A stretch of 64,000 nucleotides of DNA. It comes from an uncultured Verrucomicrobiae bacterium (GTDB taxonomy: Bacteria; Verrucomicrobiota; Verrucomicrobiia; Chthoniobacterales; JAFAMB01). The translations under genes and the position numbers were made by a program. Under the pieces are notes generated by a model. That model was given only the letters and a program-made list of their open reading frames with translations, did not search any database and was not told the origin of the DNA. The DNA is taken from the NCBI GenBank assembly GCA_963813025.1, contig CAWEXO010000008.1, positions 192,001-256,000 on the forward strand, in the 5' to 3' direction. Below, one piece after another: positions 1 through 64,000 of the stretch (positions are counted from its first letter, which is position 1; the number at the start of each line of letters is the position of its first letter).

Positions 1-1
1 A

Positions 2-409
2 GAACAATTTGATCCTGAACGCTATCGCAGCGTGCCGACCAGTGCCGAGATTGACGAAGAGAAATGTAAGCAGATCGGCCTTGCCCGTTGCCCATTCGAT
101 ATCACCACGCTTGCGGTCAAAGATGGACGAAAGGTCGAGGTAACCAATAGCGGCTTCGGGACGGTGTTCGGGGTCGCGGATGGTAAGCCGAAGCCGGTGT
201 GCGATTATGCTGGCTTTGCGCCGTTTGGTTTCAGCTATCGCCGTTGTCCCGGTGAACAGTTGACGATCCAGGTATTCGAGGATTTCCTTCGTAAGGTTGC
301 GCGTGACAAGATCGTTTTCCGTACGCTCGATTTGGCCAACCCAGGACGGGTGCCTATCGGGCCGAGCACGGTGATCGATGATAATATCGGATTCAACAAA
401 CCTTCCTGA
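2..409 (+). CDS. Cytochrome P450, C-terminal part (runs off the left edge)
   Basis: Frame open from base 2: EQFDPERY (PERF motif), then FAPFGFSYRRCPGE (heme-ligating Cys motif with Ser in place of the usual Gly). Confidence 0.8.
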   Translation, partial: EQFDPERYRSVPTSAEIDEEKCKQIGLARCPFDITTLAVKDGRKVEVTNSGFGTVFGVADGKPKPVCDYAGFAPFGFSYRRCPGEQLTIQVFEDFLRKVARDKIVFRTLDLANPGRVPIGPSTVIDDNIGFNKPS

Positions 410-612
410 ACAGGAAGTGGGAGGGACCCGTGAATCGGTGCCTTTAGACTAAGCGCTTTTCGTACTGGCTCCGCTTTGCTCCTTAACCCGAGCAGGCACC
501 GACAAAGAAAGTGCCCCGCCTCGAAGACCTCGGACGCGGTGGCACGCAGATTCTGGCTGGCAAACAAGGGAACAGAAGACGCGATCTAAATTACTGGAAA
601 ACATAGTCGACT

Positions 613-867
613 GTGATGAAACTAACACTTTCCGCACTCTGCGCGCTCGCGGTTATCATCGATAACTGCGGCTGCGCCACACAGGGCGATCGGCCTGTCG
701 CCTCCGCCGGCTCTTCGGCTCCCGCCGTGGTGACAATTGATTTTGTTGACCCAGGGAGATTTTCTGACTTTCGTGTCAACAATCGCGACTTCCAAAGTCG
801 TCCACCGTTTTTTACCCGGAACGTAACCAACCCGCTCCAACCGGTAATCGGATCAACTTACTTTTAA
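613..867 (+). pseudogene. Truncated DUF3016-like exported protein
   Basis: Signal-like N-terminus and VTIDFVDPGRFSDFRV resemble the DUF3016 N-terminus; the ORF stops after 84 aa. Confidence 0.45.
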
Positions 868-1135
868 TTAAACTTTCCTGCGTTTGGGGGAACTAGTGAA
901 GGCGATAGGTCAATTCTCGGATGGGACGCCATCCATGGCTCAAGATACGACCGCCGGCCGCGACATCGAAAACACCCATGGAAGCAATCCACGAATATTG
1001 CGACCGTACGGTTCGGGGGTCAAAAGGAGACGGTCACACAACGATCGTATCACCAGCCAGTAAGGCTGGGAGTACCCTTCCCAATAAAATCGTGGGCCAC
1101 TTAATATTAAATCGTTCCAGCTAACCGGGACGGCT

Positions 1136-2500
1136 TCACACGTAGAGATCAATCGGTCCGGAGCTGTCTTCCATTAGGTCTTCCTTGGTGTCGGCGAGTA
1201 TAATTTCGTAGGCGGCTCGCACTCCGGAGAGGAAGGCACCGTGGACCGTGGACGGGAAGTATTGGGAGGTCGCTTCGCCGGCGAAGAAGATCCGGCTTTC
1301 GACGGGCATGCCGATCTGGCGGCGCAAGCTTTGTTTGGACCCGACAGGGACATAGGAATAGGAGCCGAGGGTGTAGGGATCCTGGTTCCAACGTGTGACC
1401 AGATATCCGCTCGGCTCGGGGATCTCTTTCCCATACATTTTCCGCAGGGATACCATCAGGGCAGCCACGACTTCGCTGTCGCTGCCGAGTTCGTTTTTCT
1501 CGCCGGCCGCTCCTGCGCTGAAAGCCAGCAACACGGGCCAACCGGCGATTTTGTGGAAATTGACGATTTCGGGCCAGTCACAATCAGAGCTTCCCATATA
1601 GCCGATCAACTCGTAGTCCTTGTCCCAGAAAACCTCGGCGAATTTGAGGAAGATTTTGTTGAAAACGCCCATCCTGGCTTCGCGGATGGCCTCTCGTTTG
1701 CTAGCGGGCAGACTCGGGTTAAAAGCGATGCGCCCGGCCTGTAGGACGCCAAGGGGCACCGTGACGAGTACGTGATGAGCATGGTAGCTGCCCTGGTTGG
1801 TCAGAACGTCGACGAGTGCGCCCGAGTAATCGATTTGCTTCACTTCGTGCTCAAGGAGAATTTGGGAGTCCGAAGCCAGCTTGTCGGTAAGCTGGCTGTA
1901 GCCTTGCGGAAAAACCCGATCGTGTCCCGCGAAGTTGAGAGCCTTGTCGTGTTCGAGTAGGGACACCTCGGATCGTGGACCGGCCCATTCGTGCTCGAGA
2001 TAGGTGCGGGCGATGAAGTTTAACCATCGGCGCTGCTCGGGATTGAAGTTCTGGGTGACAGCAAATTCCTCCTCCACGGCCAGGAGGGACATCTCCCGGC
2101 CTTCCTTCTGTTTGAGGGCAATGAAGTCGAGATAGTCGGCCATCATTTCGGAGATCTCGACGGTCTCCTGTCTGCCGAGGCGGCGGCCGTCCTCGTCATA
2201 CAAGGCGACCGATCGGTAACGGGCGGGGGAAACGCTCGAGATATCCGTGCGGAGAATTTCAATCCCGTGCCGTTTCGCCAACCGCGAGATGGGGTTGTCC
2301 TCGAAGCCGTGAATCCACGAGGCTCCCAGGTCGGCCGGCACGCCCAAATCGCGCGAGGTCCAAATGCGGCCGCCGATCCGGTTGCGAGCTTCGAGCACTA
2401 GGACATCGTATCCATCGATGCTGAGATCCCGCGCGGCAGCCAACCCGGCGATTCCGGCCCCGACGACAATGACTTCGACTTTCTGTCGTGTTGTACCCAT
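1136..2500 (-). CDS. Flavin monoamine/polyamine oxidase family protein
   Basis: GAGIAGLAAA dinucleotide-binding motif, LEARNRIGGRI, DLGASWIHG, GSYSY, FAGEAT...TVHGAFLSG. Start moved to MGTTRQK (2500). Confidence 0.92.
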   Translation of the reverse strand: MGTTRQKVEVIVVGAGIAGLAAARDLSIDGYDVLVLEARNRIGGRIWTSRDLGVPADLGASWIHGFEDNPISRLAKRHGIEILRTDISSVSPARYRSVALYDEDGRRLGRQETVEISEMMADYLDFIALKQKEGREMSLLAVEEEFAVTQNFNPEQRRWLNFIARTYLEHEWAGPRSEVSLLEHDKALNFAGHDRVFPQGYSQLTDKLASDSQILLEHEVKQIDYSGALVDVLTNQGSYHAHHVLVTVPLGVLQAGRIAFNPSLPASKREAIREARMGVFNKIFLKFAEVFWDKDYELIGYMGSSDCDWPEIVNFHKIAGWPVLLAFSAGAAGEKNELGSDSEVVAALMVSLRKMYGKEIPEPSGYLVTRWNQDPYTLGSYSYVPVGSKQSLRRQIGMPVESRIFFAGEATSQYFPSTVHGAFLSGVRAAYEIILADTKEDLMEDSSGPIDLYV

Positions 2501-2815
2501 GGAGAAGGATTTTTCCGTACTCCATGACAGTCTGGTCCGCCGGTGATTGTCGATTGTTTTCATCTTCGCCGACCGATGAGAGAGTACCACCGCCGACGAT
2601 CCCGTCATGCTTAGGGTCACGACCAGAGTCTCCAAACCCTTGGTGCGGTGATTCTGAAACTGGTCAGCTAACACCTGAACCGAACGACCAAAAGATCAGC
2701 GGTAAAAAGGCTTGCGATTGCTCGATCAATCTCCTTCCCGAGCTTCGCGGTCATTTTTGCGATGTCGTCGGCCATCTACAGCCGCTGCCGGATTCCTTTG
2801 CGAACGATTCCGAAC

Positions 2816-3067
2816 ATGAATCCAAATCAGCAGGACGAGAAGAAAGAAGAGCACGCAGAGCCCGGCCGACAGGGGGCGTCCCAAAAAAGCCCCGGAGAAG
2901 AGCTGGCGGAGCTTTTGACCGCCCGGCCAGCGACTTATTCTAAGAAGGAGAAACCGCGAACCGCCGAGAAGGAACAAATGCTCGCTCCCCAGGAAGAGTA
3001 CGTCGAGGATCAATCCCGATCCGCCGCGCACCAGAAGAGAAAGCGAGATCGCAAACGCAGTGCATGA
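2816..3067 (+). CDS. Small charged hypothetical protein
   Basis: 83-aa hydrophilic ORF from ATG 2816, co-oriented with the next gene; no motif recognised. Confidence 0.4.
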   Translation: MNPNQQDEKKEEHAEPGRQGASQKSPGEELAELLTARPATYSKKEKPRTAEKEQMLAPQEEYVEDQSRSAAHQKRKRDRKRSA

Positions 3068-3144
3068 GGTGCAACGTGTAAATATGCCCCAAGAAGACCG
3101 TGGTGAAAGTCGAGGCGGCGAGGTCATCCCCAGGTAGAAAGCCT

Positions 3145-4092
3145 ATGCCGGACGGTACATTCCCGCCTAATCTTAGCGATGAGATTGGTCAGCGGTGGTG
3201 GGCCGCCGCTCGATCGGGTGACCTGGAAACGGCGTGGCAGCAAAGCGACCGATTGCTGGACGCACGGCAGTCATGGTCGGATTTGCCTCGTTGTTTTCGA
3301 CCGCTATGGGATGGCACGTCGATCGACAAACGCGCGGTGCTCGTGCGCTGCTGGCGCGGGTTAGGCGACGCTATCCACTACGCCCGGTACATCTCGCTGC
3401 TCCGTGTTCGAGCCGCGTCAGTTTTTCTGGAAGTTCCCCCGGAGCTTCTCTCGGTTTTTGCCTGTCTTCCCCTGGATGGAATTTTCCCGCTCGACTCTCT
3501 ACCCGAGCTGCCGTCCGACATCGTAGAGATCGAATCGACCGAATTGCCATACGTTTTTCGAACCACACTGAAAACCGTTCCGGCTGACGTGCCGTACCTG
3601 CAGATCCCTTTGTCGGGCGTCCCTTCTGTTCCGGCGGAGGGCCTGAACGCTGGACTGTGCTGGGCCGGAGGAACCTACGATCCGCGCCGGGCGGTCCCGG
3701 CAGCGGAGTTGGCTCCCCTCTTCAACGCTCGAGGCGTGAACTGGTTTCAATTGCAAAGGGGCTGGCCGATCAACGGATTTCTTCCATTCAGGAACCCTGA
3801 ACAACAATCGATGGACCTTTTACCGACAGCCGCTTTGATCAACCAGCTCGACGTAGTTATTACCGTCGACACAATGGTGGCACACCTGGCGGGTGCCTTG
3901 GCGAAACCAGTCTGGACCCTGCTGCACGCCGACTCCGATTGGCGTTGGTTCCGAGACCGGCCCGATTCACCCTGGTATCCAACGATGCAGCTGTTTCGCC
4001 AAGCCAAAGCGAACGAATGGCGTCCTGTCGTCCAAACAGTGGCAGAGAAACTCTATCGCCGCGCAGCACACCCGCTCGTTCGATCCCTCTGA
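3145..4092 (+). CDS. GT9 / ADP-heptose:LPS heptosyltransferase-like glycosyltransferase
   Basis: LWDG, RGLGDAIHYARY, LDVVITVDTMVAHLAGALAKP, DWRW...SPWYPTMQLFRQ. Confidence 0.8.
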   Translation: MPDGTFPPNLSDEIGQRWWAAARSGDLETAWQQSDRLLDARQSWSDLPRCFRPLWDGTSIDKRAVLVRCWRGLGDAIHYARYISLLRVRAASVFLEVPPELLSVFACLPLDGIFPLDSLPELPSDIVEIESTELPYVFRTTLKTVPADVPYLQIPLSGVPSVPAEGLNAGLCWAGGTYDPRRAVPAAELAPLFNARGVNWFQLQRGWPINGFLPFRNPEQQSMDLLPTAALINQLDVVITVDTMVAHLAGALAKPVWTLLHADSDWRWFRDRPDSPWYPTMQLFRQAKANEWRPVVQTVAEKLYRRAAHPLVRSL

Positions 4093-4174
4093 AGCGGAGA
4101 CATCGATTGGCGCCACTAAGCCCGTTGGTAAAATCTCACGCCGCTTCGAAATGCAGATTCGATGATCCAATACG

Positions 4175-4726
4175 TCAGGCACTACTTTCTGAATCCCGGG
4201 TCTCCTGCCCGATTCGATCCAGCACCTTTTCCGGACGAATATCCTGCTTCAGCTCATCAAGCTCGGGTGAAGTGCTGGCATTCACTCCGATCTTCTCGCC
4301 AATTTGCGACACCAACTGGATGAGCTTGGTGACTTCGTGTTCGGAAAGTAAGCTGACCTGCAAATCCAGGTCAGCGCGCCTTTCGCTTATCAGGCTCATC
4401 CGGTTTTGGGAGATAAGGATAAAGGTTGAGAGGAAAATTGCTTCGACCGAGGCGGACGTACCCAGAATCACAAACGTCGAATCAAATCGAGGCAATGGCA
4501 GCCAGCCGATATTGATAATCGTCCAAAGAGCGAAAATAACGGCATGGATGTAGACAAAGGGCATGCTGCCGGCAAAGCGAGTAATCGCGTCAGCGGCCTT
4601 TTGCTCTAAGCTGGATCCCTGCTCTTCCTGACGCCGTTTTTCGAGCAGCTTTTTAATATTTCGCACCAACACTTCGTTCATCCCGGATTCGGAAGTCGGT
4701 GAACCGTTATCTTGGATGGTCTTCAC
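4175..4726 (-). CDS. DUF1003 family membrane protein
   Basis: ADAITRFAGSMPFVYIH, SVEAIFLSTFILISQNR, DLDLQVSLLSEHE. Confidence 0.88.
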   Translation of the reverse strand: MKTIQDNGSPTSESGMNEVLVRNIKKLLEKRRQEEQGSSLEQKAADAITRFAGSMPFVYIHAVIFALWTIINIGWLPLPRFDSTFVILGTSASVEAIFLSTFILISQNRMSLISERRADLDLQVSLLSEHEVTKLIQLVSQIGEKIGVNASTSPELDELKQDIRPEKVLDRIGQETRDSESSA

Positions 4727-4837
4727 TTAGCTTATGCTTCGCAAGCAACGTAGGAACCGGACGGGTTCTCAAGGCAACGGCTGTCTCGGGCGCCCGAGAT
4801 TTACGGTGTTCTAAAGCAGAGTCAAAACGACCTTTGT

Positions 4838-5944
4838 TCAGCCGGCACTCTGTGGAGCGAGTTTTTGCACTTCCGGCGTATCGCCCCCCAGCCAATCCGG
4901 GTGCCTGGCTGTTGTATCGAAATGGGAAGTGGTTTTGAAAAGTTCGTATTTGCCAGCGGCTCCGCTGGCCTTGGTTTCAGCTAATAGGGAAGCCACTTCG
5001 TCTTCGTCCATGGGACGAAAACTCTTCGCTGCCTGAAAAGCCTGATCGAGCACCGCCTGTTTGTCGATCCCGGTGATAACGACCGACGTCGGCAAATTTA
5101 GCGAATAATGCAGGCACTTGATCGGGTCCAGCGCTCCACTTTTCAAAATAACGCCATCGGCGCCTCCGAAAGTTTTCATGCCGAGAACTCCAACGCCTTC
5201 CTGAACCGCTTGAGGCACGACAAGATGAGCAAAGCTGCGGAAATGCGCATCCATGACGTTCAGTGGCATCTGAACCGTATCAAAATGAAAGCCATGCCGG
5301 GCGGCGACAGCCAGCATGTAAAGATGGATTCTCGGATCCTTATGCCCAGTAAACCCAATAAACCGCACTTTTCCGGCTTTCTTGGCTGCCAGAAATGCTC
5401 CCATCGCGCCGTCCTCCGCAAAAATTCGGTCCGGATCGTCGAACCGCAGAATCTCATGGTGCTGAAGAAGATCGACACGATCGGTCTTTAAACGTTCGAG
5501 CGAGGTTTCAATCTGGCGGGTAGCATTATCTTTCGTCCGCCCATCAATCTTCGTCATGAGGAAGACCTTGTCACGGTAGCCGCTTTCGGAGAGCGCTTTA
5601 CCCATCCGGAGCTCGCTTTGCCCCTCATTATAATCCCAGGAGTTGTCCATGAAGGTGATCCCGCGATCAATCGCTTCGTGAATCAATCGGATCGATTCGG
5701 ACTCAGGCACAGCGGGCTTGCCGATGTGTGAGCCGCCCAAGCCAATCGCGGAAACCCGTTCACCGGTCTTTCCCAAAATCCGGTAAAGCATCTCGCCCCG
5801 TAATTCTCCAGGGTCCGTTACCCGGGGCAGCCTGGTCGGATTTGACTGGTTTTCGTTTTCTTCCGCCGCGTTGGAGCGAAGCACGCCAGTGGATCCGGCC
5901 AACCCAAGTGCGGAAGCTATTTTGATAAAGTCGCGTCTATCCAT
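4838..5944 (-). CDS. Aldo/keto reductase with twin-arginine signal
   Basis: MDRRDFIK Tat motif; VSAIGLGG, FMDNSWDY, IGFTGH, GMK. Confidence 0.9.
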   Translation of the reverse strand: MDRRDFIKIASALGLAGSTGVLRSNAAEENENQSNPTRLPRVTDPGELRGEMLYRILGKTGERVSAIGLGGSHIGKPAVPESESIRLIHEAIDRGITFMDNSWDYNEGQSELRMGKALSESGYRDKVFLMTKIDGRTKDNATRQIETSLERLKTDRVDLLQHHEILRFDDPDRIFAEDGAMGAFLAAKKAGKVRFIGFTGHKDPRIHLYMLAVAARHGFHFDTVQMPLNVMDAHFRSFAHLVVPQAVQEGVGVLGMKTFGGADGVILKSGALDPIKCLHYSLNLPTSVVITGIDKQAVLDQAFQAAKSFRPMDEDEVASLLAETKASGAAGKYELFKTTSHFDTTARHPDWLGGDTPEVQKLAPQSAG

Positions 5945-6253
5945 GACTTATTGTCCTTTATGACCAACAGGATCGCGCCGCGCCGGTGAAACGGACTTCT
6001 CGGTTCTGCCAGCTTTGCCCGGTCGCTTGCCAACCTTTGCGAAGGAAGGCGTGCCACTCAATGGCCAGCGACGACTCTACCATGTCACGGGGAAATTTAC
6101 GAGTCACCGGAGGTCAGATGCCTAGGTCGCGCCGGCCCATTTTCGACGCAAGGATGGCACCCGCATATGAGAGACGGTGCACTAGCACGAGACAATCTTC
6201 GGCGCGGTCAGTCGATGCACGCTATAGTCGGGGCAACCGCGAACAGAGTGATT

Positions 6254-7426
6254 ATGAAAGCTCTTTGCTGGTACGGAAAAGAGGATGTTCGGGTCGAAAC
6301 AGTGGAGGATCCGAAAATCGCACACCCGACCGACGCAATCGTAAGAATCACCGCGACTGCCATCTGTGGATCTGATCTCCATCTCTACGACGGGTTAATG
6401 CCCACGATGGAAAAAGGCGACATCCTTGGCCACGAACCGATGGGTGAGGTCGTCGAGGTCGGCGCGGAAGTAAAAAAAATCAAGGTGGGCGACCGCGTGG
6501 TTGTTCCATTCACGATCTCCTGCGGGTCCTGCTGGTACTGTAAGCGCGGTCTCTTTTCGCTTTGCGACAATAGCAACCCAAATGCGGAGATGGCCAAAAA
6601 GGCGATGGGTCAGTCTCCCGCCGGTCTATTCGGTTATTCCCATATGCTGGGCGGGTACCCGGGTGGGCAAGCCGAATATCTGCGCGTGCCTTTTGCGGAC
6701 GTCGGTCCCCTCAAAATTCCGGACGGATTGAGTGATGAACAGGTTCTTTTTTTATCCGACATTTTTCCGACGGGATATATGGCGGCCGAGAACGCCCAGA
6801 TTGAACCAGGCGATACCGTTGCGGTGTGGGGATGCGGACCGGTTGCCCAGTTCGCGATCAAAAGCGCCTGGATGTTCGGAGCGGGCCGGGTGATTGCCAT
6901 TGATCGAGTACCGGAACGGTTGCAGATGGCTTCAGAACAGGGCAAAGCGGAAATAATCAATTTCGAAAACGAAAATGTCCAGGAGCGTTTGATGGAAATG
7001 ACGTCGGGACGGGGACCGGATCGTTGTATTGATGCGGTTGGCGCCGAAGCACACAGCAGTTCTGGGTTATCGGCAGTCGTCGACAAGGCGAAAGAGGTGG
7101 TTGCTCTTGGAGCCGACCGTCCGCATGCGCTTCGCGAAGCGATCCTGAGCTGCCGCAAAGGCGGCACGGTTTCAGTGCCGGGCGTGTATGTCGGTTTTCC
7201 CAGTCACCTGCCATTTGGCGCGGCCATGAACAAGGGATTGACCATCAAGATGGGCCAAACACACGTCCAGAGGTACACTGAACCCCTGCTGCAGAAGATC
7301 GTGTCCGGTGAGATCGATCCTTCTTTCGTTATCACCCACCGGGTCGAGCTCGAGGCCGCTCCAAAAATGTACAAAACATTTCGCGACAAGGAGGATGGCT
7401 GCATCAAGGTCGTACTGAAACCCTGA
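6254..7426 (+). CDS. Zinc-dependent alcohol/formaldehyde dehydrogenase (YbdR-like MDR family)
   Basis: ICGSDLH, GHE, CGSCWYC...C structural Zn site, [15 protein letters not shown]. Confidence 0.92.
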
Positions 7427-7427
7427 T

Positions 7428-7590
7428 CTACTTGATGGCCGTCACGTTGATGGCCGATTTGGCCAATTGCGTCAGCTTCTTGTCTGTTTCTTCTTCCTCA
7501 CGCGAGGTCTGTTGGAGCAGCAGGGCGCCTTCTGTGTCCCCGAGCAATTCCGCGTACGTGCGGGCGCTTCCGTATCCGGCCATCTCGGTT
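7428..7590 (-). pseudogene. C-terminal remnant of a ferritin-like YciE/YciF (DUF892) gene
   Basis: EMAGYGSARTYAELLG...LLQQTSREEEETDKKLTQLA matches the DUF892 C-terminus; the N-terminal two-thirds are absent. Confidence 0.7.
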
Positions 7591-8059
7591 CTTTCGGCAA
7601 ATGAGATTTGTGGAAGCTTGTAAATGGAATTAAACAAATTCACTCTGTTCCGCGGATGAGGACAGAATGACCGCAGGGACTGATACTCCGGTAGACTTCC
7701 TGGCTCGCCGCGAGCAATAGCCAGCCTCGACAGCGAGCGTTTTTTGGCTTGGAACAAGAGTGGACCAACTCAAAGAGGTGTGCGATTCGCTGACGAAGCT
7801 GACTGATTACCAGCGTCCGGCCGGCTAGGAAGCTGATCGGATCCCGGTCCCGCGTTGCGATTCCCAGATCCCGGGGCCTCGGTCGACCTCCAGTCTTCCA
7901 GGATTTCGCTGCGTTTGCTCGCTCATACAACAGATCGACGTCGCACCCTGAGCCGGATGTACTTTGTCCCATCCCATTTCTTCGGAAGAAAGCTGGTTTG
8001 AACGTTGCAAGTCGCATTCCGCTCCATATAGATTAGTTTACGCATGCCAAGCCTCTTTT

Positions 8060-8659
8060 ATGGACGAGGAGAACGATTCGAAAGTCATTTGTTCGGTACT
8101 CGATCAGTTTTGCGTTCCGGCGGCTTTGGTCGACCAGACTGAGAACTGCTTTCTCGCCTACAACCAAAGTTTTCAGGATGCGGTGGATCCCGAAGGTCGT
8201 CTTCTAAAGACCAAGCTGCCCAACGATTTGATCACTCTTCTGAAACCCGGCACCCCCAAGGACATTACCGAGGCCGTCCATCCCTCCCGGTCTCAGGCGT
8301 GCCGGGTTGGAACGACCGATCCGACCCAAGTTCGCACCGGACAATGCTTTCTGCGGGAAGACAACAAGTCCTTGCTGATTCTGGATACTCCGGATGAAGA
8401 GGATGGCCAAAAAGAGCGCGCCACCGGCAAACTCATCGGCCGGCTGATGGAGAAGGCGCGAGTCCGACGACTTTTTCATGATGCGATCAGCCCGGAAATT
8501 CTGGGCGCCGCTTTCGTGGCGGAAGCGCTCACCTGCCGCTTAGACTCCACGGGTAACGCTCGGGCGATCGAAGTGAAGGCTCTCTCCCGGCAACTCAGCG
8601 AGCTCATCGCCAATCTGCATTCGGCAATCAACGAAGATGACGCCTCGACCAAGCGATAA
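8060..8659 (+). CDS. PAS-like + HisKA_3-type DHp protein lacking an ATPase domain
   Basis: EKARVRRLFHDAISPEILGAAF resembles the HisKA_3 H-box. The protein ends after a second helix and overlaps the regulator start. Confidence 0.55.
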   Translation: MDEENDSKVICSVLDQFCVPAALVDQTENCFLAYNQSFQDAVDPEGRLLKTKLPNDLITLLKPGTPKDITEAVHPSRSQACRVGTTDPTQVRTGQCFLREDNKSLLILDTPDEEDGQKERATGKLIGRLMEKARVRRLFHDAISPEILGAAFVAEALTCRLDSTGNARAIEVKALSRQLSELIANLHSAINEDDASTKR

Positions 8660-9332
8660 GGCGGCTGCCCGGACTGAGGCTACAACCCGCATCCTGGTTG
8701 TTGATGATCATCCCGTGGTGATTCGCGGTCTCGAAGACTTAATCTCGAAGGAGCCGGATTTGGTGGTATGCGGTTATGCGGATTCAGCCCCCCTCGCTCT
8801 GGAACGACTTCGCTCTTTGCATCCGGACCTGGCGATCGTCGATATCACCTTACGGGGCACCAGCGGGATCGAACTGGTGAAACTGATGAAAGCCGAGAGA
8901 CCCAAACTTCCGATCTTGGTACTCTCGATGCACGACGAATCGTTATATGCTCTCCGGGCCCTCAAAGCCGGAGCGCTCGGCTACCTGATGAAGGCCGAGG
9001 CTGTTCAGCACGTCATCTCCGGTATTCGCCGCGTGTTGGAAGGGCGAATTTTCGTTAGCCCGCGCTTCAGCGAACAGCTGATCTACAAAGCGGTCCAGTC
9101 GATCGAGTCGGGATCAAGCTCTCCGATCGACGCGTTGTCGGACCGCGAACTGGAAGTTCTTGAACTTCTCGGAAAGGCGCATAATACCCGCTCAATCGCA
9201 AAGATGCTGAACCTGAGCGTCAAAACCATCGAGACGCACCGCGCCCATATCAAGGAGAAGCTCGGTTTTAAGGACGCGACCGAAATGGTCCGTTTCGCGA
9301 TTGACTGGGTTGCCCAGCAGGATCTCAACTGA
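8637..9332 (+). CDS. NarL/FixJ family response regulator (REC + LuxR HTH)
   Basis: ILVVDDH, IVD, LSMH, GYLMK, LSDRELEVL...SVKTIETHRAHIKEKL. Confidence 0.95.
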   Translation: MTPRPSDKAAARTEATTRILVVDDHPVVIRGLEDLISKEPDLVVCGYADSAPLALERLRSLHPDLAIVDITLRGTSGIELVKLMKAERPKLPILVLSMHDESLYALRALKAGALGYLMKAEAVQHVISGIRRVLEGRIFVSPRFSEQLIYKAVQSIESGSSSPIDALSDRELEVLELLGKAHNTRSIAKMLNLSVKTIETHRAHIKEKLGFKDATEMVRFAIDWVAQQDLN

Positions 9333-9433
9333 ACTCGGATCGTGCGTCCGGCCGCGAGTTCGTCTGTAACGAGCGCCTCGGAATATTCTTGGGCTCTGTG
9401 CTGGTTGGACGATCCGCCTTGCCGGACGAGTGT

Positions 9434-9594
9434 CAGCGAGAACTTGTTTGACGTGTCCGCCATAGCCTCGGCGAAGGCGGAGCGTTTTGGAGGTGTGGCA
9501 CATCCCTTATGTTCGGCTCAAACGAGTCCTCGCTAAGGCTTCTCCTCCGCTAAAGCTTCGGCGAAGACGTCGGATAAATTTTCGCCCTACCGGA
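9434..9594. repeat. REP-like palindrome family B, degenerate copy with two 30-nt insertions
   Basis: Shares GCGAGAACTTGTTTGA / CGGCTCAAACGAGT.CTCGC / AATTTTCGCCCTACC with the copies at 59331 and 62195; lies between convergent genes. Confidence 0.8.
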
Positions 9595-9612
9595 GCAGGG
9601 CCGAGGCCAAGG

Positions 9613-10200
9613 CTAGATCTTATCCTGCACCGGTGCCAACTGGTGCAGCAGCTTTTTTTGGGCCAGCTGCAGGCGGGTCTTCACGGTACCCAGCGCAATC
9701 GACTTTTGAGCCGCAATTTCGCGCTGGCTCATTCCCTGAAAGAACGTGAGATGCACCACTTCTTGCTGCGGAACTGGCAACTGCCGGATCATCCCCTTCA
9801 AAAGATCCGACAGATCGGTATAGACCGGTTCTTTTTCGGGAGTTCGCAGCCCGTCCCGAAAACCTGCCTTGACCTCCGATTCAAAACGATCGGTCACCCG
9901 CCGGTAGGCGAGTCGTCTCCGCAATCGATCCAGTGCGCGCCGCCGAGCCATGGTCGCGAGGAAACCATGCAGACCTTTCTCCGGTTGGAACCGATGGGCG
10001 TTGTCCCAGAGTTGCAGAAAAACGTCAAGAAGCACGTCATCCGCGTCGCTTTCTTCGTGCAGAACGCTCAGGATTACCGTGCGCAGCGTAGACTCATACC
10101 GGCGATAGATTTCCTCCATCGCCACAGGATCCTTCTGGACCAATGCATCCATGAGTTCTACATCCGATTTGGTTGCCGCGGGCTCAGTAGTTGTATCCAT
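9613..10200 (-). CDS. ECF-type RNA polymerase sigma-70 factor
   Basis: Region 2 (ADDVLLDVFLQLW...MARRRALDRLRR) and region 4 (GMSQREIA...LGTVKTRL). Confidence 0.93.
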   Translation of the reverse strand: MDTTTEPAATKSDVELMDALVQKDPVAMEEIYRRYESTLRTVILSVLHEESDADDVLLDVFLQLWDNAHRFQPEKGLHGFLATMARRRALDRLRRRLAYRRVTDRFESEVKAGFRDGLRTPEKEPVYTDLSDLLKGMIRQLPVPQQEVVHLTFFQGMSQREIAAQKSIALGTVKTRLQLAQKKLLHQLAPVQDKI

Positions 10201-10340
10201 GGGTCGGTCTGGTGGCGTTAGATTGAAAAAAACCTACCCGACAGCCCGGGACACGGAAATCGGGGAAGCCCATGGTGCACGCCTAAGGCGATGGGGAAAG
10301 CATCTCTCAGGTATTTGCGGGGGACCGGCTCAGCAAGAAG

Positions 10341-10433
10341 ACTAACTGACTAATGACCGATGAATAACTTACGAATGAGTAGGCCTAGTGAGCTATCGGC
10401 CATCTTTCATCGGTCATCGCTCATCGAACATCG
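10341..10433. repeat. Short heptamer tandem repeats forming an inverted pair
   Basis: ACTAATG-ACCGATG-AA faces TCATCGG-TCATCGC-TCATCGA; TGACCGATGAA (10354-10364) is the reverse complement of TTCATCGGTCA (10406-10416). Confidence 0.55.
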
Positions 10434-10483
10434 CCGCCAGACAACCGAGGGGAAGACCGCGCGCGAACTGAGCTAAGTCGAAA

Positions 10484-10636
10484 ATGGGTACTATTCTTAT
10501 CATTATTCTGATCTTGCTAGTGATCGGCGCCCTCCCGAGCTGGCCTTACAGCTCGGGGTGGGGCTATTATCCGACCGGCGGCCTAGGCATAATTCTCCTC
10601 ATTGTCCTCATTCTTGTCTTGATGCACCGAGCATAA
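10484..10636 (+). CDS. DUF3309 family small membrane protein (50 aa, not in ORF track)
   Basis: Own translation: MGTILIIILILLVIGALPSWPYSSGWGYYPTGGLGIILLIVLILVLMHRA. Confidence 0.9.
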   Translation: MGTILIIILILLVIGALPSWPYSSGWGYYPTGGLGIILLIVLILVLMHRA

Positions 10637-10679
10637 CTATTCAGTATCGTTCAATCTTAAACCCCGGCACTTTACTCCT

Positions 10680-10823
10680 ATGCTTTGGACGATCGTTGTT
10701 ATTCTCGTTGTTCTCTGGCTGCTCGGTTTTGCCACTCATGTGGCCGGCGGCTTAATTCATCTACTTCTGGTTATCGCGATCATAATCGTCATTGTCCGGC
10801 TCCTCCGAGGCGGTGCGGCGTGA
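10680..10823 (+). CDS. lmo0937 family (DUF5670) small membrane protein (47 aa, not in ORF track)
   Basis: Own translation: MLWTIVVILVVLWLLGFATHVAGGLIHLLLVIAIIIVIVRLLRGGAA. Confidence 0.88.
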   Translation: MLWTIVVILVVLWLLGFATHVAGGLIHLLLVIAIIIVIVRLLRGGAA

Positions 10824-10856
10824 CGGTCGGCAGGGCGGGACTTGTCGGGCTCCCAA

Positions 10857-11300
10857 TCAGCTCTGGTTCTCCCGGTCGAGGAGTTTTTTCATGCGATCGC
10901 TCAAGTAAACGTTTCCCGCCAGTAATTCCCGAATCGCCACGAAGATTTTGTCGACAGCGTCCTGTTTCGTGAGGTAACCCCGCGCTCCGGCCTGTAACGC
11001 TCGGCTCGCAAAGTACGCTTCATCATAGATTGAGAGGATCAGGATCGGCAGGCCGGGCACTATCTGCGACAACCGTGGAATCAGGTCCAGACCACTCTCG
11101 TTTTTCAGCGAAATGTCAACGACGGCGAGCTCCGGTTCCGTGCTTTCAGCGCTCGTCAGAGCATCCGAGATGTTGGCCGCTTCTCCGCAAACCGACAGAT
11201 CAGGTGTTTGATTGATCAACTGCGCTATTCCCTGTCGCAGAACCGGGTGATCATCAACAATCAGGATCCGATGCTTCACCGCTTCGTTAGACGAACTCAT
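10857..11300 (-). CDS. NarL-type receiver-only response regulator
   Basis: ILIVDDH, VVDISL, GYLTK; ends at YLSDRMKKLL... with no HTH. Confidence 0.85.
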   Translation of the reverse strand: MSSSNEAVKHRILIVDDHPVLRQGIAQLINQTPDLSVCGEAANISDALTSAESTEPELAVVDISLKNESGLDLIPRLSQIVPGLPILILSIYDEAYFASRALQAGARGYLTKQDAVDKIFVAIRELLAGNVYLSDRMKKLLDRENQS

Positions 11301-11500
11301 GTCAACACAAGAATCGACAACCTCTCTGCCAATCATCTGTTGAAAAAATCTGGGGTTTGTCCCGCCAAGCCACGCACTTTCTTTTGCGGAGCTGCGCCGG
11401 TAAAATCGAGCAGGACCTAGTGTGCCGCTTCTACCGCCGACCTACCCACCCTAGGTATTCGCGGGAGCATGGGTCTATGGACTTTGGGAGCTTCTCAACT

Positions 11501-14500
11501 TTAGAAGCTGCCCGAATCTTCTTTCTCTGCCGGCAACGTGACTGTGATAGTGGTGCCGCCCGATCCTGACTCGATCCGCAGATTTCCCCTGATCGCGTCG
11601 GCGCGATACCGCATGATTTGCAGACCCATACCGCCGGTCTCGCTTCCGCGCCGAGGAATGTTTTCCATACCCTTGCCGTCGTCATGGATGGCTAAAAGGG
11701 TGGTGCCCGTCTCGCGTTCAAATCGATAATCGATCGCAAGATGAGTCGCTTTTCCGTGCTTCAGGGCATTGTTAATTGCTTCCTGGGCGATTCGATAGAG
11801 ATGAGTGGCCTCCTGCTTATCTTTCGGTTCCCGGAACGGCTCAAAGGCGTGAAACGCGCAAGCAATTTTAAACAGGTTTTCCACATTGCTGGTCATGGTT
11901 TGCATCGCTGTCTTGAAATTGGCCGGCTCGAGCTGCATTGGATGCAGACCGTGGGCGAGATCATGCATAATCCCGATCGCCTTGTTGACCTGTAACAGGA
12001 GCGTTTTTCCATCTTCAGCCAGCCCCGGTGTTTCCTGCGGTTTGATGCGGTTGATCAAACCTTGAGCAAGGAACCCAACCGCGGTAAGCTGTTGGCCTAG
12101 CCCGTCGTGCAGATCTTGGGCTATTCTTTGTTGTTCCCGGTCGCTGATGGTCAGGATCTCGCGCTCGATCTGCCGCCGCTCCGTGATATCCTCCAACGTG
12201 AGCAGCACAAACGCCTTTTCTTCGTCGTCCGAGGCAATCTGGCGGGCCCTCAGGAGCAGCCTCTTTCGTCCAACCGTCGCGAACTGGCGCTCGACCGGGT
12301 AGCGATCTAGCCGACTTCCCCGCTCCAAGACCTCGACGAGCAGGTTCTGAAGGTGCTCATCTGCCCACTCGCGACCGCCAATTGTGGCCAACGGTTTCCC
12401 CACGATAGCAGACGGTGTGAGCTGAAAAACCTCGTAAAAACCCGGGCTCGCGCTGCGGATCAGCAAACCGCCCTCCAGCACAAGAAGAGGCTCGGTCATC
12501 CCGGCCACAATCGCTTCCGCGAAATCGCGCGACCCTTTGAGTTCTTCCAGGCTCTTCCGCAAAGGATCAATATCGATCACGGTTATCACCGCACCATCGA
12601 GCTTATTATCAGGCGTGAGATAGGGCCGGATACTCAGTCGATACCAGCGGCCCTCCTGATCGCGTACATCCTGTTCCTTCGAGCCGACATTCGACAGGAC
12701 ATCTTCGACCATTTCTATGAGGTCGCTCGTCTTGAGGTTGGTTTTGATATCACTAAATGGCCGTCCCGCATCGGAGGGAATCAGGTTAAACAGCCGGGCC
12801 GCCGTCGAGGTGAACCGACGAATCCGGCAATCCGCGCCCACCATGACAATGGCTAAGTTGACAGAATCTAACAGGTTGCTGAGATCGTTGTTCGCCAAGG
12901 CAAGCTCGAGATTGCCATTCTGGAGTTCCTCGTTAACCGTGATCAATTCCTCGTTGCTGCTCTGCAGCTCCTCTTTCGCTGTCTCTAGTTCTTCGTTGGT
13001 GGATTGCAGCTCTTCGTTGCTGGAAAGGATTTCTTCGTTGGCACTACGGATTTCCTCGTTGCTGTCATCCTGCTCCTCAACAATATTCTGGAGATATTGG
13101 CGGGTGGCAATCAGCTCGTGACGAAGCCGCTCAAGTTCTCCGCGCTCGTTTGTTTTGCCTTGCGTAGCCCGAGTGCGCTTACCCTCGGCTCTCACGACCG
13201 TTTCTTCCGCTTGGCGTTCCGGCGCTTCCCGCAATACAACCAAAAAATATTGTAGCTCACCCGGCGCCTGCCTGAAGGGAGTCACTTCCAGGTCAACACC
13301 AATGGTCCGGTTCTCGTCCGAGTAATAAACATTTTTTTGTAAACCACTTCCCTGTCGTCGTGCCGCCAAAACCGCCGCCCGGACATGGAGGGCCAATCCT
13401 TCTTTGAGAATTTTATGCAGATTGAGGGATGCCTTGCCTTCGGCCGGTTGCACGAACTCGTGCCTGTGCCCAAAGAAATGAAGAACGTCCAGATCCTGCG
13501 TAACCAGCATTCCAGGGGGCACATAACGTTGCGCTAAAAGCCGGCTCGCTTCGCGCTCCAGATCGATTAAACTTTGCTCTTCTTCGCCCTCAGATCGAGC
13601 TGCCCTGGCGCTCCAGGAAATACCCTCGGGTATGCTCAACTGCGGGAATTTCATCTCCGCGAGAAGACCTGTCGACAGCCGAAGACGGCTAGTGTTGTTC
13701 TGGCGGACAAAGACCTTCACTTTCTTATCCAGTGGAGTAAACAGATCAGTGAACTCCCCAACTGATTCCGAGTGGCCCAGGATCAAGTATCCGCCCGGAC
13801 GTAGCGCGTAATGGAAAGTGGGGAAGACTTTTCTTTGCAGGTTAGGACCAAGATAGATCAACACGTTTCGACAACTGATCATGTCAAGCGGGGAAAAAGG
13901 CGGATCTTTAGCGAGGTTTTGCCGAGCAAAAACTACCATTTCCCGGATCGGTTTGCTGATCTTGTAGCTTTTTCCCGTCCTAACAAAAAAACGCCGCAGC
14001 CGTTCCGACGATACGTCAAGCGCGATGTTCTCGATGTAAGTGCCCTCTCGCGCTCGATCGAGAGCGATTTCACTTAGATCGGTCGCAAAAATTTGCACCG
14101 GAAAATCACCGCGCCGTCTCCCAAGATATTCCGCCAGGACAATTGCGATGGAATACGGCTCTTCCCCTGTCGAACAGCCAGGAACCCAGATGCGCACCAG
14201 CTCGCTCTTGCCCCGGCCCCGGAACACTTCCGGAAAAACGTGTTTTCGAAGAAATTGAAACATCGCGGGATCACGGAAAAAACTGGTGACGTTTATAAGA
14301 ATATCGTGGTGAAGCGCCAGAATTTCCGGCTGATTGTTCTGCAGAACCCGCGCATAATCGACCGTGCTATCGATTCGGAGAAGCGCCATTCGGCGCTGGA
14401 CTCGGCGCAGTACAGTTGCAGGTTTGTAAAGGCTGAAGTCAACGCCCAGCGCATTGCGAAGGATTGTCAGGATCCGTCGGAGATGTCGCGCGCCACCCGC

Positions 14501-15334
14501 GGCCGAATCGGCCGGCGTCCCCTGCGGCCTCACCCTCGGCTCCGGTGCTGCGGGCCGCTTTGCGCCCACTTCGCGGTCGCCTTCGGCTGCGTTTGTTCGA
14601 ATGTACGGATGACCATCGATACGCGACAATTCTTTAGCGATCTGCGCCGGCGAGAGAACAAGATCGACGCAGCCGGTCGCCATGGCAGCGGCCGGCATAT
14701 CGGGATGCTTCGTCGAGGAAGGCTCCTGGACTAAGACGATTCCACCTTCCGCCTTGATCGCCTCAACCCCTAAAGCGCCGTCGGTGTTTCCGCCCGAGAG
14801 AATGATAGCTACGGCGCGGTTTCGGCGTTCAACGGCTAGACTTCGCAAAAAGATGTCAATCGGCATGTGCTGACCACGGTGTAAGGTGCGTTGCGCCAGC
14901 CGAAGTGCACCCCCTTCAAACGTCATATTCCGGTTGGGCGGAATGACATAGAATTTGTTTGGTTCCACCGTAGTACCTTCCGTTGCCTGAGCGACGGGCA
15001 ACTTCGATTTTCGTCCAAGCACTTCGCTGAGGAGACTTTGGTGGTTTGGGTCCAGATGCTGCACAAGCACAAACGCCATGCCAATGCGCTCCGGCAAATG
15101 CTCCAGTAGTTCAAACAAAGCCTCCAAACCTCCGGCGGAAGCGCCGATCCCAACCACAACTAACCCATCGCTCTTCGAACTGGTTTTCGGTTTTTCCGCA
15201 CTTTTTACGGGCTGCCCCTTTCCAGCCCCGCGTTTACGCGTTTTCCCGCGCTTCTCAATGTCAGACGTCTTTCTCTTGCCGGCTCCGGCCGATGCACCGA
15301 ACCGTGGCTTGCTGTTTTTCCTCGCCATGACCAA
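11501..15334 (-). CDS. CheB methylesterase-CheR methyltransferase-coiled coil-PAS-HisKA_3 histidine kinase fusion
   Basis: GASAGG/VQH/DG triad, INVTSFFRD, GCSTGEEPYS, SCRNVLIY, NEELQS heptads, IAQDLHDGLGQ, QEAINNALKH, DDGKG, GMGL. Confidence 0.93.
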   Translation of the reverse strand: MVMARKNSKPRFGASAGAGKRKTSDIEKRGKTRKRGAGKGQPVKSAEKPKTSSKSDGLVVVGIGASAGGLEALFELLEHLPERIGMAFVLVQHLDPNHQSLLSEVLGRKSKLPVAQATEGTTVEPNKFYVIPPNRNMTFEGGALRLAQRTLHRGQHMPIDIFLRSLAVERRNRAVAIILSGGNTDGALGVEAIKAEGGIVLVQEPSSTKHPDMPAAAMATGCVDLVLSPAQIAKELSRIDGHPYIRTNAAEGDREVGAKRPAAPEPRVRPQGTPADSAAGGARHLRRILTILRNALGVDFSLYKPATVLRRVQRRMALLRIDSTVDYARVLQNNQPEILALHHDILINVTSFFRDPAMFQFLRKHVFPEVFRGRGKSELVRIWVPGCSTGEEPYSIAIVLAEYLGRRRGDFPVQIFATDLSEIALDRAREGTYIENIALDVSSERLRRFFVRTGKSYKISKPIREMVVFARQNLAKDPPFSPLDMISCRNVLIYLGPNLQRKVFPTFHYALRPGGYLILGHSESVGEFTDLFTPLDKKVKVFVRQNNTSRLRLSTGLLAEMKFPQLSIPEGISWSARAARSEGEEEQSLIDLEREASRLLAQRYVPPGMLVTQDLDVLHFFGHRHEFVQPAEGKASLNLHKILKEGLALHVRAAVLAARRQGSGLQKNVYYSDENRTIGVDLEVTPFRQAPGELQYFLVVLREAPERQAEETVVRAEGKRTRATQGKTNERGELERLRHELIATRQYLQNIVEEQDDSNEEIRSANEEILSSNEELQSTNEELETAKEELQSSNEELITVNEELQNGNLELALANNDLSNLLDSVNLAIVMVGADCRIRRFTSTAARLFNLIPSDAGRPFSDIKTNLKTSDLIEMVEDVLSNVGSKEQDVRDQEGRWYRLSIRPYLTPDNKLDGAVITVIDIDPLRKSLEELKGSRDFAEAIVAGMTEPLLVLEGGLLIRSASPGFYEVFQLTPSAIVGKPLATIGGREWADEHLQNLLVEVLERGSRLDRYPVERQFATVGRKRLLLRARQIASDDEEKAFVLLTLEDITERRQIEREILTISDREQQRIAQDLHDGLGQQLTAVGFLAQGLINRIKPQETPGLAEDGKTLLLQVNKAIGIMHDLAHGLHPMQLEPANFKTAMQTMTSNVENLFKIACAFHAFEPFREPKDKQEATHLYRIAQEAINNALKHGKATHLAIDYRFERETGTTLLAIHDDGKGMENIPRRGSETGGMGLQIMRYRADAIRGNLRIESGSGGTTITVTLPAEKEDSGSF

Positions 15335-15427
15335 CCTTTACCTTCCGCTCCGTACCTGCCGGGCACAAGCGCTGTTTCGCTCTTGGGCGCGTCGGAGTTT
15401 AGGCGCGCAAAGCTTGGAGAACTGCCG

Positions 15428-15613
15428 CGCTCCGCGCGGTCCGAAAGCGGCGACAAGTCGCGCCCACTCCAAAAAGTACGGGTTTGCTGACCTCCGATGT
15501 CTCTCATTTGAGAAAACTATTGGCAAATCGGCGCACTTTTTAGTGACATCTCCTTTCAGACAGCGGGTCTTGGAGTGCGCGCCACTTGTCGCCGCTTTCA
15601 GACCACGCGGAGT
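15428..15613. repeat. REP-like family A inverted doublet
   Basis: TCCGCGCGGTCCGAAAGCGGCGACAAGTCGCGCCCACTCCAA (about 15431-15472) is the near reverse complement of TTGGAGTGCGCGCCACTTGTCGCCGCTTTCAGACCACGCGGA (about 15570-15611). Confidence 0.8.
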
Positions 15614-16030
15614 GCGGCCAGGCAAAGAGAGTGGCTGGGACCCCGACAGACCCCGCTATTGAGGCTCGAGATTCGTCACGCTTGGTCGACGACTGGGCCT
15701 GCAGAGAACCCGATAAAAACGGATTTTTCGCAAACGCCGTCGCTCTGCTCTACGCAATAGTTCGCCGATCAGCAAAGGGTGATCGAAGAGTGTTCGCACG
15801 GTGTTCGCGTTCTAACATGCTTTATTACACTGTGCTCGCCCTTCCGAAAATCAGGCAAGAGCCTGACCGAAACGTCATCCGCACTCCGGGAATCCGCCCT
15901 TTTATTTTCTGAGCTTGCGCTCCCAGTAAAGGACCGGATAGATCGTTGTTCGGTGCACGCCCAGGGAGGGCCCAGCAACGCACATTGTTTTATGGATCTC
16001 ATTTGGCTTACACGCTCGGACGGTCGCTTA

Positions 16031-17116
16031 ATGTCCTCCGGCTTTTTGCTCTGTGCGGCTCTCTCCGGATTTTTCCTGTTCTCTGCCCGCGCGGGCTCTC
16101 CCGACGACACGGACGTGCTGGACGGCAAAACCCAAGTTCCGCGACCGCAAGTCGAAGCGACCGTTAGCTCGCCAGGTCGGATAACGGCCATCGAGGAAAA
16201 TCCTACCTTCGCTGTCGAGGGCAAGGATCGGCACTACACCAACGGCGCCAAACTGGCTTACACGACCGGCCAACTCTCGGACACAAGCTTTTGGAGTCAG
16301 CCCATCAAGCTCTTTAGTGGGTTTCTCTTCAACCGGCCAACCGCCTCAACCGACAACCGGCTCGAATGGACAATCCTGAGCCAAAGCATCTTTACACCAG
16401 AAGACCACCGGCGCCGGATACCGGACCCGAACGACCGACCCTTCGCGGCTTGGCTGCATGGTGGATTCACCTTTATCCAAAACACGGACGACCGTCAGCT
16501 AACCTCATTGGATCTGCAGGTCGGCGTGGTCGGGCCTTGGGCTCTGGGCCGGCAAATCCAGAATGGCGTTCACAGCATTTTTGGCGAAAATTTGGTGCGC
16601 GGATGGAGTTACCAGATCCACAACGAGCCGGGCATCACGATTTCCTGGGATCGGCGATGGCGTTTCAACCATGAACTTCAAGGAAACTATTCGTGGGAGA
16701 TAATCCCAGACGTTGGCGCCACAGTGGGCAACGTCTTCACCTACGCCAACGTCGGCGCGCTCGCCCGCATCGGTCGGGGGTTAAAGGCAAACTGGGGCCC
16801 CGACACGATCCAACCCGGGATCGGCAATACCTCGTATTTCTCCGCCGAACGTTCCGGGACTAACTGGGGTTACGATCTCTATGCCGGAGTCCAGGGACGG
16901 GCCGTCGCTCTGAACATTTTTTTAGATGGCAACAATTTCAAGGACAGCCGAAGCGTGGCCAAAATACCGGGAGTAGCCGATGGCAGTGTCGGCATCGAGT
17001 TCTTTTATCGAGACCTTTTGAAGTTTGGTTTCACTCTTACAGTACGCACCCCTGAGTTTTATCGACAACGCGGACCCGACCAGTTCGGCGGATTCAACCT
17101 CTTGGTCGGGTTCTGA
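16031..17116 (+). CDS. lpxR: Lipid A 3'-O-deacylase LpxR family outer-membrane protein (DUF2219)
   Basis: DRHYTNG, QSIFTP, DRPFAAWL, GVVGP, C-terminal Phe; start uncertain (15992 or 16031). Confidence 0.8.
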   Translation: MSSGFLLCAALSGFFLFSARAGSPDDTDVLDGKTQVPRPQVEATVSSPGRITAIEENPTFAVEGKDRHYTNGAKLAYTTGQLSDTSFWSQPIKLFSGFLFNRPTASTDNRLEWTILSQSIFTPEDHRRRIPDPNDRPFAAWLHGGFTFIQNTDDRQLTSLDLQVGVVGPWALGRQIQNGVHSIFGENLVRGWSYQIHNEPGITISWDRRWRFNHELQGNYSWEIIPDVGATVGNVFTYANVGALARIGRGLKANWGPDTIQPGIGNTSYFSAERSGTNWGYDLYAGVQGRAVALNIFLDGNNFKDSRSVAKIPGVADGSVGIEFFYRDLLKFGFTLTVRTPEFYRQRGPDQFGGFNLLVGF

Positions 17117-17117
17117 G

Positions 17118-17264
17118 GAGTGTAAGTGCCAGTGTCAGGCCAGTGCCTCGTAAGGCGATTTTAGGATGCCGGTCTTGCCGCGAGGGATAAGCTTTCCAGC
17201 CCTGTGGACTCCCGGAGCGGCAAGGATGCCGATCCTGCTAACACTGACACTAGCACTAGCACTG
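17118..17264. repeat. Hexamer-type tandem repeats in inverted arrangement
   Basis: AGTGTA-AGTGCC-AGTGTC faces ACACTG-ACACTA-GCACTA-GCACTG between convergent genes. Confidence 0.5.
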
Positions 17265-17269
17265 GAAGC

Positions 17270-17518
17270 CTATGGCCTTACAACCTTAATCTCCAGCGTG
17301 CCCCCGTCTTTCAGGCCGGGATCATCGTCGAAATACACGTGCAAGAGTCGATCGACACGCGTCAACCCGATCACCTTGGTCTCGGTGTCAATCGTCCAGG
17401 TCTCCTCGGGGAGGTGGTGGGTTTCCTCGGGCAACTCCAAAATGACGGTGTACGTCTGATCACTTTTCTGTTTAACCACATTCACGATCTTGGCCGAAAT
17501 GGTGTCCACAGAGATCAT
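17270..17518 (-). CDS. Small hypothetical beta-rich protein
   Basis: 82-aa ORF MISVDTISAKIV... downstream of and co-oriented with cbpM. Confidence 0.5.
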   Translation of the reverse strand: MISVDTISAKIVNVVKQKSDQTYTVILELPEETHHLPEETWTIDTETKVIGLTRVDRLLHVYFDDDPGLKDGGTLEIKVVRP

Positions 17519-17568
17519 GCTTAGCAGAATTCTCAGTCCATGCCGGAGAATTCTGTTAAGCATCATCT

Positions 17569-17904
17569 CTAGCGCCTTAAGAACCTGACCTCTGCGCGCA
17601 ACTGCTCGATCTCGCGCATCAGACCAAGCAGCACTTTCAATCCCGCCAGATTCATCCCGAAATCCTCGCGCATCCATTCGATCTGGCGAATGGTTCGAAT
17701 TGCTTCCTCGTCGAAGTACCAGCCGCTCTGTTCCGGATTGGAAATCGGCGTGATCAGCCCGTGTTTGCAATAGAGGGCGACAGATCGGCGGGACACTCGG
17801 CCAAGATAAGCCGCGATTTCGATCGAATACCGCGCCGAGGTCATCTGCTCGGCCAATCCGAGGGCCCGAGTAGACCGTTGCGGTGGCGCATCATCGTTCT
17901 CCAC
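17569..17904 (-). CDS. cbpM: Chaperone modulator CbpM (MerR-like HTH)
   Basis: YCKHGLI, WMREDFGMNLAGL; directly downstream of the DnaJ-class gene. Confidence 0.8.
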   Translation of the reverse strand: MENDDAPPQRSTRALGLAEQMTSARYSIEIAAYLGRVSRRSVALYCKHGLITPISNPEQSGWYFDEEAIRTIRQIEWMREDFGMNLAGLKVLLGLMREIEQLRAEVRFLRR

Positions 17905-17910
17905 GTTTGC

Positions 17911-18897
17911 TTAGCGTTCCTCTCTTGGATTGAAATGCGACTTGCTTCTCAGTTGTTCCCACAAGGTCCGTTCCTCAGTGGTTAACTTGGTTGGTACGTT
18001 AATCTTCACTTCGAGATAAAGATCGCCGCGATTACCGGACCGGTCGCGGGGAAGTCCTTGACCACGTAACCGCAAGCGACCTCCCGTTCCGGTGCCCGGT
18101 GGAACCCGAACTGTGAGCCGGCCGTTGAGCGTTGGTACAGTCACGCTGGCGCCAAGCGTCGCCTCCCAAGGAGCAACCTCCAGATCCGCGAAGAGATCTG
18201 AGCCCTGTACCCGAAAATCCGGATGAGCCGCGATCCGCACACGCAAATAGATATCTCCCGGCGGGCCACCTCCGAGGCCAGGTTGGCCCTTCCCGGGCAC
18301 TCGGATGCGTTGACCATCTTGAATTCCAATCGGAATCCGCACCCGAAGTGTCTCGGTCTCGGCCTGCCCCGTCCGCGGATTGACTCGTTCCAACGTAATC
18401 AGGCGGGTGGATCCATGGAAAACCTCGTCCAAGGTAACCAGCAGCTCACCTTCGATATCTTGTCCGGGGGCCTGGAAGCGCTCTCCGAATCTCTCACCGC
18501 TCGCTTGGCCACGACGGCCGCGCGACGCTCCGCGCTCAAATCCATTGAATCCGCCGCCAAAAAATTGCTCAAAAAAATCACTGAACCCAGTCGATCCACC
18601 AAAATGGAACTCGTATTGTCCCTCACCGGACCCGGCCGGCTGCGAACCTCGGCCTGTCCGCATCTCGTTTTGCCAATCAGGGCCAAGCTGATCGTACTTC
18701 CGCTTTTTCTGCGGATCGCTTAGGACCTCGTAAGCTTCATTGATCTCTTTGAATCGCTCCTCGCCGGCCTTCTTATCCTTCGCCACATCCGGATGATATT
18801 GGCGGGCCAGCTTGCGAAACGCTTTCTTAATATCTTCTTCGCTTGCCTGCCGCGGAACACCCAGGATTTCGTAATAGTCCTTGAATTCTACCGCCAC
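17911..18897 (-). CDS. cbpA: DnaJ-class curved DNA-binding co-chaperone CbpA
   Basis: J domain with HPD, G/F region, DnaJ C-terminal domain, no Zn finger; VAPWEATLG. Confidence 0.9.
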
Positions 18898-18976
18898 GCG
18901 CAACGATGGACGTTCCAGATTGAACGTTCAATAGCCAAGTGGCGATGATAGGAGGGAGAATTTAGAATCCTCGTAT

Positions 18977-20008
18977 TCAGCTCTCCAACTGGAGCAAATT
19001 CGCGCCCACCTGCTGGATCTGATCAAACCGGCATTGCTTGGGCGCCTTTTCCGGACGCCAGCGCAGCAGGCGTGTCCCGTGCCGGAATCGACCTTCACTA
19101 AAATGATCGTAGGAAACCTCGACTACCAGCCTGGGTGCCAGCGGTTTCCAGTCACCGGATCTTTCCGTGGCCCACCGACTTGGCCCACCCGGCGCTCTGC
19201 CGGTAAAACCGGGCGCTTTGCTTAGTTTTTCCAATTTTTTGGTGAGCGCCGGCCGGTCGGCTGCAGCGACGCTCGAAGTGAACCCGACGTGGTGCAGCAG
19301 ACCGCTATCATCGTATAGACCGAGTAACAAGGACCCGACGTAAGGCTGCTTAGATCCATACCGGAAGCCGCCAACGACACAATCAGCGGTCCGATAGTTC
19401 TTGATTTTCTGCATCTGGCCGCGTTCACCGGTTTCGTATGAAGCGTCCGTACGTTTTGCCACTATTCCATCTAACCCGGATCCGACTAGCTCGATCCATT
19501 GATGCACACGGCCAATATCAGAAGTGCAAGGTGACACGCGAATTCCCCCAGCGTTCTTCAGATATTTCCCCACAAAGCGATCGAGCGCGACCCTTCGTCC
19601 GCTCAACGGGTGATCAACCAGGTGGATGTCCCCGGGGACGACCAGAAGATCAAATGCCACGAAAACGGCTGGCGTTTCCAACGCTAGTTTTCGAATGCGG
19701 GAGGCGGCCGGATGAATTCTTTGCAATAGCGCCTCGAAAGATAAGGTATTCTCGACTGGAATCGTGATCTCGCCATCGAGAATAAAGTCGTCAGCAGTCA
19801 AGCGCTCAGTCGCCTCAACCAGCTCCGGGAAATAACGGGTTAACGGTTTTCCCGCCTTCGATTGTAGATAAATCTGCCCGTCATCCTTGAAAATCAGACA
19901 GCGAAACCCATCCCACTTGGGTTCGTACTGCCAACCATCACCCTCCGGAATCTGATCAACCGAGTGCGCCTCCATCGGCTCAATCGGAGGGTGGAGAGAC
20001 AGAGGCAT
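18977..20008 (-). CDS. ATP-dependent DNA ligase (LigC-like)
   Basis: YEPKWDGFR adenylation motif, LDGE, FDLL, GGPSRW, RFRHG. Confidence 0.9.
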   Translation of the reverse strand: MPLSLHPPIEPMEAHSVDQIPEGDGWQYEPKWDGFRCLIFKDDGQIYLQSKAGKPLTRYFPELVEATERLTADDFILDGEITIPVENTLSFEALLQRIHPAASRIRKLALETPAVFVAFDLLVVPGDIHLVDHPLSGRRVALDRFVGKYLKNAGGIRVSPCTSDIGRVHQWIELVGSGLDGIVAKRTDASYETGERGQMQKIKNYRTADCVVGGFRYGSKQPYVGSLLLGLYDDSGLLHHVGFTSSVAAADRPALTKKLEKLSKAPGFTGRAPGGPSRWATERSGDWKPLAPRLVVEVSYDHFSEGRFRHGTRLLRWRPEKAPKQCRFDQIQQVGANLLQLES

Positions 20009-20080
20009 AAGATGGCTTTCGTCACAATATTGCACCGCCCGGCTATTTTACACGTGCACGGAAGCAAGCCGATCTAGTGC

Positions 20081-21016
20081 GTGTCATTCCCGCCCGAAAG
20101 AACCTCAAGCAAATCTCTCGCCCTTCTATTCTCGCTTCCCACGGCAATCCTGGTTCGGTACAAGAGGCATGTGCAACCGGTCCCCTCAAGACGCTCCACA
20201 TCATCATTCCATCCGCCGATTTCCCGTTCTCTCCTGTGCCTTTTTCTCACTCTGCTTCTTCTCTCGCCTTTTTACTGGGTCTTGGTGGGCAGTTTCATGT
20301 CGCCCCGCGAACTGTTCGGCTCCGCCTTCCATCTCTGGCCGACGCATCTCGCGCTGCAGAATTGGTCCACCGCGCTCATCCGGCTGCAGCCGCATCTTCT
20401 GAACAGCTTGCTCGTCAGTACTGGGACAGCCGCGCTCACCTTGCTCATTACCGCTCCCGGCGCGTACAGTATCGTCTGGCTGAAGCCGGCCGGGCGCAAT
20501 CTGCTCTTCGCGTTCACCATCACGAGTCAAATGCTTCCGGCCATTGTATTCGTTATTCCGCTTTTTATCTTATTCTCCCGGCTCAACCTGGTGAACAACC
20601 TCTTCGGCCTAACGTTGGCCGACCTCACCTTCACCGTACCGTTTGCGCTCGTGATGCTGCGAGCATACCTCCGGGATTTCCCCTATGAATTGGTCGAAGC
20701 ATCCCTGGTTGATGGCGCCAGCCACATCCAAGCCTTTTTTCGAGTAGTTCTGCCCATTATCCTTCCGGGCCTGGTTACGGTGGCTATTTTCAGCTTCCTG
20801 ATCCCTTGGGGCGACTTGATTTTTGGACTCAGCTTGATCACCGACCCTGGTTTGCAACCCTTAACGGTCGAACTCTACAAGGCCTTCGGCCAGTATGGTA
20901 TCGATTGGAGCTTTCTTTTGCCCGGCAGCGTGCTAACCGCGATTCCCGCCCTGATCTTTGTAACGGCAGCGAGCCGCTTTATTCTGGCCGGACTGACTCG
21001 AGGCGCCTTGAAGTGA
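20081..21016 (+). CDS. Carbohydrate ABC transporter permease (MalG-like)
   Basis: EASLVDGAS EAA loop and multiple TM helices; start uncertain. Confidence 0.9.
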   Translation: MSFPPERTSSKSLALLFSLPTAILVRYKRHVQPVPSRRSTSSFHPPISRSLLCLFLTLLLLSPFYWVLVGSFMSPRELFGSAFHLWPTHLALQNWSTALIRLQPHLLNSLLVSTGTAALTLLITAPGAYSIVWLKPAGRNLLFAFTITSQMLPAIVFVIPLFILFSRLNLVNNLFGLTLADLTFTVPFALVMLRAYLRDFPYELVEASLVDGASHIQAFFRVVLPIILPGLVTVAIFSFLIPWGDLIFGLSLITDPGLQPLTVELYKAFGQYGIDWSFLLPGSVLTAIPALIFVTAASRFILAGLTRGALK

Positions 21017-21963
21017 GTACGCCAGTATCCAACGTACCCCTGCCGGACTTGGCGCTTCGCCAGCGCAACCGCCGTTCGGTCCGGCAACTCCTCCGCGCCC
21101 GGCAAGCCTCCTGGTTAGGATATGCGTTTGCCGCACCCGCTGTTCTCTTTTGTCTGCTCCTGCTCGGATACCCGGTGTTCTACAGCCTTGCTCTCAGTTT
21201 CCGCAATGCGACCGTGGAAACTTTCGTGAGCGGTAACATGCCGTTCAACGGGCTGACACAATATCAGCAAGTGGTAGCGGACCCGGTCTTCTGGAGAGCC
21301 ACCACCAACACCTTGCTGTTTACTGTGCTGAGCATCTTTTTCCAGTTTACCATCGGATTTTTGCTCGCCTTATTTTTTCAGAAAAGGTTCCGGCTGAAAA
21401 ATCTCTGCCTCGCCCTGCTCCTTATTCCGTGGGTCATCCCGGTACTGACCGCCGCCAACATTTTCAAGGGTCTTTTCAACGAAATCGGGCCGATTAACCA
21501 GGTATTGCAAGCCGTCGGTCTGGGCGCAAAGCCTTGGCTGGCGGAGCCCGGATATGCTATCGCGGCCACGATCGTCGCGAATATTTGGATCGGCTTCCCT
21601 TTCAATTTCGTACTGCTCTACGCCGGTATCCGGAACATCCCGCCCGAAATTTACGAGGCTGCGAAGCTTGACGGCGCATCCTACTGGCGACAGGTGTTCC
21701 ATATCACCTTTCCTATCCTCAAACCAGTGACTGTCGCTGTCTTGCTCCTTGGTACCATCTACACCGTCAAAGTGTTCGATCTGGTCTGGATCATGACCGG
21801 AGGCGGCCCTGCAAACGGGACCCATCTCCTCTCGACCTATGCGTACCAGACGGGATTTTCGCTTCTGAATTTCGGGCAAGCAGCCGCGATTGGCACCATC
21901 ATCGTACTTGTCATTCTCTTGCTAAACGCCCTCCAGCTTTTACTGCAAAAAATCAACCGATGA
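21013..21963 (+). CDS. Carbohydrate ABC transporter permease (MalF-like)
   Basis: YEAAKLDGAS, MTGGGP; GTG start overlaps the upstream stop (GTGA). Confidence 0.9.
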   Translation: MSTPVSNVPLPDLALRQRNRRSVRQLLRARQASWLGYAFAAPAVLFCLLLLGYPVFYSLALSFRNATVETFVSGNMPFNGLTQYQQVVADPVFWRATTNTLLFTVLSIFFQFTIGFLLALFFQKRFRLKNLCLALLLIPWVIPVLTAANIFKGLFNEIGPINQVLQAVGLGAKPWLAEPGYAIAATIVANIWIGFPFNFVLLYAGIRNIPPEIYEAAKLDGASYWRQVFHITFPILKPVTVAVLLLGTIYTVKVFDLVWIMTGGGPANGTHLLSTYAYQTGFSLLNFGQAAAIGTIIVLVILLLNALQLLLQKINR

Positions 21964-22082
21964 CGGAACGAAGCTCCCACCCTGAACTGCCTAACGATTC
22001 AGCTACACACTCACTCGACTCCCTGCTAATTTGTCGTTCCTTGTTTTCCTGTCCACGACAATCAACAAAAGACCACAAATCA

Positions 22083-23315
22083 ATGAACAACCCCCGAACA
22101 ACCCTACGCACACCTTGGATTTCTCTTTGCTGTTCTTTCTTGCTCTTGTGTTCCGGCGCCGGTGCCGGCGCCGCCACGACAGTTGAAATCCTCCATTATT
22201 TTAATGTCAAAGGTCAGTTGACTGCTTTGAACGAGATCGCGACAGAGTTCGAGCAGAGCCATCCCGATATTAAGATCCAGTTTACGTACGTTCCGTTCGG
22301 TGAACTAGTGAGTCGAACCCTCCAAACTGCAGCGGTCCACCGGCCGCCAGCAATCTCCTGTATCGATAACCCTGATGTTTTAAGAGTCGCCAAAGCCAAT
22401 ATTCTCGAAGATATCTCCGGGGCAGTCGCCCAGTTCCCGCTCTGGAGCGATCTTTATCCGGGTCCAAAGAGCGCGGTCACTGATGGAGCCAAGACCTTTG
22501 GAGTGCCGATTGGCAGCAACAGCCTTGCTCTTTTTTATAACAAGAAAATGCTCAGCGACGCGGGCATCGCCGAGCCGCCGAAGACCTGGGCGGAACTGAC
22601 TGCGGCGGCGGCGAAACTGACCAAGAGCCCGGTTTACGGCCTGGCTTTTTCGGCCGTGAACACCGAGGAATCCACTTGGCAGTGGGAGCCTTTCCTCTGG
22701 AGTAACGGCGGCACGTTGGCCGATCTCACCTCGCCTCAGGCCAAAGAAGCGCTTCAACTGTGGGTCGATCTGGTCAAGAACGGATCAGTTTCGAAAGACG
22801 CGGTGAACTGGAACCAAGGCGATGTGGCAAATCAATTCATTGGCGGGCATGCCGCCATGATGGTGATGGGCCCGTGGATGCTCGCAGCCGTCAAAGAGAG
22901 CGGTATCGATTTCGGAGTGGTCACGATTCCGGTGCCGAAAGAGGGCGGTAAGCCAGTCGTTCCGCTCGGGGGCGAAGTCTGGTGCGTGCTGAAGACTGAC
23001 AAAGCCGTCGAGGATGCCGCTCTGGAGTTTATCAAGTTCACCCAGGACCCCGACCGGTTGATCAAGCTCTGTCTCACCTTCAACTATGTTTCCTCAGTCC
23101 GGAGCGTTGCCAAAAAACAGGGCGAACAAAACCCGGCACTCCAGCCGTTTGTCTTGCAGATGGATACCGCCCGCGCTCGACCCAGCGAGGGCGGCGCGAA
23201 TTACCCGGCCATCTCGTTAGCTGCCCGCACCGCCATCCAAAAAGCTTTAACAGGTCAGGCCACGGTCGAGGCGGCCTTGGCCGAAGCCGCGGCGAAGATC
23301 AAGACGATTAAATAG
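22083..23315 (+). CDS. Sugar ABC transporter substrate-binding protein
   Basis: Signal peptide, LFYNKKML, PPKTWAEL, MMVMGPW. Confidence 0.9.
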   Translation: MNNPRTTLRTPWISLCCSFLLLCSGAGAGAATTVEILHYFNVKGQLTALNEIATEFEQSHPDIKIQFTYVPFGELVSRTLQTAAVHRPPAISCIDNPDVLRVAKANILEDISGAVAQFPLWSDLYPGPKSAVTDGAKTFGVPIGSNSLALFYNKKMLSDAGIAEPPKTWAELTAAAAKLTKSPVYGLAFSAVNTEESTWQWEPFLWSNGGTLADLTSPQAKEALQLWVDLVKNGSVSKDAVNWNQGDVANQFIGGHAAMMVMGPWMLAAVKESGIDFGVVTIPVPKEGGKPVVPLGGEVWCVLKTDKAVEDAALEFIKFTQDPDRLIKLCLTFNYVSSVRSVAKKQGEQNPALQPFVLQMDTARARPSEGGANYPAISLAARTAIQKALTGQATVEAALAEAAAKIKTIK

Positions 23316-23428
23316 AGAGCAGTTGCGCAGATCTCAGTCAGTTGAGCGGAGGGAGCGGTGGGAGCGGGTTCAGCGGAGGGAGGTAGCGCGAGAGCGCCGA
23401 AGGTTAAAGCTGTGTAGGCCTCAGACAC

Positions 23429-23458
23429 CCTGACTCCTGACTCCCGACTCCCGACTCC
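23429..23458. repeat. Heptamer tandem repeat (CCYGACT)x4
   Basis: CCTGACT CCTGACT CCCGACT CCCGACT immediately upstream of the GH127 start. Confidence 0.75.
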
Positions 23459-23463
23459 TTCCC

Positions 23464-25395
23464 ATGTCTCCGTGGCTCCCCGTCCCTCGTCGCCGTGTCA
23501 CCCTGCACGCCGGCTTTTGGAAAACCTGGTGCGAACGCATTGGCCAGATCACAATCCCTCATCTGCTCAATCAGATGCGGCATCAAGGTCAGGTAGATGC
23601 TCTCGCACTTGACCCGCGCCTGCACCGAGGCCGTGAACTGGCCGATCACTGGTATTGGGGCGGCAGCGTCTTTTGGGATTCTGATCTCGCGAAATGGTTG
23701 GAAGCAGCCTCGTACTGGCTTGAACACCGCAACGACCCGACTTTGGACGCGCAAGTCGATGACGTGATTGTCCGGCTAACGAAAGCGCAGCAGCCGGACG
23801 GTTACCTCAATAGTCATATTCTGACTTGGCGACCAAATCACCGGTTCAAAAATCTGCGAGACCTCCACGAACTCTACTGCGCCGGACACCTGATCGAAGC
23901 CGGTGTTGCCCACTTCGAAGCGACCGGCAAACGCACGCTATTGGATCTTGTCCGGCGCTACGCCGACTACCTGACAACCGTGTTCGGCAAAGACAAACTA
24001 CCTGGGTACTGTGGTCATCCCGAAGTCGAATTAGCTTTGATCCGGCTTTATCGCCTGACCGGAGAACAACGGTACCTGGATCTCTGCCGATTCTTTATCG
24101 AAGAACGTGGTCAATCGCCCAACTATTTCGAGCGTGAAGCAATTAGCCGGATGGACGCAACACCTTTCCGGCCCAACCACCCGGGTTCACCCTACGCTTA
24201 CATGCAAGCGCATATGCCTATCCGGGAACAAACGAAGCTGGTTGGTCACGCGGTTCGGGCCATGTACTTGCTCTGCGCCGTGGCCGACCTCGCGATTGAA
24301 CTTGGCGACGAATCCTTGCGCGAGGCGGCAGAAAGACTCTGGACCGATGCGATTGCCACCAAGCTTTACCTCACTGGCGGGCTTGGCTCTGACGCCGAAA
24401 ATGAAGGATTTACGCGCGACTATGACCTACCCAACGAGAACGCGTACGCCGAAACCTGCGCCTCAATCGGTCTTTTCCTGTTCGCCCATCGCTTGCTCCA
24501 GTTCGGCCCCAACCGCCAATACAGCGATGTCATGGAACTCGCTTTGTACAACAATATTCTGTCCGGCGTCGGATTGGACGGTCGGTCTTTCTTTTACGAA
24601 AACCCGCTCGCCAGCCGGGGCCGGCATCGCAGGATCGGGTGGCCCTGGTGGTGCCCCTGTTGTCCACCGAATCTCGCCCGGCTGCTCTCCTCAATCTCTG
24701 GCTACGTTTTCAGTGAAAGCAAGAACTGTTTCGCCGTTCACCACTATATCAACTGCGAAACAACCATTAGCGGCCACACAGTTCGCCTGACGACCGGATT
24801 ACCCTTCGATGGTCCCACGCAGCTCGTCTTCAAGAGCGCTTTCTCCAATGCTCCGGACGACCAGCATCGATCGGAAACAACCCTTTTCCTTCGCCTTCCC
24901 GCGTGGTCCGCGCGCCCAACGCTCACCCTTAACGGCGACGAACAACCGGTCGAACTCGAGAACGGCTACGCGAAAGTTTCGCGCGCCTGGCAAACAAACG
25001 ACCGCCTCGAAATCGACTTCGATCTACCCATCCGCAAACAGTACGCGCGCTACGAAGTGCAGTCAGACCGGGGCCGATTGGCTCTCAGTCGCGGACCTCT
25101 GATTTACTGCCTGGAAGAAGCCGATAACGGGAAAGACCTGGATACATTCGTGGTTTCCGATCAGGCAGAATTTGCACCGGTCACCGACCCGAACGTCTTA
25201 GACGGGTTACCGGCCGTGGAGGGGCCCGCGTTGCATGAAAGCGTATGCTCCACGGCTCTTTATCAGAGCGCCCCTCCAACAACTGAACCAGCGCGCATTC
25301 TCGCCATCCCTTACTTCGCATGGGCTAACCGCGCTCCCGGCGAGATGCAAGTCTGGCTTCGGCGCGGCTCCGCGGGCGCTGACCGATGTCCCTGA
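23464..25395 (+). CDS. GH127 beta-L-arabinofuranosidase family glycosidase
   Basis: DSDLAKWLEA, HELYCAGH, GHAVRA, YAETCA, CPCCPPN Zn/Cys motif. Confidence 0.92.
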   Translation: MSPWLPVPRRRVTLHAGFWKTWCERIGQITIPHLLNQMRHQGQVDALALDPRLHRGRELADHWYWGGSVFWDSDLAKWLEAASYWLEHRNDPTLDAQVDDVIVRLTKAQQPDGYLNSHILTWRPNHRFKNLRDLHELYCAGHLIEAGVAHFEATGKRTLLDLVRRYADYLTTVFGKDKLPGYCGHPEVELALIRLYRLTGEQRYLDLCRFFIEERGQSPNYFEREAISRMDATPFRPNHPGSPYAYMQAHMPIREQTKLVGHAVRAMYLLCAVADLAIELGDESLREAAERLWTDAIATKLYLTGGLGSDAENEGFTRDYDLPNENAYAETCASIGLFLFAHRLLQFGPNRQYSDVMELALYNNILSGVGLDGRSFFYENPLASRGRHRRIGWPWWCPCCPPNLARLLSSISGYVFSESKNCFAVHHYINCETTISGHTVRLTTGLPFDGPTQLVFKSAFSNAPDDQHRSETTLFLRLPAWSARPTLTLNGDEQPVELENGYAKVSRAWQTNDRLEIDFDLPIRKQYARYEVQSDRGRLALSRGPLIYCLEEADNGKDLDTFVVSDQAEFAPVTDPNVLDGLPAVEGPALHESVCSTALYQSAPPTTEPARILAIPYFAWANRAPGEMQVWLRRGSAGADRCP

Positions 25396-25638
25396 GCAGC
25401 GCATCGAATGGCAAGCCTTCGCGGCCTCAACCCCACTCGCTTGCTCTTTGCCATCCGGATCTTCCAACACGACCTTGCAACCATTCACGCGGACCGCCCG
25501 ATGGCTTCCCTCCTCGCGTCGAAACCTGGCCACCATGTCGGCACCGGTTCTCCGTTACAAACGTTTGGCCCAAAGCCGCGCGGCACTCGTGGAGTACCTC
25601 AATGGACAATGACCGATGGTGTCCGGCCATTGCCCGCA

Positions 25639-26229
25639 CTATCTTTCCACGATCACCCAGATGTTCGTCTGACCGGCCCAGTTAAACAGTTCTTGGGCAT
25701 GCGGCGCTCCCACATGGATGCAACCATGTGACTCGACATTCGGATCACCTTGATGAATCGCTTCTCCGCCGTGATAGAACAGCGAGAACGCCATGTTATC
25801 TTTCCCGGGAAACTCACTGCTGCTGTGATGACGCAATCGGCGAGAAGTCATTTGGAAAACCCCTACCGTCGAGCGAAAACCGGGCCTTCCTCCGATGACT
25901 GGACTAATGTACAGCGCCATTGTTCCATCCACATACGCAGTTAGTTCGCGATCGAACAGATTAACCAGAATACTACGTGCCTGGGGAGCGCTCGGAACAT
26001 CGCCCGCCCCTGGTCCGTCAGCCGGTAATTTGTCGTTTGTGATCGGGCCAACGACTCCATCCACCGAAAGCCCATTCTGAAATTGGAACTCCATCACCCG
26101 AGCCATCGTGAGTGCATCGAAATTCCCATTGCCCGTTAACCGGGGCAACCGGGTCGGACCGACAAAGTTCAGAGCGATCTGTACATTTTCAACAGCTTGG
26201 CCGCTATCGCCATATTTAAGATTTTGCAT
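25639..26229 (-). CDS. L,D-transpeptidase (YkuD) with N-terminal PG_binding_1 domain
   Basis: FQFQNGLSVDGVVGPIT; AIHQG...SHGCIH catalytic motif. Confidence 0.87.
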   Translation of the reverse strand: MQNLKYGDSGQAVENVQIALNFVGPTRLPRLTGNGNFDALTMARVMEFQFQNGLSVDGVVGPITNDKLPADGPGAGDVPSAPQARSILVNLFDRELTAYVDGTMALYISPVIGGRPGFRSTVGVFQMTSRRLRHHSSSEFPGKDNMAFSLFYHGGEAIHQGDPNVESHGCIHVGAPHAQELFNWAGQTNIWVIVER

Positions 26230-26381
26230 AATAAGATCCGAGGTTAACCGCGCCTCTCAAGCGTCGCTATGACCCGTTCGAGTAAGCGCACGGTTTTCTT
26301 GGAATCGCCGTATTCCTTAATTCGAACGAGCCGCGCGTACTTTGGAGTTTGCGATTGCTTCAGGCGATGCTCCGCTACGAC

Positions 26382-27311
26382 ATGCTGACAACTGAAATCG
26401 CCACCGGCCTTTATCACCTCGATCTCGGCTTCGTGAACGTCTACTTCATCGGTGAAAGAGATCACTCCTGGTTCTTGATTGACACCGGCGTGTCCAACAG
26501 CGCCGAAAAGATTCGCGCCGCGGCCCGCGAACGATTCGACAAGACTATACCGTCCGCCATTTTGCTGACGCACGGTCATGCCGACCATTCCGGTTCTGTC
26601 AAGGAACTTGCTCATTTCTGGAATGTCCCGGTCTATGTGCATCCGGCGGAGTTACCATTTTTAAGTGGCTTCGCGACCTATCCTCCACCAGACCCAACGG
26701 TTGGCGGCTTTCTGGCTTTGCTGACCCGGTTGATGCCGGGCAAGCCGCTAGACCTCAGCGATCTATCCCTGCTCAACTACCCTCCAGATGGCATTTGTCC
26801 GGCCGGTCTCCAACAATGGCAATGGATTCATACTCCCGGCCACGCGCCTGGGCAGATCAGCTTGTACCGGAAACGCGATGGCGTATTGATTGTTGGAGAC
26901 GCGCTTGCAACGATGAATCTGGATTGTTTTGCCAGCGTCCTTCGCAAAAGCAAAGCGCTCAGCCGTCCGCCCGCTCCGGTAACCTTTGACTGGGAGGCTG
27001 CCCAGCAATCGGTGAAAAGATTAGCAGCTCTCGGACCAGCAATTGTCGCGGCCGGCCACGGTCAACCGATGTCGGGCGCCGATTTACCCGATAAATTGCA
27101 AACCTTTGCGGAGACGATGCGCCCACCGCGGCGCGGCCGCTATGTACGGAATCCAGCCCGCGTCGATGCCAGCGGCATCACTTATTTGCCGCCCGAGCCG
27201 GCCTCCGCGTTCCGGTCGCCCTGGGTCGCCGTTGCCCTTGCCGGCCTCCTGCTGCTGCTCACTCTTCTGGGCCTTCGGTTTCGCCGGGCTCCGCGACGCA
27301 TTAACGTCTGA
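26382..27311 (+). CDS. MBL-fold metallo-hydrolase with C-terminal TM anchor
   Basis: THGHADH, TPGH, GD, GHG. Confidence 0.88.
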   Translation: MLTTEIATGLYHLDLGFVNVYFIGERDHSWFLIDTGVSNSAEKIRAAARERFDKTIPSAILLTHGHADHSGSVKELAHFWNVPVYVHPAELPFLSGFATYPPPDPTVGGFLALLTRLMPGKPLDLSDLSLLNYPPDGICPAGLQQWQWIHTPGHAPGQISLYRKRDGVLIVGDALATMNLDCFASVLRKSKALSRPPAPVTFDWEAAQQSVKRLAALGPAIVAAGHGQPMSGADLPDKLQTFAETMRPPRRGRYVRNPARVDASGITYLPPEPASAFRSPWVAVALAGLLLLLTLLGLRFRRAPRRINV

Positions 27312-27368
27312 GGAAATCACCTAAACACATGGCCGTTCAGGCGCTTTTTTATTGGTTCGACCTTTGCA

Positions 27369-27766
27369 TCACGGGCTGATCGGCGTGACCGATGGAAAGT
27401 ACGTTCGATAGCGAGCAACGTCACGGGTAAGCAGGGCCATACCTTCAATGGCGGCGTGAGCGCCAATGTAGAAATCAGGCAGCGGCGCTCGTTTCTGGCC
27501 ACCTCGACGACGATATTGGAGGAAGCACTGGGCGGCGAGAAACCGGCGTCGTAGGGGAGCGGCAAACGCTGAAAATTCCCCGGCGAAAGCGCCTCATCCA
27601 GCACCTCGATTGTGAGAAATCCCAAGGAAACTTCTGCGTATATGATCGGGTTGATCGCCAGAACTTCGCGTTCCGCATGATAGACGAGTTTTTCTTCCGA
27701 CCAGGCCGACCACCGTGGATCGGCGGTCAGCACATCGAGCAGCACGCTTGTGTCGACCAGGACCAT
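27369..27766 (-). CDS. vapC: VapC PIN-domain toxin (one-base frameshift near 27540)
   Basis: MVLVDTSVLLD...IIYAEVS. After the shift the other frame reads AAQCFLQYRRRGGQKRAPLPDFYIGAHAAIEGMALLTRDVARYRTYFP, ending at 27369. Confidence 0.85.
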
Positions 27767-27771
27767 TTCGA

Positions 27772-28008
27772 TCAGGTTTCGCTACGCACCAGCTTCAGGA
27801 GTTCGTCTGTCGAACGTTGACCGGATATCTTCCCCCGCAGTTTCTCGACGAGGGCTCGGCCCCGACCGGACGAGCGGCTGGACTTGCGCAGCCGCAGTTC
27901 ATTTCCTTTAGGACTGACCACAAACTCAACCTCGGTATTTGGCAAAAGACCAAACTGTTCTCGAAAACGCTGCGGGATCGTTACTTGGCCTTTCGAGGTA
28001 ATGCGCAT
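27772..28008 (-). CDS. vapB: AbrB/MazE/SpoVT-family antitoxin
   Basis: MRITSKGQVTIP...FGL...EVEF; directly upstream of the PIN gene. Confidence 0.88.
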   Translation of the reverse strand: MRITSKGQVTIPQRFREQFGLLPNTEVEFVVSPKGNELRLRKSSRSSGRGRALVEKLRGKISGQRSTDELLKLVRSET

Positions 28009-28029
28009 TCTTACTCTTACCGGTAGTAC

Positions 28030-29157
28030 TAGTGCCTAATTGCGTAAGTTAGTTATATGTATGGCGACTTTCCCCTGATGTACCTGGGATTTGGTCCATT
28101 CGAAGGGAGCCGCATTGTTATTGTAGTTCTTGATGAAGGTGTCGATGGCGTTGCGCAGCTCTGCCACGCTGGTGAAGTTTGCCCCCTGGAGGGCTTGGCG
28201 GCTCAAGATACTAAACCAGATCTCAATCTGGTTGAGCCAAGAAGCGTGGGTTGGAGTGAAATGAAAATGCACATTGGGGTGAGCCTTCAACCAGCGATCT
28301 TGCTTTGGCTTATGGGTCGCAAGGTTGTCTAAGACCACATGAATTTCTTTGTCGAGATTTCCGGCAACTACCTGGTTCATAAACTCCAGGAATTCCCGTC
28401 GGCGCTGGCGCCGGTAATGACCAGCCTGCACTTGGCCGCTGGCAATGTTGAGGGCGGCAAAGAGAGTGGAGGTGCCATGGCGCTTGTACTCGTGGCTAAA
28501 ACCCGTCAGCGCCCTGCCATTGGGCAAGCGAATCCAACCTTGGGCTCTTTCCAGGGCTTGAATGGCTGGTTTTTCATCAATGGCCAAGATGAGCGCATTC
28601 TGGGGCGGATTGAGATAAAGACCGACAATGTCAGCGGCCTTGCGCACAAACTCCGGATCGGTGGAAATGCACCAGCTGCGGCGCCGTTCCAATTCAATGC
28701 CTTGTTGGCGCAAAATGCGCCAGACTTGATCGGAGGAAACATCGGCCAGACTCTGCGCCAGCAGTCGCCCATTCCAGCGCCCGTAGCCCGCCGGTGGATC
28801 TTCATCCAGCAGCGCCAAGACCCGCTTGACCGTCATTTGATCATACTTGGCCGGCTTTCCACTGCGTGGCGCGTCTTCCAAGCCAGCCAGGCCTTGGCGC
28901 ACAAAGCGCCGCCGCCATTTACTCACCGTCACCTCGGGAATGCGCAGGCTCTTGGCAATCGCACGTCCACTCAAGCCCGCTGCCGCCTTCAAGATAATCT
29001 GACTCCTGACCTTGAGCCGGTGTTCGACCCGTTGCGCTCGACTCCAACCCTCCAAGAGCTTGCGGTTTTCCACAGAAAGTTTGATGCAACCCATTGCCAT
29101 CCATCCAACAAATCATAATTTTTCATAAATATAAAGAACTAAAGCAACTAAGTACTA
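28030..29157 (-). mobile_element. IS630 family insertion sequence with TA target duplication
   Basis: Imperfect TIRs: TAGTGCCTAATTGCGTAAGTTAGTTATAT (left) vs TAGTACTTAGTTGCTTTAGTTCTTTATAT (right, reverse complement); TA within CTAG at both ends. Confidence 0.9.
28036..29100 (-). CDS. IS630 family transposase
   Basis: HTH, AIDEK, EYKRHGT, VLDNLATH, TPTHASWLNQIEIWF. Confidence 0.95.
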   Translation of the reverse strand: MAMGCIKLSVENRKLLEGWSRAQRVEHRLKVRSQIILKAAAGLSGRAIAKSLRIPEVTVSKWRRRFVRQGLAGLEDAPRSGKPAKYDQMTVKRVLALLDEDPPAGYGRWNGRLLAQSLADVSSDQVWRILRQQGIELERRRSWCISTDPEFVRKAADIVGLYLNPPQNALILAIDEKPAIQALERAQGWIRLPNGRALTGFSHEYKRHGTSTLFAALNIASGQVQAGHYRRQRRREFLEFMNQVVAGNLDKEIHVVLDNLATHKPKQDRWLKAHPNVHFHFTPTHASWLNQIEIWFSILSRQALQGANFTSVAELRNAIDTFIKNYNNNAAPFEWTKSQVHQGKVAIHITNLRN

Positions 29158-29321
29158 GTTTCAGTCAACGCTTTCCCGGGTCCGGGAAGCTTAGCCAAAA
29201 TCCGCGAGACGTCTTAGCACACCGATTCCGTCCGTTTGGCAGGCCACAGCCGGCAATCATTCGTGACCAACAGGTCTGCCTGAAAGGGTTGACATCGGAT
29301 GATAGACTAGCCTTTCAAACC

Positions 29322-31649
29322 ATGGTCACCAGCCCCTGCGCGCCAGGAGATGCTTTCAAGCCTGCTTTCGTCGTTGGCGTTACCGGGCACATGGACCTCG
29401 ATCCGGCCGAACGAGATCGAATCAAAACCGAGGTAAAACGGGTCTTCAATTGGCTTCGCGCTTCACCGGGCGATCGGGGCGATGTGAGTCTCGGTCCAGG
29501 TCTCGCCCTGAAGAACACGCCCATCATTCTGCTCTCCTCTCTGGCGCCGGGCGCGGACCAGTTAGTGGTCGAGGCGGCTCGAGAAACGGATCCGCCCGTC
29601 CGAGTATTGGCTCCTCTGCCTTTCCTCAAAGACCAGTATTTGGAGGCTTCCACGTTCAAACAGGATGGCGTTACAAAAGATGAAGCCGCGAGCAAGTTTC
29701 TCGCAGATTTTCCCGAAGAGGATGCTTTCGTGGTCCGTCTCCTCAATGAGATCGATCTCGACGATGACGCATTGCGCGCCAAACACAGATCCATTCTCAT
29801 CGGCCCGGCTGGCAAACTGGAGCGTGACCGCCGCTACGCCGCTGCGGGCGAATACGTGGCTGCCTACTGTGACATCCTCATCGCGTTGACTGACACGGCA
29901 ATAGGCTGCCCGACGTACAACATGCTCGTCGGCCCAGGCGAAAACGAGGGCGCCCGGGCGGTCGCGGAGCTGAAACGGCGCGGAGTAACGCCGGGCCTCC
30001 TGCCTGTTCTGCCGACGTTGAGTTGGGCCGACAACGGGCCCGTAATTCACGTTTACGCACCCCGAAAGCCGAAAGAAGCGCCTGCGATAGCAGCGACGTC
30101 CAGAGGTGCAGCAAGAAAGCAATTGGAGATGCTTTACCCCTACGACTGCCGGCCGCCCGAAGTCAGCGAAAAAGACCACGACAATCCCGCTTGGCGCAAA
30201 GCCGGTCACGCGATCCTGCGAGCCATCGCGGAGCATTTGGAACGGTTGAATACCGAAAAAATTCAGATTGAACTAGCCCGAGAGAATAGAGCATTCGTTG
30301 AGATGCTGCCGGCCGCGATCCAATCAATCATCAGAAGCGTCGCGGAGTCACGCGCTTCCCGGGGCTGGCGAGCATCTCCAGACAACCCTTGATCGGATTG
30401 CTCGACTCCGGCGTCGCATTGCCGACTACAGTGCCCATTACAATGCGCGCCTAACCGGCCTGAAGCGCGCGCTATTCAGTCTCGCTTTTGGCGCTGCCCT
30501 CTTCTTCTCTTTGGCCGACAACTGGGATGTTGCCGTCTGGACACTGCCGCCAATCTTGTTCTTAACCGCCTTGGGACTGACATTTGCCGCCTGGATTGTT
30601 TATTTCCGCTTCAAAAGAACTGCGGCCGCCGAGCGCTGTGACGATTATCGCGCCATCGCGGAAGGACTGCGCGTGCAATTCTATTGGACGGCCTGCGGCA
30701 GCGGAGAGTCGGTTGCGTCGAACTATCTGCAACACCAGCGAGGCGAATTAGGCTGGATCCGTAACGTCATCAATGTCGCCGCCTTTCCACACGAGCCGAA
30801 CCGCGTGCGATTTAACCAGCTTTCGTTCGAGGAGCAACGTGCGACGTTGCAAAGCATCCGCGAAACTTGGATCGCCGGCCAGTGCACTTATTTTAAGAAG
30901 ACCATCAGCGATCTTAATCTCCGACGTGAAGTTTTTTCGACTTACTCTCAAGTTTTGCTCTGGAGCGGATTTATCCTCTTCGCGTTCTTCTTTTTCTTTG
31001 CTCAACACACTTCCACTCCGGTTGTGTCGCACATGCTTGCTCGTTCTCTCTTTGGTGCGGGTTCTCTTATCCTCGCCATGCTTTACCGCGAGACGTATGC
31101 TCGAGGGCGGGCAACCGCCTCGCGCGGAGGGCAGGGCCAACCGGAGTCGTTGATTGGCGGATTCCGCCAGCGGTTTTTTTTGCTGCCCAGAATGTTTTTG
31201 CCGGATCGAGTACGGTCCCTGAAATGCGGAAACCTGATGCTTAACAGCCTGCTGTCAGCCGCCCTCGTCCTACTCATCGTCGGGACGGTTTATCTTCTCG
31301 AGGGAGTTGTGCCTTGGCTCCCGTCTGCCTACAAGCTTGGCAGTATTTCCAAGTATCTGGTCCTTGCCGGAGCCGTTCTCTGTGGCGCATGGGTGGAAGT
31401 TAACTTTTTCGCCGAACACATTCGCCATTACTCTTCCATGGCGTCTCTCTTCCAAGCTGCCGGCGTGCGCTTTGATGAATATTTTGATTGGCTGAAAAAG
31501 CCGGCAAGGACCAGATAGAAGCGGTTGAAAAACAGGTTATCGCGAACATCCAATCCCTCATTGTGGCTGTGGGCCGCGAATCCCTTTCGGAGAACGCCGA
31601 GTGGCTCATCACCCACCGAGCGCGGCCGCTCGAGCCGGTGAGCGTATGA
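29322..31649 (+). CDS. SLOG (YpsA-like) domain fused to SLATT-like multi-TM effector; frameshifts near 30335 and 31497
   Basis: VVGVTGH, LSSLAPGADQLV, YAAAGEYVAAYCDILIAL (SLOG); DYRAIAEGLRVQFYW and about 6 TM helices; third-frame tail VGRESLSENAEWLITHRARPLEP ending at TGA 31649. Confidence 0.75.
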
Positions 31650-31693
31650 ACTGCATTCGTCACAAATCGTCAGCGATTTGTGACGAATGCAGT
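31650..31693. terminator. Perfect 20-bp hairpin between convergent stop codons (possible bidirectional terminator)
   Basis: ACTGCATTCGTCACAAATCG-TCAG-CGATTTGTGACGAATGCAGT; no U-tract. Confidence 0.6.
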
Positions 31694-31695
31694 GG

Positions 31696-32259
31696 CTAAG
31701 GCCCGGCTAAGTGCAGCCAGTTCGTATCTGCCTTTTCGATGTTGCTGCTCGATATCACTCTTAAATCGCTTTCAGCGCGCCTTCATTCCCGCAAAGGTAA
31801 AGTTTCCCCTTATAGACAGCAAACGCGTCCGGACCATCGACATCCGCTAATACTCCGTTAGCTACTCCGTAGGAACAAAATGCGCCATACTGCGGAGCAT
31901 ATTTTCCGGGATCTTTGTCAAAATCGGCTTTATCCGCCGACCGAAACAAACAAGTACGTGGCGCCCTGATAAGTGCTCTAGGATCGCCGGATTCCCTTTG
32001 ACCGGCTTCCCTTGTTTGAAGTAGGCGACCACGTCGTACCCCTTCAAGATAACTCCTTGACTATCTACGTTTACTTTGGCTGGTCGCACTTCCTTTCGCC
32101 TCCTTCGGAGATGCGTTTTGAGCCGGAACGTCTGGCTTCCTGCTATTCTGGGCAGGATCCAATGTTGGCTGCGTCGGAAGCGACAACCGCATTATTTCCA
32201 GCAACAGCCAGCGCGGCTAGCAAGGAAGCCGCAGTCAGCGAGTATAGGAGTCTTTTCAT
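31696..32259 (-). pseudogene. Exported YHS-domain protein, multiply frameshifted
   Basis: Signal peptide MKRLLYSLTAASLL; ILKGYDVVAYF, DPGKYAPQYGAFCSYG, GKLYL and IEKADTNW fall in different frames. Confidence 0.8.
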
Positions 32260-32344
32260 AATCCGACGTCCTTTAAGCGTCGTTCTGACTTAACATAGCC
32301 GAATAAAGAATCGGTAAAGGAACTTTTAATTTGCACTTATGTGT

Positions 32345-32483
32345 TTGGAGTGCGCGCGACTTGTCGCCGCTTTCGGATCACGCGGAGGTAGGAATCGACT
32401 GAGCGGATTTAACTGCGGCACAAGCTGGCAGCAATTTCTCTCGTAACCGTACATCCGGCGTCAGCAAAGCGGCGACAAGTCGC
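32345..32483. repeat. REP-like family A inverted doublet
   Basis: TTTGGAGTGCGCGCGACTTGTCGCCGCTTTCGGATCACGCGGAG ... AAAGCGGCGACAAGTCGC. Confidence 0.8.
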
Positions 32484-32503
32484 TATTGATTCCGAGACAC
32501 GTA

Positions 32504-35500
32504 TCATGTGAGGCATAACGCGTCCAGAATTTTAGCTCGAAGGCGCTGAGCGGGCAGGTCCTTTGGATTCGCGACGAGCGCCTTATCAATCGCAGCCAGC
32601 GCGAGTTCCGGCCGGTGTTGCGCCAGTAGCATCTCGCCGGCGCGCGTGCAGAAAGCGCTGTTTTTCGGGAGCCGCGCCAAGCCGAATGAGCGAAGAAAGT
32701 CGGCGCGCTTGGAGTCGGTTTCAAACCCCGCCAGCGCGATATGAAGCAATGGATGATCGGGAAGAAAAACTAAAGCGTTTCGCAGCCATTGTTCGGTTAC
32801 ATTTGGATTTGTCAGAAGAGCGTTGTCCACCCACTCGACAACTTTGACGTCGCTCGCCGGAAAGATCGTTCGATCACTTCCGGTACTGAAAAACCACCGT
32901 AGAAAGCGCGCATTCGGACCGGAGCTCTTGCGCTAAGGCCTTCAATTGTCTCGTCAGCTGCGATCTGCGTTCCTCATCGACCGCTACGAGCGAGCCATCG
33001 TCTGAAAATTTGAGTCCGCTTGCGACAATCGAGAGCGATTCGACTTGCAACTCTGGGGAACCGGCCATCGAACCAGAGAAGCGCGTTCTCGCTGCGTCGC
33101 CATCCGACTCTTTCAGCTGTCGGGCCAGCGCTACCGGAGTTGCCGCGTCCCAGAGTTTAGCAGTTTTGTCCCAGCTCGCGGTCAGGATCCGAGCACCGTC
33201 CGGACTAAATGCCGCCCATCGGACAGTATCCTGATGGTCAAAGGAGGCGATGAGCTTGCCCGAGACTGCATCCCAGAGCTTGGCGGTGTTGTCTGCGCTG
33301 GCCGTCAGGATCCGAGCGCCGTCCGGACTAAACGCCCCGTGGTACACACTCGCCTGATGGACGAAAGTGGCGATAAGCTTGCCTGAAGCCGCATCCCAGA
33401 GCTTGGCGGTTTTGTCCAAGCTCGCTGTCAGGATCCGGGCACCATTCGGACTAAATGCCGCTTGCAAGACCTCATCCTGATGGTCGAAGGAGGCGAGGAG
33501 CTTGCCCGAGGCCGCGTCCCAAAGCCCGGCGCTGTGATCTGCGCTTGCCGTCAGGATCCGAGCACCGTCCGGACTAAACGCCGCGTCATAGACCGCATCT
33601 TGGTGGTCGAAGGAGCCGATGAGCTTGCCCGAGGCCGCATCCCAGAGCTTGGCGGATCTGTCTGCGCTGGCCGTCAGGATCCGAGCACCGTTCCGGACTG
33701 AACGCCGCATCGTTGACCGCATCCTGGTGGTCAAAGGAGGCGATGAGTTTGCCCGAGGCCGTATCCCAGAGCTTGGCGGTCTTGTCTTTGCTTGCTGTCA
33801 GGATCCGAGCACCGTCCGGACTAAACGCCGCCGCGTTGACCCCATCCTGGTGAGCAAAGGAGGCGACGAGCTTGCCCGAGGCCGCATCCCAGAGCTTGGC
33901 GGTTTTGTCCGCGCTCGCCGTCAGGATCCGGGTCACCGTCGGGACTAAACGCCGCATCGGTGACCCCATCCTGATGGTCAAACGAGCCGATCAGCTTCCC
34001 GGAGGTCGCATCCCAAAGCTTGGCGGTTTTGTCTGCGCTCCCCGTCAGGATCCGAGCGCCGTCCCGACTGAACGCCGCGCGATAGAGACCATCCTGATGC
34101 GTAAAAGAGGTGACGGGTTCGCCACGAGGCCACTTCCCAGAGTTTGACAGTTTTGTCCCAGCTTGCCGTCAGGACTCGAGCACCGTCCGGACTAAACGCC
34201 GCGCGTCTCAACACTCTCCTGATGGGCAAAGGAGGCGATGAGCTTGCCCGAGGCCGCATCCCAGAGCTTGGCAGTTTTGTCCCAGCTTGCCGTCAGGATC
34301 CGAGCGCCGTCCGGGACTGAACACCGCGTCGAGACCACATCCTGATGGGCAAAGGAGGCGATGAGCTTGCCCGAGGCCGCATCCCAGAGCTTGGCGGTTT
34401 TGTCCCCGCTCGCCGTCAGGATCTGAGCGCCGTCCGGACTAAACACCGCGTCGTAGACCGCATCCTGGTGGACGAAGGAGGCGATGCAGCTTGCCCGAGG
34501 CCACATCCCAAAGCTTGGCGGTTCTGTCTCTGCTTGCCGTCAGGATCCGAGCGCCGTCCGGACTAAACGCTCCGCGGTACACAGCTGGCCTGATGTTTGA
34601 AAGACGCGATCAGTTGGCCAGAGGCCGCATCCCAGAGCCTGGCGGTTTTGTCCGCGCTTGCCGTCAGGATCCGAGCGCCGTCGGGACTAAACGCGCGCCG
34701 TTGACCTCATCCTGATGGTCAAACGAGGCGATCAGTTTCCCCGAGGCCGCATCCCAGAGCTTGGCAGTGTGATCCGCGCTCGCGGTCAGGATCCGCGCAC
34801 CGTCCGGACTAAACGCCGCAGTGTTAACCGTACCCTGATGGGCAAAGACAACGATGAGCTTGCCCGAGGCCGCATCCCAGAGCTTCGCAGTTTTATCCCA
34901 GCTTGCGGTCAGAATCCGAGCGCCGTCCGGACTAAACACCGCGTCGACGACCACATCCTGATAGGCAAAGGAGGCGACCAACGGCGGCAGCGCCTTTTCA
35001 CGATGAACGATCAGTTCTTGGAAGAATCGTTCTGAAGCAACTTGATTTTGCGGGTCGAACTTGATCGCACGCGCAAGAAGAGCGATGCCCTCCCGCCACT
35101 CCCCCAACTGAAACTGACGCTCGGCTTGGTTAAAGCTCGCCCAGCTCGCCTGCCGCAATTGTTCCTGCAGCTTCGCCGTGACCTGCGCTTCAGACTTAAA
35201 CGCTTGGGCCGCCGTCCGACGCTGGCGTTCAGCCCGAAGCCATTGAAACCCGGCGACGATCGCGAGAACAGTGATCGCGGCCATCACCGCGTAACGAATC
35301 CGTTCTTGGACCTTGTTTGCGCCGTTTCCGCTCGCAAGTGCTCGCTTGGATGTATTCAATCTGTTCACGGCTGAGCGACGGTTCAAAGTCTCTGACTAAT
35401 TTTTCGCCTTCCGCCAGGGGAAGTCCGGGCCCGAGCAGGTCATCCTTTTGTTGTCCGCGGCTCTGCCAGAGCTTCAGGCTGGAATCCAGGCGGTCCCGCA

Positions 35501-37576
35501 TCCGCAGGAACTCGCGGTTTTCTTTCAGCCATTCTTTGACGCGTTGCCATTCGCGCAGCAGCGCTTCGTGCGCGACGCTCACGGTCACCTCTCCCTGCGG
35601 ATCGGTGTCCGCGACCAACAGACGTTTCTCAATGAATAGATCCACAAAGCCTTTCGCGCCGGCTTTTTGATTGTGGCGGATCCCTTCTGATGTCGACGAA
35701 ATCACGATAAGGCACCGTCCGCCGGTTGGGCACTTCTTCTTCGCCCTGGCCCAACGTGACAAGATGCCGCATGACTACAGGAAACGCCTTTTGTTCGTGC
35801 GGTCGCAAAGTGCTGAACACCCTCTCGGCATGCTTGGCCAGCGCGCCTTTCAATTCCCCGAGTTCGCGATAGTCCGACCACGCGAAGCAAGTCGTCACCT
35901 CGGGCGCCTGCTCCTCGTAAAGCAGTGACAAAACATGTTCGAGCAAGGGCAAGGATTCCGGTGTCGCACGAGGCAGCATCGCGCAGCGCTTGATCCAGGC
36001 GTTGGCCCGTCTCTCGCTCTTGCTCGAAGCGCAGACCGGCCGCTTCGGCCGGCAGCCGAATCATGTTACCGATCTCGTAGGCGGTGGGAGGCCGAAGGTC
36101 GACTTTTCCAGCCGGCTTGGTGAGCTCGATCAGATCCGGGAACTGCTGATACCAAGAGTAAAAGTCGCTCCGTAACGTTGCCAGGACAAAGACTCGACCG
36201 CTCCGAACCAAACCAGCAATCGCGGAAATATATTTCTGCCGAATCTCCGGTGAAAAGCCGGTCGTGAACAATTCTTCCAACTGGTCAACCACCAAAGCCA
36301 AACGGGCTTTCGGTAGCTCCAGCCTCTCCCTCTGCTGCCGAGCCAGGTCCGCGTCGTCCGATCTTCCTGATCCCCGCAGTTGCCGCTCTCTTTCCTCCAA
36401 GATAATGCGAATGCTCGATTTTCCACTCTCGCGCGGCGTGATCGAGCGCGTCCCGGACCCGAAGCGCGACGCTGTCGGAGTGTTCCCTCAATTCGGTCGC
36501 CAAATCACGGACTGCGTTTAGCGATTCCGGGTCCTCCAAGGCCGGCAGCGCAGCTGGACTCCAGCAGCGCGGCTGCCAAAGCATCGAAGCAATCACCATC
36601 GCCTCCGCCGGCTCCTGGTCTGGTCACCGCCCGCCGCCAGAGCCCAATTCCTTCAATCGTTTCGGGTTGCGTTAGCAACGGAAGCACGCCCGCTCGCACC
36701 AGCGAGCTTTTTCCGGAGCCGCTCGCACCCACGACCAGCACAAACGGCCGTTGCGCTCTGACTTGCACTTCCAAGGCCTCCAACACTGCCCCGATTGCCT
36801 TCGTTCTGCCGTGAAAGATGGGCGCGTGTTCGAAATCGAAAACCTCCAGTCCGCGGAATGGGTTTTCTTTCCAACGCCGGGCCTGGCGGCCCCGACCGAT
36901 CAATTGGCGTTGGCGTTCGCGGGAAACCTGTGTGGAGAGGAAATCCCGAAAATGCTCTCGAAACAGGCGCTCGAACTCTTCGAGATTGTAATAATTGTTG
37001 AATGCACCAATGAACTGGCCCTCGCCGTCTTTTAGCCAAGACTCGAAAAACGCGTTGAGCGCCTTCCACTGCCGAAGAAATTCTTCGAGTTTTTCCGGCG
37101 AATCGAGCGGAGGGTTCGGCTGGCTCCGGTTGCGATATACGTGCAGCGCCGGAATGCCGGGCGTCTTTTTACGCTGTGCCACAGCCCAGGCAATCTCGAA
37201 GTCCGTTCCGGATCGAGGCTCACTCCCGTCCGGCATCTGAAATCGAGGATGCAATTTTGTGCCGAGGCGGGACCATAGGATACAAATGACCAAGTCGAAT
37301 TGGGCCGTATTTGGGATTTGGTCCTGATAGCCGAGTTCTGGTGAAAACCGCTGGTATTCCCAGAAGTAGGGACAAAGAATCAGCTCGCTGGATTCCGGTT
37401 CGATCAGAACTATCCGGCGATTCCAGGGATTGTTCGTCGCGTAGAAGATTCGAATACTGAACACTGACCGGAATTCCCAGTTCTTCCGCGGTCACGCGAA
37501 TCAGCCGGTCCGCAATCGTTCGCTCTGCCCGGACGTCTCCTGGGGAAGAAACAAAAACCCGGATAGTCTTCATCAT
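32504..37576 (-). CDS. NLR-like STAND receptor: TIR-like (DUF4062-type) - nSTAND1-type NTPase - TM - 15 WD40 - TPR; split by many frameshifts
   Basis: [58 protein letters not shown] (Walker A), [11 protein letters not shown] (Walker B), [21 protein letters not shown]; hydrophobic helix; WD repeats; [13 protein letters not shown]. Fragments are collinear on one strand. Confidence 0.82.
33145..34990 (-). repeat. Tandem array of about 15 x 123-bp WD40-coding repeats with high DNA identity
   Basis: A TCAGGATCCG-like anchor recurs about every 123 bp (33182, 33305, 33428 ... 34909); 41-aa consensus [41 protein letters not shown]. Confidence 0.92.
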
Positions 37577-37815
37577 GTTACGGAACGCCGAAGGTCCGCT
37601 TGACCCCCATTCCTGAAGCTGCAATGAACTATCAATCGGCGAAGCCGCGTCGCTCTTTACCGGATGACATTCTCAGATTCGAGGCAGTGAAGGCAAGGAA
37701 ATCCCAGACGTATCTGGCAATCCAAACTGCCGTCTCAAGGACCTCATCCGAGGGCGCTTCCAGTCGTTAAAGAAGTGGAGGAACAGGGACTGGAACCTAC
37801 GGTCGGAGTGCAACC

Positions 37816-38202
37816 TCACTTCCAGAGCACGTACCTGCCACCATTGGTGCAAACGATGACCAGATTCATCAGGACGAGCATAAGGTCGTAATGCCAGCCA
37901 GATGCCTTTTCGCCCCAGAACCCTGTGTGCCAGACGAAGATCTTCCGGTGGATTGCTCCCAGCATGACCAGTATCATACCGATCGCGGCAAGTTGCGTGA
38001 GCACGCCGAAGGCTACTCCCAGCCCACCGGCAAGTTCCACCACGCCCAGAAACATTGTGAAGGCCGGGCTCATGCCGATGCTCTGCGCGCGGCCTTTAGG
38101 GTCTCTGAGGTGGCTCCAGCCGCTGGTGACAAAGATTGCCGCCACCATAAGCCGCAGCAGCAGCAAGCTGAGGTTAGTGAACTGCGCGAGTTGTGGGAAC
38201 AT
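37816..38202 (-). CDS. DoxX family membrane protein
   Basis: LLLLRLMVAAIFVTSG, ELAGGL, GWHYDL, GGRY. Confidence 0.88.
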   Translation of the reverse strand: MFPQLAQFTNLSLLLLRLMVAAIFVTSGWSHLRDPKGRAQSIGMSPAFTMFLGVVELAGGLGVAFGVLTQLAAIGMILVMLGAIHRKIFVWHTGFWGEKASGWHYDLMLVLMNLVIVCTNGGRYVLWK

Positions 38203-38259
38203 CAGTATCTCCTCTCTCGCACCTATCGGCCGCCGTCGATGTTGGTGGTTTGCCAGAGC

Positions 38260-38757
38260 TCAAAGATTCATTGTTATGTTCGAGCCATTTAGAAGCGTCT
38301 GGTAAACAACGCAATACCGCTCTGTCAATGCCAGGAGTTTCTCTCGCTCGCTGGAGCTCGCATCGGTATCCAATGAAATGCGAAGTCGGATCTGCCTGAA
38401 ACCAACCGGGACATCCTTCGCGACGGCTAAGGTACCCCGGAAATCGAGATCGCCTTCCGCTGTCACAGCGCCACCACGTAACTCAATGCCGAGAGCCGTG
38501 GCGACTGCGCCGACGGTCACGCCGGTGCAGGCCACCAGCGCTTGCAGAAGCATGTCACCTGAGCAAGCCGTCATATCAGTACCACCCGCAGCAGGGTGAA
38601 GGCCAGCTGCTACGAGGGAGTCGTTTGTTGCGATGCTACACGTGGCGTTCTCTCCGAGAGTGCCTTTGGCCCGAAGGGTCACAAGCGCGGACGTCGGATC
38701 GGTAAGATACCTCTGTTTCACGGGAGCCTGCATGGCTCTTAGTTGATCGCGGTCCAT
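38260..38757 (-). CDS. OsmC/Ohr family protein
   Basis: GLHPAAGG, ACSGDMLLQALVACTG, GDLDFRG, TERYCVVYQTL; start MDRDQL. Confidence 0.88.
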   Translation of the reverse strand: MDRDQLRAMQAPVKQRYLTDPTSALVTLRAKGTLGENATCSIATNDSLVAAGLHPAAGGTDMTACSGDMLLQALVACTGVTVGAVATALGIELRGGAVTAEGDLDFRGTLAVAKDVPVGFRQIRLRISLDTDASSSEREKLLALTERYCVVYQTLLNGSNITMNL

Positions 38758-38863
38758 ACAAAAACGTTCTTTGACTCGAAAGGCTTTTTCATGCAAGCGG
38801 CGATCCCCGTACAAGCTTGAGAGATAATGCAACCAGAGAGCTAGTGCGCCGACACTTTCCCGT

Positions 38864-39982
38864 TCACCCATCCACATAGTCCTCGCGCCACGGCCGCAGC
38901 GGAGGAAGTACAGTTCCTTTTTCATCGAACAAGTGGACGAACCGATGGTCGACCGAAAATCGAACGTTTTCTCCGGGCCGAAGGCTGCGAATTCCGCGGA
39001 TCGCCGCTGTGAGATTTTCGCCGGATTGCAGATGGGCAAGAACCACTGTCTCGGAGCCGAGCATCTCAGTAGCGATGACGGTGCCCACAATCGAGCCGCG
39101 GTGGTCGGACAACGCGAGATGCTCTGGCCGGATCCCTACGGTGCAGTCCGCGTCGGCCACGCTCCCTGTTCCGTCCACAGCGGCATGAACAGCGCCGCGC
39201 CCGCCATCGACCGATAAGCTCACTCCATCTCCGGTGACGGTTCGCATTTTTGCCTTCAACATATTCATTTGTGGGGTTCCGAGAAAAGCGGCAACAAATT
39301 GGTTCCGCGGTCGAGCATAGAGTTCGAGCGGCGTGCCGATCTGCTCGACCGACCCGTCGCGCAGAACGACGATCGTGTCGGCCATCGTCATGGCCTCCAC
39401 CTGATCGTGAGTCACATACACCATGGTCGACTTCAGCCGGCGATGCAGGCTGACTATCTCGCTCCGCATCTTGACACGTAGCTCCGCGTCGAGATTGGAC
39501 AGGGGCTCGTCAAAGAGGAAAGCCTGCGGCTCTTTGACGATCGCCCGGCCGATCGCTACCCTTTGACTCTGACCACCGGAGAGCTGAGACGGCCGCCGGG
39601 CAAGAAGCTCCGAAATTCGAAGGATCTCGGCTGCACGTCGGATGCGAGACTCGATCTCGGGCTTTGGCAGCTTCTGATTGGCCAGGCCAAAGCGGAGGTT
39701 CTCGTACACGCTCATATGTGGGTAGAGAGCGTACGACTGAAACACCATTGCCATCCCCCGCGCCGACGGCAAAAGATGATCGCAGCGTACACCGCCGATA
39801 TGCACTTCCCCGGAGGTCAACTCCTCAAGTCCGGCGATCATCCGTAGCAGGGTCGATTTCCCGCACCCGGAGGGACCGACAAAAACGGTGAAGGATCCGT
39901 CGTCGACCGTTAGATTGACGCCGTGGATTACTTCGACGGATTGGAAGCTTTTGTGGACCCCCTTTAGCTCAAGCCTGGCCAT
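38864..39982 (-). CDS. Sugar ABC transporter ATP-binding protein (MalK/UgpC-like)
   Basis: GPSGCGKS, LSGGQ, DEPLSNLD, YVTHDQ, TOBE region. Confidence 0.95.
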   Translation of the reverse strand: MARLELKGVHKSFQSVEVIHGVNLTVDDGSFTVFVGPSGCGKSTLLRMIAGLEELTSGEVHIGGVRCDHLLPSARGMAMVFQSYALYPHMSVYENLRFGLANQKLPKPEIESRIRRAAEILRISELLARRPSQLSGGQSQRVAIGRAIVKEPQAFLFDEPLSNLDAELRVKMRSEIVSLHRRLKSTMVYVTHDQVEAMTMADTIVVLRDGSVEQIGTPLELYARPRNQFVAAFLGTPQMNMLKAKMRTVTGDGVSLSVDGGRGAVHAAVDGTGSVADADCTVGIRPEHLALSDHRGSIVGTVIATEMLGSETVVLAHLQSGENLTAAIRGIRSLRPGENVRFSVDHRFVHLFDEKGTVLPPLRPWREDYVDG

Positions 39983-42647
39983 ATGCGTTCACTTCCAGGA
40001 CCAGCCGATCACCAGATTGCAGTGTGTGTTGCCTTCCGAGTAGAATCACATCACCAGTCCGCTCGGCAGCACGGCCTTCCACGGTGGCCGCGCCCGCGAG
40101 TCCCGGCAGTCGAAGTCGTGATACCGCCAGTTTGCCACCCTTGACGATAAGCGTCACCGTCGGCCCTTTCAGTTCAACCACGCCCCAGCCCTGCCCGGCG
40201 GACCAAAAATAGACGCCGTCGCCGGCGCGCGCAGGCCTGAAGCCGATTTCGCCGCGCCGTTGGTCGAACGAAAGACCAGAGTAAGCATTGACCAGAGCAT
40301 AACTCGACAGCGCCCGGATGTAGTAGCTGCCGCACTCGATATCGTTCCACGGATTGCGTCGCGACCCGTCATAACGAGCGCGCGCCGCCCGCACGACGGC
40401 GAGACCCTCGTCGACCATGCCACGCTGGATCAGGTGCGAGGCGATCGCGTATTCCAGCCCGGTCCACACCTCCTCCGCATAGGGAGCCGGCACTGCCGGC
40501 TTGGTTGTCCCCTCAGGCCAAGTGCAGACGAGAAGTCCGGCTTCGCCTTCGTAAGCATAAACGCGGCAAGGATTGAAATGATCAACGAGGCTCGAACGAT
40601 AGTTTTCGTTAAACACCGAGTTGAGCGCCGTCCGTACCTTTTCCGGCGCGAGTAGATCGCCCAGGCCGGAGATATCGGCGTGCCACTGACCAAGGATCTG
40701 ATCAGTGAGACAGCCCGCACCGACCTGGTATTTGATCTCGCCGTACTCGTCAGACCAGTACGCTTCCATGAATGAGTCACTGAGCACGCCGGCCTTGCGA
40801 CGCTGAGCAAAGGGGACGAGCACCGAACGATCAAACAAATCGATCTTCTGGGTGTAGTAGCGGCCGTTGAAGAGCTCGCGATCGACATACACGCCGCCTT
40901 TTGTCGCCAGCTCGCGACACTCTTTCGCGAAAACCTCTTCATTCATCGCCTCCGCCATAATGGAGGCAGCCGTCAGCGCCGCGAGATACATCGTAGTTAG
41001 CCAGGAATTTGGGCCGAATAGTTCCATGTCGAGAGTGTGATGCTGGCGGCCCCATAGCACTCCGGTCTTGTCCGGATCCCATCTGTCCGGGTTATCCGGC
41101 GACCAGGCGTACTCCATCGCATGCCTGATATTCGGCCAATACCGCTTCAGCCACTGATCGTCACCGAGGTTCTTCCATTCGCGATAGGCTTTGACGATCG
41201 CGCCGAAATGTCCATCCGCACATGGACCGATGATATCAAACCCGGAACCGAGAGGGAGCCTCTGGCGGAAGGTCAGGCCGCCGCTCGGCAACTGATTATA
41301 GGTTAACTCTGTTTCGCGCAGCGTTCGCTCAAGGGCCGGGAAGAGATTGGCGAGTGCTTGCTGATAGTTCCAGACATGCGTGCAGCTCCCCTCACAGGAG
41401 CCTTCCTGCGGATGCTGGCCCTCCCACCCCCAGATCTCACCCCCCTCCAGCCGGATCAGTGTCGCGGAACGGAGGATCCCAAGCGTGCCATTGACCGCAT
41501 CAATGATCTCCGGCGGGAGGGATGAGCCGAAAATAGAATCACGGAAGGCGACGGTCTGCGCCTCGAGTGCGTCCCAACGCTTGAAAGCCTCCGTTCCGCT
41601 AGCTGCCGAATCGGGCCATTGAGTCGCGTAGTAGTTCTTCCACGTCGGGGGTCTGCCCTCGAACAATGGGCTGCCGGGCTGCTCGCGATTGAACCAGTAG
41701 ATGCTGCCGAGCGGATAATTCCAACTGATACCAAAGCGCACCTGCCGGGTCTCGCCAGGCGCGACGCGGACGCGCACTGCGAGCGTACCGTGCTCGGGCT
41801 GCTGGAACATATTCCTTACAGCGCGCGGTTTGTCATATTGCCGCTCCCGGAGGCGGCCTGCCCGCGCGAATTCTCGCCAGTAGAGGCTGAGACTATCGAA
41901 CCACTGACCGCGGAAATGATAATCGACATGCTCAACGTCATTTTCGTCGGTGACGATTGCGAGATCGCCTCTTTGGTCCTCCGGATCTCCCGTATCGCAC
42001 GAGGTAAAGTGCAGGAGGCTGAGCCCGTCTCTCTGGGTAAAAGTGTGGATACCGGTGTCGCACCCGTAATTACCCAGGGTCGAGGCGATCGTGTACTCAA
42101 TCAGCGCGTCGGTGTCGTTCTCAACCGAGAAGGCGAACAGCGCGGCTGGCATCGAGGAGTCTCGGTCGTCGTGCGGGATGAACGGACTGAAAGCGATCAT
42201 TCGTACGGTGCCCGGAAAGCTTGCTTGATGGAACTCGAGCTCGGCGACCGGAAAGCGACCGATGAACGTGACGTCCTCAAAGTGCGGAACTCCGGCCAGC
42301 GAATCGCGATTGGCGCCGAAACCAAATCCGTCGAACTTGCGTGCACCGGGCGAACCGGCCGGCGTTCCCTCATAGGGTCCGTTCAGGACACGAGCACCTA
42401 GTAAGTTACCCTCCTGCTCTGCCTTGATGGCGAAATGGCTGTACCCGTTGAACTGGCCGATCGCGGGTCGGTTGCGGATGCTCCAGTCGATTAGCCTGCC
42501 GCTCCCGGTCAACGACACGCTGCCGGTTCCGATACCGCCTAGCGGAAAAGCGACGTATTTGCGCCTTTGGCCGCTGTAGACGAATCGATCGTCGATGGTG
42601 TTGGACGTCGGCAACATGCCGCTGGATTTCCTGTGTTCTAATTTCAT
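39969..42647 (-). CDS. GH116 family glycoside hydrolase
   Basis: FPLGGIGTG, GSCTHVWNY, QHHTLD, DQILGQW, EVWTGLEY, ECGSYY. Confidence 0.88.
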   Translation of the reverse strand: MKLEHRKSSGMLPTSNTIDDRFVYSGQRRKYVAFPLGGIGTGSVSLTGSGRLIDWSIRNRPAIGQFNGYSHFAIKAEQEGNLLGARVLNGPYEGTPAGSPGARKFDGFGFGANRDSLAGVPHFEDVTFIGRFPVAELEFHQASFPGTVRMIAFSPFIPHDDRDSSMPAALFAFSVENDTDALIEYTIASTLGNYGCDTGIHTFTQRDGLSLLHFTSCDTGDPEDQRGDLAIVTDENDVEHVDYHFRGQWFDSLSLYWREFARAGRLRERQYDKPRAVRNMFQQPEHGTLAVRVRVAPGETRQVRFGISWNYPLGSIYWFNREQPGSPLFEGRPPTWKNYYATQWPDSAASGTEAFKRWDALEAQTVAFRDSIFGSSLPPEIIDAVNGTLGILRSATLIRLEGGEIWGWEGQHPQEGSCEGSCTHVWNYQQALANLFPALERTLRETELTYNQLPSGGLTFRQRLPLGSGFDIIGPCADGHFGAIVKAYREWKNLGDDQWLKRYWPNIRHAMEYAWSPDNPDRWDPDKTGVLWGRQHHTLDMELFGPNSWLTTMYLAALTAASIMAEAMNEEVFAKECRELATKGGVYVDRELFNGRYYTQKIDLFDRSVLVPFAQRRKAGVLSDSFMEAYWSDEYGEIKYQVGAGCLTDQILGQWHADISGLGDLLAPEKVRTALNSVFNENYRSSLVDHFNPCRVYAYEGEAGLLVCTWPEGTTKPAVPAPYAEEVWTGLEYAIASHLIQRGMVDEGLAVVRAARARYDGSRRNPWNDIECGSYYIRALSSYALVNAYSGLSFDQRRGEIGFRPARAGDGVYFWSAGQGWGVVELKGPTVTLIVKGGKLAVSRLRLPGLAGAATVEGRAAERTGDVILLGRQHTLQSGDRLVLEVNAYGQA

Positions 42648-42727
42648 TTTTGCCTGCTTGTGCCCGGGGGCTCCCTATCCTTGCGCTTTTCGCGATCGAT
42701 GTGTCCAGCCTAGCGCAGCGGCTCGCA

Positions 42728-43567
42728 CTAGTTCTTAATGCCGCTCAACGTGACGCCTTCGATCACGAGTCTCTGGGCAAGAAGGAAGATCAGGATTACG
42801 GGCAGTACGGCCATGCTCATGGCGGCCATGACCACGGAGAGATTGCCGGACGCCATATAACCGCGGAGAAGATCCATTGCGACCGGCAGGGTCATTGCCC
42901 GTTGCGGTTCAAGCAACACGCGTGCTTGGAAATAGTAGTTCCAAGTCTGAGTGAAAGTAATGATTCCCAGCGCGGAGAGCGCAGGTCTCAGTTGGGGCAG
43001 CGAAATGCGATAGAAGATTTTTAAATAGCCCGCTCCATCCATCAATGCCGCCTCTTCCAACGCCTTTGGCTGCGAAAGCATGAACTGTCGCACAAGAAAT
43101 ACACCAAAACTTGATGTTAGATACATGAGCACGAGGCCGATCGGCTGATTCAGCAGTCCGACCTTGGCAAAGCCAAGGTAGATCGGGATGATGGTCACCT
43201 GCGCGGGGAACATTAGCCCTACGAGCATCACAAAAAAGATACTGTCTCGACCGGGAAAGGTCAGCCGCGCGAAGGCGAAGGCGGCCAGCGTGCAAGTAAC
43301 GAGCTGGCCGAGCGTGACGAGCACGGCGACTTCGATGCTATTCCAATAGATCTGCAGGAAAGGGACGCTGGAATGCAGCACGGTCCAGTAGTTCTTAAAA
43401 TCGAGGCTGGGCGGCAGGAAGCTCGGCGGCATTTTGTAGGCTTCCGCCGGTGATCGGAACGACATGCTGAACAACCAGGCAAAGGGCAAGAGCATGAACA
43501 CGCCCAACACCGCCATCACAGCAATGATAATCCGATCGATCCAACGCTTTGCGGCTTTGGTTTCCAT
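42728..43567 (-). CDS. Carbohydrate ABC permease (MalG-like)
   Basis: LEEAALMDGAG; start METK follows the upstream stop. Confidence 0.9.
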   Translation of the reverse strand: METKAAKRWIDRIIIAVMAVLGVFMLLPFAWLFSMSFRSPAEAYKMPPSFLPPSLDFKNYWTVLHSSVPFLQIYWNSIEVAVLVTLGQLVTCTLAAFAFARLTFPGRDSIFFVMLVGLMFPAQVTIIPIYLGFAKVGLLNQPIGLVLMYLTSSFGVFLVRQFMLSQPKALEEAALMDGAGYLKIFYRISLPQLRPALSALGIITFTQTWNYYFQARVLLEPQRAMTLPVAMDLLRGYMASGNLSVVMAAMSMAVLPVILIFLLAQRLVIEGVTLSGIKN

Positions 43568-43569
43568 GC

Positions 43570-44490
43570 TCAATACCGGACCCATCGCCCCGAGGCGAGA
43601 AGCTGAATGGACGTGATGATCAGGATAAGCAAGGTCATGATGACAGAGACGGCCGCGCCGTAGCCAATCTCAAAGCTGCCAAACGCTTCTTCAACAATGT
43701 GAATAGACATCGAGCGCGTCGCGTCACCGGGACCGCCCTGGGTCAGGATGACGATCGACTCGTAGACCTGCAGTGCGCCAATCGAGGCATAGACGATGGC
43801 GAAAAAGACCACCGGCGAGATCCACGGCAACACAATGCGAAAGAACCGCCGCCAGTAAGAGGCTTCGTCCATAGTCGCAGCGTCCATGATCGCCTTCGGC
43901 ACGCCCTGCAGCGCAGCGATGAAGATGATCATGAAAAAGCCGGCATTCTTCCAGATGTCCATGATGACAATCGACATCATCGCCGTTCGGCTCGATGTCA
44001 GCCAGTGGACCGGCGCGAAGCCAAGCCGGATCAGGTAGTAGTTGATGACCCCGAGATCGTCGCCATAGAAATAGCCCCACACGATTGAGACAAAAGCGGC
44101 AGCGATGATCACTGGCAGAAAATAGGCGAGGCGGAACAGATAGAGAAGAAACGCCGGCATCGCACGATTGAGGGCGAGCGCGAACAGGAGCCCGACGGTG
44201 ACATTTCCCGTCACCGCGAAGATCGCGAACCAGAGCGTGTTCCAGAAAATCTGAAGCGACCGATCACCAGTAAAGAAACGTCGAAAATTCTCCAACCCAA
44301 CCCAGCGCGAGCCGGCCATCGGATCGTAGTAGGTGAAGCTGAGCACGAAGGTCAGAATAACCGGAGCCAGCACAAAAACCGCGTAGAGCGCAAACGAGGG
44401 CAGGATGAAAAGGTAACCGGCCCGTCTTTGCGCTCTCCGCAGCTCGGATCCGGTCCGCCTCCCAAGAGGCTCAATCGTGCTTGCGCTCAA
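43570..44490 (-). CDS. Carbohydrate ABC permease (MalF-like)
   Basis: DAATMDEAS, TQGGPG. Confidence 0.9.
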   Translation of the reverse strand: MSASTIEPLGRRTGSELRRAQRRAGYLFILPSFALYAVFVLAPVILTFVLSFTYYDPMAGSRWVGLENFRRFFTGDRSLQIFWNTLWFAIFAVTGNVTVGLLFALALNRAMPAFLLYLFRLAYFLPVIIAAAFVSIVWGYFYGDDLGVINYYLIRLGFAPVHWLTSSRTAMMSIVIMDIWKNAGFFMIIFIAALQGVPKAIMDAATMDEASYWRRFFRIVLPWISPVVFFAIVYASIGALQVYESIVILTQGGPGDATRSMSIHIVEEAFGSFEIGYGAAVSVIMTLLILIITSIQLLASGRWVRY

Positions 44491-44583
44491 TCAAATGCGA
44501 CGCCTTTCGTCGTCACCCGGAGTTTGCGCTCTCCACCGCGGAAATCTCCCAACCGCGTTAGCGTGCGAGATTTTCAGATCAGT

Positions 44584-45850
44584 CTATTTGGCTTCGTGAG
44601 CGGCGAGTCGTTTGAACGATTCGTTCAATTCATGATCGGCGCGCTTGACGCCATCCGCGATCGAGATTTCGCCTGACATCATCGCGGTGTAGTTGCGGAT
44701 GAAGATTTTTTCGATTTCCTGAAAATTGGCCGGCGATGGCACCGGCAGCGTGTGCGGCAAAGTCTGATAATACAGCGCTGCACTCGGCGGGAACGCGAGG
44801 AAAGCCGGCGTCTCAGCGGCCGATTTTCGCCCAGGGATGCCCCCTCCGCCTTCGCCCTCTTCCTTCTGCGTTTCGAAGCTCGTGAGTTCGCCGACAAGCT
44901 CCTTGGCAAGATCCGGATTTTTCGACATCTTGGAGATTCCATAGCCGCCGAACCCGATGACGGTGTAGTCATTCACTTTGGTCGGCGGAATAGCGATATC
45001 CATGTCGAGCTTGGCCGCCTTCGCGTTCTGCACGATCCAATGGCCGCGCGAGATCATCGCAACCTGTCCAGCCTTGAATTGGTTGTCCATCGTGTTCTTC
45101 CCGGGAATCGGCGACACTTTATCGACATGGATCAGGTCATGGAGGAATTGCAGCGACTCGGACACTTTGGGGTCAAGCATGTTGGATGCGGTCCAGTCGG
45201 CGTTCAGGATTGACGTTCCGTTCGAATAGAACCACGGCTGCACGAAGAAGAACTGGTTAGGGACCTCGTAACCGAATTGAGTCACGTTCCCTGCCGCGTC
45301 GCGGACAGTCAATTTCTTTGGCGACCTCCCGGAACTGATCCCACGTCCAGCCTGTCTTGGGAAACTCAACGCCGGCATCCTTAAACAGTTTCCGGTTGTA
45401 GTTGATCATGATGTTGTTCCAGCCGATCGGAATAAAGTAGTTTTTGCCCTTATAGGATGCGTATTTGAAGAGGGCCGGATCGAAATCGGAATAGCTCGGA
45501 TGGCTCGCAATGTAATCATCGAGCGGAATGAACATATTGCGTGTCTCGAATGTCCTGAACGTTTCGATCGCCGTCCCGTAGACGTCGTAGGCATTGTTTG
45601 CGTTGAACTGCGACAGAACGCGGGTGACGTAGTCGCCCCAGCCGTTTGATATTGGATCGATGGCAATCTCGACTTTTGCGTTGGGATACTTCTGATTGAA
45701 TCGGGCGACGGCGTTGGTGACCGCTTTAAGCTCGGCGGCGTTGCCAAAGGCCATCAGGCGCAAATTGGCGGAAACGTCGGAGGCGAAACCGTTACTTGAA
45801 GCCAGCGCAAAGCCGGCCGCGAGCAGAAAGGTAGAAATTTTAGATTTCAC
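44584..45850 (-). CDS. Sugar ABC substrate-binding protein (one frameshift near 45318)
   Basis: Signal peptide, INYNRKLF, WTWDQFREVAK continuing as KLTVRDAAG in the next frame. Confidence 0.85.
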
Positions 45851-45877
45851 GGGGGGAAGAAGCTTGAAAACGCCGCC

Positions 45878-45893
45878 ATGTTAGCGCAAACAT
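45878..45893. promoter_or_regulatory. LacI-family operator
   Basis: Near-perfect palindrome ATGTTAGCGCAAACAT with central CG, between the SBP gene and the divergent LacI gene. Confidence 0.7.
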
Positions 45894-46051
45894 CCTCAGG
45901 CGTCAAACGCGATCGTGGATCGTTTTAAGAACTTCTGTCCTTCACCTCAATCTCCTGGAGAGCCGAGCTGGTCGGCTTGAACAAATGACCGCTCTTATCG
46001 GTTTCCAGGTGAACTAGCGATTCCGGCCGCCGAAATCCTCGAATCGAATCT

Positions 46052-47086
46052 ATGATCCATCGTTCTCCAGCCGATGCACGACGCCCAACTCTCGATGATG
46101 TCGCCAAGCTGATAGGCCTCTCCCACCAAACCGTGTCCCGCGTCATTAATAATCATCCAAGAGTTCTTCCGGAAACTCGACAACGTGTCCTCCGGGCAAT
46201 CGACGCGATTGGCTACAAGCCAAACCAGGCTGCCAGATTTCTCGCCAATCGTCGCTCCACATTGATCGGCCTGGTGACCGATGACCCAGGAGTTTACGGG
46301 CCTGCTCACGCGATTCTCAGCCTCGAGCAGCAAGCTCGATTACATGGATATACGCTCATGATTTTTGGGCTGCGGAATCTGACCATTGTGGACGCCAAGG
46401 CCGGCGCCGAAGAACTAGTCGCGAACTCAGCGGAAGGACTGATCGTAGATGTTCCTGTCGAAATCGACCGGGCGGAGCTTGCGGCGGCAATGGGAAACAT
46501 ACCATTTGTGACGCTCGACATCGACGGAGGCGCACTATTCCCATCGTTTCGCGTGGACCATATTCGCGGTTCCAGGTTGGCCACTCGTCATTTGATTTCG
46601 CTCGGCCACACTCGGATTGCCGGACTGCTCGGTCACAAACCGTATCGCAGCTCAAAGCTCCGACGAAAAGGTTGGCTTGCCGAGCTGCGTAGGGCGGGGC
46701 TAGAGGCCGGTCCGGCCAGATATACTCCTTGGACGCCCGACGGCGGTTACGATGCAACCAAAGAACTGATCAAAACCGCGATCGGAAAATTCACGGCAAT
46801 TTTCGCCGCAAACGATTTGATTGCGATGGGAGCTCTTCTCGCGCTGCATGAGGCCGGCATCGCGGTCCCTGAAGAAGTCTCCGTAGTCGGCTTTGATAAT
46901 ATGCCCGAGGGCCGTTTTTTTTATCCACCACTAACGACAGCAACCTCCGATTTCGACGTGATGGCCCGCGAAAGTCTCGACATCCTGTTTGCTAGAATGC
47001 GCGGGACGCCGGGCGCCATGCTCCGCCGAGTGTTTCGACCAGAGATGATGATCCGCAAAAGCACCGCGCCGCCCCCCGGTGTTTGA
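46052..47086 (+). CDS. LacI family transcriptional regulator
   Basis: PTLDDVAKLIGLSHQTVSRVIN, GYKPNQAAR, ANDLIAMG, SVVGFD. Confidence 0.95.
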   Translation: MIHRSPADARRPTLDDVAKLIGLSHQTVSRVINNHPRVLPETRQRVLRAIDAIGYKPNQAARFLANRRSTLIGLVTDDPGVYGPAHAILSLEQQARLHGYTLMIFGLRNLTIVDAKAGAEELVANSAEGLIVDVPVEIDRAELAAAMGNIPFVTLDIDGGALFPSFRVDHIRGSRLATRHLISLGHTRIAGLLGHKPYRSSKLRRKGWLAELRRAGLEAGPARYTPWTPDGGYDATKELIKTAIGKFTAIFAANDLIAMGALLALHEAGIAVPEEVSVVGFDNMPEGRFFYPPLTTATSDFDVMARESLDILFARMRGTPGAMLRRVFRPEMMIRKSTAPPPGV

Positions 47087-47170
47087 AGCAGGACCGCACT
47101 AATTCCCCAGCAGCCGAAGATGCTCGCGGATCCGGTCTCCTTTCTTGTGAGTCCCTGCTACAGAATCTTC

Positions 47171-48175
47171 TCAATCCCGCACCCTAGTCGAACGAATTCG
47201 GCGTTGGAGCCGGTTCGCCACCATCACCACCACCAATAGCACGCCGTACAGAAGGTCCCGGGCGAAATTGTTCACTGAGAGCAGATTCAAGCCGCTGGAA
47301 AGAAATTGGAGGGAAAGGACAGCGAGGACCAAACCGAAAACTGTCCCGGAGCCGCCGTTCGGGTTAACGCCTGCCAGAATATTGATCAGCACGGCCAGGA
47401 GCAGGTAGGAGGTGCCGTAATCCGGGTTTGCGCTGTTGGCTCGGGCGAGGATCACGAGCCCGGCGCACGAGGCCATCAAACCGCTTAAAATGTAGGTCAG
47501 CATTAAAACCCGAAAAGTCGGGATTCCGGCAAAGGGAGCGGCTCGCGAATTCGTGCCGTAGAGCCGCATCTGCGTACCCAGAAGCATACGCGCCGTGACG
47601 AGGTAGATGACGCCGAGCGCCACAAGGAAAACCAGCAGCGGCACCGGAACTCCGAAGATTGCGCCGTTACCAATCGAAGCATATGAGGTGGGCAGGCCAG
47701 TGACAGAACTGCCTTTCGTCAGAATAATGCCGATGCCGGCAAAAAGCTGAAGTGTCCCCAGCGTTGCGAGGATCGCAGGCAACCTGCAGCCAGCAATAAG
47801 AAGACCGTTGACTGATCCGGCAACCGCACCGACCAGGAAGGCAGCGGGGACGGCCAGCCACAAAAATTGGTGCGTCAGGCTCCGCATCAGAAAAGCAGCG
47901 GCGATAGCGCTTAGGTTGGCCACGCTCACCACGCTGAGATCGATGCCGCCGGTCAGCATGGTTGGATGAATAGCCAGCGCGAGAATTGCAAACTCCGGGA
48001 GTTGGTAAGCCATGGAGCTAAGATTCGCCCCAGAAAGGAACGCCGCTGGGCTAAGAGCACAAAAGGCCAGAAAAATCACGATCGTGAAAACGGCCAGCCG
48101 GAGGACATAGCGACTGTTTTCGGACAACCCGCGTGAACCTTGTTCTGGAGGGTAGCGAAGGATTTTTCGGTTCAC
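47171..48175 (-). CDS. Monosaccharide ABC permease (RbsC-like)
   Basis: TGGIDLSV, PAILATLGT, GVNPNGGSG. Confidence 0.9.
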   Translation of the reverse strand: MNRKILRYPPEQGSRGLSENSRYVLRLAVFTIVIFLAFCALSPAAFLSGANLSSMAYQLPEFAILALAIHPTMLTGGIDLSVVSVANLSAIAAAFLMRSLTHQFLWLAVPAAFLVGAVAGSVNGLLIAGCRLPAILATLGTLQLFAGIGIILTKGSSVTGLPTSYASIGNGAIFGVPVPLLVFLVALGVIYLVTARMLLGTQMRLYGTNSRAAPFAGIPTFRVLMLTYILSGLMASCAGLVILARANSANPDYGTSYLLLAVLINILAGVNPNGGSGTVFGLVLAVLSLQFLSSGLNLLSVNNFARDLLYGVLLVVVMVANRLQRRIRSTRVRD

Positions 48176-48225
48176 GGCTGGAAAGCGTTTAACAAGAAAT
48201 ATTTCTTCGAGCCAGTTGAAACACC

Positions 48226-48237
48226 GAAAACGTTTTC
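48226..48237. promoter_or_regulatory. Candidate LacI-type operator
   Basis: Perfect palindrome GAAAACGTTTTC in the divergent intergenic region, with a second related site GAAAGCGTTTAA at 48181. Confidence 0.45.
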
Positions 48238-48300
48238 TTGATCTCGGTTTGCTCGAATCGTAAACTCGCGGCCCCCTACTCTCACTTCCCCTTCAAGATC

Positions 48301-49293
48301 ATGAGACTTAAATTCCTTGTTCCAGCTTTTTTGGTGGTTGGCATCGCCTTTATCACCGCGCATTCCAGTTCTGCCGACGATAAGAAGTATAACCTGGCAA
48401 CCGTTGTAAAGATCAGCGGCATCAACTGGTTCAATCACATGGAAAGCGGCGTGAAAAAATTCGCTCAGGATACCGGCAACCAAACCGTCCAACTCGGTCC
48501 GCCGGTTACCGACTCCGCCCAGCAAAATCAGATAATTGAGGATCTCATCGCCAAAAAGGTGGACGCGATTTGCGTTGTGCCCTTTCAACCACCAGCGATG
48601 GAACCGGTTCTCAAAAAGGCTCTGGACAATCACATCGTGGTTGTCACTCACGAAGCCTCAAACATTCAAAATGCTGATTACGACCTGGAGGCTTTCGATA
48701 ACACGGCTTTTGGCGAGCACATCATGGAGAATCTCGCGCAGCGGATGAACTACGAGGGCGAGTATGCCGTCTTTGTCGGGAGCCTTACCTCAAAAACTCA
48801 CAATGAATGGGCAGACGGTGCAATTGCTCTGCAGAAGAAGAAATATCCGAAAATGAAGCTGGCGGTCGACAAGATCGAGACCAATGACGACCAACAGGTC
48901 TCCTACGCCAAAGCCAAGGAACTGCTCAGGTCCCATCCGAACATTAAAGGGTTCCAGGGCAGCGCTTCAACCGACGCACCTGGATGCGGTTTGGCTGTCG
49001 AAGAAGCAGGACTGCAGGATAAAGTCGTTGTGGTCGGCACGGGCGTTCCTTCGCTGGTCAAAAAATATCTACCCAGTGGGGCAGTACGCATGATCTCGTT
49101 CTGGGACTCCGCGGTTGCGGGTTACGCGATGAACAAGATTGCCGTCATGGTGCTCAACGGACAAAAAGTCACCGACGGAATGAACCTTGGTCTGCCCGGC
49201 TACGAAAAAATTAGACTGGTGAACAACAAGGTCATTTACGGCGCGGGGTGGATCGATTGCACCAAGGACAATATGGATAAGTTTGACTTTTAA
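48301..49293 (+). CDS. LsrB/rhamnose-like monosaccharide substrate-binding protein
   Basis: ATVVKISGINWF, QIIEDLIAKKVDAICVVP, FWD. Confidence 0.85.
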   Translation: MRLKFLVPAFLVVGIAFITAHSSSADDKKYNLATVVKISGINWFNHMESGVKKFAQDTGNQTVQLGPPVTDSAQQNQIIEDLIAKKVDAICVVPFQPPAMEPVLKKALDNHIVVVTHEASNIQNADYDLEAFDNTAFGEHIMENLAQRMNYEGEYAVFVGSLTSKTHNEWADGAIALQKKKYPKMKLAVDKIETNDDQQVSYAKAKELLRSHPNIKGFQGSASTDAPGCGLAVEEAGLQDKVVVVGTGVPSLVKKYLPSGAVRMISFWDSAVAGYAMNKIAVMVLNGQKVTDGMNLGLPGYEKIRLVNNKVIYGAGWIDCTKDNMDKFDF

Positions 49294-50785
49294 ACCCTTG
49301 GCGTCGCTACTCGCCCAGAAAGTTTCCAAGACTTACGTCCGTGTCCCTGTTCTCCGGGACGTGACTCTGTCCGTTGAGCACGCGTCGGTTCACTGTCTCG
49401 CGGGCGAAAACGGGTCAGGAAAATCTACCCTGATCAAGATTATCGCCGGTACGTTGAAAGCCGACGAGGGAAAGATCTTTATCGACGGTCAAGACGCAAC
49501 CCGGGTAAACGCCTTGGGACGAATTGATCTCGGGCTCAGCGTCATTTACCAGGATTTTTCGCTGCTCCCGAATTTGTCGGTTTTCGAGAACATCATTTTT
49601 CTGGACAGCATTTCCCGACATCGCCGGCTGGTAGACTTTCGACGAATGCGAAGCCAGGCCAAGGAGATCTTGGAAAGAATGAGGGTGCGTATTCCCTTGG
49701 ATGCTTTGGTAGAAGAGTTGCCCGTTTCCAACCAGCAACTCGTCGCGATTGCTCGCGCTCTAAGCAATCGTTCAAAGGTCATCATCATGGATGAACCGAC
49801 CTCAGCGCTGACCAGACGCGAAGTTCGTGCACTTTTCCAGATTGTACATACGATCCGCGAGGACAGCGTCAGCTTTATCTTCGTCACGCATAAACTGGAG
49901 GAGATTTATGAGATCTGCGACCACGTGACTGTGATTAGAAATGGGGAAATAGTGACTGCCGGGGTTATCACGAACTACAGCACGGCCCAGCTGAGCGAGG
50001 CGATCACCGGTCGCCAGATCCAGATTGAGCGTATCCAGCCAGCCCGCCCGCCGGTCGATGTACCTCCTTTGCTTCAAGTGGATTCTTTGACGACAGAGCC
50101 GTTTTACCGCGACGTTAGCTTCCAGGTTAGACATGGCGAGATTGTTGGCCTGACCGGCTTACTCGGGTCAGGGCGATCCGAACTGGCTCTGGGTTTAGCC
50201 GGGAAGATACCTCCTGATTCCGGCACAATGCGGCTCGATGGAGAAGAGATCCGTCCTCGGAACGTGCGTGAGGCGCAACGGCTCGGAGTCGGCTACGTTC
50301 CGGAAGATCGCCTGAGTGAAGGCCTCTTTCTAGAACAGGAGATTTTTAAGAACATGCTCATCGCGAACATGGGCCCGCGCACTCAGTTTGGCCTTCTTGA
50401 CCAGGAACAGTTACGTCGCGATGGCGAAGGTTATCTCCGGCAGCTGGAGATCAAGGCACGAAACGGTCGTGACCCAGTGCAAACTCTTTCTGGCGGCAAC
50501 CAACAGCGAGTCCTGATCGCTCGTTACCTGGACTTGCATCCCAAGCTTCTCATCATGAACGGCCCGACCATCGGGGTTGACGTCGGATCAAAACACGAGA
50601 TTCACCTTTTGATTGCCAAACTGGCGGAAGCTGGAACCGGAATCCTGGTGGTTTCGGATGATCTGCCTGAACTGCTTAGTCTCTGCCATAGAATCCTCGT
50701 CATCGCTGATGGCAAATTGACGAACGAACACACCGCGCTTGATCTGGACCTCCAGACCTTGGGGCGCGAGATAACGATGGAGTAG
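49283..50785 (+). CDS. Monosaccharide ABC ATP-binding protein (two-domain RbsA-like)
   Basis: GENGSGKS, MDEPT, VPEDR, LSGGNQQ; start uncertain. Confidence 0.92.
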   Translation: MTFKPLASLLAQKVSKTYVRVPVLRDVTLSVEHASVHCLAGENGSGKSTLIKIIAGTLKADEGKIFIDGQDATRVNALGRIDLGLSVIYQDFSLLPNLSVFENIIFLDSISRHRRLVDFRRMRSQAKEILERMRVRIPLDALVEELPVSNQQLVAIARALSNRSKVIIMDEPTSALTRREVRALFQIVHTIREDSVSFIFVTHKLEEIYEICDHVTVIRNGEIVTAGVITNYSTAQLSEAITGRQIQIERIQPARPPVDVPPLLQVDSLTTEPFYRDVSFQVRHGEIVGLTGLLGSGRSELALGLAGKIPPDSGTMRLDGEEIRPRNVREAQRLGVGYVPEDRLSEGLFLEQEIFKNMLIANMGPRTQFGLLDQEQLRRDGEGYLRQLEIKARNGRDPVQTLSGGNQQRVLIARYLDLHPKLLIMNGPTIGVDVGSKHEIHLLIAKLAEAGTGILVVSDDLPELLSLCHRILVIADGKLTNEHTALDLDLQTLGREITME

Positions 50786-50788
50786 GAT

Positions 50789-51802
50789 GTGTTGTGGTTT
50801 CTAAAATATCTCCGCTCTTCCGAGGGTGTTATTTTGTTGATGATGGTGCTGCTATGTACGGTCGTCACCTTCATCAATCCAGTCTTCCTGAGTGCGCCGA
50901 ACCTGCTCGATTTGGTGCGGGACAGCATAACCACCGGTCTTTTTGCCTTGGGCGTGTATTTAGCTCTGTTGTCGGGTGGACTCGACGTTTCCTTCACCGC
51001 CGTAGGCGCCTTGTCGATGTACGCCACCGTCAAATTTTTTGCCCAAACAAATTATCAGGCGCCCCTTGCTCTGATCTTCCTCAGTGCAGCCTTGCTGGGC
51101 GGGCTACTGGGCGCATTCAACGCCACGCTCATCGCGTTTTTCCGGTTGCCGACTTTGATCGTTACCCTGGGAACTTTGAATCTTTTCCGCGGGCTTCTCC
51201 TGACCTTCGTTGGCACCAAGCATATTACGGATATCCCAGACAGTATGCTGCAGTTGTCCCGCGCATTCCTTTATCGGGGTAAGCTAGCTGACGGCAGCCT
51301 CTTTAGCCTGCCCGCCACAACGGTGCCTTTGGTTATTGTGGCCATCCTCGTTGCTGTACTTGTTCGCTTTACGATGCTGGGACGCTCAATCTACGCGATC
51401 GGCGGCAGCGAAGTGGCAAGCGACCGCTTAGGTATCCCGGTCGCGCAAGTTCGATTCTTTGTCTACGTCGCGGTCGGAGTCATTGCAGGGATCGCGGGCA
51501 TCGTGCACGCTTCCCAGATTCGTGTGGCCAATCCGTTCGATCTGGTTGGCACCGAACTAAACGTGCTGGCGGCTGTTGTCCTGGGAGGTGCTCGCATCAC
51601 CGGCGGACGCGGTAGTGTTTTCGGCACTCTCATGGGCGTCTTTCTCGTAACGATCATCAACAACTCCCTCATTCTCCTCGGCGTTTCCTCGTATTATGAC
51701 CGTTGTGTCGTCGGGCTGCTTGTGATTCTCGGGGCGGGTGGCCCACTCCTCCTTCAACGCCTTCAGGTCGGTCGAAAGGCGTGGGTGCCGGGAAGGTCGT
51801 AG
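50789..51802 (+). CDS. Monosaccharide ABC permease
   Basis: SGGLDVSF, PTLIVTLGT, AAVVLGGARITGGRG. Confidence 0.9.
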   Translation: MLWFLKYLRSSEGVILLMMVLLCTVVTFINPVFLSAPNLLDLVRDSITTGLFALGVYLALLSGGLDVSFTAVGALSMYATVKFFAQTNYQAPLALIFLSAALLGGLLGAFNATLIAFFRLPTLIVTLGTLNLFRGLLLTFVGTKHITDIPDSMLQLSRAFLYRGKLADGSLFSLPATTVPLVIVAILVAVLVRFTMLGRSIYAIGGSEVASDRLGIPVAQVRFFVYVAVGVIAGIAGIVHASQIRVANPFDLVGTELNVLAAVVLGGARITGGRGSVFGTLMGVFLVTIINNSLILLGVSSYYDRCVVGLLVILGAGGPLLLQRLQVGRKAWVPGRS

Positions 51803-51861
51803 GACAGGACTCGGGAGTCGAGGTTTTTATCATCTCCATCTCGAACACCTGCTACTTTGGA

Positions 51862-52431
51862 TCAAGCGAATGAATGCGGGAGACCTTCGAGATTTGTATG
51901 GCTTTTTTGCATCGCCTCTACTGAAACGCCTCTCTTTTCCATGAGCAGCATCACGACGATATCGGTGAACAGGAAGAGTGCCTGCTCGAGCAACGAGGCC
52001 ATCGGCTGAATCGATTTTACTTCCTGCGGACCCCCAAAAATCTGACCGGGAATTCTCACGCAAAGATCCGCGAGCTTTCCGTGCTCATTCTCCGGGTGCG
52101 CGGTCAACAGCGCAATTCTGGCGCCCGCAGCCTTCGCCAAACGAACGATGTTCAGTTCGACATTCGTCACCGCACAATGGTCGATAAGCAAATCTCCGGG
52201 GCCAATCTGCGGACTGGTTGTGTCATAGACAACGTAGGTCTCAATGCCCATGTGCTTGAGGCGCATCGCAAACGCTCGTACAGAAAGCTGCATACGTCCC
52301 ATTGCATACAGGTGAATTGTCTTCGCTTTAAGTATCTCCTGAACGAAAAGCTCAACGTCATCAGGATTTACGGCTTCGAGGACTTGGCGATTCTCGTCTA
52401 AGACTTTGGTGACAAGCGCATGATAATTCAT
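51862..52431 (-). CDS. SIS-domain protein, 6-phospho-3-hexuloisomerase-like
   Basis: GR...AFAMRLKHMG, PQIGPGDLLI, QPMASLLEQ, HTNLE. Confidence 0.8.
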   Translation of the reverse strand: MNYHALVTKVLDENRQVLEAVNPDDVELFVQEILKAKTIHLYAMGRMQLSVRAFAMRLKHMGIETYVVYDTTSPQIGPGDLLIDHCAVTNVELNIVRLAKAAGARIALLTAHPENEHGKLADLCVRIPGQIFGGPQEVKSIQPMASLLEQALFLFTDIVVMLLMEKRGVSVEAMQKSHTNLEGLPHSFA

Positions 52432-52478
52432 CTCTCACTACAAGTAGATCCGCCGTCAATACTGATGGTTTGTCCCTC

Positions 52479-52829
52479 TTATGCGTCGGCGCCGACGAGC
52501 CACACGCGTACTCCATCCTTTTCAGCGTCCGCTTGGCGGCTGGTCAAATCATCGGGCATCTTCGGAATCGCACGGAATGAAACTCGCATCTCGTCTTCCC
52601 CAGGTTGATGAGGCTCCCCGGTCATCGCCAGGCAGGTGAGATCGCCAGCCAGCCGCTCGGCTTCTTCCAGGATCGAACGCTCATCATCGGGAGACTCCGC
52701 CGTCTTTTTTGCCGCAGCGAACGGCACCTCGGCGAGGAATCGGATCTCGCGGCCGGTCCGGTTGCCAGAATGCTTGTGGTGCGGCTCGAGAGTGATGTCG
52801 AAATAGAGCGCCTGGGGCATACGGTTCAT
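52479..52829 (-). CDS. Hypothetical protein
   Basis: 116-aa ORF with normal composition, co-oriented with the SIS gene. Confidence 0.55.
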   Translation of the reverse strand: MNRMPQALYFDITLEPHHKHSGNRTGREIRFLAEVPFAAAKKTAESPDDERSILEEAERLAGDLTCLAMTGEPHQPGEDEMRVSFRAIPKMPDDLTSRQADAEKDGVRVWLVGADA

Positions 52830-52969
52830 TAAAATGCCCGAGATTCCGGAATTAACAAGAAACTGCCCGGAGGTTGGGAGTCTCCTCGGAAGGGCTCGGG
52901 CGTAAATGTGTACCTTTTTCCAAGTTAAGCAGTCCACTATTCGTGGATGCGCGAATGAATTAGATAATT

Positions 52970-54280
52970 ATGAGCTCCGGAGGAAGGAAATTAATGTTCT
53001 CTGTAAAACCACGTTTACTCGGGCTGGGAGCACTTGGCCGGCTACTTTCCCGCAATCCGCGAGCGCAACGACAGAGGTCGTTGAACTTGGAGGCGAAACC
53101 GGAGCAGCGGCACCCGCAACCGATGACATTAGAGGAGCCTAAAGGCTCGAAAAAGGGACCTGGAATCTTGTCCGTCGCAATACAACTTTTCGGAGTCGTG
53201 GCCGTCGGTTTGGCGCAACGGTATGCCAAATCCTGGAGCGCTGAGCTGACGGCCCAAATTAAGCGTTCGCGAAACCGATCGGAATTTCAAAGTTCTTCAA
53301 TCAAGGCTGGGTCGAGCGTTGCTTCTGAGTTGCCCGGCCGTTCTGAGGCGACACCGTCGCAACCTCCAGCCGAGAAACGGTATCCAAAGGGTGTCGTGGG
53401 ACTTTTCAAGAATACTGCCCGCGAGTGGATGGAGGATAAGTGTCCTCAGCTGGGCGCCGCCCTCGCCTATTTTACTGTATTTTCCTTAGCACCATTGGTC
53501 TTGGTGCTCTTGGCGGTCTTTGGACTTATCTTTGGCAGCAGCGAACAGGGGCGAGATCAGATTCTTAAACAGCTGCAATATTTCATCGATCCCAACGGGA
53601 TCAAAGTTATCAAAGACATCGCCGCGAACGCCTCGAGGCCACAACAGGGGATCCTGGCAACGACGATTGGCGTAATCATAGGCCTGTTCGGTGCAAGCGG
53701 TGTTTTCGGCCAACTCCAGGATGCATTGAACACGATTTGGGGCCTCAAGCCCAAACCTGGAAGGGGAATCTGGGGCTTTGTGCAGGCGCGCTTCCTGTCC
53801 TTTGCCATGGTAGGCGGGGTCTGCTTCCTGCTCTTGGTGTCTCTGACCGTGGAAAGCATTCTCCGGGGTTTGAACGACTATCTGCAAGCGGCTATGCCGG
53901 GAGGTCATTTTTTGGCAATGGCGCTCTTCCTGATCTTTGATTTCGTCATCATCGTGCTGCTGTTTGCGATAATCTTTCGCTATTTGCCGGACGCGAAGGT
54001 CGCATGGCACGACGTCTGGGTGGGCGCCACTTTAACGGCCGTTCTTTTTGTCGTAGGCAAGTTTGTTCTTGCGCTGTACCTGGGGAGCGGTGCGGCCGGT
54101 TCAGCTTACGGTGCGGCTAGTTCACTGGTTACTCTTCTACTCTGGATTTACTATTCCGCGCTGATCCTTCTTTTCGGTGCCGAATTCACCCAGGTATACG
54201 CGAATACCTACGGCAGCCAGCTCAAACCGAAAAAACATGCAGTGAAGGTCGAAAAGACGGAGCGAGAGATCGCCTCATAG
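52970..54280 (+). CDS. YihY/BrkB family membrane protein
   Basis: GAALAYFTVFSLAP, QLQDALNTIW, SAYGAASS, LFGAEF; true start probably further downstream. Confidence 0.9.
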   Translation: MSSGGRKLMFSVKPRLLGLGALGRLLSRNPRAQRQRSLNLEAKPEQRHPQPMTLEEPKGSKKGPGILSVAIQLFGVVAVGLAQRYAKSWSAELTAQIKRSRNRSEFQSSSIKAGSSVASELPGRSEATPSQPPAEKRYPKGVVGLFKNTAREWMEDKCPQLGAALAYFTVFSLAPLVLVLLAVFGLIFGSSEQGRDQILKQLQYFIDPNGIKVIKDIAANASRPQQGILATTIGVIIGLFGASGVFGQLQDALNTIWGLKPKPGRGIWGFVQARFLSFAMVGGVCFLLLVSLTVESILRGLNDYLQAAMPGGHFLAMALFLIFDFVIIVLLFAIIFRYLPDAKVAWHDVWVGATLTAVLFVVGKFVLALYLGSGAAGSAYGAASSLVTLLLWIYYSALILLFGAEFTQVYANTYGSQLKPKKHAVKVEKTEREIAS

Positions 54281-54416
54281 AATCCTCTGCGGGCTGCTCG
54301 CATCAATCGGCGAGCGACGTCGAGAAATTGCGACTTAGTTAACGCGTTGTCCGATTAATTAAGATGGTTGAGCTGGATGCAGACGCAGAAATTCAGAGGG
54401 TTTCAACCGAGTGCCT

Positions 54417-54686
54417 ATGCCAGAAATCCCCGTCTACTTTGACGTAACAATTCAACACGCCGGCGTGCGGCCGGAAAGACTGATCGTCGCCAGGAGTACA
54501 GCCAGCGGTTCAATGGAGCAGACACTCTCGATCGAGGAGGCTGCGCACGTCGCCAGCCAGGTCCTGGGACGAGCAGTCCAATCGGCCGAGGTTGTCCATC
54601 TTGCGACCCGGAAAGCCGACATGCCACTTGAGACTACCGCTGAGATGTTGGGCCCTTTCCTGGTCTGGCACAGTGATGAAGCTTAA
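54417..54686 (+). CDS. Hypothetical protein
   Basis: 89-aa ORF MPEIPVYFDVTI...; weak resemblance to the ORF at 52479-52829. Confidence 0.5.
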   Translation: MPEIPVYFDVTIQHAGVRPERLIVARSTASGSMEQTLSIEEAAHVASQVLGRAVQSAEVVHLATRKADMPLETTAEMLGPFLVWHSDEA

Positions 54687-54885
54687 TTCCCGAAGGAAAG
54701 CGTCCCGCTTCGAGACATCTCGAGCTCGACATCGGGTCCTTGGCACGAATCCCAATTCTTTTCCCTTTCGGGCAGAGCCGCTGGATAGCGCCTGAATCGG
54801 GTAAGCAGCCTTCTAGCCTCTTCGAATCGTTGCGTTAGCCACTACATTGATGCGAAAAGCGGGTTAGAGTTGGTCGTCTCAATCC

Positions 54886-55239
54886 ATGAGCATTTTGATT
54901 TCCGATTTCGCCGGAGTCTCGGTTCCGGTTTATGCGAACCCGGGAAGCTTCGATCCCGAACGCGGCTTGGAAATGTCGTTCCCCGAGCGTTCGCCTTTCT
55001 TCAGTTCTACGAAAGGAGTGAGCAAGATGGCAATCGTGCGCGATGCGCTGGGTCGGTCGGATCGTGTTGCCTTCGCCGGAGATGGACGGCCCGATCTCAG
55101 GCCTGCGCTGCTGGTGCCGCCGCAGTTGCGTTTTGCCCGGCGGTGGCTGGCCGAGGCTTTAGGCGAACGCGGCGAGCGTTTCCATCCTTTTGAGCGCTGG
55201 TCACAGATCGCGGACCAGCTTCAGAAAGCCAAATGCTGA
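54886..55239 (+). pseudogene. MtnX-like HAD-IB phosphatase with in-frame internal deletion
   Basis: MSILISDF is fused directly to C-terminal motifs (SK, FAGDGRPD, RFAR); the rest of DxD motif I and the cap are missing. Confidence 0.65.
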
Positions 55240-56285
55240 TCCCGAGACAAACCGCGATCCCGGCGCTGGTCCGGGTAAAACCGGGAGCTTTAGATCGAAT
55301 AGGCATCTATGCCGAACGCCATGAGTTCATGCGGGTCGTTCTGTTTTTCAGCCAGGATCTGGATCACGGACTGATGGCACGTCTGATCGCTGCATTCCGG
55401 TCCCGAAACATCCAAATCCTGCAACGGACCCCGGTGGAAACCATCAATTTCGAAAACGCGACCGAACTGTTTCGTCAATCTCCACGGAACGCCGACGCAA
55501 TCGTTGGATTCGGCGGCGGCAAAGCACTGGATGTCGCCAAATACATCTCATTTCTCTGCCGGCTTCCCTATCTCTCCGTTCCTACGTCGCTCTCGAACGA
55601 TGGTTTTTGCAGCTCGCAATCCAGTCTCATTTTGGATGAACGCCGCCGCCCGCTCCCATCAGCAATGCCATTCGGCGTGATTCTCGACACGGCCGTGTGC
55701 TTGAACGCTCCAGAAAATCTCTGGCATTCCGGGGTTGGCGATCTCGTTTCGAAATTCACGGCGGTGACTGATTGGAAACTGGCCTTTCACGCAAAGGCAA
55801 CTCCGGTCGACGACTTTGCCGCTTTGCTCTCCGACGCCAGTGTTTATCAATTTCTGGCCCGGCCCAAGCGAGACCTTGAGGGTATGACATTGCTTGGCAC
55901 TGCGTTATTGTTGAACGGCATTTCCATGTCAATCTGCGGTTCGTCACGCCCGGCCAGCGGAAGCGAGCATCTCATTTCGCATGCGCTGGATAGCGTGAGC
56001 AAACGGCCCCGCCTTCATGGCCTTCAGGTCGGCGTAGCCGCTTATTTGATCAGTCTCCTCCAAAATCAGAACTCCAAACGCATCGCGGACCTCTTCGATA
56101 CTACCGGGTTCTGGCGCGCCATCGCGAACGATCCTTTTGATCGTGCCGAATGGCTTGAAGCGGCCCGCGTCGCGCCGTCGATCAAATCGGACTTTTATAC
56201 GGTCTTATCCTCTCGCGACTGCCTGCCGGAAATCGAGAGCGCTCTGCATTCCGACCCGAACTTGCGACGGTGCTTCCGCCAGTGA
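55233..56285 (+). CDS. Glycerol-1-phosphate dehydrogenase-like (EgsA/AraM family) protein
   Basis: GGGKALDVAK, PTSLSNDG, SRPASGSEHLISHALD, LHGLQVG. Confidence 0.82.
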   Translation: MLIPRQTAIPALVRVKPGALDRIGIYAERHEFMRVVLFFSQDLDHGLMARLIAAFRSRNIQILQRTPVETINFENATELFRQSPRNADAIVGFGGGKALDVAKYISFLCRLPYLSVPTSLSNDGFCSSQSSLILDERRRPLPSAMPFGVILDTAVCLNAPENLWHSGVGDLVSKFTAVTDWKLAFHAKATPVDDFAALLSDASVYQFLARPKRDLEGMTLLGTALLLNGISMSICGSSRPASGSEHLISHALDSVSKRPRLHGLQVGVAAYLISLLQNQNSKRIADLFDTTGFWRAIANDPFDRAEWLEAARVAPSIKSDFYTVLSSRDCLPEIESALHSDPNLRRCFRQ

Positions 56286-56312
56286 TCTGTTGCGGCCAGT
56301 CTGTCGACGGAA

Positions 56313-57095
56313 TCAACACAGAACCCGATTCAGAATCTTCTCAACCCGTTGTTCGAGTTTGGCGATGTGCGAGCCGCGCCAGTAGGATTGCCCACATTGT
56401 GGACACTTTTTGAAGTCGTCGTAGTAGAGACGCGTAAGCGGTTCGAGCTGGTCGATCACCGTTTCTTTAGACACGATGGCCAACAAGCCGTTGCAACGCA
56501 AACATCGCACAAAAGGAGCAAGCGCTCGAGCGAGGTCGAAGCGTCCGATGGCTTCCACCGTCTGTTCCATTGGGTCCTGGGAGCGCAGGAAGTACCCTGT
56601 CTTTACGACCCGGTGCATCAGTAAAAGCCGGTCCCGCGTCAGGAGCCCCCGATTCTCTCTCGTCATCGTGGCCAGGAGCTCGCTATCGGTTGCGTCACGG
56701 CTATAACTCACGTCAATCCCGAGCAACCGCAGATCTCGCGTGAGCTTTCCGAGATGACCGTCTGCGACGAAAGCGCGCACATCGCGCGCTTGCAGCCGAA
56801 AATCTGAAGAGCAGCTGGCGAGGATCGGATAGACATCGAGGGCTATGTCCGCTTCCAGATGGAAAGAGAAATCTACCGGTTGACCGTTGAGCGTGATTAG
56901 ATCGACTTCTGGATGCGGCACGCCAAAGGACTCAATCACGTCCTTTACCGATGTCTTGTGGCCCAATACACGTCGGGACGGCTGCAACCTGTCCTTGCTT
57001 TTAAGGAAAAAACCGAGATCACCGTGGAAAGAGACAAGAACGGAATATTTTTTCGCGGCGCTGCTATCGGAATTGATCGATCGCTCCATGGGCAT
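56313..57095 (-). CDS. Mut7-C ubiquitin-like/RNase (PIN + Zn ribbon) protein
   Basis: SVKDVIESFGVPHPEVD, DGHLGKLTRDLRLLGID, LTRDR, RCLRCN...CPQC..YWRGSH. Confidence 0.9.
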   Translation of the reverse strand: MPMERSINSDSSAAKKYSVLVSFHGDLGFFLKSKDRLQPSRRVLGHKTSVKDVIESFGVPHPEVDLITLNGQPVDFSFHLEADIALDVYPILASCSSDFRLQARDVRAFVADGHLGKLTRDLRLLGIDVSYSRDATDSELLATMTRENRGLLTRDRLLLMHRVVKTGYFLRSQDPMEQTVEAIGRFDLARALAPFVRCLRCNGLLAIVSKETVIDQLEPLTRLYYDDFKKCPQCGQSYWRGSHIAKLEQRVEKILNRVLC

Positions 57096-57178
57096 TGGCC
57101 AAGATCCTACAACCTCTCCTTGCGATGTGCAGAAAACTAGCAAGTCGTGGTCAATCGTCGCTTTCTCGATGTTCAGGG

Positions 57179-57739
57179 CTAATCACTTTCGTAGAGAACC
57201 GTGACTTCCTTTCCGCCGATCTCCTCCAGGAATTGAGCGGTTTCCGCTTCGGTAAACTGAGGATCGCCCGATTCGATAACGAGAAAAAACGCGTTATCAC
57301 TCACCCGACTGAAAGGCGTGTAATCGAACAGCGGATGATGCAGCCGGGGAAGCCGATTCATAACGAAGACGCCGAAAAAGGCGGTGAACGCGGCAAACAA
57401 AATGGTCAGCTCAAACATGATCGGGAAAAAGGCTGGAACGGTAAAAAAGTCTACCGGTTTGCCATGTACGATGAGCGGGTAAAGGAAGGAGGTGGGAATA
57501 TACTCCAGCAAAACCGCGGTCAAAAAACCGGTGAAACCGCCCCAGAAGATGATGTAGCCAAGCGGGGACTTCTTTAGACCCATGGCCTGGCTCATTCCAT
57601 GAATCGGGAATGGCGAATGCACATCCCAAAAACGGTAGCCCTGGTCCCGGACTCGTTCCGCGGAATGGTAAAGTTCCGCCGCGGACCCAAACTCCGCAAT
57701 CACGGCAAAGGTCCTTTTCTGGAGAGCCGCCGCGCTCAT
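57179..57739 (-). CDS. actD: Alternative complex III subunit ActD (DUF3341)
   Basis: [32 protein letters not shown]. Confidence 0.85.
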
Positions 57740-59166
57740 GGATGGACCTCCTGCACTGGAGCGAGTCCCACCGGCGGCCGCAGTCGATAGTGCGGATTAG
57801 CCTCTGGAAGCACACTTTTCACCTCCGACATGGCCACCATTGGCAAAAACCGAATAAAGATCAGAAACAGCGTCAGAAAAATGCCAAAGGTTCCAACGAA
57901 GGTGAAGATATCGACCCAAGTTGGAAAGTACATGCCCCAGCTCGAAGGCAAAAAGTCGCGATGCAAAGACATGGCAATGATCGCGAAGCGCTCAAACCAC
58001 ATCCCGGCGGTGACGCACAGGCACACAAAATAAACGACCCAGCCATTCCTCCGAAAGGCGCGTACCCAGAAGAGCTGCGGGATAATGACGTTGCAGGTAA
58101 ACATCGACCAGCCAACCCACCAGTACGGTCCAAAATAGCGGTTCAGAAAGATAAATCGCTCAAACGGATTTGCTCCGTAATACGCGACAAAAAATTCCAT
58201 GCAATAGGAGTAACCGACGATCGATCCGGTCAGCAGAATGATCTTACACATCACGTCGATGTGGTTCCACGTGATGACATCGTGCAGTCGATAGAGCGCA
58301 CGCGCCGGAATCATCAGGGCCAGGACCATGGCGAACCCGCCGAAGATCGCACCGGCCACAAAATAGGGCGGGAAGATCGTCGTGTGCCAACCGGGAATCA
58401 AGGAGGTCGCAAAATCGAACGACACGGTCGAGTGCACGGACAAGACCAACGGCGTCGATATTCCGGCGAGCACCAGATAGGACATCTCATAGTGGCGCCA
58501 TTGACGCTGTCCACCGCGCCACCCCAACGCGAGCAAACCGTAAGAGAACTTCGCGACTCGGCTCCGTGCCCGATCGCGCAGGGTTGCGAGATCCGGCACT
58601 AAACCGAGATACCAGAACAAAACCGAAACGGTGAAATAGGTCGAAACGGCAAAGACATCCCAGAGCAGCGGGCTGCGAAAATTGGGCCAGATCCAGTTCG
58701 GGACTGGGACCGGTGCCAGGAACCAGACCATCCAGATCCGTCCCACGTGGATTCCCGGGTAAATAGCGGCGCAGATCACGGCAAATAAAGTCATCGCCTC
58801 GGATGAACGATTGATGGCGGTTCGCCATTTTTGCCGGCAGAGGAAAAGAATAGCGGAGATCAGCGTGCCGGCGTGACCGATACCGATCCAGAAAACGAAG
58901 TTCGTGATGCCCCAGGCCCAGCCGACCGGAATATTGTTTCCCCAGACTCCCACTCCCGTCCAAAGCAGGTAGACAATACAGAAGATGCCAAATGCCGCTA
59001 ACGAACCGGTGATGGCAATCGCGCACCACCACCACCGCGGCGCCCGGTTCTCCGGAATCCCGGAGAGGAGAGTCGTGATCCCATGCATGGATCGATTGCC
59101 CTCGACCAGCGGTGGTCTTGGCATCCGCTCCATGGCCGGCGTCGTCGTGGCTTGGGGTTCAGCCAT
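57736..59166 (-). CDS. actC: Alternative complex III subunit ActC (NrfD/PsrC family)
   Basis: [62 protein letters not shown]. Confidence 0.9.
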
Positions 59167-59330
59167 TGGTCACCTCTTCCGCAGGGCACCGCAACTACTG
59201 CGTAACTCATATCGCTGTACGACATATTTTGCAAACGCCAGATTTTATCGTCCTACGACATTCTGAAGACCGCCCGGTTTAGCAACCCGGACGACCGTCC
59301 GCATGGAGCGTGACGCACTGTCCTATGTCG

Positions 59331-59452
59331 GTAGGGCGAAAATTCATTCGAGCTTTAGCGAGAACTTGTTTGAGCCGGACAGGGGAGTGGGCAACGCTCC
59401 GGACGGCTCAAACAAGTTCTCGCCTGGCGCTCGAATGAATTTTCGCCCTACC
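59331..59452. repeat. REP-like long palindrome family B (GTAG-initiated)
   Basis: GTAGGGCGAAAATTCATTCGAGC...GCGAGAACTTGTTTGAGCCG-loop-CGGCTCAAACAAGTTCTCGC...GCTCGAATGAATTTTCGCCCTAC. Confidence 0.88.
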
Positions 59453-59645
59453 AAATACGGCGCCGTACGTCTTAGGTAACGCGAGGGCCCGTCCGCATCA
59501 GGAAATCCGTCGGCAGGTGGTGGCAAAGTCCGACACGCCCGACCTCGTCCGGGTCGGACCTTGGTTTGTTGTCCCGGAAGGACATGAGGCGTAATTCGAA
59601 GTCGCTCGACGTGCTGCTCGCACGTCGTTAAATTCGTCTCTCACA

Positions 59646-60842
59646 ATGAACCGGTTTCTCCTGGCCTTGCTGACCGTGCTTCTCGGCGCGACCCGCCTGT
59701 TCGCCTGGACCAGCGGCGAGCTTTTGCTCTGGATGGACAGTGATCGAGGCCGGGCTCTGGAACCGATCGCCCGAAAATTTGAAAGCGATCTCGGGATCAA
59801 AGTCACGATTGGCACACCGCAAAATATCACCACGAGCTTCCCGCTTGCCGCTCAAGCCGGAAAAGGTCCTGACATCGTGATATGGGCTCACGACAAGACT
59901 GGAGAATGGGCGGATAGCGGGCTGATCGCGCCGGTCGACGTCTCTAACGAGTTTGCCAGCAAATTAATACCGAAAGCCTGGGACGCCGTTCGTCGCCGGA
60001 ATCTCTTTTGGGGATATCCCGTCGCTCTGGAGACCGTCACTTTAATTTATAACAAGAAGCTGCTGGCCGGTCCTCCGCCGCGCACGCTGTCCGACGTGAT
60101 ACCGATTGACCAAGAGATCAAACGAAATCGTCCAGGGGTAATGACGATTCTCTGGGATTACACTAGTCCCTATTACTCGTGGGGCATTTTGGCGAGCGAC
60201 GGCGGTTACGTCTTTGCGCGCAACGGCCAAGGCGCAGACTACGACGTGACCAGGGTAGGCGTCGCGAATCCCGGTGCTGTCGCGGGGCTGTCAAAAATCA
60301 TTGAGTTAATTCGTGAGGGGATCCTACCGGCGAGCGTCTCGTACAGTCAGACAGAAGAACTCATGGGCCAAGGCAAGCTGGCCATGACGATCTCGGGTCC
60401 CTGGGCCTGGTCAAACCTGGTTCGGAGCGGAATCGATTTCGGGCTGGCGCCGATGCCGGGAGTCAATGGCAGACTCGGGCGTCCGTTCGTTGGGGTAACG
60501 GTGGCCTACGTGAATCGATCGACTCCGAATAGGGATTTAGCCAAGCATTTCCTGGAGTATTATCTCCTGACGGACGCGGCGCTCGCCGACATGGATGCCG
60601 TAAAGCCGATTGGTGTTCCAGCGCTGATCTCGTTCTACCAGAAGCTGCAGCAAAGAAACTCTCTAGTGCGTGCATTGAAGGTCGCGGTGGATCACGGAGA
60701 GGTGATGCCAAACATCCCACAGATGGGCCGGTTCTTCACCTTCGTAGGACCGGCCCTGCAGATTGCCACACAAGGTCGCGCGTCTCCCCAGAAAGCGTTG
60801 CGCGAAGCGGCTGCTGGCATGCGATCCGGGGCGCGGAATTAA
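59646..60842 (+). CDS. malE: Maltose/maltodextrin-binding protein
   Basis: GKGPDIVIWAHD, GYPVALE..LIYNK, AMTISGPWAWSNL, PFVGV, GEVMPNIPQM. Confidence 0.85.
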   Translation: MNRFLLALLTVLLGATRLFAWTSGELLLWMDSDRGRALEPIARKFESDLGIKVTIGTPQNITTSFPLAAQAGKGPDIVIWAHDKTGEWADSGLIAPVDVSNEFASKLIPKAWDAVRRRNLFWGYPVALETVTLIYNKKLLAGPPPRTLSDVIPIDQEIKRNRPGVMTILWDYTSPYYSWGILASDGGYVFARNGQGADYDVTRVGVANPGAVAGLSKIIELIREGILPASVSYSQTEELMGQGKLAMTISGPWAWSNLVRSGIDFGLAPMPGVNGRLGRPFVGVTVAYVNRSTPNRDLAKHFLEYYLLTDAALADMDAVKPIGVPALISFYQKLQQRNSLVRALKVAVDHGEVMPNIPQMGRFFTFVGPALQIATQGRASPQKALREAAAGMRSGARN

Positions 60843-60952
60843 TCGGCATTACCGCCGTGGGCATGTAACACCGAGCCCGCGGTGCAGTTCTATATTTGAT
60901 TGGGGAAACAATTGACCTTCGAAAAAATACCGTGAAGAATATTGATCTTTCT

Positions 60953-62047
60953 ATGAAAAAACTACGTCGTTCCTCCCCATCGGCTCCAGACGTTACGGGA
61001 GTCTCCCGGCGCGAAGCCCTTCGTCGTGCCGCTCGTGCCGGTGCCCTAGTTTCGCTCTCGCCCTTGGCCGGGTTTGCCGTTTCGAGTGCCGAAGCAGCTG
61101 ACGAAGCTCTCGGCAAGTTCCCCAAGCATCCGAAGTGGAAGTTCGTCTTCGTTAATCACGTCACCACCAACCCATTCTTCGTTCCTACCAGGTACGGGGC
61201 GGAAGACGCTTGCGCGCTTTTGGGTTGTACTTACCAGTGGACCGGATCGGAGAAATCGATTGCAACCGATATGGTCAACGCACTGAACACCGCGGTGTCC
61301 GCAAAGGCCGACGGGATTGCGGTGTGCCTGGTTGATCTAAACGCGTTCAACGAACCGGTCGAAAAGGCCTTGGCGGCCGGTGTGCCGGTCGTCTCCTATA
61401 ATGCAGATGCTAAAGGGAACAAACGCCTTTGCTATATCGGCCAGGATCTTTTCCTTTCCGGGAAAGCCCTCGGCGAGCGAATTGTTGCCCAGGTTGGCGA
61501 AGGCGACGTCGTCGGTTTTATCGCTACGCCGGGCCAGCTAAATATCCAGCCGCGTTTGGATGGCGCCAAAGAAGCAATCAAAGAATCAGGCAAGAAGATC
61601 AACCTGAGCGAGATCGCCACCGGGCCAACGGTCAATGAAGAACAGTCGGCAATTCAGGCCTTTTTTTCCGGGCATCCGGACATCAAGGGGATGTTTGCCG
61701 TGGACGCCGGAAGCACACAAGGTGTAGCCAAGACGATGGCCGCGAATAAGCTGCGGGAGAAGGGCGTGCACGCAGGGGGGTTCGATCTTCTCCCCGTGAC
61801 GCTGGAAGCGATCTCGCAAGGCAACCTTGATTTCACGATCGATCAGCAACCCTATCTGCAGGGCTTCTATACCGTGATGGTACTCTTTCTGTACAAGCTC
61901 TCTGGTGGGTTGGCCGGCCCGGCAGACATCAACACAGGTTTGAAGTTTGTTACGAAGGAGAGCGTTGGTCCCTACCTGACTACCCAGAGCCGCTTCCAGG
62001 GCAGCTCGGCGGACGAAAAGGCGTTGCAGCGGTCCGGCCCAATTTAA
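60953..62047 (+). CDS. Tat-exported sugar-binding protein (periplasmic binding protein type I)
   Basis: SRREALR Tat motif; NHVTTNPFF, YIGQD, IDQQPYLQG. Confidence 0.85.
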   Translation: MKKLRRSSPSAPDVTGVSRREALRRAARAGALVSLSPLAGFAVSSAEAADEALGKFPKHPKWKFVFVNHVTTNPFFVPTRYGAEDACALLGCTYQWTGSEKSIATDMVNALNTAVSAKADGIAVCLVDLNAFNEPVEKALAAGVPVVSYNADAKGNKRLCYIGQDLFLSGKALGERIVAQVGEGDVVGFIATPGQLNIQPRLDGAKEAIKESGKKINLSEIATGPTVNEEQSAIQAFFSGHPDIKGMFAVDAGSTQGVAKTMAANKLREKGVHAGGFDLLPVTLEAISQGNLDFTIDQQPYLQGFYTVMVLFLYKLSGGLAGPADINTGLKFVTKESVGPYLTTQSRFQGSSADEKALQRSGPI

Positions 62048-62194
62048 CCAAGCGGAGGGATGTAGCTGCAGAGGGAATAATATTCTCGTCCTTGGGTTTG
62101 CGTTAAGAGGGCCGTCTGAAATCAGCCGGCCCTCCTACTTCGTTGAGGCTGTGGCGCACTCCAAAACCTCTCGCAGCGTCGCCTTTGCTTTGTT

Positions 62195-62300
62195 CCGGTA
62201 GGGCGAAAACTTGTTTGAGCCGTCTTCGTCGCGACAACCTCCCAAGGTCCGGCTCAAACGAGTTCTCGCTAGAGCTCGAATAAATTCTCGCCCTACCGGA
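62195..62300. repeat. REP-like long palindrome family B, copy with shortened left arm
   Basis: TCCGGTAGGGCGAAAACTTGTTTGAGCCG...CGGCTCAAACGAGTTCTCGCTAGAGCTCGAATAAATTCTCGCCCTACCGGA. Confidence 0.85.
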
Positions 62301-62419
62301 AACAGCCCCAAAGACGCGCTGAAGGACATCTTCAAAATGTCATCTACCTATCGTTTCGCGTCGAAGCGCCACAGGTTTCCAAACTCCGACAGGAACGGAA
62401 ATGGACGTTGGAATGAGGT

Positions 62420-63187
62420 CTACCGAAGTCTCTTCAGCACCTCTTTCCCTTCACGCTTCGTCTCGGGATCGTCCTTCTCCGTATCCTGCATGGCGAGCCC
62501 CTTGTTAATGAGAGACCGCGCCTTATCGACTTCCCCCATCCGCGCGTAGACTCGTCCCAACTCAATATAGTGCATCAGACGGTTCGGATTCAGTTCGATC
62601 GCCTTCTCGAAACAGGTAGCCGCCTCCTCGTAAGTGCAATCCGGCAGCTTGCCATAAGTGACTTGCGCCATCATTCGGTGGACCGGGTCGACTTCGGCAA
62701 CGCCCCTGTACCATCGACCCAGCACGTGCCAGCCCAAATCATTGCGCGGGTCGAGCTGGACCACTTTGTCAGCTGCGTCCTTGATGATATGCACCGCTTC
62801 GAATCTTTGGCGGCTCGCCTCAAAGGGCTGCACTTTTCCATAGCTAATTGCTACGGCAAGCTGGGCCTCTGGATCTTTCGGCGCGAGAACGACGGCACGC
62901 TTCGCATAATCCACTGCGATACCCCCGAGTTTAAGCTTCTCCGCCGGATTAGTGGCATCGCTCATCAAATGCCGGTATTCACGCGAGATATGCACCAGCA
63001 GGCGCACGTTGTTCGGCTCAAGCTTCTCCGCTGGGAGATAAAATTTTAGCGCCTGGGCCGCCTGCAATTTCGCATAATAGAAGTCTCCGTTCTGGATCAA
63101 CTCATCTGCCGACTGCGCCCGTAGCGTCGCACTTGTCAAAAGCAGTGCCGCAAGCAAGGGAAACGCTCGGGAGGAAACGGAATTCAT
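62420..63187 (-). CDS. Exported TPR protein (RMD1-like)
   Basis: Signal peptide; helical repeats WHVLGRWY, FEKAIELNPNRLMHYIELGR. Confidence 0.75.
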   Translation of the reverse strand: MNSVSSRAFPLLAALLLTSATLRAQSADELIQNGDFYYAKLQAAQALKFYLPAEKLEPNNVRLLVHISREYRHLMSDATNPAEKLKLGGIAVDYAKRAVVLAPKDPEAQLAVAISYGKVQPFEASRQRFEAVHIIKDAADKVVQLDPRNDLGWHVLGRWYRGVAEVDPVHRMMAQVTYGKLPDCTYEEAATCFEKAIELNPNRLMHYIELGRVYARMGEVDKARSLINKGLAMQDTEKDDPETKREGKEVLKRLR

Positions 63188-63323
63188 GGCTGTACAAACC
63201 GAAGGCACAAAGCATAGCGCTGTGACCGCTCGTGGCTCCCATATTAGCGCGGAGTTTCCGATCGGCAACTCGAAATCGGCAGGTCTATTCCGTCCATTTC
63301 GCACCGATCGTGCGGACGTAGGC

Positions 63324-63998
63324 CTATCGATGCAGATCGCGAACACCTGCCTCAACCAGGCGACCGGCATTTAAAAGCTTCGATTCGCTGAATCGCGGAC
63401 CAATAAGCTGAAGGCTGGTGAGCGGCACGGCCTTATCATTGATTGGAATCGGCATCGCCAGCGCGGGATTTCCCGCGAAATTCACTGGGACGGTGTTTTG
63501 CAGAGCCAACATCGCTGCTTCAAAAAGGGCGGTACCCCCCAAGGGTGGAATCGTTGGCGGCAGCGTCTGAAGGGTAGGTAAAGCGATAAAATCAACCTTT
63601 TTAAAGATTTGCCGAAGATCACGCTGCCACTGCGCTCGTCTCCTTAAAGCGTTCCGGTAATTTGTCGTATATTCGAATTGCCCCAAGGCGATGATTGCCT
63701 GGGTCTTGGCACTTACTCCCGGTTTACCGAAATATTTACGATCACTGAGCCAAGCACCAGCCGCCGCCAAAGTATCCCCATCCGCCTTGGCCTGAGCCCA
63801 CCTCGCGTTAAAGCGTTTGTTCAATACAGTGAACCGAAAGTGTGTGCGGAAAAGAGCGTTATCAACCGCCTGGTCGACTTTCGGGTCGGTACCGGTCAGG
63901 TAAAGCCGGGCAATTCTGATCTGATTTCCCGAACCTTTGGCGGCGACGGCTTCTCTGTATCGCTCGGCAAATCCATTCTGCAAAAGATCCATTCCTTG
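63324..63998 (-). CDS. Amidase (GatA-like) family protein, C-terminal part (runs off the right edge)
   Basis: VDFIALPT, NTVPVNFAGNPALAMP, SLQLIGPRFSESKLL. Confidence 0.8.
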   Translation of the reverse strand, partial: QGMDLLQNGFAERYREAVAAKGSGNQIRIARLYLTGTDPKVDQAVDNALFRTHFRFTVLNKRFNARWAQAKADGDTLAAAGAWLSDRKYFGKPGVSAKTQAIIALGQFEYTTNYRNALRRRAQWQRDLRQIFKKVDFIALPTLQTLPPTIPPLGGTALFEAAMLALQNTVPVNFAGNPALAMPIPINDKAVPLTSLQLIGPRFSESKLLNAGRLVEAGVRDLHR

Positions 63999-64000
63999 CA

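Follow-up and report, generated by a model that had tools for sequence, protein, structure and literature searches.

The locus examined here raises the question of whether a large NLR-like receptor and a SLOG-SLATT membrane protein, encoded by convergent genes in a soil Verrucomicrobia genome, act together as an immune-type circuit in which one protein makes a nucleotide signal and the other reads it. That circuit was the original prediction, drawn from a 64-kb window (the whole stretch of DNA that was analyzed). The two large convergent genes are real: their coordinates and domains are essentially as claimed, and both are intact in relatives (774 and 1,684 aa). We find, however, that a third gene between them, encoding a YHS-domain protein, is more than a separator. 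The result is a three-gene unit of receptor, YHS and SLOG-SLATT genes, assembled from known parts (Table 1).

The receptor runs from a DUF4062/NIR-like domain through an nSTAND1 NTPase and one predicted transmembrane helix to about 15 WD40 repeats and a TPR-like tail. Coordinates within the genes were taken from six-frame translation and tblastn output and carry an uncertainty of a few codons. The convergent genes of the module do not form one operon. An inverted repeat as perfect as the one between their stops was absent from this interval in five of five relatives checked, and promoter and terminator scans of the locus stayed at chance level.

Table 1. Features of the locus, in window coordinates
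Feature	Position	Strand	Remarks
VapC (frameshifted), AbrB/MazE-type antitoxin, IS630 transposase	27317..29100	-	Neighbors in this genome only
SLOG-SLATT membrane protein gene	29322..31649	+	Intact ortholog 774 aa
SLOG domain	29361..30220	+	YpsA/DprA/LOG fold, predicted nucleotide sensor
Frameshifts in SLOG-SLATT gene	near 30320 and 31494		Two, single-base
Membrane region	30373..31646	+	Two-helix SLATT-like unit, then second unit with 4 hydrophobic helices
Perfect 20-bp inverted repeat	31650..31693	.	Between convergent stops; candidate two-way terminator
YHS-domain (seleno)protein family gene NF041384	31696..32259	-	Directly downstream of receptor gene
Receptor gene	32504..37576	-	1,684 aa in intact ortholog
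C-terminal tail	32504..33070	-	Conserved, helical/TPR-like
WD40 array	33140..34990	-	Highly repetitive; 15 anchors ~123 nt apart
Predicted single transmembrane helix	35240..35290	-	Lys/Arg cluster before; from hydropathy only
nSTAND1 NTPase	35439..36861	-	Walker A ~36706-36729
TIR-like DUF4062/NIR-type domain	36901..37576	-	Invariant candidate catalytic Glu, codon 37195-37197

As had been noted, both large genes need frameshift repair in this genome. About 23 frameshifts fall within the 8.3 kb of the module (about 18 in the receptor gene, three to four in YHS and two in SLOG-SLATT), whereas 36 background genes totaling 13,366 aa show 3 frame switches. Such an excess could mean that in this genome the three genes are decaying as a cluster of pseudogenes, rather than being intact and mis-assembled, a matter orthogonal to its function, and the IS630 element about 200 bp upstream of the SLOG gene and the broken copies in relatives would fit. 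Yet the module is under purifying selection, with no in-frame stops in 1,898 aligned codons and a dN/dS of 0.05-0.23, similar to the 0.12-0.26 of its intact neighbors. Bacterial gene decay is biased toward deletions, whereas single-base insertions predominate among these indels (about 19 to 4). Two soil DNA runs contained related copies of the module alone, in abundance, and such copies could confuse consensus calling. Judged on these features, the frameshifts are probably assembly errors, and decay is a fairly unlikely explanation.

Domains of the three proteins

The N-terminal domain of the receptor had been called TIR-like or DUF4062-type, with a candidate catalytic Glu. The fold and the Glu hold; the DUF4062 label is weak. 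The modeled domain (pLDDT 73) is a five-stranded, flavodoxin-like fold for which a structure search returned TIR-STING (Z 10.2, rmsd 3.6, 133 aligned) tied with receiver domains (Z 9.7). The Glu is invariant in 31 of 31 aligned homologs, and dN/dS across the domain is 0.06 relative to G001. By ESM comparison (0.96), 23 of 30 matches lie in DUF4062 clusters, with the family found on 12-42% of members. Pfam DUF4062 itself reaches E 0.0041 at best and, with E values up to 5 allowed, matches 10 of the 31 members; among the 31, neither PF13271 above its curated cut-off nor any TIR Pfam was found. Precomputed PF13271 matches were absent from the 120 homologs listed, hhalign against two canonical DUF4062 neighbors gave no significant alignment, no DUF4062 structure appeared among the best 50 matches of a wide fold search, and a sequence search of solved structures came back empty. 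Overall, these comparisons weakly place the domain in DUF4062/NIR.

The nSTAND1 and WD40 assignments were confirmed on pieces of the window and on an intact ortholog. In the window, nSTAND1 is covered by four pieces (E 7e-22 to 4e-17) that lead into WD40 and a weak TPR match, while the ortholog matches nSTAND1 at E 9.5e-88 and contains 15 WD40 stretches. Walker A and Walker B are intact in the orthologs. The WD40 array is built of near-identical 41-residue repeats, of which 10-16 were counted per protein, diverged repeats being missed. Variation is concentrated at a few positions (pN 0.51 vs 0.19) in a partly conserved positional pattern; at these sites pN does not exceed pS, and with pS saturated no positive selection was detectable.

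The YHS ortholog matches NF041384 at E 1.6e-35 (121.7 bits against a cut-off of 70) and has a Cys that is invariant in 21 of 21 sequences. Its N-terminus resembles a signal peptide, and from sequence the protein looks exported. A search of solved structures by sequence was empty, and a predicted complex with the WD40 region, scoring 0.00 in two runs, was weighed neither way. Both this N-terminus and the hydrophobic segment of the receptor at 35240-35290 had been overlooked in the earlier prediction.

The third protein was expected to fuse a SLOG domain to SLATT-like transmembrane helices, and here the SLOG half is the firmer one. When the intact ortholog was modeled with AlphaFold (pLDDT 86), the domain best matched YpsA (Z 11.9, rmsd 3.3, 159 aligned), with further matches to DprA (Z 10.8) and ShosA (Z 10.0). 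The Gly-rich loop after strand 1 is conserved, and residues 71, 73-77 and Arg168 are invariant. C-terminal to the SLOG domain, hydropathy predicts six hydrophobic helices, and the membrane region contains invariant Arg442, Glu446, Trp454, Glu756 and Trp760. NCBIfam SLATT_1 matches at E 0.00097, with 19 bits against a cut-off of 41, and ESM feature neighbors (0.93-0.95) carry DUF4231, SLATT_1 or SLATT_3 on 11-46% of members. The homolog L135 has a SLATT_1 match at E 5e-6 and aligns to the SLOG region of the family with 97% probability. The membrane region is weakly identified as SLATT. Foldseek gave nothing at E up to 0.001 for the SLOG-SLATT and NIR-like models; TRPM2 took the top row for SLOG-SLATT but was discounted (E 0.006, TM-score 0.13).

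A candidate circuit and its rivals

The sequence of the module suggests an immune-type circuit, of the kind "cut NAD, open a channel", that is triggered from outside the cytoplasm. We give about an even chance to the reading that the three genes form a transmembrane signaling module. The receptor would be a single-pass inner-membrane protein that keeps the NIR-like NADase and the nSTAND1 switch inside and exposes a double WD40 propeller and the TPR tail on the outer side. The exported YHS protein would partner this outer part as a co-receptor, as a carrier of the ligand or as a redox cap. A cue from outside the cytoplasm would cause the STAND ring to oligomerize and the NIR-like domains to cluster, and the clustered domains would convert NAD+ to ADP-ribose or a compound derived from it. 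In the cytoplasm, the SLOG domain would bind this product and the SLATT membrane unit would open or become active, with depolarization, dormancy or death as the possible defensive outcome. ADP-ribose is a product of DUF4062, and ADPR-type ligands have been linked to the SLOG domains in both ThsA and TRPM2. A more specific version, in which the NIR domain is the second-messenger generator of an outward-sensing, single-pass NLR-like receptor with an exported Cys/Sec-family co-receptor, and its ADP-ribose-type product gates a SLOG-SLATT channel in TRPM2 fashion or, in a sister lineage, a TPR-S cyclase, is one that we hold tentatively and consider unlikely to be right in full.

Two observations that would have refuted the original prediction, homologs that are never neighbors and an N-terminal domain without a TIR-like fold, were not made: the fold is TIR-like, as described above, and homologs of the genes do adjoin elsewhere. 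The full SLOG-SLATT gene is convergent on YHS and receptor genes in nine of the ten family genomes that carry it (seven complete, two cut by a contig end), and the flanks of the linked module differ among genomes, even within one genus. At close-clade metagenome loci with at least 450 bp downstream, some of them near-duplicates, 20 of the 22 have YHS next and 16 of the 22 have the receptor tail, with three more lacking room for it. When 14 loci were instead found through the receptor, six had SLOG-SLATT, three a TPR-S-cyclase and five neither (one of these too short to tell), while YHS followed the receptor gene in 13. YHS had first been noted as a gene separating the other two. We rejected it as a chance spacer; it is a core part of the module and the steadiest partner of the receptor.

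The TPR-S protein with a class III cyclase fills the SLOG-SLATT slot in G007, G015 and G023, a swap that a quick tree confines to one clade as a single event. Because this replacement is a predicted NAD-signal reader, the signal-to-effector logic gains support. The SLOG-SLATT protein is optional, swapped for another sensor or lost in some lineages: the NIR-STAND family is present in 31 of 36 family genomes and SLOG-SLATT in 8 of 36. Among 18 distinct loci of distant SLOG-SLATT homologs, 6 have a DUF4062, TIR or NDT-TPR-S gene alongside, in one case weakly. As a whole, the original prediction is partly supported: the route from STAND through a TIR-like signal to SLOG-SLATT is strengthened by the linkage and the swap, whereas an Avs-like cytoplasmic sensor is unlikely, and the spacer and the island fall away.

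The main rival is that receptor and YHS are self-sufficient. The NIR-like domain would then be an executioner, using up NAD+ in the manner of NIR-Avs2, Vulcan and Swarozyc, while SLOG-SLATT would serve as an accessory amplifier or simply travel along and answer to other TIR enzymes. All tested DUF4062/NIR systems kill by draining NAD+, and a signaling role is so far a speculation of 2026 preprints. The five loci with neither partner point the same way, as do the g8 clade, which has lost its partner and kept the Glu and Walker motifs, and the SLOG-SLATT genes that are unlinked in G022 and in the 45-49% sister group. But self-sufficiency leaves unexplained why three genes stay together across chromosomal positions and genera, and why the gene that takes over the slot is likewise predicted to read a NAD signal. 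Five of six partnerless g8 genomes, moreover, hold TPR-S-cyclases elsewhere, though beside their own TIR-type TPR proteins. We regard this rival as unlikely.

The genes had been placed in an island with VapBC and IS630. VapC/VapB-like and IS630 genes are indeed present, but in the closest relative, where the module occupies the same site, they are missing, and we rejected them as parts of the system. A defence island was rejected as well: GC shows no clear step across the locus, and in 103 flanking ORFs PADLOC returned only generic enzyme, ABC and BRCT matches and one TIR/WD40 pair (L090). No named defence system emerged, as the PADLOC Thoeris models (2023, without types V-XI) gave no Ths match and the AVAST models were unmatched apart from a generic HEAT-ARM/WD40 match.

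With flanks that are metabolic and housekeeping, the same wiring might serve envelope, redox or metal sensing, the YHS Cys reporting periplasmic state and an ADPR-type messenger tuning ion flux or cyclic-nucleotide levels. The site common to G000 and G001 is compatible with such physiology, as are the paralogs paired with solute-binding/OmpA proteins or carrying kinases, the cyclase as one output, the Cys/Sec family of YHS and the lack of pN above pS at the WD40 variable sites. We nevertheless judge a non-immune role decidedly unlikely, since the patchy distribution, the remnants and broken copies (G000:C14, G458:C21), the paralog expansion and the NIR, STAND and SLATT parts are typical of conflict systems.

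Where the WD40/TPR sensor lies bears on the last rival, the originally predicted cytoplasmic Avs/NLR-like receptor that binds a phage protein and has YHS as an unrelated neighbor. In 14 of 14 receptor orthologs the best 17-residue hydropathy window (1.72-2.18) directly follows the NTPase; 5-8 Lys/Arg precede it, Arg residues also come after it, and the helix is stronger in most paralogs (up to 2.8). Because this conserved hydrophobic helix follows the NTPase, the sensor is probably outward-facing and the receptor probably spans the membrane, unlike Avs. A cytoplasmic receptor is compatible with a segment of just ~17 residues and moderate hydropathy, with a nearly equal second window in L090 (1.88 vs 1.94) and with the WD40 sensors known on defence-associated STANDs, but it is very unlikely given the fixed helix position, the steady YHS neighbor and the STAND-less variants in G454, G012 and G453, which fuse a multi-TM N-terminus to the WD40-tail module, placing it after three TM segments, and retain YHS.

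Relation to known systems

In the Thoeris and Shaseng sources (bioRxiv 10.64898/2025.12.03.692087, 10.1101/2021.01.06.425286, 10.1101/2024.12.27.630466), type I Thoeris (ThsB TIR with ThsA SIR2-SLOG) and type VII/Shaseng (TIR with SLATT) likewise set a TIR-fold enzyme beside a SLOG or SLATT protein, and share with the proposed module the logic of a NAD-derived signal acting on a membrane effector. Like Thoeris, the module has a separate predicted effector with a SLOG domain. It differs in its enzyme, a DUF4062/NIR-like domain carried by a STAND receptor of 1,684 aa that probably has a TM helix; in its convergent genes (all nine linked genomes) instead of a co-oriented operon; and in a predicted exported YHS partner and no defence island. 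Shaseng SLATT, as described there, lacks SLOG, whereas the module effector fuses SLOG to SLATT-like units. TIRs in Avs proteins were removed from the Thoeris survey.

PsAvs2, Vulcan, Swarozyc, Evangelion and human TEP1/NWD1 likewise join an N-terminal TIR-like domain with a conserved Glu to a STAND NTPase and C-terminal repeats, and the receptor has the effector-STAND-repeat architecture of Avs and bacterial NLRs. NIR (DUF4062)-STAND proteins have been described as NAD-depleting executioners (bioRxiv 10.64898/2026.09.04.749371, 2026.05.01.722283, 2026.06.25.731849), whereas in the module a TM helix is predicted and a signal reader is linked to the receptor; the main texts of these sources never mention SLOG or SLATT, and "transmembrane" is absent from the two that were searched for it. 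The combination of nSTAND1 with TIR/DRHyd effectors has been reported (PMC8195603).

SLOG-SLATT, TPR-S-cyclase, RyR/TrkA and TIR/DRHyd-STAND proteins are all present around relatives of the module. Burroughs, Aravind and colleagues reportedly predicted SLOG/SLATT and TPR-S nucleotide-signaling conflict systems, in NAR in 2015 and J Bacteriol in 2020, and are said to have described these same four kinds of protein, the first as fusions, as parts that can replace one another. Fungal HNWD receptors have similar, highly repetitive WD40 domains. Compared with these and with highly repetitive prokaryotic WD40 proteins (PMC5587647), which likewise consist of near-identical 41-residue repeats with few variable positions, the receptor has no pN excess over pS, a partly conserved pattern and a probably extracytoplasmic location.

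With one receptor lineage and two alternative signal readers, the module is a compact natural test of NIR signaling. An outward-facing sensor with an exported partner would be an addition to the bacterial NLR-like proteins, most of whose known members sense phage proteins in the cytoplasm. If the more specific version of the circuit, with the NIR domain as second-messenger generator, is true, abundant soil bacteria would contain a receptor-to-channel pathway of Toll-like/TRPM2 design, and a pathway that senses outward could respond before, or without, phage gene expression. The module also offers a route to what bacterial SLOG-SLATT fusions bind and do. SLOG-SLATT matches occur in just 2 of 400 other genomes of a phylum-wide sample, and the fusion family comprises 1,704 representatives at 50% clustering (E up to 1e-30).

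Linkage of the receptor, YHS and SLOG-SLATT genes

The SLOG-SLATT gene is present in full in 10 of 43 family genomes and converges on YHS and receptor genes in nine of them, so the proposed pairing of the two large genes recurs across genomes. Complete three-gene units occur in G000 (the genome containing the window; 16 contigs, 4.4 Mb), in G001 of the same genus, and in the relatives G006, G010, G018, G028 and G458. A contig end cuts off the receptor tail in G002 and G020, and in G022 the SLOG-SLATT gene is unlinked to YHS or receptor. Close relatives of G000 are labeled Chthoniobacterales/Verrucomicrobia.

A metagenome scan gave 67 loci, 22 of them (some near-duplicates) from the close clade (≥54% identity) with at least 450 bp downstream. 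YHS comes next in 20 and a receptor tail is present in 16; the other six comprise three without room for a tail, one with YHS alone and two with neither. The scan revealed no SLOG-SLATT link to YHS or receptor in a sister group at 45-49% identity. Among 18 distinct distant SLOG-SLATT loci, six adjoin a DUF4062, TIR or NDT-TPR-S gene (one weak), one adjoins RyR and 11, many on short contigs, adjoin none.

Fourteen WD40-type loci were located via the receptor itself. YHS lies directly downstream on the same strand in 13, and receptor plus YHS is the core of the module. Opposite YHS stands SLOG-SLATT in six loci, TPR-S with a class III cyclase in three (TPR-S E 5e-16; cyclase match weak) and neither in five, one of which is too short to tell. 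TPR-S is predicted to sense signals derived from NAD. Loci fetched with YHS add further partnerless cases: all 28 units, a set biased towards YHS, divide into nine with SLOG-SLATT, three with TPR-S-cyclase, 15 partnerless and one lacking YHS. In a quick tree, SLOG-linked receptors sit on several branches of a single orthologue clade, and one sub-clade holds the TPR-S group and another the partnerless g8 receptors. This distribution suggests that the receptor probably had SLOG-SLATT as its partner originally, with one later replacement and one or more losses.

Module flanks vary by genome, even across three genomes of a single genus; G000 and G001 carry the module at a common site. The island originally described around the module does not hold up as a defense island: its VapBC and IS630 are both absent at the shared site in G001, and PADLOC matches among 103 flanking ORFs (40 in the window and 63 in nine loci of relatives) are generic, except a second TIR/STAND-WD40 pair at locus L090. 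Elsewhere in G000, a second-copy remnant adjoins a transposase-like fragment, and G458:C21 holds a similar remnant.

Coordinates of the module and related features
Feature	Location	Remark
SLOG-SLATT gene	window 29322-31649 (+)	
Perfect 20-bp inverted repeat	window 31650-31693	lies between the two convergent stops; five relatives lack a match
YHS gene	window 31696-32259 (-)	
Receptor gene	window 32504-37576 (-)	
VapC gene	window 27317-27766	weak PIN match, residues 2-52 only
Second-copy remnant	G000:C14 419702-420091 (L147:9709-10077)	last 35 SLOG-SLATT codons convergent on YHS gene end
Two nSTAND1-TM paralogues without NIR-like domain	G000:C5 3845-14354 (L023)	long C-terminal regions, one coiled-coil-like
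STAND-less multi-TM + WD40-TPR variants, then YHS	L149:8057-11245; L151:5157-8423; L152:712-3900	no cytoplasmic output domain evident
SIR2-TIR + STAND-like WD40 protein, DUF4231-like membrane protein	L090:140-7607	just upstream of three-gene module
PAP2/vanadium haloperoxidase-like protein	L156:6711-8423 (G458)	ends in same YHS domain
Alpha/beta-hydrolase fusion, TPR-S-cyclase, TrkA-RyR, SIR2-TIR, nSTAND1-TPR cluster	L163:4623-15671 (G012)	

Frameshifts in the window

Both convergent genes lie where the original prediction placed them and are fragmented in the window; intact counterparts in G001 encode 774 aa (86% identity) and 1,684 aa. By hand tally about 23 single-base indels fall in the module (about 19 insertions versus 4 deletions), compared with 3 frame switches across 36 background genes. 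No in-frame stops occur in the 1,898 module codons aligned to G001, and dN/dS against G001 (0.05-0.23) spans the same range as in intact neighbors. True decay should produce stops and favor deletions. Because stops are absent and insertions are in excess, the opposite of that expectation, the frameshifts are probably local consensus errors of the assembly rather than real decay. Two soil runs contain related copies of the module in abundance. Alternatively, the module may have decayed very recently in G000, following the IS630 insertion. The VapC gene also looks frameshifted; the indel-rich stretch may thus start ahead of the module, though the intervening IS630 is intact.

Protein architecture and topology

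In G001 the large protein has the predicted nSTAND1-WD40-TPR architecture (nSTAND1 E 9.5e-88, 15 WD40 stretches, a TPR-like tail). Its TIR-like/DUF4062 N-terminus is less clear-cut. The modeled domain has a five-stranded flavodoxin-like fold, a language-model search places it among DUF4062 clusters (0.96, 23/30 hits), and the candidate catalytic Glu is invariant in 31/31 homologues at 46-88% identity; against this, the Pfam match to DUF4062 is weak (best E 0.0041), two canonical DUF4062 neighbors give no significant hhalign alignment, and the fold search does not separate TIR from receiver domains. We treat it as a putative, divergent DUF4062/NIR-like domain. The NIR-STAND family occurs in 31 of 36 family genomes, frequently as multiple paralogues. 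WD40 repeats vary at few positions (pN 0.51 vs 0.19), as PMC5587647 describes for highly repetitive prokaryotic WD40s, and no positive selection was detectable at these positions.

The 774-aa protein has no Pfam match. For its predicted model (pLDDT 86, pTM 0.88) the top structural matches belong to the SLOG superfamily (YpsA Z 11.9, DprA 10.8, ShosA 10.0, then MCP and LOG), in agreement with the predicted SLOG domain; the membrane part resembles SLATT, but with below-cut-off similarity only. Related proteins include a TPR-bearing N-terminus fused to SLOG-SLATT (P0074, 1,177 aa) and a SLOG-membrane protein fused to alpha/beta-hydrolase (P0096, 1,026 aa). At L113/L131, two tandem SLOG-SLATT paralogues diverge from a gene with a DUF4062-like start (by eye) lacking a Pfam match.

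In 14/14 receptor orthologues, hydropathy over 17-residue windows peaks immediately after the NTPase (1.72-2.18), at a segment preceded by 5-8 Lys/Arg; in most paralogues the segment at this position is as hydrophobic or more so (up to 2.8). YHS N-termini resemble signal peptides by eye. The YHS proteins match NF041384, and their Cys is invariant; because selenoproteins carrying a GxU motif belong to this family (PMC13188914), the Cys is plausibly redox-active. Elsewhere among the paralogues, proteins terminate in coiled coils or TPRs and their genes adjoin solute-binding/OmpA genes. These sequences are most simply read as a family of receptors that cross the membrane once and whose outside sensors are exchangeable. 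In G454, G012 and G453 the WD40-tail module sits on a short multi-TM N-terminus, STAND being absent and YHS still next; this variant could be a decoy or co-receptor. In relatives, receptors resembling the two nSTAND1-TM paralogues of G000, but keeping the NIR-like domain, are followed by a gene for a PBP/SBP/OmpA fusion (L069-L072). Other paralogues carry a Ser/Thr kinase ahead of that domain (L066, L068, L157, L155, L067, L073), several retaining the WD40-tail module and YHS.

Signaling model and known systems

In our best model, the WD40 propeller together with YHS would read an extracytoplasmic cue, the STAND ring would oligomerize, the NIR-like domain would cleave NAD+, and ADP-ribose or a derivative would bind SLOG and activate the membrane unit. 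Taken jointly, these steps have about an even chance of being right. Two DUF4062 preprints give ADPR and nicotinamide as products (bioRxiv 10.64898/2026.09.04.749371; 2026.05.01.722283), and another source has the TRPM2 SLOG domain binding ADPR and a cADPR isomer as proposed ligand of the ThsA SLOG domain (10.1101/2021.01.06.425286).

The alternatives partly overlap with this model. Possibly, if doubtfully, the NIR-like domain is itself the executioner and its partner accessory; all tested NIR systems work as executioners. Non-immune envelope or redox signaling, to which a redox-active YHS Cys would be relevant, is unlikely. A cytoplasmic Avs-like sensor is improbable.

The working of the best model is Thoeris-like, yet the module falls outside formal Thoeris: the genes are convergent, no TIR profile matches the receptor and PADLOC returns no Thoeris match. 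The module is real, conserved and mechanistically coherent, but its parts are known and published predictions anticipate it. Burroughs and Aravind reportedly predicted networks of SLOG-SLATT and TPR-S, and PMC9503650 and PMC7159879 cite this work. Other sources cover TIR + SLATT validated as type VII Thoeris and Shaseng (10.64898/2025.12.03.692087; 10.1101/2024.12.27.630466), nSTAND1 with TIR/DRHyd effectors (PMC8195603), STAND proteins with predicted periplasmic sensors (10.1101/2023.09.22.558884) and defense STANDs with WD40 sensors (10.64898/2026.01.04.697583). Our literature search found no NIR-STAND-TM-WD40 receptor with YHS or SLOG-SLATT in the available text; Fig. 1C/Table S1 of the Thoeris survey (10.64898/2025.12.03.692087) and Fig. 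S1 of the DUF4062 paper could include SLOG-TM effectors or operons of this kind. What is new is the probable outward-facing NIR-STAND receptor, the YHS partner predicted to be exported, and a signal reader that can be exchanged. The G012 gene cluster at L163 is a fuller version of the module's signaling network.

Follow-up and report, generated by a model that had tools for sequence, protein, structure and literature searches.

The window, the whole 64,000-nucleotide stretch of DNA analyzed here, contains a single long tandem array, which Tandem Repeats Finder places at positions 33142-34977 (period 123, 14.9 copies, 79% matches, score 2043). Read on the minus strand, the array encodes 15 WD40 blades of 41 codons. 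It is one domain of a 5.07-kb gene, about 1684 codons long in intact homologues, whose product is ordered as a DUF4062/TIR-like domain, an nSTAND1 ATPase, a hydrophobic helix, the 15 blades and a TPR tail (Table 1). A central STAND NTPase with Walker A and Walker B motifs, flanked by an N-terminal effector and C-terminal repeats, is the makeup of a STAND receptor, and the sequence-only reading was right to see the WD40 array of an NLR-like protein here, given PF00400 blades in an nSTAND1 gene. In most complete homologues effector, STAND and repeats share one frame of 1677-1748 aa. Only the window copy is split by indels, its frame being broken over the whole gene by 21 one-base indels (non-3n) relative to the intact gene of the same-genus genome G001.

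Table 1. Features of the NLR-like locus, in window coordinates
Feature	Position	Strand	Basis or remark
NLR-like gene	32504..37576	-	84% nucleotide identity, collinear over 5054 bp with intact 1684-aa gene of G001 (same genus)
DUF4062/TIR-like N-terminal domain, predicted NAD+-cleaving effector	36870..37576	-	ESM Atlas features
Conserved SGTxxE motif in DUF4062/TIR-like domain	37195-37212	-	
nSTAND1 NTPase	35445..36867	-	PF20703, spread over four frame pieces, spans 1-378 of 379 model positions
Walker A	36706-36729	-	Motif located in nSTAND1
Walker B	36272-36295	-	Motif located in nSTAND1
Hydrophobic 19-residue helix, predicted membrane anchor, between ATPase and sensor	35237..35293	-	
15 WD40 blades, 41 aa each, in a double propeller as predicted (7+8)	33142..34981	-	
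C-terminal tail, about 212 aa, ending in TPR-like pair	32504..33140	-	
TPR-like pair	32528-32680	-	TPR_14 E 4.8e-5
Predicted secreted YHS-domain protein gene	31696..32259	-	PF04945 E 8.4e-9; 84% identical to L055 gene
SLATT-like membrane protein gene, convergent	29322..31647	+	774 aa in G001; 2 frame-breaking indels here

The N-terminal 235 residues score 0.93-0.95 to DUF4062 clusters by ESM Atlas language-model features, and the Pfam match to DUF4062 is weak, appearing in 2 of 12 members with a best E of 0.048. Glu127 of this domain is invariant in all 12 members and an SGTxxE-type motif recurs in 31 of 32 complete homologues; Glu127 may be the equivalent of E97 of Swarozyc. PDB sequence searches with the TIR-like domain and with the neighboring SLATT-like protein returned nothing credible. 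The ATPase matches PF20703 at E 3.4e-88 in an intact homologue; all 32 complete homologues carry Walker A, and 31 of them the Walker B pattern. Neither a NACHT nor a HET domain was matched in the window gene or the intact homologue, the match being to nSTAND1 instead, and PADLOC returned no matching system, only repeat and P-loop cross-matches. The most hydrophobic segment (mean Kyte-Doolittle 1.4-2.4) lies 97-125 residues N-terminal of the array in 43 of 45 homologues and is preceded by a cluster of Arg and Lys, a setting in which the helix may cross the membrane. The tail measures 202-221 aa in most complete homologues.

With paralogues counted, matches to the N-terminal query occur in 31 of 36 genomes from the same family and in 2 of 24 from other families, and the closest genome matches are assigned to Verrucomicrobiota and Chthoniobacterales. 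Two nSTAND1 paralogues lie on contig C5 of the window's genome, both devoid of WD40 repeats. Neither tblastn nor blastn found a second WD40 array in this assembly (80% complete) that could serve as a donor for shuffling.

The array itself is of the WD40 type, with a PF00400 match at E 1.7e-42 and the His, Ser/Thr and Asp of the structural tetrad in 14 of its 15 blades; the repeat profile, the tetrad, 59 modeled strands and the fold matches all agree on a beta-propeller. The description of about 15 near-identical 123-bp units holds for number and length. The units are not near-identical: units 2-15 average 80% nucleotide identity (range 70-92%), and one-base indels in 8 of the 15 units (7 extra, 2 missing) leave no reading frame that spans the array. 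The variation is far from uniform. Codons 17, 19, 20 and 35, four of the 41, account for 44% of pairwise non-synonymous differences and seven codons for 62%, while pN is 0.06 against a pS of 0.36 over the remaining 34 unit codons, and the between-blade hotspot ratio of the window copy is 2.5. Aligning the repeats and counting by codon thus shows variation that is neither evenly spread nor mostly synonymous at the hotspots, and the motifs to which it had been assigned, HQD[A/E/T/G/V]V.. and TAS[A/L/W/K/G]D[H/K/N/R], are both present.

These fixed positions belong to the ligand-facing side of the propeller, as the sequence-only reading had proposed. In the WD40 hotspot scheme codons 17, 19 and 35 correspond to R1-2, R1 and D-1 of the top face and codon 20 to R2 (PMC3419727). 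An intact homologue was modeled with AlphaFold2 from its sequence alone (pLDDT 73, pTM 0.54, 59 strands), and in this model the four codons map to the d-a loop, the start of strand a and the b-c loop. The fold matches of this model are double propellers, including 2ymu and Apaf-1, with TM-scores of 0.35-0.43 that do not fix a 7+8 split. The split is deduced from the spacing of the blades: in the window's array type an odd linker follows blade 7, and in another type the spacing at this point is 40 residues. A 7+8 arrangement is plausible.

Are 15 blades a true count? Twenty genome stretches and 80 metagenome loci yielded 34 complete genes with at least 10 blades, 32 of them distinct; loci found later are listed only and stand outside all counts. 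The distinct complete arrays have 15 blades in 22 cases, 16 in five, 14 in three, 11 in one and 10 in one, the counts for the irregularly spaced L091 and L074 being approximate. Since intact homologues usually have 15 blades, an assembly miscount, the alternative once offered to 7+8 blades, is ruled out.

The broken frame of the window copy calls for a separate explanation. Measured against G001, the NLR-like gene has 21 indels in 5054 bp (4.2 per kb), compared with 34 non-3n indels in 46,117 bp (0.74 per kb) of 37 other genes, 25 of which have none. Such a density could mark a true pseudogene decayed by indels, a reading that would concern this copy and not the family, and the 5 extra bases in the YHS gene, the indels of the SLATT-like gene and an IS630 element adjoining the locus would all suit it. 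Decay should nevertheless be regarded as unlikely. Read in register, the N-terminal 864 codons contain no stop codon, and the window copy has the shortest rather than the longest branch (amino acid tip 0.017-0.022 versus 0.072-0.077 for G001, with rpoB and parE tips about equal). Of the 15 extra bases, only 2 lengthen a one-base run (P 0.014). Furthermore, at 33933/33934 and at 35968/35969 different, independent soil contigs lack one or the other of the two adjacent bases. Four soil runs each contributed 476-2012 short pieces of contigs with at least 88% identity; joints seen among these contigs stem from repeats and other organisms and were left out. A two-allele test for the extra bases was borderline (P 0.09 in its first form, 0.025-0.91 across 12 settings), and searches for source reads and RNA data found none, the best run sharing 0.09 of words.

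Judged by these sequence comparisons, the window copy is probably an assembly consensus of several mixed alleles. A mixed-allele consensus explains the frameshifts and part of the high internal identity of this copy, whose blades are 0.79 identical in nucleotides and 0.74 in amino acids, versus 0.59-0.72 and 0.53-0.68 in seven intact homologues; its internal repeat identity is thus probably inflated. Metagenome assembly can thus distort soil genes that are widely shared, giving them false frameshifts and inflated repeat identity.

Conserved repeats with hypervariable top-face sites are known from the HNWD NLRs of Podospora (HET-D, HET-E, HET-R), which combine a STAND ATPase with highly identical WD40 repeats in a predicted double propeller (PMC12222747, PMC13449251). 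The window gene shares the STAND ATPase, the WD40 repeats, the variable top-face sites and the predicted double propeller. It differs in having nSTAND1 rather than NACHT, a DUF4062-like rather than a HET domain, a hydrophobic helix before the sensor and units of 41 aa. The sequence-only reading went further and took the array for a recognition surface diversified by recombination and concerted evolution, and hence rapidly re-targetable. A receptor of this kind would undergo ongoing concerted evolution and repeat shuffling and be re-targeted on strain time scales. Within a single gene much looks the part: the conserved scaffold with its variable hotspots is the fungal pattern, and the hotspot ratio of the window has its like in five young intact arrays with pS below 0.5 (1.2-3.1; a descriptive figure, as blades are not independent). 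The homologues, moreover, range from 10 to 16 blades in several array orders, and L088 lacks one blade present in the 99.8% identical L089. However, hypervariability within one gene is by itself no evidence of rapid re-targeting, and the comparison of blade positions between homologues points the other way.

The blade code of the window recurs in order in seven intact genes, of which four come from genomes belonging to three genera. In these seven homologues 8-12 of the 15 window blades find their best match at the same position, versus 0-4 in the other 25 arrays. The nearest neighbor of each of the 105 blades in the seven genes is the same position of another gene in 83 cases, a blade of the same gene in 3 and another blade in 10, with 9 tied, even though same-position candidates make up only 6 of 104 in this comparison. 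The window copy was left out of the nearest-neighbor and selection tests.

At each blade position the hotspots are under purifying selection between intact homologues. Across same-position blades hotspot dN/dS is 0.31 (95% interval 0.24-0.40) in the 7-gene group of the window and 0.17 and 0.16 in groups of six and five genes; the three groups are the scope of this estimate, type C, type D and singleton arrays being left out, and group B2 entered it and the sharing test with 6 of its 10 genes and the omega-class test with 8. The scaffold gives 0.10-0.12 (0.12 in the 7-gene group), so that in the window's group hotspots still outpace the scaffold by a factor of 2.5-3. Maximum likelihood under a codon model agrees, with omega at 0.44 for hotspots, 0.14 for scaffold and 0.14 for the N-terminal part. 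An omega of 1 is rejected for the hotspots (2dL 85.5), and classes with omega above 1 gain a 2dL of only 3.87. This gain is carried mainly by codon 19 of blade 6, a blade with a hotspot dN/dS of 0.84; one site has a posterior of 0.96 for omega above 1.

There is also little sign of ongoing homogenization between blades. Four-fold-site divergence is 0.468 for same-position blades and 0.465 for the non-repeat part (28 pairs), and derived synonymous states common to the blades of one gene occur at 1.11, 1.22 and 0.83 times expectation in the three groups, the 22% excess belonging to group B2. Fifteen close pairs share at least 93% identity before the array, several of them being near-identical and perhaps two assemblies of one strain. 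The arrays of 12 pairs are collinear; blades have been lost in 3 pairs, through two events, and reordering occurs in none. The gap in L088 adjoins a 91% identical blade and may reflect assembly collapse. Position-kept hotspots, low dN/dS and collinear pairs together identify the variable residues as a stable, blade-specific code and not the product of fast shuffling.

Ongoing HNWD-like diversification is accordingly very unlikely, with blade positions conserved across genera, hotspot dN/dS below 0.5 in all three groups and within-gene sharing near expectation. Rapid re-targeting through concerted evolution and shuffling of repeats finds no support here. Of the proposed likeness to HET-E/HNWD the conserved scaffold with variable top-face sites survives; diversifying selection does not, since selection between homologues is purifying here (dN/dS 0.16-0.44, with one or two sites above 1 at most). 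The blades of window-type intact homologues, moreover, are only 59-72% identical to one another in nucleotides, whereas those of HNWD genes are reported at 80-100%, and against the HNWD threshold of 0.7 for internal conservation these homologues lie below in amino acids and on both sides in nucleotides, the window copy lying above it with values that are probably inflated. In the window's own species, for which a search for strain-level data found none, a fast allelic layer may exist.

Conservation by position is not the whole history of these arrays, as differently ordered arrays and blade gain and loss do exist among relatives. The array groups take their names from the blade signatures of the arrays themselves, and an independent ranking, with a tree built by a quick method, used the region before the array. 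By this ranking 4 of the 11 genes nearest to the window (at least 82% identity) carry a different array, with 16, 16, 16 and 10 blades, which makes such change not rare. Between-blade hotspot pN lies at 0.46-0.65 in all 33 arrays, whatever the scaffold pS (0.26-0.81). This pattern fits a punctuated course in which an array would be rebuilt, its hotspots diversified and the result then frozen.

Whole sensors may be exchanged as well. L032 has a TIR-like part 93% identical to L055 and 78% to L091, while its membrane linker is 71% identical to L055 and 87% to L091 and eight of its blades are 89-97% identical to L091. This gene is an apparent sensor swap, with an L055-like N-terminal half joined to an L091-like linker and array. 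L032 is one short contig, for which an assembly chimera is possible. Between genera, four-fold divergence of the NLR-like gene is 0.39-0.49 (window excluded), below the 0.61-0.70 of rpoB and parE, and horizontal spread is therefore likely. With such spread, the time covered by conservation across genera is shorter than the age of the genera.

The gene neighborhood bears on what the sensor might watch. In 25 of 34 complete homologues, among them all seven of the window's type, the receptor gene is followed on the same strand by a YHS gene immediately downstream, whose signal peptide was judged by eye from the N-termini. A motif at the start of the neighbor gene may suggest a SLOG domain, which no search supported. 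One could imagine that the sensor watches self, its propellers or tail binding the secreted YHS protein or an envelope molecule, either as a guard or in non-immune envelope signaling. Besides the linkage, the strong positional conservation would fit a constant ligand, and the sensor and the YHS protein are both predicted to lie outside the cytoplasm. But arrays whose top faces differ considerably are accompanied by a YHS protein that remains conserved (59-84% relative to the first sequence), and no YHS gene stands beside seven complete homologues with more than 600 bases downstream (the other 2 of the 9 that lack it hold fewer than 400 bases). Recognition of self is on balance rather improbable.

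We consider it fairly likely that the array, a 15-blade WD40 domain conserved by position, is the sensor of fixed specificity in a membrane-anchored NLR-like defense receptor, only occasionally rebuilt. In such a receptor a single helix would cross the membrane, and the 7+8 propellers beyond it, in the periplasm, would act as a clamp. Once the propellers bound a conserved protein, either foreign or related to damage, the cytoplasmic nSTAND1 would oligomerize and switch on the DUF4062/TIR-like domain to cleave NAD+. This domain would stop the cell directly or by way of the neighboring SLATT-like membrane protein. New specificities would probably arise in bursts, through repeat re-amplification, quick hotspot change and whole-sensor swaps between paralogues; selection would then freeze them, and horizontal transfer would spread them. 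For topology, ligand, activity and the link to an effector, this picture is modeled on STAND and DUF4062 precedent. A bolder version, in which a transmembrane NLR uses the periplasmic 7+8 clamp and the secreted YHS protein to detect an invader before it reaches the cytoplasm, its nSTAND1-TIR-like module triggers a SLATT-type pore, and soil Chthoniobacterales hold a repertoire born in bursts, frozen, swapped and traded between genera, is doubtful as a whole. If the helix does cross the membrane, the protein would be an NLR-type switch with its sensor outside the cytoplasm.

Parts of this architecture have precedents. WD40 sensors occur among defense-associated STAND clusters (PMC13581612), and the window gene shares the order effector-STAND-beta-propeller with Avs and bacterial Apaf-1-like STAND receptors; Apaf-1 is among the top fold matches. 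The order DUF4062-nSTAND1-helix-WD40-TPR is that of no tested Avs family in the source as consulted, although its supplementary clade tables may list it (PMC13581612). The window gene differs from Avs in its possible membrane crossing, and a phage trigger would be hypothetical here. DUF4062 domains are described as TIR-like NADases, and TEP1, NWD1 and NWD2 carry a DUF4062-like domain with STAND and WD40 (10.64898/2026.05.01.722283); common to these proteins and the window gene is a DUF4062-like domain with a conserved Glu before a STAND ATPase and WD40 repeats. By contrast, the same account has Swarozyc sensing portal with a small auxiliary domain and human TEP1, NWD1 and NWD2 using NACHT, and NADase activity in the window gene is a prediction. 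Apart from supplements, no paper was found on this receptor family or on its YHS linkage; general background is given in PMC7159879, PMC10907252 and PMC8195603.

Among prokaryotes, highly repetitive WD40 proteins with conserved repeats and diverse hotspot sites have been described (PMC5587647), bacterial NLRs with high internal repeat conservation are known (PMC13449251), and rapid diversification of bacterial NLR repeats was raised as a possibility (10.1101/2020.01.06.895854). Bacterial NLRs with highly similar WD40 repeats have been proposed to diversify like HNWD, and no position-by-position test between homologues appeared in the portions of this literature consulted. The family of the window gives such a test: its blade positions, compared between homologous genes, reveal position-locked hotspots and episodic rebuilding, with long periods of stasis that are broken only now and then. 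Several sensor types can be told apart by their conserved blade codes, and ligands can be screened for each.

A TIR-like domain gene beside a SLATT-like membrane gene also recalls type VII Thoeris, in which a TIR signal is passed to a SLATT effector (10.64898/2025.12.03.692087). In the window, unlike Thoeris, the TIR-like domain forms part of a STAND receptor by fusion, the SLATT-like gene runs convergently and is found beside only 7 of 34 complete loci, 6 of them of the window's array type, and signaling between the two is putative. When their profiles were compared, the SLATT-like protein and the TIR-like domain showed no match. The SLATT-like assignment itself comes from ESM Atlas scores of 0.93-0.96 with SLATT_1/DUF4231 clusters, the Pfam match being weak. 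In 8 of the 34 complete homologues the same slot is occupied by a TPR-S/MAP3K_TRAF_bd gene.

Many homologues carry C-termini other than WD40, and the receptor's N-terminal module is joined to further array types at the homologous loci L165, L197 and L192, a set that includes a 16-blade array with a distinct blade code, as well as distant copies in records of Gammaproteobacteria and Planctomycetota. The genome that holds the window (G000) encodes two more nSTAND1 proteins at locus L026, both with non-WD40 C-termini, one of which contains a repetitive coiled-coil-like region. Another family member, L043 (contig C18 of genome G028), occupies a 2091-codon frame with a long N-terminal extension; its TIR-like part is of a different type, at 54% to that of locus L055, its ATPase is 87-90% like that of L055, and its array is among the youngest.

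Further genes in the window, elsewhere in G000 and at homologous loci are listed in the table. One of the two TPR-S / MAP3K_TRAF_bd proteins has a weakly cyclase-like C-terminus. The IS630-like transposase gene had no counterpart at the related loci searched, and the 1.2-kb DoxX/OsmC-like stretch is missing from the syntenic region of the same-genus genome G001. A further such stretch lies just past the window's end, at 257568-258306 of contig C8 of G000, where four extra single bases relative to G001 fall within 739 bp.

Coordinates of additional features in the window, in G000 and at homologous loci
Feature	Location	Strand	Remarks
IS630-like transposase gene	window 28036-29100	-	DDE_3, HTH_32 domains; immediately upstream of SLATT-like gene
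DoxX and OsmC-like genes	window 37816-38850	-	between receptor and sugar ABC operon
Sugar-binding protein gene	window 44584-45850	-	one extra base relative to G001, giving two frames
nSTAND1 gene	L026:3818-7741 (G000 C5)		1308 codons
nSTAND1 gene	L026:9522-14351 (G000 C5)		1610 codons
TPR-S / MAP3K_TRAF_bd protein	L084:9538-11406		effector slot next to group B2 receptor
TPR-S / MAP3K_TRAF_bd protein	L050:2356-4539		effector slot next to group B2 receptor
Second YHS and SLATT-like pair	G000 C14 about 419700-420080		fragments
Additional YHS gene	G000 C11 65403-65762
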